From positions 1-18,135 of the forward strand of contig JAWAQR010000024.1 in the NCBI GenBank assembly GCA_038893835.1: 18,135 nucleotides of DNA. Reading direction: 5' to 3'. The position numbers and the translations under genes are program-made. Positions 1-18,135 of this stretch are shown piece after piece (the stretch's first letter is position 1; every line of letters starts with the position of its first letter). This DNA comes from Archaeoglobaceae archaeon. Lineage in GTDB: Archaea > Halobacteriota > Archaeoglobi > Archaeoglobales > Archaeoglobaceae. The notes under the pieces are model-generated. The model did not search any database. It had not been told where the DNA came from and saw only the letters and a program-made list of their open reading frames with translations.

Positions 1-105
1 GTTTTTGCCGTTTACAGGGATTACAAATGTCTGAAAGGATATAAGATAATAGGGAGTTATGAATTGAGAAAGTATTGGATTTTCTACGAGTTGAGGAAGA
101 TATGA
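1..105 (+). CDS. 3' end of an unidentified upstream protein (partial)
   Basis: Frame 1 is open from the window edge (VFAVYRDYKCLKGYKIIGSYELRKYWIFYELRKI*). Its TGA at 103-105 overlaps the ATG at 102 of the next gene (ATGA coupling). Confidence 0.65.
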   Translation, partial: VFAVYRDYKCLKGYKIIGSYELRKYWIFYELRKI

Positions 106-692
106 TTGTAAAAGTTGGTGGTAGTGTAGCTAAAAAGTTGGAAATCGTTTTTGATGCTTTGAATGAAGCTGAAAATGTCAAGATAGTTCCAGGTGGATGG
201 ATTTTTGCTGACATCGTCGAGAAACTTGAGTTAGATGACGAGATATCCCACTGGATGGCTGTGCTTTCTATGAATCTCTACGGTTATTACATGCTCAAAT
301 TTGCAAGGGGTTTTAAGCTGATCGAGCCGGAAGATTTCGAAGAATTGAGGGGAAAAGGAAGACACATAGTCCTTCCATATCGAATTCTCAAAAAATTCGA
401 TGAACTTCCCCATTCCTGGGATGTAACTTCAGATTCGATAGCGATTTGGATTGCAGGAAAAATTGGGGAAAAAAGGGTTGTAAAAGTAACGGCATTGGGA
501 GGTGTTGTCAGGAATGGAGAAGTTCTTGAGCACACAAGCGCCGATAATGCTGTAAACTCGGGAATCGTGGACAGATTTTCACAAACTTTGTTAAAAAAAT
601 ATGAGATTGAGCTCTTCATTTGCTCCCCGGAAGAACTAAAAAATTATATATTGAGAGGGAGAGCAAGGGGGACATTCGTAAGAGGTGATTAA
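102..692 (+). CDS. Amino-acid kinase superfamily protein, MfnE/MJ0458-like (possible methanofuran-pathway kinase)
   Basis: Motifs MIVKVGGS, IVPGGWIFAD, SHWMA and LPHSWDVTSDSIA. Start moved from 75 to ATG 102 because of the ATGA overlap and the family-typical N-terminal VKxGGS. It lies beside Zn finger/EF-1beta genes, a known archaeal neighbourhood. Confidence 0.8.
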   Translation: MIVKVGGSVAKKLEIVFDALNEAENVKIVPGGWIFADIVEKLELDDEISHWMAVLSMNLYGYYMLKFARGFKLIEPEDFEELRGKGRHIVLPYRILKKFDELPHSWDVTSDSIAIWIAGKIGEKRVVKVTALGGVVRNGEVLEHTSADNAVNSGIVDRFSQTLLKKYEIELFICSPEELKNYILRGRARGTFVRGD

Positions 693-851
693 ATGATAAT
701 CGCGAGATGCATAAGCTGCGGTGCTGTGTTGATGGGCACAGAATATGTTTCATTTCCATGTCCAAATTGCGGAGAGAGGATTTACAGATGCAAGAAATGC
801 AGGAGACTTTCAAACAAATACACTTGTTCCTGTGGCTTCATTGGACCGTGA
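693..851 (+). CDS. Small zinc-finger protein, DUF1610/HVO_2753-like (52 aa, absent from the ORF track)
   Basis: Hand translation: [52 protein letters not shown]. Four Cys pairs and a C-terminal CGFxGP; SD GAGGTGA at 682-688; directly upstream of EF-1beta. Confidence 0.92.
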
Positions 852-860
852 GGTGGTAAA

Positions 861-1127
861 ATGGGGAAGGTTTTTGTTAAGTTTAGAGTCATGCCAAGCG
901 ACATTGACGTGGACTTAAATAATATTAAGGAAAAAATTCTTGAGTTGAGGGTCGAGGATGTTGAGGTAAGAGATATCGCTGTGAAACCGATTGCATTTGG
1001 CCTTAAAGCACTCGCAGTTTTAGCAATCATGCCAGATGAGGAGGGAGTGATTGACAAATTCGCCGCTGAGATAAGCAAAATAGACGGTGTTGAAAACGTT
1101 GAAGTGGAGGATATGGAACTGCTATGA
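861..1127 (+). CDS. ef1b: Translation elongation factor aEF-1beta
   Basis: MGKVFVKFRVMP start, PIAFGLKAL signature, 88 aa; SD GAGGTGG upstream. Confidence 0.95.
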   Translation: MGKVFVKFRVMPSDIDVDLNNIKEKILELRVEDVEVRDIAVKPIAFGLKALAVLAIMPDEEGVIDKFAAEISKIDGVENVEVEDMELL

Positions 1128-1753
1128 GACTCATCAGAATTGTCGCTCCACCACTTGCAGCAAACTGTTATTTGATAATCGATGAAAAAAAGGCAATAAT
1201 AGATGTTGGTGGAGATCCGGAGTTTATAATAAGGGCGATAAAGAAATACATTGACCCAAAGGAGCTCGATTACGTTTTCCTAACCCATTCACATTACGAT
1301 CACGCAGCAGCGGCTGGCTTTTTTAAGGGAATTGCAAAGATTGCCATGCATGAGGAAGAAATGAAGTTGATGAAAATGCAGAGCTTTGCATCGATCTTTG
1401 GATTTAGATTCAAACTTTTTGAACCAGACATAATTTTGAAGGGTGGTGAAAAGTTTGAACTTGGAGAGATTTCGCTCGAAGTAATTCACACCCCCGGACA
1501 CTCGCCTGGTAGTATTTGTCTCTACGAGCCAAAGAAGAAGTGGCTCTTCAGTGGAGATACAGTATTTGCCTACGGAAACTTTGGAAGATATGACTTGCCG
1601 GGGGGTGATGCGATGAAGCTCCTTAAATCCCTAGAAATGCTTTCAAGACTTGAAATTGAGAACCTCTATCCCGGACATGAGGATGTAATTGAAGGAGGTG
1701 CGAAGAGGAGCATTCTCGAATCGCTGAAGATGGCAAAAATGTTCATATACTGA
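1124..1753 (+). CDS. Metallo-beta-lactamase fold hydrolase (glyoxalase II-like)
   Basis: Motifs THSHYDH, HTPGHSPGS, FSGD and YPGH; ATGA overlap with ef1b. Confidence 0.9.
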   Translation: MRLIRIVAPPLAANCYLIIDEKKAIIDVGGDPEFIIRAIKKYIDPKELDYVFLTHSHYDHAAAAGFFKGIAKIAMHEEEMKLMKMQSFASIFGFRFKLFEPDIILKGGEKFELGEISLEVIHTPGHSPGSICLYEPKKKWLFSGDTVFAYGNFGRYDLPGGDAMKLLKSLEMLSRLEIENLYPGHEDVIEGGAKRSILESLKMAKMFIY

Positions 1754-1765
1754 AAGCTTTATATG
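1752..1765 (+). promoter_or_regulatory. Putative BRE/TATA promoter of tuf-rps10-rnz
   Basis: GAAAGC followed by TTTATAT (1758-1764), about 42 nt before ATG 1806; SD GGTGA at 1796-1800. Confidence 0.55.
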
Positions 1766-1805
1766 CACTTCTACAAGTTGGTTGTATCAAAAATAGGTGA
1801 TAGGT

Positions 1806-3077
1806 ATGCCCAAGGAAAAGGAGCACATTAATGTTGCCTTTATAGGGCATGTGGATCACGGTAAGAGCACAGCGATTGGAAGGTTGCTATATGAGGTAGG
1901 GGAGATTCCGGAACACATAATAGAGAAATACAAAAAGGAGGCACAGGAGAAGGGTAAGGCAACTTTTGAGTTCGCTTGGGTGATGGATAGATTAAAAGAG
2001 GAAAGAGAAAGAGGTTTAACCATAGACGTTGCACACAGAAAGTTTGAGACTGATAAATACTACATAACAATCGTCGACTGTCCAGGGCACAGGGATTTCA
2101 TAAAGAACATGATCACCGGAGCATCTCAGGCAGATGCTGCAGTGTTAGTGATGGATGTTGTAGAAAAAGTCCAGCCACAGACTAAAGAGCATGTATTCCT
2201 GGCTAGAACTTTGGGTATAAATCAGCTAATAGTGCTGATAAACAAAATGGACAGAGTGAATTACGACAAGAAGGAATATGAAGCCGCAAAAGATGCTGTT
2301 TCGAAATTGCTCAAAGGAGTTGGATATAAGATCGAGGAGATACCGTTCATTCCAGCTTCTGCATATTATGGAGAGAATATAACGAAGAAGAGCGATAAGA
2401 TGCCATGGTACAATGGACCCACACTGATGGAGGCATTTAATTTGCTAAAACCACCACAGAAACTGATAGATAAACCTCTAAGAATTCCAGTGCAGGATGT
2501 TTATTCGATAAGCGGAGTTGGAACGGTTCCAGTTGGCAGAGTTGAAAGTGGAATTCTAAGGGTTGGAGATAAAGTTGTATTTGAACCTGCTGGTGTGAGT
2601 GGAGAAGTGAAGAGCATAGAAATGCACCATGAACCAATACAGGAAGCTCATCCTGGAGACAACATAGGTTTCAACGTTCGCGGTATTGCGAAGAAAGATC
2701 TCAAACGTGGTGACGTTGCAGGACACCCGAACAATCCGCCAACAGTGGTAAAGGATTTTACAGCACAAATAGTAGTTCTCCAGCATCCAACTGCGATCGC
2801 AGTTGGCTATACGCCAGTAATCCATGCACACACAGCGCAGGTAGCGTGCAAGTTTGTGCAGCTGATCAAAAAGATAGATCCGAGAACTGGGCAGGTTAAA
2901 GAGGAGAATCCACAGTTCCTGAAGACTGGAGATGCAGCCATAGTAAAGCTTGAGCCAACGAAGCCAATGGTTATAGAGAGAGTTAGAGACATTCCTCCAC
3001 TGGGCAGGTTTGCGATTAGAGACATGGGAATGACGATAGGAGCGGGAATGGTACTTGAAGTAACCCCAAGAAAGTAA
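1806..3077 (+). CDS. tuf: Translation elongation factor aEF-1alpha
   Basis: [14 protein letters not shown] and NKMD G-motifs; ERERGLTID; RFAIRDMG. Start at ATG 1806 (MPKEKEH) behind GGTGA, rather than GTG 1797. Confidence 0.98.
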
Positions 3078-3100
3078 TTTTCAATTTTTTGGTGATTTTT

Positions 3101-3421
3101 ATGGCAATTAAGGGACCAAAAGCTAGAATTAAACTCTCAAGTCTTAATCCGGCAGATCTAGATAGAATTTGTAATCAGATAAAGGAAATTGTGATGAAGA
3201 CTGGAGTTGAGATGAGCGGTCCAATACCCTTGCCGACGAAGAGACTTGTAGTTCCAGTTAGAAAGGCTCCGGATGGAGAAGGTAGCAACACTTGGGATCA
3301 CTGGGAAATGAGGATACATAAGAGATTGATAGACATCGCAGCAGATGAAAGGACGCTGAGACAGATAATGCGTATACAAGTGCCAAGAGATGTCAACATC
3401 GAAATAGTCCTAGAGTCCTGA
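3101..3421 (+). CDS. rps10: 30S ribosomal protein uS10
   Basis: [16 protein letters not shown] and [12 protein letters not shown]; ATG 3101 preceded by GGTGA at 3091-3095. Confidence 0.97.
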
Positions 3422-4320
3422 TGCTTTTTAAGATCGTTTTTCTTGGAACTGGTGGTACAGTCCCATCTCCTGACAGAAATACTTCTGCGATTTTTGTCCA
3501 ATATTCAAAATATAGATTCCTTTTCGATTGCGGTGAGGGGACGCAAAGGCAAATAATCGCAGCAAAACTCGGTTTTAGAAATTTGGATCACATATTTATA
3601 ACCCACATGCATACAGATCACTTCATAGGCATCTTTGGTCTAATCGAAACTCTCTCGCTGAATGGAAGGGAAAAGGAATTGAATTTTTATACACCAAAGC
3701 CAAATGTTCTAAAAACACTCTTTGACCTCTTTGGCTATGAAAATTTAAACTTTGAATTAAAAGTTAAAAAAGCTTCTGATGGAGATGAATTTTGCTTCCC
3801 AGGTTTTAAAATCGTTGCCTTTAAGACGGAGCATATAGTGCAAAGCGTTGGTTATGCTTTGATCGAAGATGATAAGAGAAAATTTGACAGAGAAAAAGCC
3901 CTAGCCCTCGGAATTCCACCAAGTCCTTTGTATGCTAGGCTAAAGAGAGGAGAAACGATATTCTGGAATGGAAAAATGATAACTCCAGAAATGGTTCTAG
4001 GAGAATTGAAAAAAGGGAGAAAAGTCGTTTATACAGGAGATACGAGACCATGTGAGAGAACTGTTGAAATTGCAAGAGATGCTGAGCTGCTAATCCATGA
4101 TGCTTCATTCAGTGATGAGCTTAAAGAATGGGCAGTAGAAAGCGGTCATTCAACTGCGAAGGAAGCTGCAGAAGTTGCGAAGAGGGCTAACGTGAAAAAG
4201 TTAATCCTCACACACATCAGTGCGAGATTCTCAAAAAATCCTGAAAAGCTGGTTGAGGAGGCAAAATCTGTTTTTGAAAACGTTGAACTGGCCAAAGACT
4301 TCCTTGAAGTAATTTTATAA
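3421..4320 (+). CDS. rnz: Ribonuclease Z (tRNA 3' processing)
   Basis: FLGTGG..P..RN, FDCGEGTQ, THMHTDH, flexible arm (GIPPSPLY..LKRG), YTGDTRP, GHST and LTHISAR; TGATG coupling to rps10. Confidence 0.96.
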   Translation: MLFKIVFLGTGGTVPSPDRNTSAIFVQYSKYRFLFDCGEGTQRQIIAAKLGFRNLDHIFITHMHTDHFIGIFGLIETLSLNGREKELNFYTPKPNVLKTLFDLFGYENLNFELKVKKASDGDEFCFPGFKIVAFKTEHIVQSVGYALIEDDKRKFDREKALALGIPPSPLYARLKRGETIFWNGKMITPEMVLGELKKGRKVVYTGDTRPCERTVEIARDAELLIHDASFSDELKEWAVESGHSTAKEAAEVAKRANVKKLILTHISARFSKNPEKLVEEAKSVFENVELAKDFLEVIL

Positions 4321-4365
4321 AAATAATTCTATTCACCGTCAGATGTTTTGACCGCGATTAAAAAC

Positions 4366-4418
4366 CAAAAAGCTAATATAAACTCTGTTAACCTTTAAAA
4401 GAACTCGATTTGTGAGGG
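4366..4418 (+). promoter_or_regulatory. Putative promoter and RBS of the hme/dsrOPMKJ operon
   Basis: CAAAAAG followed by TAATATAAA (4374-4382), an alternative TTTAAAA at 4394-4400, and GAGGG at 4414-4418 in the 104-bp gap. Confidence 0.45.
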
Positions 4419-4424
4419 ATCAAT

Positions 4425-5198
4425 ATGATCTCAAGAAGAAAGTTTCTAATACTTGCTGGGGCAAGTGCTGTTGCGGCGATGTTACCATTGCAGATTTCTG
4501 CAAAGACAGTCAAAAGTGAAACGAAGAGAAGATGGGCAATGGTTGTGGATATAGAAAAGTGCACTGAATGCATGAAAGAACTGATCCAGAAGACTAAGAA
4601 TCATGAAGTAAAACCGCCCTGCGTTGTTGCATGTGATAGGGAAAACAATGTACCTGAATTTGAAGAAAAAACAATTGATCCACAATGGATAAGGATAGTG
4701 AAGTTCAAAAACAGGTTTGGAGAAGAATTTTACGCTCCACTACTTTGCAATCACTGCGAAAATCCTCCATGTGCCCAGGTTTGCCTAACACAGGCAACTT
4801 TTAAGAGGGGCGATGGTATAGTGGAGGTTGACATGCATAGATGTATTGGCTGCAGGTATTGCATGATCGCATGCCCATATGGTGCAAGGAGCTACAATTT
4901 CAAAGATCCGAGAGAAGGGCTCAGGGAAATAAATCCAAAGGTTGTAATGAGGACAAAGGGAGTCGTGGAGAAATGCACTTTCTGTGTTCACAGGGTTGAC
5001 GAAGCTACTGCGATTGGTAAAAATCCGGAACCAGCTTGTGTTGAAGCTTGCAGAATCTATGGAAAGAATTCTCTAGTCTTTGGCAATGTGAACGATCCGA
5101 ATAGTGAGATATCCAAAATTTTAAAAGAGAACGTAGTCATCCAGCTCAGGGCTGAATTGGGAACAGATCCACACGTTTACTATTTGCCAAAGAGGTGA
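4425..5198 (+). CDS. dsrO: HmeA/DsrO: Tat-exported iron-sulfur subunit
   Basis: Twin-arginine SRRKFL; CNHCENPPCAQVC, CIGCRYCMIACPYGAR and EKCTFC...PACVEAC (NrfC/DmsB-type); first gene of the five-gene cluster. Confidence 0.9.
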   Translation: MISRRKFLILAGASAVAAMLPLQISAKTVKSETKRRWAMVVDIEKCTECMKELIQKTKNHEVKPPCVVACDRENNVPEFEEKTIDPQWIRIVKFKNRFGEEFYAPLLCNHCENPPCAQVCLTQATFKRGDGIVEVDMHRCIGCRYCMIACPYGARSYNFKDPREGLREINPKVVMRTKGVVEKCTFCVHRVDEATAIGKNPEPACVEACRIYGKNSLVFGNVNDPNSEISKILKENVVIQLRAELGTDPHVYYLPKR

Positions 5199-5202
5199 TT
5201 TT

Positions 5203-6387
5203 ATGGAAAAAATAGAGTTCAAAAAAATAGATGGCTCTTCTCTTGGTTATTTCGCCCTTATAGCAATATTTGCGATCTTGACGGCTTTAGGCGTAATTTC
5301 CTATATTCTGGATCACACATACCATCTCAGCGGTCTCAGCAATCGCGTCCCTTGGGGAGTAGTTAACGCCGGAATCCCATATTTCATTGGCTTAAGCGCC
5401 GGATCGCTCATAGTTTCCGCATTAGCTGGTGTTTTTAAGATAGAGAGGTTCAAAGTTTTCAGCAGAATTGCAGCATTCTTCGCCGCAGCCTACATAGTTG
5501 CTGCAATTATGAGCATCGTCTTCGACATAGGCAAGCTTTATCACTTTGCAAATGCGGTCATCTACTTTAACCCCACTTCGATCTTTTCTTGGAACGCATT
5601 CTTTTACTCCAGCTATTTCATCATTTGTGCACTTTACTTGCTAGCGCAATTCGAAGAAATGGAAAGATTATCTCGCTTCTTCGCTTGCCTTGCAGTTTTC
5701 TGGGCAGTACTCGTGCACAGCGGTACTGGGGCTATCTATAGCTTCATGTATTCCAGAGAGCTATATCACTCAGCCCTAACTCCGCCTATGTTCATAGTTT
5801 GCGCCATAACATCAGGACTTGGACTTTTAATTGCCACTCTATACTTCACATTCAAGTATACAAAACGGGAGCTAGAGATAAGACTACTCAGAGAGCTAGC
5901 TTTGATATTTGCCGGTTTGGTAGCTGTGCTGGGATATATGCTTGCAGTAGAGGGGCTTGAAAAGGGATACATACCAGCAGTTGCCCCAGCTACTAAATTC
6001 GTTTACTTAGACCCAAGCCATGGAATCTTCTGGAGCTTCTGGCTTCTCGTCGTCTTTGGAATAGTAATCCCATTCCTAATAGTAGTTTATCCCAAAACTG
6101 GATTGGATCCAAGATTCCTAAGCCTCGCCGGGATTTTACATGCTGCAATGGTAATGTCAGAACGCTTTTTCCTGATCGTACCAGGGCAAGTTTATCCATC
6201 CGAATACTTGCCTGGCTATGAAATGGAATCGCTGCACACATTAGAAGGCTATATCCTAAGCTACACTCCATCGATATTTGAATGGCTACAAGTTGTTGGA
6301 CTCCTTTCGGGAGTTTTCCTAGCCTTCATCGTCGCTGCAAAACTATTGCCAATTTTGCCTGAAAAGGCGGTGGTGGTGGAGAAATGA
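5203..6387 (+). CDS. dsrP: HmeB/DsrP: NrfD/PsrC-family integral membrane subunit
   Basis: About 10 hydrophobic segments, GLSNRVPWG, DIGK and C-terminal YTPSIFEW; follows dsrO; SD GAGGTGA. Confidence 0.9.
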   Translation: MEKIEFKKIDGSSLGYFALIAIFAILTALGVISYILDHTYHLSGLSNRVPWGVVNAGIPYFIGLSAGSLIVSALAGVFKIERFKVFSRIAAFFAAAYIVAAIMSIVFDIGKLYHFANAVIYFNPTSIFSWNAFFYSSYFIICALYLLAQFEEMERLSRFFACLAVFWAVLVHSGTGAIYSFMYSRELYHSALTPPMFIVCAITSGLGLLIATLYFTFKYTKRELEIRLLRELALIFAGLVAVLGYMLAVEGLEKGYIPAVAPATKFVYLDPSHGIFWSFWLLVVFGIVIPFLIVVYPKTGLDPRFLSLAGILHAAMVMSERFFLIVPGQVYPSEYLPGYEMESLHTLEGYILSYTPSIFEWLQVVGLLSGVFLAFIVAAKLLPILPEKAVVVEK

Positions 6388-7331
6388 TCGGAATAATTTT
6401 TGGAATAATAATCCCATACATAGCATTTGCAATCTTCGTAATCGGAGTTGTTTACAAACTCGTTTACTGGGCAAAAAGCGCTGTACCTTTAAAGATACCG
6501 ACAACCAGTGGGCAACAGAAGTCTCTGAAATTCATAAAGCGCACGATTTACGATAGATTTGATTCCCCATACACAAAATGGGAAACACTGGTAAGGATGT
6601 TGCTGGAAATCTTCGTATTCAGAAGTTTGTTAAAGAACACCAGATACTACATGGACAGGTTGTCTCAAAAGGATGCGAGATGGCTCTGGCTCTTCGCAAT
6701 CCTCTTCCACTACTGTCTATTGCTAGTTCTAATAAGGCACACAAAATTCTTCCTAGAACCTGTCCCGAGCTTTGTGGAAATGCTTTCAGAACTCGAAGCC
6801 TTCAAGGGAGTCTTTATTCCATCCCTATACATCTCAGGGATAACGATAATCGCCGCTCTATTATTCCTATGGTTTAGAAGGATATTTCTTTCAAGGGAAA
6901 GATGTATCAGCCTTCCAAGCGATCACTTTGCATTGCTTCTACTCCTTTCAATAGTGATCTCTGGCAATGTGATGAGGTACTTCATAAAGGTGGACATCTC
7001 AATGGTTAAAGGTTTGCTGCTTAGCCTGATGAGCTTCAACATTCCAAAGGCAATAGAATTCGCAAATTCAATAGAACCAATGTTTTACATCCATTTCGCT
7101 CTGGGAAGCTTTTTGCTTGCTTACTTTCCATTCAGCAAGCTCATGCATGCAGGAGGAATCTTCTTCTCCCCAACAAGGAACATGCCAAACAACAACAGAG
7201 CTGAAAGACATGTCAATCCTTGGAATCCGCCTTATAAAGGAATAACCTGGCAGGAATACTATGAAACTTATAAAGATCAGTTGGATGAGATTGCAGAAAG
7301 CGGATACAAAGTTAAGCCGGAGGTGTTGTAA
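6384..7331 (+). CDS. dsrM: HmeC/DsrM: NarI-like membrane di-heme b cytochrome
   Basis: PLKIPTTSGQQKSL; heme His pairs FHY..LIRH and IHF...FPFSKLMH; FSPTRNMPN. Confidence 0.93.
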   Translation: MIGIIFGIIIPYIAFAIFVIGVVYKLVYWAKSAVPLKIPTTSGQQKSLKFIKRTIYDRFDSPYTKWETLVRMLLEIFVFRSLLKNTRYYMDRLSQKDARWLWLFAILFHYCLLLVLIRHTKFFLEPVPSFVEMLSELEAFKGVFIPSLYISGITIIAALLFLWFRRIFLSRERCISLPSDHFALLLLLSIVISGNVMRYFIKVDISMVKGLLLSLMSFNIPKAIEFANSIEPMFYIHFALGSFLLAYFPFSKLMHAGGIFFSPTRNMPNNNRAERHVNPWNPPYKGITWQEYYETYKDQLDEIAESGYKVKPEVL

Positions 7332-8926
7332 TGGAAAAACATGTGGCTGAAAAGGTTAGGATAGAACAAAGATTTCCGAGCTGGAAAGATTTGCTGAAGC
7401 CGACAACAGAATTCAAGCATGGATACTATCATTATTCCTTCAGAACTAGCGATGCGAAGTATCTGGAAATCCCATTCGTCAGAGAATGGGATCCACTTGA
7501 CAAGGACTGGAAGCTACCACCAAATTGGAAGGAAATATTTCTGAGCAAGATGAAGGAATACTTGGAGAAGTTTAGAAGTTTCAAGCTTTTCATGGACATC
7601 TGCGTTCGCTGTGGAGCCTGTGCTGATAAATGCCATTACTACATAGGCACAGGAGATCCGAAAAATATGCCAGTAGTTAGGGCTGAGCTTATAAGATCTA
7701 TATACCGCCGCTATTTCACTCCAGCTGGCAAGCTTGGAAAAATAGCTGGAGCAAGGGATTTGACTGAAGATGTGATAAAGGAACTGTATTACTACGCCTA
7801 CCAGTGTTCGCTTTGCAGAAGGTGTAGCGTTTTTTGCCCCTATGGAATTGACACCGCTGAAATCACCTGGATTGTTAGAATGCTTTTAAAAGAAATAGGA
7901 GTTGTTCATCGCTACTCATTAATCTCCATAGCAAGCTCTGCAAGGACAGGAAATCATCTTGGCCTTTTACCTGGAGGAATTGCTGGAGCTCTGCAGAGTG
8001 TTGCTGAGGATGTATACAACTTGACTGGTATAGAAATAGAGGTTCCGATAAACAAGAAAGGGGCGGAAATTCTCTTCGTAGCCCCTTCAGCGGATTTCTT
8101 TGCAACTCCGCACTGGTATGTCTGCATGGGTTATCTAATGCTCTTCCACGAAATTGGTCTAGACTACACCTGGTCAACATATGCCAGCGAAGGTGGAAAC
8201 TTTGGGACTTTCATAAGCTACGAGCTTGCGCAGAAGTTGAATGCAAAGATTTATCAGGAAGCGGAAAGGCTTGGGGTTAAATGGATTTTGGGCGGTGAGT
8301 GCGGGCACATGTGGAGGGATAAACATCAGTACCTAGCCACAATGAACGAGCCGCCAAAAACGCTTGAAGATCCCGTCAGCCCAATAACTGGAACATATTT
8401 CGAAAATGCTGCGAGCACAAAGATGGTTCATATAGCTGAATTCGTTGCAGATTTGATTGCACATAAAAAGCTGAAGCTTGATCCAACGAGGAATGACAAG
8501 TGGATCGTAACTCTCCACGATGCCTGCAACTATGCAAGAGCAATGGGGTTGCTTGAGGAGCCGAGGTATGTGATAAAGAACGTTTGCAGATTCTTCTACG
8601 AAATGCCCGAGCATACGATAAGAGAGAAAAGCTACTGCTGTGGAAGTGGGGGAGGGTTGCTTACAGATGAAGTTATGGACCTAAGAATGCGCGGTGGAAT
8701 GCCAAGGGCTATGGCTCTCAGGGAAGTTCATAGGAAATATGGGGTGAACTTCCTCTGCACCCTTTGTGCAATAGATAAAGCAGCTTTTCCGCATTTGCTG
8801 GAATACTGGAAACTACCAGTGGCTGTTGGAGGAATGATGGAGCTCGTTGGCAACGCATTGGTGATGAAGGGTGAAAAGGAAAGAACAACCGATTTAAGGG
8901 GGGAGCCTTTGATCAGGAGGGATTGA
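7331..8926 (+). CDS. dsrK: HmeD/DsrK: HdrD-like iron-sulfur catalytic subunit
   Basis: CVRCGACADKC and CSLCRRCSVFCP [4Fe-4S] motifs, GECGH, and a C-terminal CCG domain (HDAC...YCCGSGGG...CAID). Confidence 0.94.
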   Translation: MEKHVAEKVRIEQRFPSWKDLLKPTTEFKHGYYHYSFRTSDAKYLEIPFVREWDPLDKDWKLPPNWKEIFLSKMKEYLEKFRSFKLFMDICVRCGACADKCHYYIGTGDPKNMPVVRAELIRSIYRRYFTPAGKLGKIAGARDLTEDVIKELYYYAYQCSLCRRCSVFCPYGIDTAEITWIVRMLLKEIGVVHRYSLISIASSARTGNHLGLLPGGIAGALQSVAEDVYNLTGIEIEVPINKKGAEILFVAPSADFFATPHWYVCMGYLMLFHEIGLDYTWSTYASEGGNFGTFISYELAQKLNAKIYQEAERLGVKWILGGECGHMWRDKHQYLATMNEPPKTLEDPVSPITGTYFENAASTKMVHIAEFVADLIAHKKLKLDPTRNDKWIVTLHDACNYARAMGLLEEPRYVIKNVCRFFYEMPEHTIREKSYCCGSGGGLLTDEVMDLRMRGGMPRAMALREVHRKYGVNFLCTLCAIDKAAFPHLLEYWKLPVAVGGMMELVGNALVMKGEKERTTDLRGEPLIRRD

Positions 8927-8927
8927 A

Positions 8928-9317
8928 ATGTACACGAAGAAGCTCGCAATTCCGCTGATAATAGTCTTTCTCGCTTTAGCTTTCGGACCCCTAGCATATA
9001 ACGTTGCCACGGGAAGTCTAGGATATTACCCAGAAGTGGAAAAGCCGAAAGGAGAATGCGTTGAAGATCCCGCATGGATGCGCTCGAACCATATGTTACT
9101 GCTACAGGAATGGAGAACAAAGGCGATAAGATATGGAGCAGAAGGGGGAAGGATTTATCACAGTTTCACTTATGGCAAGGAATTTCATGCCTCGACGAAC
9201 ACTTGCTGGGAATGTCATGTAGATAAGACCGTGTTCTGCGACAGATGCCATGAATACGTTGGTATAAAGCCTGAATGCTGGGATTGCCACTGGAGTCCAG
9301 GGTTGAAATCTAAATGA
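8928..9317 (+). CDS. dsrJ: HmeE/DsrJ: triheme cytochrome c
   Basis: N-terminal hydrophobic anchor; three CxxCH motifs (CWECH, CDRCH, CWDCH); DsrJ-type CV...MRxxHM segment. Confidence 0.93.
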   Translation: MYTKKLAIPLIIVFLALAFGPLAYNVATGSLGYYPEVEKPKGECVEDPAWMRSNHMLLLQEWRTKAIRYGAEGGRIYHSFTYGKEFHASTNTCWECHVDKTVFCDRCHEYVGIKPECWDCHWSPGLKSK

Positions 9318-9888
9318 TTTTTTTAATCCTCTCCTTTAAAATTTCCCCTCCATGCCCGGGAAAGGCTATTTTCCATTCAAGTCCTAAGAATTTCTTTACA
9401 GAGTCTAGGTAAGTTTTATAATCGTGGCAAAAATTCTGATGAGAAAGCCTTCCTCCTCCCCTAAGCAAATCTCCACAATAGCTTTTTTCGCCGAAGAAGA
9501 AGCAAACACTTCCCGGAGTGTGTCCTGGAAGATGAACAAAATTTATTTCTTTCAATTCAAAAATGCTTTTCAAATTTTCAGGAGGTTTAAAGCTCAGAAA
9601 CTTTTCAAATGCCTTTGCAAAGAAGCCAATAAGGCCGCGATATTTGAAGCTTTTATCCCTAAGAATGTATGGAATGTCTTCTGGATGTGCAAAAGTTGGA
9701 CAGCCAAAGATCCTTTCAACCTCAAAAGCTCCAGCAACATGATCGAAATGCGCATGTGTGATCAGAATGCCGTCCAACTCCTTCAATTGCCTAGCAACGA
9801 GCTTCCCATCTGTTCCAACATCGATCAAAAATGTTTTTCCATTTACCTTAACCAGATAAACATTGCATCCACGGGATTTTAGTTTCAT
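9310..9888 (-). CDS. Metallo-beta-lactamase fold hydrolase
   Basis: THAHFDH, HLPGHTPGS, CGD and FPGHG; convergent with dsrJ (8-bp overlap). Confidence 0.88.
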   Translation of the reverse strand: MKLKSRGCNVYLVKVNGKTFLIDVGTDGKLVARQLKELDGILITHAHFDHVAGAFEVERIFGCPTFAHPEDIPYILRDKSFKYRGLIGFFAKAFEKFLSFKPPENLKSIFELKEINFVHLPGHTPGSVCFFFGEKSYCGDLLRGGGRLSHQNFCHDYKTYLDSVKKFLGLEWKIAFPGHGGEILKERIKKII

Positions 9889-9891
9889 AAA

Positions 9892-10287
9892 TCACTTTAT
9901 GCAAACCACTGGCTTTGTTGAATGCAGAATTATGTCTTGAGCAACGCTTCCAAAAATAACCTTTCCAGCAGGCCTTCTCTTTCTGACGCCTATTATTATC
10001 AAACTCGCGTTTACCTCATCTGCAAAGTCGATTATGTCTTCAGCAGGCTCCTTTCCTCTGATCAACATTCTCGTCTCGAATTCTATCCCTTCTCTCTTTG
10101 CAATTTCCTCCGCCCATTTCAGCAATTTTTCTCCCTCTTCTATTTCTTTCGGACTGGTCTTGTCTCCACCGTAAAGAGAGTGAACGAAGATGACTTTCTC
10201 CTTTCTCAACTTCGCTTCTGCAATTGAAAATGCTATCACCCTCTCACTTCTATCAGATTTCGCATCAAGAGCAACGACTAGCACCAT
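9892..10287 (-). CDS. Universal stress protein (UspA family)
   Basis: N-terminal VVALD and C-terminal IIIGVRKR...FGSVAQDII...PVVCIK; 131 aa. Confidence 0.92.
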   Translation of the reverse strand: MVLVVALDAKSDRSERVIAFSIAEAKLRKEKVIFVHSLYGGDKTSPKEIEEGEKLLKWAEEIAKREGIEFETRMLIRGKEPAEDIIDFADEVNASLIIIGVRKRRPAGKVIFGSVAQDIILHSTKPVVCIK

Positions 10288-10308
10288 GAGATTGAAAACC
10301 CATCATAT

Positions 10309-10323
10309 TTCATAAATTTTTCG
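10309..10323 (-). promoter_or_regulatory. Putative BRE/TATA for a leaderless usp-MBL transcript
   Basis: Minus strand reads CGAAAAA-TTTATGAA, 22-29 nt upstream of ATG 10287; no SD present. Confidence 0.5.
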
Positions 10324-10326
10324 CTA

Positions 10327-10586
10327 CTATATTTCATCTACTGTGATAACTTCAACTCCGTCTATCTTTTCTTTCCTCGTGCTCACAACCTTCGCTCCTA
10401 TTTTCTTCGCCCCCGCTATTGCATAGGATAATTCTTCTCCATATTTTGCATATTTTTCAGCCTCTTTGCTGTCCACATCTATCTAATCTCATCCTTAAAC
10501 CAAGCTTTGATAGTAGTCTTTTGAAAAGTCTCCTTTGTTACAAATTTTCCCGACAACTTCTTCCAAAGACTTTCAAGGTCTTCCAT
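10327..10586 (-). pseudogene. Frameshifted remnant of a small, possibly PIN-like protein
   Basis: Two consecutive minus-strand frames: 10586-10479 MEDLESLWKKLSGKFVTKETFQKTTIKAWFKDEIR* and 10482-10327 IDVDSKEAEKYAKYGEELSYAIAGAKKIGAKVVSTRKEKIDGVEVITVDEI*. A single-base shift near 10483 would join them. Confidence 0.55.
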
Positions 10587-10718
10587 AAAAGAACTCAACA
10601 GCTAGGATAACTTGATTGAAAACAACTGGACTTTAAGCGTTTCTGGAAAGGGAATTGAGTTGAATTCGCTGATAACTGCAATCGCAACGCTACCAGAGGT
10701 AATTGAGAGCCCAGATCC

Positions 10719-11570
10719 TTAATATATTTTCCTTCTCTTTCCGTGACTGGAGCAGAAATGGATTGAAACGTGCTTTATTTCCGGAAAATCCTCCTTCAGC
10801 TTCTCTATTATCTTTTTTGAAAGTAAATCCGTTTCACTCACCTTTTTGTTACCATCAACGGTTACGTGCAAATCTAAGTGAATTTCGTTTTCTGCTGTAT
10901 AGATTGCAAGCATCCCATGAACACCATCGACTCCATCAACACCCTTGACAGCTCTTTCGACCATTTGGTAGAACTCCTCTGAAGGAGAAAAACCCAAAAG
11001 GAATTTTGTGTTCTCTATGAAAAGTCTTATCGAGTTATAAGCTATGAGCGAAGCGATTGTCATGGTCATGATTCCATCGAAGATTGAAAGACCGGAGGAG
11101 ATTAAAAGAATGCCAAAAATTGCGCTTAAAGTGGAAAGAGAATCGTTTAGAGTTTCAAACATCGCCGTCCTATTCAGAGTTCCCTTTTTACTTCTAAGAA
11201 ATATTGCAGTTGTTAAAAGCAGGAGAAAAACTAAAATTTCCGCAATCAGGGCAATTTCTAGATTTTCATAACTTTTTGGATTCAGTATCCTTTCTATGCC
11301 TTCCTTGAACAGTTCTAGGGAAATCGTGGTTATAAAGATCACAGATGCAGCGAGGGATGCGACGTTCTTCACAAGTCCATGGCCATGTGGATGCTGCAAA
11401 TCCGCAACCTTTTTCGAAATGCCTGCAGCGATTATGAGTATTAAAATTAAAGAGATGTCGACAATTGAATGAAAAACGTCTGCAAGAATTACTGCCAAGC
11501 TGGAGTAATGATAGGCAACAATTTTTATCAAAAAAGTGACTAAATAAACTAGAAGAACTTTATACAGCAT
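10719..11570 (-). CDS. Cation diffusion facilitator (FieF-like) metal exporter
   Basis: ADVFHSIVD in TM2, ADLQHPHGHG, about 6 TM segments, and C-terminal domain HLDLHV...SIH. Start is ATG 11570 or GTG 11573, coupled to the serB stop. Confidence 0.92.
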   Translation of the reverse strand: MLYKVLLVYLVTFLIKIVAYHYSSLAVILADVFHSIVDISLILILIIAAGISKKVADLQHPHGHGLVKNVASLAASVIFITTISLELFKEGIERILNPKSYENLEIALIAEILVFLLLLTTAIFLRSKKGTLNRTAMFETLNDSLSTLSAIFGILLISSGLSIFDGIMTMTIASLIAYNSIRLFIENTKFLLGFSPSEEFYQMVERAVKGVDGVDGVHGMLAIYTAENEIHLDLHVTVDGNKKVSETDLLSKKIIEKLKEDFPEIKHVSIHFCSSHGKRRKIY

Positions 11571-12724
11571 CACAACCTTCTTCTAAACTCACTTGGAAGC
11601 TTCAAAATCCCTGCAAGACCAATTAGATTTTCCTTCGAAATGCTTCCATCCGCTATTTCTTTAAGAATTTGTTTTGCATTGAAAGCTATCCCAAGACCCG
11701 CTTTTTCTATCATCAATCTATCATTTGCCCCATCTCCTACTGCCACGACTTTTTCCAAGCTTATTCCCTCCTTTCTAGCTATCTCTTCTATTATCCTTGC
11801 CTTCTCTTCACCATCTATTATCCTTCCCTTCAACCTTCCTGTCAATTTTCCATCCTCTATTTCCAGTTCATTTCCAAAAGCATAATCCAAACCCAGTTCA
11901 TCCTTTATTCGATTTGTAAAGTATGTAAAACTTCCACTAACAAGCGCAACCTTGTATCCGGCCCTTTTAAGCGCAGATATCAACTCCTTAGCCCCTTCTG
12001 TAAACTCAATTCTGGAATAAATTTTTTCAAGCACTTCAACTGGAAGCCCTTTAAGGAGCTTCACCCTTTCCAGAAGAGCTTCCCTAAAGCTCATTTCACC
12101 ATTCATCGCCTTTCTAGTCAACTCCTGAACCTCTTTTTCAACTCCAGCTTCCTTTGCAAGCTCATCAATTATCTCCCCCTCTATCAGCGTTGAATCCAAG
12201 TCAAAGACGATCAACTTCTTTTCCTTCATCGCACTCGCATAATCCTGCAAGACGATGTCAAGACCAAGTTTTTCTCCCTCCCTCAAAAGCTCCTTTTTTA
12301 AACTGTTGAAATCGCAGTTTCCAAGATCTACGATGAACTCTATAGAGATCAACTTGTCTCTGGCAGTTAAACTTGTCCTCTCAATGTTTATTCCATACTT
12401 TAAAAATATTGCCGTTATGTCTCTCACTATTCCAACCCTGTCCTTTCCAAGCACGTTGATGACGTAGAGGTTCTTTCTCTTCCCTTCTTTTCTTTCAAAT
12501 TTCTTCAAGCTTATGTTCAAATTCATTTCCCTAGCAACATCTTCAAGCCTTTTTCTAGCGCAATCAAAGTCTCTTGCCTCTGCAACTATGAACATTACAA
12601 AGATTCCCTGGATTACGCTCTGCTCTATATCCACAATGTTCGCATCGCAACTTGCGAGTGCCTTTGAAACTGCATGAACTATTCCAACCTTGTCCTCACC
12701 ATATACAGATACAGCTATGAGCAT
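11570..12724 (-). CDS. serB: Phosphoserine phosphatase with two N-terminal ACT domains
   Basis: ACT repeats (GEDKVGIV, GKDRVGIV); HAD motifs FDLDSTL, VSGSF and VGDGAND. Likely start ATG 12724 (MLIAVSV). Confidence 0.93.
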   Translation of the reverse strand: MLIAVSVYGEDKVGIVHAVSKALASCDANIVDIEQSVIQGIFVMFIVAEARDFDCARKRLEDVAREMNLNISLKKFERKEGKRKNLYVINVLGKDRVGIVRDITAIFLKYGINIERTSLTARDKLISIEFIVDLGNCDFNSLKKELLREGEKLGLDIVLQDYASAMKEKKLIVFDLDSTLIEGEIIDELAKEAGVEKEVQELTRKAMNGEMSFREALLERVKLLKGLPVEVLEKIYSRIEFTEGAKELISALKRAGYKVALVSGSFTYFTNRIKDELGLDYAFGNELEIEDGKLTGRLKGRIIDGEEKARIIEEIARKEGISLEKVVAVGDGANDRLMIEKAGLGIAFNAKQILKEIADGSISKENLIGLAGILKLPSEFRRRL

Positions 12725-12745
12725 GGAAAAATTATTACCCAATTC

Positions 12746-13246
12746 TTAAGAATGTTGCGAAAGAAAAACTACGAATTTATTTAGCTCGTAAAGTGGAGCT
12801 CTAGCCCTTCCAAAGGCACCACAGCCAACCGTCGGGCTTATAAGCCCTGAACCCTTTAGTTCAGCAATCAAAGCTCCCGGCTCACGTCTGTGCTTCAAGG
12901 CTACGTCCACTATATCTTCCCCACATACGATGAAATTTTTTGCCCTATCCCTTATCTCCAAGAAGATATCCACGAATTCCTCCACATCCATTTCCCCAAG
13001 ACTTTTGAAATATTCAACTATAGCCCTTCTCCAGTCACCGAATTTCACTATGTATCTGATTATGTATGGTATCTCCATATCCCCACCAAACTGTCTTGAA
13101 ATCCAAGCAAGAGAATCCCTTTCAGATTCAAATGGAACAGCGAGCTTGTAATCTTCTAAGATGATCATGAGCTCTTGATCAAGTTCCTCCTTTGGAATTT
13201 TTCCCTTCTCAGCATATTTTTCCACTAGCTTCAAAGCCCTTCTCAA
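12746..13246 (-). CDS. Hypothetical protein, possible C-terminal winged-helix-like segment
   Basis: Long ORF in an operon. Start revised to TTG 13246 (MRRALKLVEKY), which overlaps the ferredoxin stop (TTGA); the listed start 13288 lies inside the ferredoxin. C-terminus LIAELKGSGLISP...YELN. Confidence 0.75.
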   Translation of the reverse strand: MRRALKLVEKYAEKGKIPKEELDQELMIILEDYKLAVPFESERDSLAWISRQFGGDMEIPYIIRYIVKFGDWRRAIVEYFKSLGEMDVEEFVDIFLEIRDRAKNFIVCGEDIVDVALKHRREPGALIAELKGSGLISPTVGCGAFGRARAPLYELNKFVVFLSQHS

Positions 13247-13416
13247 TCCATCATTATCAGCGCTCCATAAGGACAGCTTTTCACGCATTTCTCACACCCC
13301 TGACATTTATCCTCATCTATCTTCAAAACCTTTCCCCCATTTCGAACTATAGCATCCGGCACAGGACAAACTTTACTGCAAGTTCCGCATCCCTTGCAAC
13401 TCAGGACTGCGATCAA
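13243..13416 (-). CDS. 2x[4Fe-4S] ferredoxin (57 aa, absent from the ORF track)
   Basis: Hand translation from TTG 13416: MIAVLSCKGCGTCSKVCPVPDAIVRNGGKVLKIDEDKCQGCEKCVKSCPYGALIMMD*. Two perfect CxxCxxCxxxCP motifs; SD-like GAGGGA at 13422-13427. Confidence 0.93.
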   Translation of the reverse strand: MIAVLSCKGCGTCSKVCPVPDAIVRNGGKVLKIDEDKCQGCEKCVKSCPYGALIMMD

Positions 13417-13759
13417 GAAAATCCCTCATCAGCGACCTGACCTTTCTACACAACTCTTCAAGAATTAGTTCAACTTCCTTCACAACGACTTCCTTAGGAG
13501 TTGGCTTGTAGACAAAGTAATATCCTCCCCCTTCCATAACCTTCTTTTCCCTATAAACCAGACCAGAAAAGAGGAGTTTCTGAATCGATTTATATACAGA
13601 ATTCCCCTTTTTCCCGGCAAATCTACTTATCTCCTCAATTCTCTCGCAACCACTCATTATTGCTTCATAAACTTTCAAGTCTTCCGAGTTGAGCCCAAAA
13701 AAACATTGGAAAAGATTGTTGCAATCCAAGATCTTTACCATTTGCCTCAGCGACATCAT
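13373..13759 (-). CDS. Stand-alone TrmB-family winged-helix regulator, OxsR-like
   Basis: N-terminal CxxxxxCFFGL; HTH (IEEISRFAGKKGNSVYKSIQKLLFSGLV); wing GGYYFVYKP; ATGA-coupled to trxA. Confidence 0.85.
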   Translation of the reverse strand: MMSLRQMVKILDCNNLFQCFFGLNSEDLKVYEAIMSGCERIEEISRFAGKKGNSVYKSIQKLLFSGLVYREKKVMEGGGYYFVYKPTPKEVVVKEVELILEELCRKVRSLMRDFLDRSPELQGMRNLQ

Positions 13760-14076
13760 ATACTCATTGCTCTCTCTATCTCCTCCCTGATAATACCCTC
13801 TGGCATTGCACCAACAAATCCCCCTACAACTCTCCCTCTTCTGAAGAAAAGAACAGTTGGAATGCTTGAAATTCCATATTCAAATGCGAGCTCCTGATTT
13901 TCATCAACGTTTATCTTATAGAACTCCACGTCCTTGTACTCCCTAGAAAGCTTTTCAAGCACCGGGCTCAGATATCTGCAGGGCATGCACCAATCCGCGT
14001 AGAAGTCAACAACTACTAGCCTTTCGCTGTTTATAACGTTCATGAATTCTCTTTCATCTATCTTCTTAACCACCAT
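13756..14076 (-). CDS. trxA: Thioredoxin
   Basis: VDFYADWCMPC active site, KINVDEN, cis-Pro motif SIPT; SD GGTGA at 14081-14085. Confidence 0.95.
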   Translation of the reverse strand: MVVKKIDEREFMNVINSERLVVVDFYADWCMPCRYLSPVLEKLSREYKDVEFYKINVDENQELAFEYGISSIPTVLFFRRGRVVGGFVGAMPEGIIREEIERAMSI

Positions 14077-14105
14077 GAAATCACCAAAGAGATGTTTGGG
14101 TTCAA

Positions 14106-14119
14106 ATATTTAAATTTTT
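14106..14119 (-). promoter_or_regulatory. Putative BRE/TATA of the trxA operon
   Basis: Minus strand AAAAATTTAAATA, about 30-43 nt upstream of the trxA ATG. Confidence 0.5.
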
Positions 14120-14145
14120 ATCGGTTTTGGCAAAATCAAGAAAAA

Positions 14146-15201
14146 CTATGTATAAATCGAGATTATGTCTCCATCACTTAAGATATGATCCAGTCCAACT
14201 CTCTGGCCATCAAATTTCACCGATTTCCCCCAAACTCTTGCATACTTGAATTTTTCGACGAAATCGTTGTGTATTTTTCTACAAACATCTTCAACTCTCG
14301 CACCCTCTCTCAAAACCATTGGTTTCTCGCTTACTTTTTCTCCAGGAGGTTTTAAATAGACTTTTATGAATCTGAGCTTCCTGTAAATCTCCTCTTTCAG
14401 CAAACCCAGATTTATTCCTTTTTCAGCCGATATCTTTATCGCATCCTTCACTTCCACGTCCATTATGTCTATCTTGTTCACAACGGTTATCGATGGGACG
14501 TAAACACAGTTTCCGTTAAGCGCATCTATTAACCTTTCCACACTCAAATCTTCCCTTATAAGAACATCAGCGTTGTGGATCTTGTATTCCTTTAGAATTT
14601 CCGCTATTGTCCTTTCATCAAGGCTTAGAGGGACTGTAGAACTTATCTTTAAACCTCCACGATCCTTTTTCCTTATAACAATGTCGGGTGGATTCTGATC
14701 AAGCCTTATACCAGCTTCATAAAGTTCTTTCTTAACAACTTCAATTGAATCAAGCTTGAAAACATCTGCAACGATAACTATTAGATCTGCAATTCTGACA
14801 GCTGATAAAACTTCTTTTCCCCTTCCCTTTCCGCTAGCAGCCCCTTCAACGATGCCTGGCATGTCGATTATTTGAATTGTCGCATGTTTATACTCCAAAA
14901 TCCCAGGCACTGGCTTCTTTGTTGTGAAATCGTAATCAGCAACCTCGCTTTTTGCACCTGTCAAAGAGTTGAGCAAAGTGGACTTTCCCACCGAAGGAAA
15001 ACCAACCAGAGCTACAGTCGCGTCACCTTCCTTCTTTATCGAAAAAGTTTGCCTTACTCCCTTTCTTCTTTCTTTCTCCAACTCTTCCTTAAGCCTCGCA
15101 AGCTTTGCCTTTAGTCTGCCAATATGATGTTCAGTAGCCTTGTTGTATGGAGTCTTCCTGATTTCTTCTTCCAGTTGTTTAATCTGTTGAATTAAGTCCA
15201 C
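14146..15201 (-). CDS. DRG/Rbg-family GTPase (Obg superfamily) with TGS domain
   Basis: TPYNKATEHHIGRLKAKLA, GFPSVGKST, YDFTT, DMPG, GKGRG, NKID, and C-terminal TGS (VWGKSVKFDGQRVG). GTG start with TATA-like TTTTAATT at 15221-15228, so probably leaderless. Confidence 0.95.
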   Translation of the reverse strand: MDLIQQIKQLEEEIRKTPYNKATEHHIGRLKAKLARLKEELEKERRKGVRQTFSIKKEGDATVALVGFPSVGKSTLLNSLTGAKSEVADYDFTTKKPVPGILEYKHATIQIIDMPGIVEGAASGKGRGKEVLSAVRIADLIVIVADVFKLDSIEVVKKELYEAGIRLDQNPPDIVIRKKDRGGLKISSTVPLSLDERTIAEILKEYKIHNADVLIREDLSVERLIDALNGNCVYVPSITVVNKIDIMDVEVKDAIKISAEKGINLGLLKEEIYRKLRFIKVYLKPPGEKVSEKPMVLREGARVEDVCRKIHNDFVEKFKYARVWGKSVKFDGQRVGLDHILSDGDIISIYT

Positions 15202-15267
15202 GAAATCTGTTCGCGATTCGAATTAAAAGCTCAACGCAGATCGAAAAGTCATAGTTGTGATTTTCAT

Positions 15268-15363
15268 CACTGTACCCTGAGGGAGCGAAAGGACTTTCAT
15301 CGCTCGCAGGTGCGAATGCTCAATCCCGCAGCTGATCAGGGCCCTCGCAAAGCTCATCGGTAT
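15268..15363 (-). ncRNA. Putative box H/ACA pseudouridylation guide RNA with K-turn and extra 5' K-loop
   Basis: GC-rich island (53/90 G+C over 15271-15360). Lower stem GCCCUGA (15342-15336)/UCAGGGU (15280-15274) is followed immediately by ACA (15273-15271). Internal pocket, upper stem with tandem GA/GA and GAU bulge, and its own BRE/TATA at 15381-15396. Confidence 0.72.
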
Positions 15364-15380
15364 CAAAATTTTGTGGTTCT

Positions 15381-15396
15381 TGTTTAAAAGCTTTTT
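15381..15396 (-). promoter_or_regulatory. BRE/TATA for the intergenic RNA
   Basis: Minus strand AAAAAG-CTTTTAAACA, about 20-25 nt upstream of the start of the GC-rich structured island. Confidence 0.6.
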
Positions 15397-15892
15397 AGCT
15401 TATAACAACTTTCTTAACCCCATCAACTTTAAGGATTTCCTCAACGACTTTTCCCGGTATCTTTGAATCCGTCACTATCACCATCTTCGATTCCACGCTC
15501 AATTCTGGATCTTCCGCGAGCAAATATCTGATCACAATCCCTTCCCTCGCCAATGCTGAAGTTACACCTGCTGCTATTCCCGCTTTGCTACTCTCAGCGT
15601 AAACTTCTAGAACGCCATAGCCCAGATATCTCGCAACTTCAGTAATGTCTGCAACTGGTCTCAGCTTTTCAAAAACTCTCCTTAACTCCTCATCGCTCTC
15701 TATATTCTGTATCGCAGCTATCACAACTTTTCTGTCAACTCCAATCGCTTCTCCTATTTTTGCCGGAACAAGCTCTATGTTTCCACAGTAAGCCTTTCCA
15801 TTCCTAACAGAAATCCCAAGCCTGAGGAATTCCCTTGCAACGGCTATCTGTGAAGGATACTTATCAAACTTCTCAACAACTTTTTGCCACAT
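15395..15892 (-). CDS. Archaeal ACT-domain protein, predicted regulator of amino-acid metabolism (COG2150-like)
   Basis: MW...FDKYPSQ..VA...LRLGISV, CGNIE, IGVDRKVV HTH-like N-terminus, and C-terminal ACT-like domain (GIAAGVT...EDPEL). Confidence 0.85.
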   Translation of the reverse strand: MWQKVVEKFDKYPSQIAVAREFLRLGISVRNGKAYCGNIELVPAKIGEAIGVDRKVVIAAIQNIESDEELRRVFEKLRPVADITEVARYLGYGVLEVYAESSKAGIAAGVTSALAREGIVIRYLLAEDPELSVESKMVIVTDSKIPGKVVEEILKVDGVKKVVIS

Positions 15893-15918
15893 AAAAAAAG
15901 TTATTTTAAATTTAAAAA

Positions 15919-16860
15919 TTACTTTTTGATCGCTTTTAGTTTCTCGATAAGCTCAGGAACTACATCGAAAATGTTCGCAACTATTCCGTAATGCGCCACA
16001 CCAAATATTGGCGCCTCAGGATCCTTGTTGATAGCTATGATCAACTCGCTGTCCTTCATTCCCATTACATGCTGGAAAGCTCCGCTTATACCAAGGGCCA
16101 AGTAAAGCTTTGGCTTTACAGTCTTTCCAGAAATTCCTACCTGTCTATCCTTTGGTAGCCATCCACTGTCTATTACCGGTCTGCTTCCAGCGACTACACC
16201 TCCAAGAAGTTTTGCAAGCTCTTCTGCCAGCGGTATGTTCGCACCATCTTCTATTCCTCTTCCAACAGCTACTATTACTTCTGCCTTTGTTATATCCACT
16301 TCTCCAACCTCTGGCTCTATGTAGCCGATGAACTTCCTTAAAGCCTGCTTCGTTGGCTTTATTCCAGAATCAACTATTTCTCCAGCCTTTTGTATTCCTT
16401 CCTTAAAGGCTCCTTGTCTAACTGTTAGGACGCATGGAGTTGAAACCTTAAGATCAACCATTATTTTTCCCTGCATCAAAAATCTGGAAACTATCAGTCC
16501 ATCAGCCTTGTTTACACCCACGACATCGGTCACCACTGGAACACCCATCTTAACTGCAAGATATGGTGCAAACTCGGAACCCATTGCGGTATTCCCAACC
16601 AGCACAACGTCTGGTTTAACTTTGTTCACTAGCTGTAGTAGAACGTCAACGTAAAGATCTGGACTGTAGCTTTCAAGACTTGCATCCTCTATCTTCCATA
16701 CCCTGTCCGCATACTTCGCCAGCTCTTTTGCAAAGTTCGATACATCTTTTCCAACAACGACTGCTTCACTCTCTCCAAGTCTGTTAGCAAGGTTAAGAAG
16801 TTCGATGCTCAAAGGATTCAAAATCCCAAACCTATGCTCGGCGACGGCAAGAACCTTCAT
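15919..16860 (-). CDS. etfA: Electron transfer flavoprotein alpha subunit
   Basis: AVGRGI, AGSRPVID, RQVGISGKTVKP, LGISGAFQHVMGM and AINKDPEAPIF. Confidence 0.96.
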   Translation of the reverse strand: MKVLAVAEHRFGILNPLSIELLNLANRLGESEAVVVGKDVSNFAKELAKYADRVWKIEDASLESYSPDLYVDVLLQLVNKVKPDVVLVGNTAMGSEFAPYLAVKMGVPVVTDVVGVNKADGLIVSRFLMQGKIMVDLKVSTPCVLTVRQGAFKEGIQKAGEIVDSGIKPTKQALRKFIGYIEPEVGEVDITKAEVIVAVGRGIEDGANIPLAEELAKLLGGVVAGSRPVIDSGWLPKDRQVGISGKTVKPKLYLALGISGAFQHVMGMKDSELIIAINKDPEAPIFGVAHYGIVANIFDVVPELIEKLKAIKK

Positions 16861-17603
16861 CAGATCAACCCCCTCTCTTTAAGGATCGAGATGACCTTAG
16901 TAGCGATTTGTCCTGGATCACCTGTAATGATTTCCGCCTTCTTAACTGGAGGTAGGTACATTTTCACAACCTCCACCTTCTTGCTCTTCGGTGTAACGTT
17001 CACTTCTTTCATTTCCTTCGTCTTCGCCTTCTTTATACCCATGACCGAAACGTATCTAGGCTCATTTATACCGCTCTGAATTGTGAGCAAACATGGAATT
17101 GGCAGCTCAACTTCTTCTTGATAACCCCCCTCAATTTCTCTCCTGACCTTTACTTTCCCATCCTTAATTTCTATAGCAGTAACAGCCGTGGCAAATGGTA
17201 GATTGAGCATTCCCGCAAGAAGAACGCCGACCAGGGCATTGTTCATATCCTGGCTCATCAATCCTGCAAAAATCATGTCGAACTTCTCGTTCTTTATCGC
17301 CTCTGCAATTAACTCAGCAATTTGATACGCATCAACTCCCGCATCAAATGGGATCTTTATCGCCCTGTCAGCACCCATTGCAAGGCATTTGCGGAGTGTG
17401 TCATCGCAGTTTTTGCCAACTCCGACAACGACGACTTCTCCGCCTATTTTTTCCTTTATTCTAATCGCCTCCTCAACAGCATAGCGGTCCCAGTCATTTA
17501 TGTCAAAAACTGCGGCGCCCAGAGATAGATTTTTGCCATCGCTTGCAATGCCTATTTCGCTTTGCGGATCTGGGGCATGTTTGGTAAGCACGATAATTTT
17601 CAT
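16860..17603 (-). CDS. etfB: Electron transfer flavoprotein beta subunit
   Basis: MKIIVLTKHAPD, D.YAVEEA, LAMGADRA and INEPRY. Start ATG 17603 behind GGTGA (17608-17612); coupled to etfA. Confidence 0.95.
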   Translation of the reverse strand: MKIIVLTKHAPDPQSEIGIASDGKNLSLGAAVFDINDWDRYAVEEAIRIKEKIGGEVVVVGVGKNCDDTLRKCLAMGADRAIKIPFDAGVDAYQIAELIAEAIKNEKFDMIFAGLMSQDMNNALVGVLLAGMLNLPFATAVTAIEIKDGKVKVRREIEGGYQEEVELPIPCLLTIQSGINEPRYVSVMGIKKAKTKEMKEVNVTPKSKKVEVVKMYLPPVKKAEIITGDPGQIATKVISILKERGLI

Positions 17604-17802
17604 CCTATCACCAAAATGCATGGCATTTGCTTGAATAAAAAATTTTCTATTTTAAAAAATTTTGCTTTTGCAATAATTAAGCAAATTAAAATTACTTTCT
17701 CTTTAATTCAGATTACGTGATCTTCTGGTGATGGCATAACTATTGACAGACAAACCTAGAACTCATCCGATAGATTTTTAAGGAATTATGCAAAACTTGG
17801 CC

Positions 17803-18135
17803 ATGGCTTACAAGATAACGATCAAAGGCAAAGTTCACGAAGTCGGCTATCGCCTTTTTCTTCTTGAAGAAGCTAACTCCCTTTTCATTCCATTCTTTGA
17901 TGCAAGAAACGTCAAAATAAATGGAAAAGAAGCTTTAATAGTTCTCGTTGATGGAGATAAGGAGCAATTGCAGCAGTTCATCGAATTCTTGAAAAGAAAT
18001 AAGCCGGAAGCTTCAGAAGCAGGATGAGACAATTAAGAAAATAGAGGAAGTTGGAAGGAAAGTTGATCAGACGAGAGAAGAGCTAGGGAAGAAGATCGAT
18101 GAGACAAACGAGAGACTTGAAATGCTGAGATCAGA
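17803..18135 (+). pseudogene. Acylphosphatase-like domain plus coiled-coil tail, disrupted by frameshift/internal deletion (runs off the window)
   Basis: MAYKITIKGKVHEVGYR...ARNV acylphosphatase-like motif stops at 18027. The +1 frame has no start codon and continues LQKQDETIKKIEEVGRKVDQTREELGKKIDETNERLEMLRS to the edge. TATA-like TTTTTAAG at 17775-17782 favours start 17803 over 17788. Confidence 0.65.

Follow-up and report, generated by a model that had tools for sequence, protein, structure and literature searches.

Locus and hairpin architecture

The window, an 18,135-nt stretch of DNA from an Archaeoglobaceae archaeon (assembly GCA_038893835.1, contig JAWAQR010000024.1), carries on its minus strand a hairpin at 15342-15271, in which a two-sided pocket separates a lower stem from an upper stem of 6 bp; the hairpin also has a K-turn and an ACA. 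A 47-codon ORF (15223-15366) overlaps this element, and an ACT-domain gene ends upstream of it. Read 5' to 3' along the minus strand, the features are as follows.

15382-15396, minus: promoter-like element, purine-rich at 15396-15390 and followed by the TATA-like TTTTAAAC at 15389-15382
15343-15361, minus: 5'-terminal K-turn-like module A-CC-GAU-GA-[GCUUUGC]-GA-GG
15337-15342, minus: 5' strand of lower stem H1, GCCCUG, paired with 15279-15274
15328-15336, minus: 5' guide AUCAGCUGC on the 5' side of the pocket, with a conserved core CAGCYGC
15322-15327, minus: 5' strand of upper stem H2, GGGAUU, forming six pairs with 15295-15290
15297-15321, minus: apical K-turn and cap, laid out as in the Rfam Pab160 consensus, with GA (15321-15320), a 2-bp stem GC/GC (15319-15318 with 15303-15302), the apical hairpin CGC-ACCU-GCG, a 3-nt bulge GAU (15301-15299) and a second GA (15298-15297)
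15290-15296, minus: unpaired A15296, then the 3' strand of H2, AGUCCU, as placed by the alignment of 16 sequences
15280-15289, minus: 3' guide, made up of UUCGCUCCC and one variable base, on the 3' side of the pocket, with C15287 14 nt from the ACA
15274-15279, minus: 3' strand of H1, CAGGGU, paired with the GCCCUG strand
15271-15273, minus: ACA box, invariant in 16/16 sequences, where similarity to relatives stops
15244-15247, minus: first run of four Ts after the ACA, a possible archaeal terminator

The initial annotation had read the minus strand from 15342 to 15268 as an unannotated box H/ACA guide RNA, and its parse matches the sequence letter for letter. It placed the ACA directly after the basal stem with the 3' guide 14 nt ahead, and the distance from C15287 to the first A of the ACA is indeed 14 nt. 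Its basal stem of 7 bp is one pair too generous: six pairs are conserved, but the seventh (A-U) can form in only 7/16 sequences.

Published descriptions of archaeal H/ACA RNAs place a K-turn or K-loop above the pocket at a distance of 5-6 bp and an ACA 14-15 nt from the target (PMC2377435, PMC7991803), with an H2 of 5-6 bp that contains at most one bulged nucleotide (Muller 2008, PMC2377435). In the present hairpin, H2 has 6 bp and one additional nucleotide, a K-turn follows above it, the ACA comes straight after H1, and the top of the pocket lies 14-15 nt from the ACA.

Conservation and folding

A DNA search of 41 genomes, the host and 40 relatives, detected the element in the host and in 14/19 genomes of the same genus, and in none of the 21 genomes of other genera. 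Within the class, the family was detected in this one genus only, and searches of 17-20 other genera did not find it. DNA matches stop with the last A of the ACA (query base 124-126).

In an alignment of 16 sequences from the host and the 14 congeneric genomes, 98.4% of 320 pair cells hold standard pairs, versus 33-50% when the partners are slid by one to three columns, and RNAalifold independently finds identical stems. The six pairs of H1 are held in 99% of cells, the closing pair being G-U in 9/16 and G-C in 7/16 sequences. H2 is paired in 100% of cells, and its top pair covaries (U-A in 8, U.G in 5, G.U in 2 and G-C in 1). Both GA pairs and both stems of the apical K-turn are invariant in 16/16 sequences, while the first bulge base (G, U or A) and the apical loop vary. 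UUCGCUCCC is invariant in all 16 sequences of the genus and also in 10 Thermococcaceae homologues. The Y position of the 5' guide is U in eight sequences and C in the other eight, both of which are compatible with a G partner.

Covariation, which the initial annotation had suggested as a check, gives a divided result. The stems and the ACA are kept, but only 1/20 pairs has changed on both sides, a count that 254/500 shuffles reach; the signal is thin because the sequences are at least 80% alike. Thermodynamics alone do not mark the region either: the MFE z-score is -0.48, 61/200 shuffles fold equally well or better, and the MFE fold differs from the H/ACA fold. Nonetheless, the conserved stems, K-turn and ACA support the original assignment, and the hairpin is very probably an archaeal box H/ACA guide sRNA that had escaped annotation.

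Putative signals for transcription

In 15/16 homologous loci, CCGAUGA is preceded at a distance of 24-28 nt by a T[TA]AA core. In the host, the purine-rich stretch, which overlaps the stop codon of the ACT-domain gene, and the TATA-like element after it would form a putative archaeal BRE/TATA. A run of at least four Ts follows within 24 nt of the ACA in 15/16 loci (+24 in the host, +1 to +19 in the other loci). This arrangement suggests a transcript that starts near A15361, and hence an independently transcribed, single-hairpin sRNA gene that would run roughly from A15361 to A15271 on the minus strand, or ~90 nt. A near-identical contig and a relative's copy of the element are present in a metatranscriptome, as assembled contigs only; RNA run X12 yielded no match.

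The sequence GUGAUGA just beyond the ACA (15270-15264) was considered as part of a C/D sRNA and rejected. No CUGA D box precedes the start of the DRG gene, the sequence is not conserved in relatives, and the best C/D match in Rfam reaches 16.8 bits, where the threshold is 40.

Probable relationship to Pf9/Pab160

An Rfam scan, also suggested in the initial annotation, returns a full-length match to RF02796 (Pab160), with model positions 1-68 aligned over 15271-15342, although its score of 25.3 bits (E 0.044) is below the gathering threshold of 47.4 bits, and a gathering-level scan of the window is empty. In whole-genome scans the same locus is the RF02796 match in eight genomes of the genus, at 24.2-30.9 bits. 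A pattern that combines the K-turn, 3' guide and ACA occurs at 27 places in 185,579 species genomes: 10 are in Thermococcus or other Thermococcaceae, 14 are of the Archaeoglobaceae type, and 3 are bacterial. Between the thermococcal and archaeoglobal clades the hairpins are 53-68% identical, while UUCGCUCCC is identical. These similarities point to a homologue of Pf9/Pab160, which we consider probable. The initial annotation had named "Pf9/Pab21" as the relevant RNA; Pf9 was the right name, but its P. abyssi counterpart is Pab160, and Pab21 corresponds to Pf1 in the account of Muller (2008, PMC2377435). If the homology is correct, the Pf9/Pab160 family extends beyond Thermococcales and Methanocaldococcus.

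A K-turn-like module at the 5' end

Immediately 5' of the lower stem, and upstream of the region covered by the initial annotation, which missed it, is a second conserved module. Its CCGAUGA and GAGG segments are invariant in 16/16 sequences and are separated by 6-10 nt that differ in both sequence and length. The sequence-level features of a K-turn are present, namely a 2-bp CC/GG stem, a 3-nt GAU bulge, GA/GA segments with the potential for two sheared G.A pairs, and a small stem-loop that closes the module and whose pairs covary. Among the 15 distinct variants, nine have G-C as the first closing pair, three A-U and three A.C; the second is G-C in five, C-G in four, A-U in one and unpaired in five. 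RNAalifold pairs C1 with G22 and C2 with G21 of the module. The module was not found in the 10 Thermococcaceae homologues.

The balance of these features tips slightly toward a working K-turn. The genus-specific module is probably another L7Ae site, and might protect the RNA or aid assembly of the particle; if real, it would be a simple case of an L7Ae site added to an H/ACA RNA. We also considered CCGAUGA...GAGG as a general 5' motif of host sRNAs, but the genome contains four matches versus ~2 expected, and only this one lies behind a promoter-like box.

Candidate rRNA targets

The 5' guide is complementary both to 16S positions 905-910 (6 bp) and to 23S positions 2684-2691 (8 bp). No rRNA site satisfies all archaeal pairing rules: the 16S site has a C x C mismatch and the 23S site has five unpaired bases.

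The 16S site is U904 in the host, equivalent to E. coli U950. Pab160/Pf9 is reported to make a pseudouridine at position 922 in P. abyssi, numbered 910 in P. furiosus (PMC2377435); in 4/6 Thermococcaceae loci the U falls at position 910. The initial annotation had proposed this target, and the site is indeed the validated one of Pf9, but the pairing that it drew, to GGAGCG-U-G-CGGUU, is to the Thermococcaceae sequence (34 matches in 33/41 genomes, all with G) and not to that of the host. This count covers the family, as the five Thermococcus MAGs identified through their loci contained no 16S gene. It had also warned that a variant 16S might weaken the pairing, a concern borne out by the host gene. 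The host reads GGAGCC, as do 8/8 16S genes of the genus and all 34 matching genomes among 96 in the class, so that a C x C mismatch adjoins the target U. The pairing at U904 consists of 5 + 6 bp with two nucleotides unpaired and the mismatch directly 5' of the U, and none of the 16 guides compensates for it. Pairs adjoining the target were found to be critical in yeast (PMC6800473). Ranked by helix energy, U904 is 5th of 697 rRNA uridines and comes first among the 18 sites whose 3'-guide helix is strong, while two other scorings place it outside the top 40 and at 317th-356th of 1394. The chance that U904 is a substrate appears roughly even.

Pairing the pocket against the host rRNAs, another proposed check, thus gives the 16S site an imperfect match and also brings out a better-paired rival that had been missed. 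At 23S U2679, 7 + 8 bp form without interruption, with five nucleotides (UUUGG) unpaired between the helices. Under a no-mismatch model this site comes first, at 13.5 versus 10.0 for the runner-up. It was identified post hoc, and 9/1000 shuffles of the host-type guide and 16/1000 of the relative-type guide reach its score. We know of no pseudouridine reported at this position. Genomes of the genus provide some additional clues. G005 alone has U at the last base of the 5' guide, and its 23S has A opposite; G002 has C in place of U2679 and lacks the sRNA; and in G001 and G013 position 2684 is A although the guide C is retained, giving a mismatch. An H/ACA particle of Haloferax volcanii, sR-h45, is described as tolerating up to four unpaired target bases (UVUN), as modifying the U in an 'NU' format less efficiently, and as depending more on the 3' side of the pocket (PMC7075261). 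For U2679, too, the likelihood of being a substrate seems evenly balanced.

Several guide bases appear suited to both sites by virtue of wobble pairing. G15286 (-13) could pair with C902 or U2677, U15284 (-11) with A900 or G2675, and G15332 of the 5' guide with U909 or C2688. Since these positions fit either site, dual targeting is possible, and that both U904 and U2679 are substrates is a tentative proposal that we consider less probable than either taken by itself. The fullest version of this idea, in which a guide with two K-turns uses one pocket for two rRNA targets, has wobble-capable bases wherever the targets differ and recruits a second L7Ae through its 5' K-turn, is more speculative still. 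If the RNA does have both substrates, U904 would be read over a mismatch and U2679 over a five-base linker, both of which are outside accepted pairing rules.

Alternative explanations

The guide might instead have been retargeted to 23S U2679 only, leaving the 16S complementarity as a relic of a Pf9/Pab160-like ancestor. This explanation draws on the unbroken helices and how rarely shuffled guides match them, on the presence of a 23S partner for each invariant base of the pocket, on the compensatory-looking change in G005 and the joint absence of the RNA and the U in G002, and on the poor conservation of pseudouridine sites between archaeal orders described by Muller (2008, PMC2377435). However, five or six nucleotides would remain unpaired between the helices, two wobble pairs persist in the 3'-guide helix that a dedicated guide would be expected to improve, and the mismatch in G001 and G013 is uncompensated. 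Loss of the ancestral target is a minority reading.

Somewhat less probable is the opposite simplification, in which 16S U904 is the single, ancestral target and the 23S complementarity is coincidental. A homologue's target at this site has been validated experimentally (PMC2377435), the 3' guide is the same in both clades, positions 905-910 continue to pair with six bases of the 5' guide, the site leads those with a strong 3'-guide helix, and G(-13) and U(-11) form Watson-Crick pairs with 16S but wobbles with 23S. Yet the C x C beside the U is uncompensated in every genome examined, the invariant C15334, C15281 and C15287 are left without partners at 16S, and the 5' guide departs from the AAACCGC of Thermococcus in a way that weakens 16S pairing.

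The RNA could also have the shape of an H/ACA RNA while having no modification target in this lineage, as an orphan, a relic, or a chaperone of rRNA folding that binds but does not modify. Neither candidate site is fully canonical, and a family detected in only one of the 21 genera in the class could have been acquired from elsewhere. On the other hand, the bases of the pocket are kept over 16 sequences whose loops and flanks vary, which argues for continuing selection on pairing and makes the absence of any target unlikely.

It is highly improbable that the element is something other than an H/ACA RNA, whether a structure in the 3' UTR or terminator of the ACT-domain gene, a regulatory leader bound by L7Ae, or the 47-codon ORF: the ACT-domain gene is directly upstream in 6/15 relatives' loci and the ORF does overlap the element, but the other 9/15 loci have a different gene context and their own TATA-like box, the ORF has no Pfam match and conservation ends inside it, at the ACA, and the element has all H/ACA hallmarks together with the match to Pab160 over the full length of the model.

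Other RNAs were evaluated as targets and set aside. The 5' end of the RNase P RNA (contig C15, about 28207) pairs with the pocket over 9 + 8 bp in the host, but was rejected since the site varies in 18 genomes of the genus (GAGCGG, GAGAGG, GAGUGG; GGGCGG, GGACGG) while the guide is invariant. A thermosome mRNA offers 10 + 9 bp, but there is no U between the helices, and this match to a coding repeat is attributed to chance; it serves as a gauge of how good chance pairing becomes across a genome. The initial annotation had also suggested pairing the pocket against the host tRNAs, among which the best of 43 pairs over only 5 + 5 bp. As a main target, 23S U2626 (E. coli C2575) has a mismatch inside the 3'-guide helix and a 5' guide out of register, and ranks 91-94 of 697; G003 and G019 have another H/ACA RNA that fits this site perfectly. 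At the 3' end of 16S (U1467/U1469) the 5' guide matches over 8 bp, but the helix with the 3' guide is weak and poorly positioned, and this site is unlikely. 23S U2631 (E. coli U2580, P. abyssi 2672) forms 4 bp only, at a distance of 13 nt, and Pab160 was inactive at P. abyssi 2672 according to Muller (2008, PMC2377435).

Host machinery and proposed function

The host genome encodes Nop10 (83.7 bits), TruB_N/Cbf5 (94.3 bits) and L7Ae (99.9 bits), and has a Gar1-like match below the cut-off (25.5 versus 29.3 bits). It also contains a second H/ACA sRNA, of the Pab40/HgcG type (90.5 bits against a threshold of 77; G000 contig C8, about 26227-26501), and hence uses H/ACA guides.

We suggest that L7Ae binds the apical K-turn, that Cbf5-Nop10-Gar1 binds the lower stem and ACA, and that the strands of the pocket pair with rRNA on either side of a uridine held ~15 nt from the ACA, which Cbf5 would convert to pseudouridine. 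The reading that we prefer as a whole, with a probability of about 0.8, is that the element is an independently transcribed H/ACA sRNA of ~90 nt, belongs to the Pf9/Pab160 lineage and has two fitting rRNA sites.

Such an RNA would leave the general picture of H/ACA function unchanged, but would add a previously unannotated guide to a little-studied, uncultured genus of hot-spring Archaeoglobaceae. It also offers a case from nature for gauging the strictness of archaeal H/ACA pairing rules, as the guide is invariant despite a mismatch beside the uridine of the ancestral target, and a second site fits better but has an oversized linker.

Comparison with known RNAs

Pf9/Pab160 RNAs of Pyrococcus and Thermococcus are the closest counterparts. 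They share with the new element a single hairpin, the apical layout GA-GC ... CGAGC-NNU-GA, and a 3' pocket strand that is identical (UUCGCUCCC) and lies at the same distance from the ACA. The four 5'-guide bases adjoining the upper stem are CCGC in Thermococcus and CYGC here, and in the CAGCCGC form 5/7 bases of the 5' guide are common to Pab160. The 5' guides as a whole differ (YCAGCYGC here, AAACCGC in Thermococcus), the lower stem is 6 bp rather than 9, the 5' K-turn-like module is extra, and the 16S base next to the target U is C in the host whereas it is G in Thermococcaceae.

The HgcG/Pab40/Afu4 RNA (Rfam RF00064) is of the same class and resides in the same genome, but is a triple hairpin that has other guides, exceeds its Rfam threshold and lacks a CCGAUGA module upstream. 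Pab21 (Pf1) is described as an H/ACA sRNA that occurs with and without an attached C/D box motif (PMC2377435), and is a precedent for a second L7Ae-type motif outside the hairpin. Compared with that description, the extra motif here is a K-turn with a small stem-loop, is located immediately 5' of the lower stem, and has no D box or guide region. Finally, sR-h45 shows that archaeal particles with an ACA box can tolerate atypical pairing, although its sequence is unrelated, it has two hairpins, and the five-nucleotide linker at U2679 exceeds the four reported as tested in archaea (PMC7075261).

Structure and genomic setting

An element on the minus strand, within the 193-nt gap that separates two minus-strand genes, is in all probability (about 0.9) an unannotated box H/ACA guide RNA. 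The initial annotation had proposed such an RNA, and the proposal is well supported by conserved stems, a conserved ACA box and a relationship to the Pab160 RNA. The minus-strand sequence that it parsed (15342-15268) is identical to that of the contig, and the 14-nt spacing that it gave between guide and ACA box is correct.

Features of the candidate sRNA and its neighbours
15395-15892, minus: ACT-domain gene, 165 codons (Pfam ACT, E 1.1e-07)
15361-15354, minus: A-CCGAUGA, conserved
Between CCGAUGA and GAGG, minus: variable segment, 6-10 nt
15346-15343, minus: GAGG, abutting the lower stem
15342-15337 with 15279-15274, minus: lower stem, GCCCUG with CAGGGU
15336-15328, minus: 5' pocket strand, AUCAGCUGC
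15327-15322 with 15295-15290, minus: upper stem, GGGAUU with AGUCCU
15321-15320 opposite 15301-15297, minus: apical K-turn, GA opposite GAU-GA, topped by a G-C stem of 2 bp and a small hairpin
15289-15281, minus: 3' pocket strand, UUCGCUCCC, with C15287 exactly 14 nt 5' of ACA
15273-15271, minus: ACA box
14146-15201, minus: DRG-type GTPase gene (domains MMR_HSR1, MMR_HSR1_Xtn and TGS)

These dimensions fit the rules derived experimentally in Pyrococcus abyssi, namely 5-6 bp in the upper stem, no more than one bulged base there, and an ACA-to-target distance of 14-15 nt (Muller et al. 2008, PMC2377435), and the K-turn-to-pocket spacing of 5-6 nt restated in a 2021 review (PMC7991803). Immediately after ACA, the host alone has a perfect C-box-like heptamer, GUGAUGA (15270-15264, minus), which could form a 4-bp hairpin with UCAC at 15260-15257; no D box was found for it, and the motif is not kept in relatives. 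Farther downstream, TTTTAATT at 15228-15221 (minus) precedes the GTG start codon of the DRG GTPase (15201) by ~20-27 nt, a position that suggests a leaderless or near-leaderless mRNA.

The host can presumably use an H/ACA guide, judging from its genes and from a second RNA. Its gene set includes those for Nop10 (83.7 bits), for a TruB_N/Cbf5 protein (94.3 bits, in a frame of 346 codons) and for L7Ae (99.9 bits), and a Gar1-like match falls under the cut-off (25.5 bits vs 29.3). A second H/ACA sRNA, with three hairpins, lies outside the window on host contig C8 (~26227-26501, plus strand; locus L268:128-402). With a score of 90.5 bits it exceeds the Rfam HgcG/Pab40 threshold of 77, and it probably lacks an annotation as well.

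Conservation and expression

The case for an H/ACA RNA is built on comparison, because predicted stability is uninformative and a crude H/ACA descriptor is unspecific. The minimum free energy (-28.3 kcal/mol, z-score -0.48) is equalled or exceeded by 61 of 200 shuffles and belongs to a structure that differs from the H/ACA fold, and the descriptor finds 16 matching places across the 1.17-Mb host genome.

A DNA search of 41 genomes (the host and 40 relatives) gave matches in the host, in 14 of the 19 other genomes of its genus, and in none of the 21 genomes of other genera. The matches stop at query base 124-126, which is the final A of ACA. The 16 homologous sequences have hairpin identities of at least 80%, and what varies among them is the apical loop, the bulge, the flanks and the bases next to the K-turn. 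One genome, G018, contributes two slightly different copies, at L017 (contig C2) and L018 (contig C222); its contamination is 4%, and the second copy may stem from another strain in the bin.

In the alignment of these 16 sequences, 98.4% of 320 pair cells hold standard pairs, compared with 33-50% when partners are slid by 1-3 columns, and RNAalifold recovers the same stems unprompted. The top pair of the upper stem varies (U-A 8, U.G 5, G.U 2, G-C 1), and three more pairs vary one-sidedly with pairing always retained. Of the conservation and covariation by which the initial annotation proposed to judge the element, the stems and ACA are thus kept, but there is little covariation, with two-sided change in only 1 of 20 pairs, a count reached by 254 of 500 shuffles.

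In 15 of 16 loci, the conserved 5' end is preceded by a TATA-like core at a distance of 24-28 nt, and in 15 of 16 at least four consecutive Ts follow within 24 nt of ACA. The immediate upstream neighbour is an ACT-domain gene in only 6 of the relatives' 15 loci, and the DRG gene adjoins the element in none of them. Since neighbouring genes change among relatives, the element travels as its own unit.

A run search located DNA of the stretch in hot-spring metagenomes, with a small share in one metatranscriptome. Two metatranscriptome contigs, which as assemblies give neither ends nor strand and may reflect DNA carry-over, cover the region: one of 579 nt, a relative's copy, aligns exactly over 15271-15352, and one of 222 nt is near-identical over 15325-15500.

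Relationship to Pf9 and Pab160

An Rfam scan of the window at gathering level gave no match. A permissive scan of 401 nt produced one relevant match, to Pab160 (RF02796), which is full-length (model 1-68 of 68 over 15271-15342, minus) and below threshold (25.3 bits against 47.4, E 0.044). Whole-genome scans with this model, run like the R1 search below with Infernal's stricter filters, found matches at E <= 0.1 in 8 of 96 genomes of the class, all in this genus and at the same locus. Their scores range from 24.2 to 30.9 bits, none above threshold; a control match in Methanocaldococcus jannaschii was above it. At E <= 1, nothing was detected in 37 genomes from 17 other genera of the family.

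A model (R1) built from the 16 homologous sequences matches the host and 14 of 19 other genus genomes at 91-110 bits. It also has two 33-bit matches to a different H/ACA RNA, in G003 and G019, and no match in the remaining 76 class genomes. The G003 and G019 hairpin (L037:1511-1582, plus; L038 ~1592-1521, minus) occurs in two genomes without the present sRNA. It shares the lower stem, differs by one base in the 3' guide (CGAUCCC), is without the 5' CCGAUGA module, and terminates in AUACA. Its guide is fully complementary to host-type 23S GGGAUCG, immediately 5' of U2626, and it may be a retargeted paralogue.

A pattern combining the shared K-turn, 3' guide and ACA was searched in one genome per species (185,579 species) and occurs in 27 places. 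Ten are labelled Thermococcus or Thermococcaceae; ten are labelled Archaeoglobaceae, Archaeoglobales or Archaeoglobi; four labelled 'uncultured archaeon' have the same Archaeoglobaceae-type sequence; and three are bacterial, about the number expected by chance according to our own arithmetic. Hairpins of the Thermococcus and Archaeoglobaceae clades are 53-68% identical, and UUCGCUCCC, the K-turn side CGAGC-NNU-GA and GGG-Y-ACA are common to both. The sRNA appears to belong to the Pf9/Pab160 lineage as a new member that scores below threshold and occurs in one genus of Archaeoglobaceae.

According to Muller et al. (PMC2377435), Pab160 of P. abyssi is the counterpart of P. furiosus Pf9 and acts at 16S position 922 (910 in P. 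furiosus), where pseudouridine was found in cellular rRNA and in vitro activity was strong; a table row there prints '23S rRNA 922*', and the running text has 16S. By the same paper, the initial annotation was right to name Pf9 but not Pab21, since Pab21 corresponds to Pf1.

Candidate rRNA targets

The 16S site named by the initial annotation is that of Pf9, but the GGAGCG in its pairing is the Thermococcaceae sequence, and the host has GGAGCC. Its concern that a host substitution might weaken the pairing was justified. Aligned to E. coli rrsH, host U904 corresponds to U950, which we take to lie in helix 30. In Thermococcaceae, GGAGCG-U-GCGGUUU (34 matches in 33 of 41 genomes) is fully complementary to the guides CGCUCC and AAACCG, and its target U is at position 910 in 4 of 6 loci, in agreement with the published Pf9 target. 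Archaeoglobi have GGAGCC-U-GCGGUUU, as read in the host, in eight of eight 16S genes from its genus, and in each of the 34 genomes (of 96) that hold the site. GGAGC (898-902) pairs with GCUCC, and GCGGUU (905-910) pairs with AGCYGC through one or two G.U pairs, leaving a mismatch of C903 with C15287 directly beside U904. None of 16 guides has the C-to-G change that would repair it.

In yeast, pairs flanking the target are critical (PMC6800473). In an archaeal system, modification is reported to persist, less efficiently, for a U in 'NU' format and to be possible for a paired U, and the 3' pocket side counts more (PMC7075261). By complementarity alone U904 is not outstanding: it is outside the top 40 in a crude count, and a scoring with an enforced wrong register placed it 317th-356th of 1394. 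Once the base after U may pair, as is also possible in Thermococcus, it is 5th among 697 rRNA uridines and, for both guide variants, 1st among the 18 sites whose 3'-guide helix is strong. U904 would be the ancestral target, weakened by the GGAGCC substitution, and the odds that it is still a substrate are roughly even.

The weakened 16S site competes with U2679 of 23S rRNA, the best match of our initial rRNA pairing scan, to which we assign about equal weight. In E. coli numbering, U2679 falls between G2627 and C2628, immediately 5' of the sarcin-ricin stem. GGGGGUG (2672-2678) forms 7 bp with CGCUCCC, ending beside U2679, and GCGGCUGA (2684-2691) forms 8 bp with UCAGCUGC, reaching the upper stem directly. 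All invariant pocket bases have partners at this site, even C15287, C15281 and C15334, which stay unpaired at 16S. Under a model allowing no junction mismatch and 1-5 unpaired bases, U2679 is the top rRNA site (13.5 vs 10.0 for the runner-up), a score attained by only 9 of 1000 shuffles that preserve the composition of the host guide strands, and by 16 of 1000 for the relative-type guide.

Among the 40 of 96 class genomes that hold the site, GGGGGUG-U varies only in G002, which has C in place of U2679 and also is without the sRNA. Position 2684 is A in three genomes: in G005 a U, unique to it, at the last 5'-guide base restores the pair, and G001 and G013 keep C, a mismatch. Against U2679, the site was identified post hoc, we know of no pseudouridine there, and the 3'-guide helix has two wobble pairs, where improvement would be expected were 23S the sole target. 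Also, the five unpaired bases between its helices (UUUGG) exceed the four reported to work in the archaeal study (PMC7075261).

Where the two targets differ, the guide base fits both partners: G at -13 (counted from ACA) can pair with C902 or U2677, U at -11 with A900 or G2675, and G15332 with U909 or C2688, whereas Thermococcus guides have at the last position an A that pairs with U only. Dual targeting would account for the invariance of all pocket bases; we consider it rather unlikely that both uridines are substrates.

Two other complementarities were rejected. In the host, the 5' end of the archaeal RNase P RNA (143.8 bits; contig C15 28212-27970, minus; L177:271-513) can pair with the two pocket strands over 9+8 bp, separated by a 6-nt gap, a match that is not conserved in relatives. 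Two thermosome-like gene copies (host C15:544-1049 and C33:1-510; 78% DNA identity, one at a contig end) both complement the pocket over 10+9 bp, a chance match.

A K-turn-like module at the 5' end

Conservation starts ~19 nt upstream of the hairpin, outside the interval initially annotated. This 5' module reads as a putative K-turn in which a CC/GG stem is followed by a GAU bulge, two facing GA dinucleotides and a short stem-loop that closes it, and its GAU-GA strand is identical to that of the apical K-turn. The 15 distinct variants have as their first closing pair G-C (9), A-U (3) or A.C (3), and as their second G-C (5), C-G (4), A-U (1) or no pair (5). The TATA-like box and the usual archaeal promoter spacing predict a transcription start at or next to A15361. 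CCGAUGA...GAGG occurs four times in the host genome against ~2 expected, with a promoter-like box only before this copy. We infer a putative second L7Ae site, which may shield the 5' end or help assembly.

A full-text literature search for H/ACA sRNAs with more than one K-turn gave only papers on RNase P, L7Ae leaders and C/D RNAs. A precedent of a kind is Pab21, which is described with or without a C/D box motif (Muller et al., PMC2377435). The ten Thermococcaceae homologues do not have the module, and their hairpin directly follows the promoter; the putative extra 5' K-turn is the most original feature of the sRNA.
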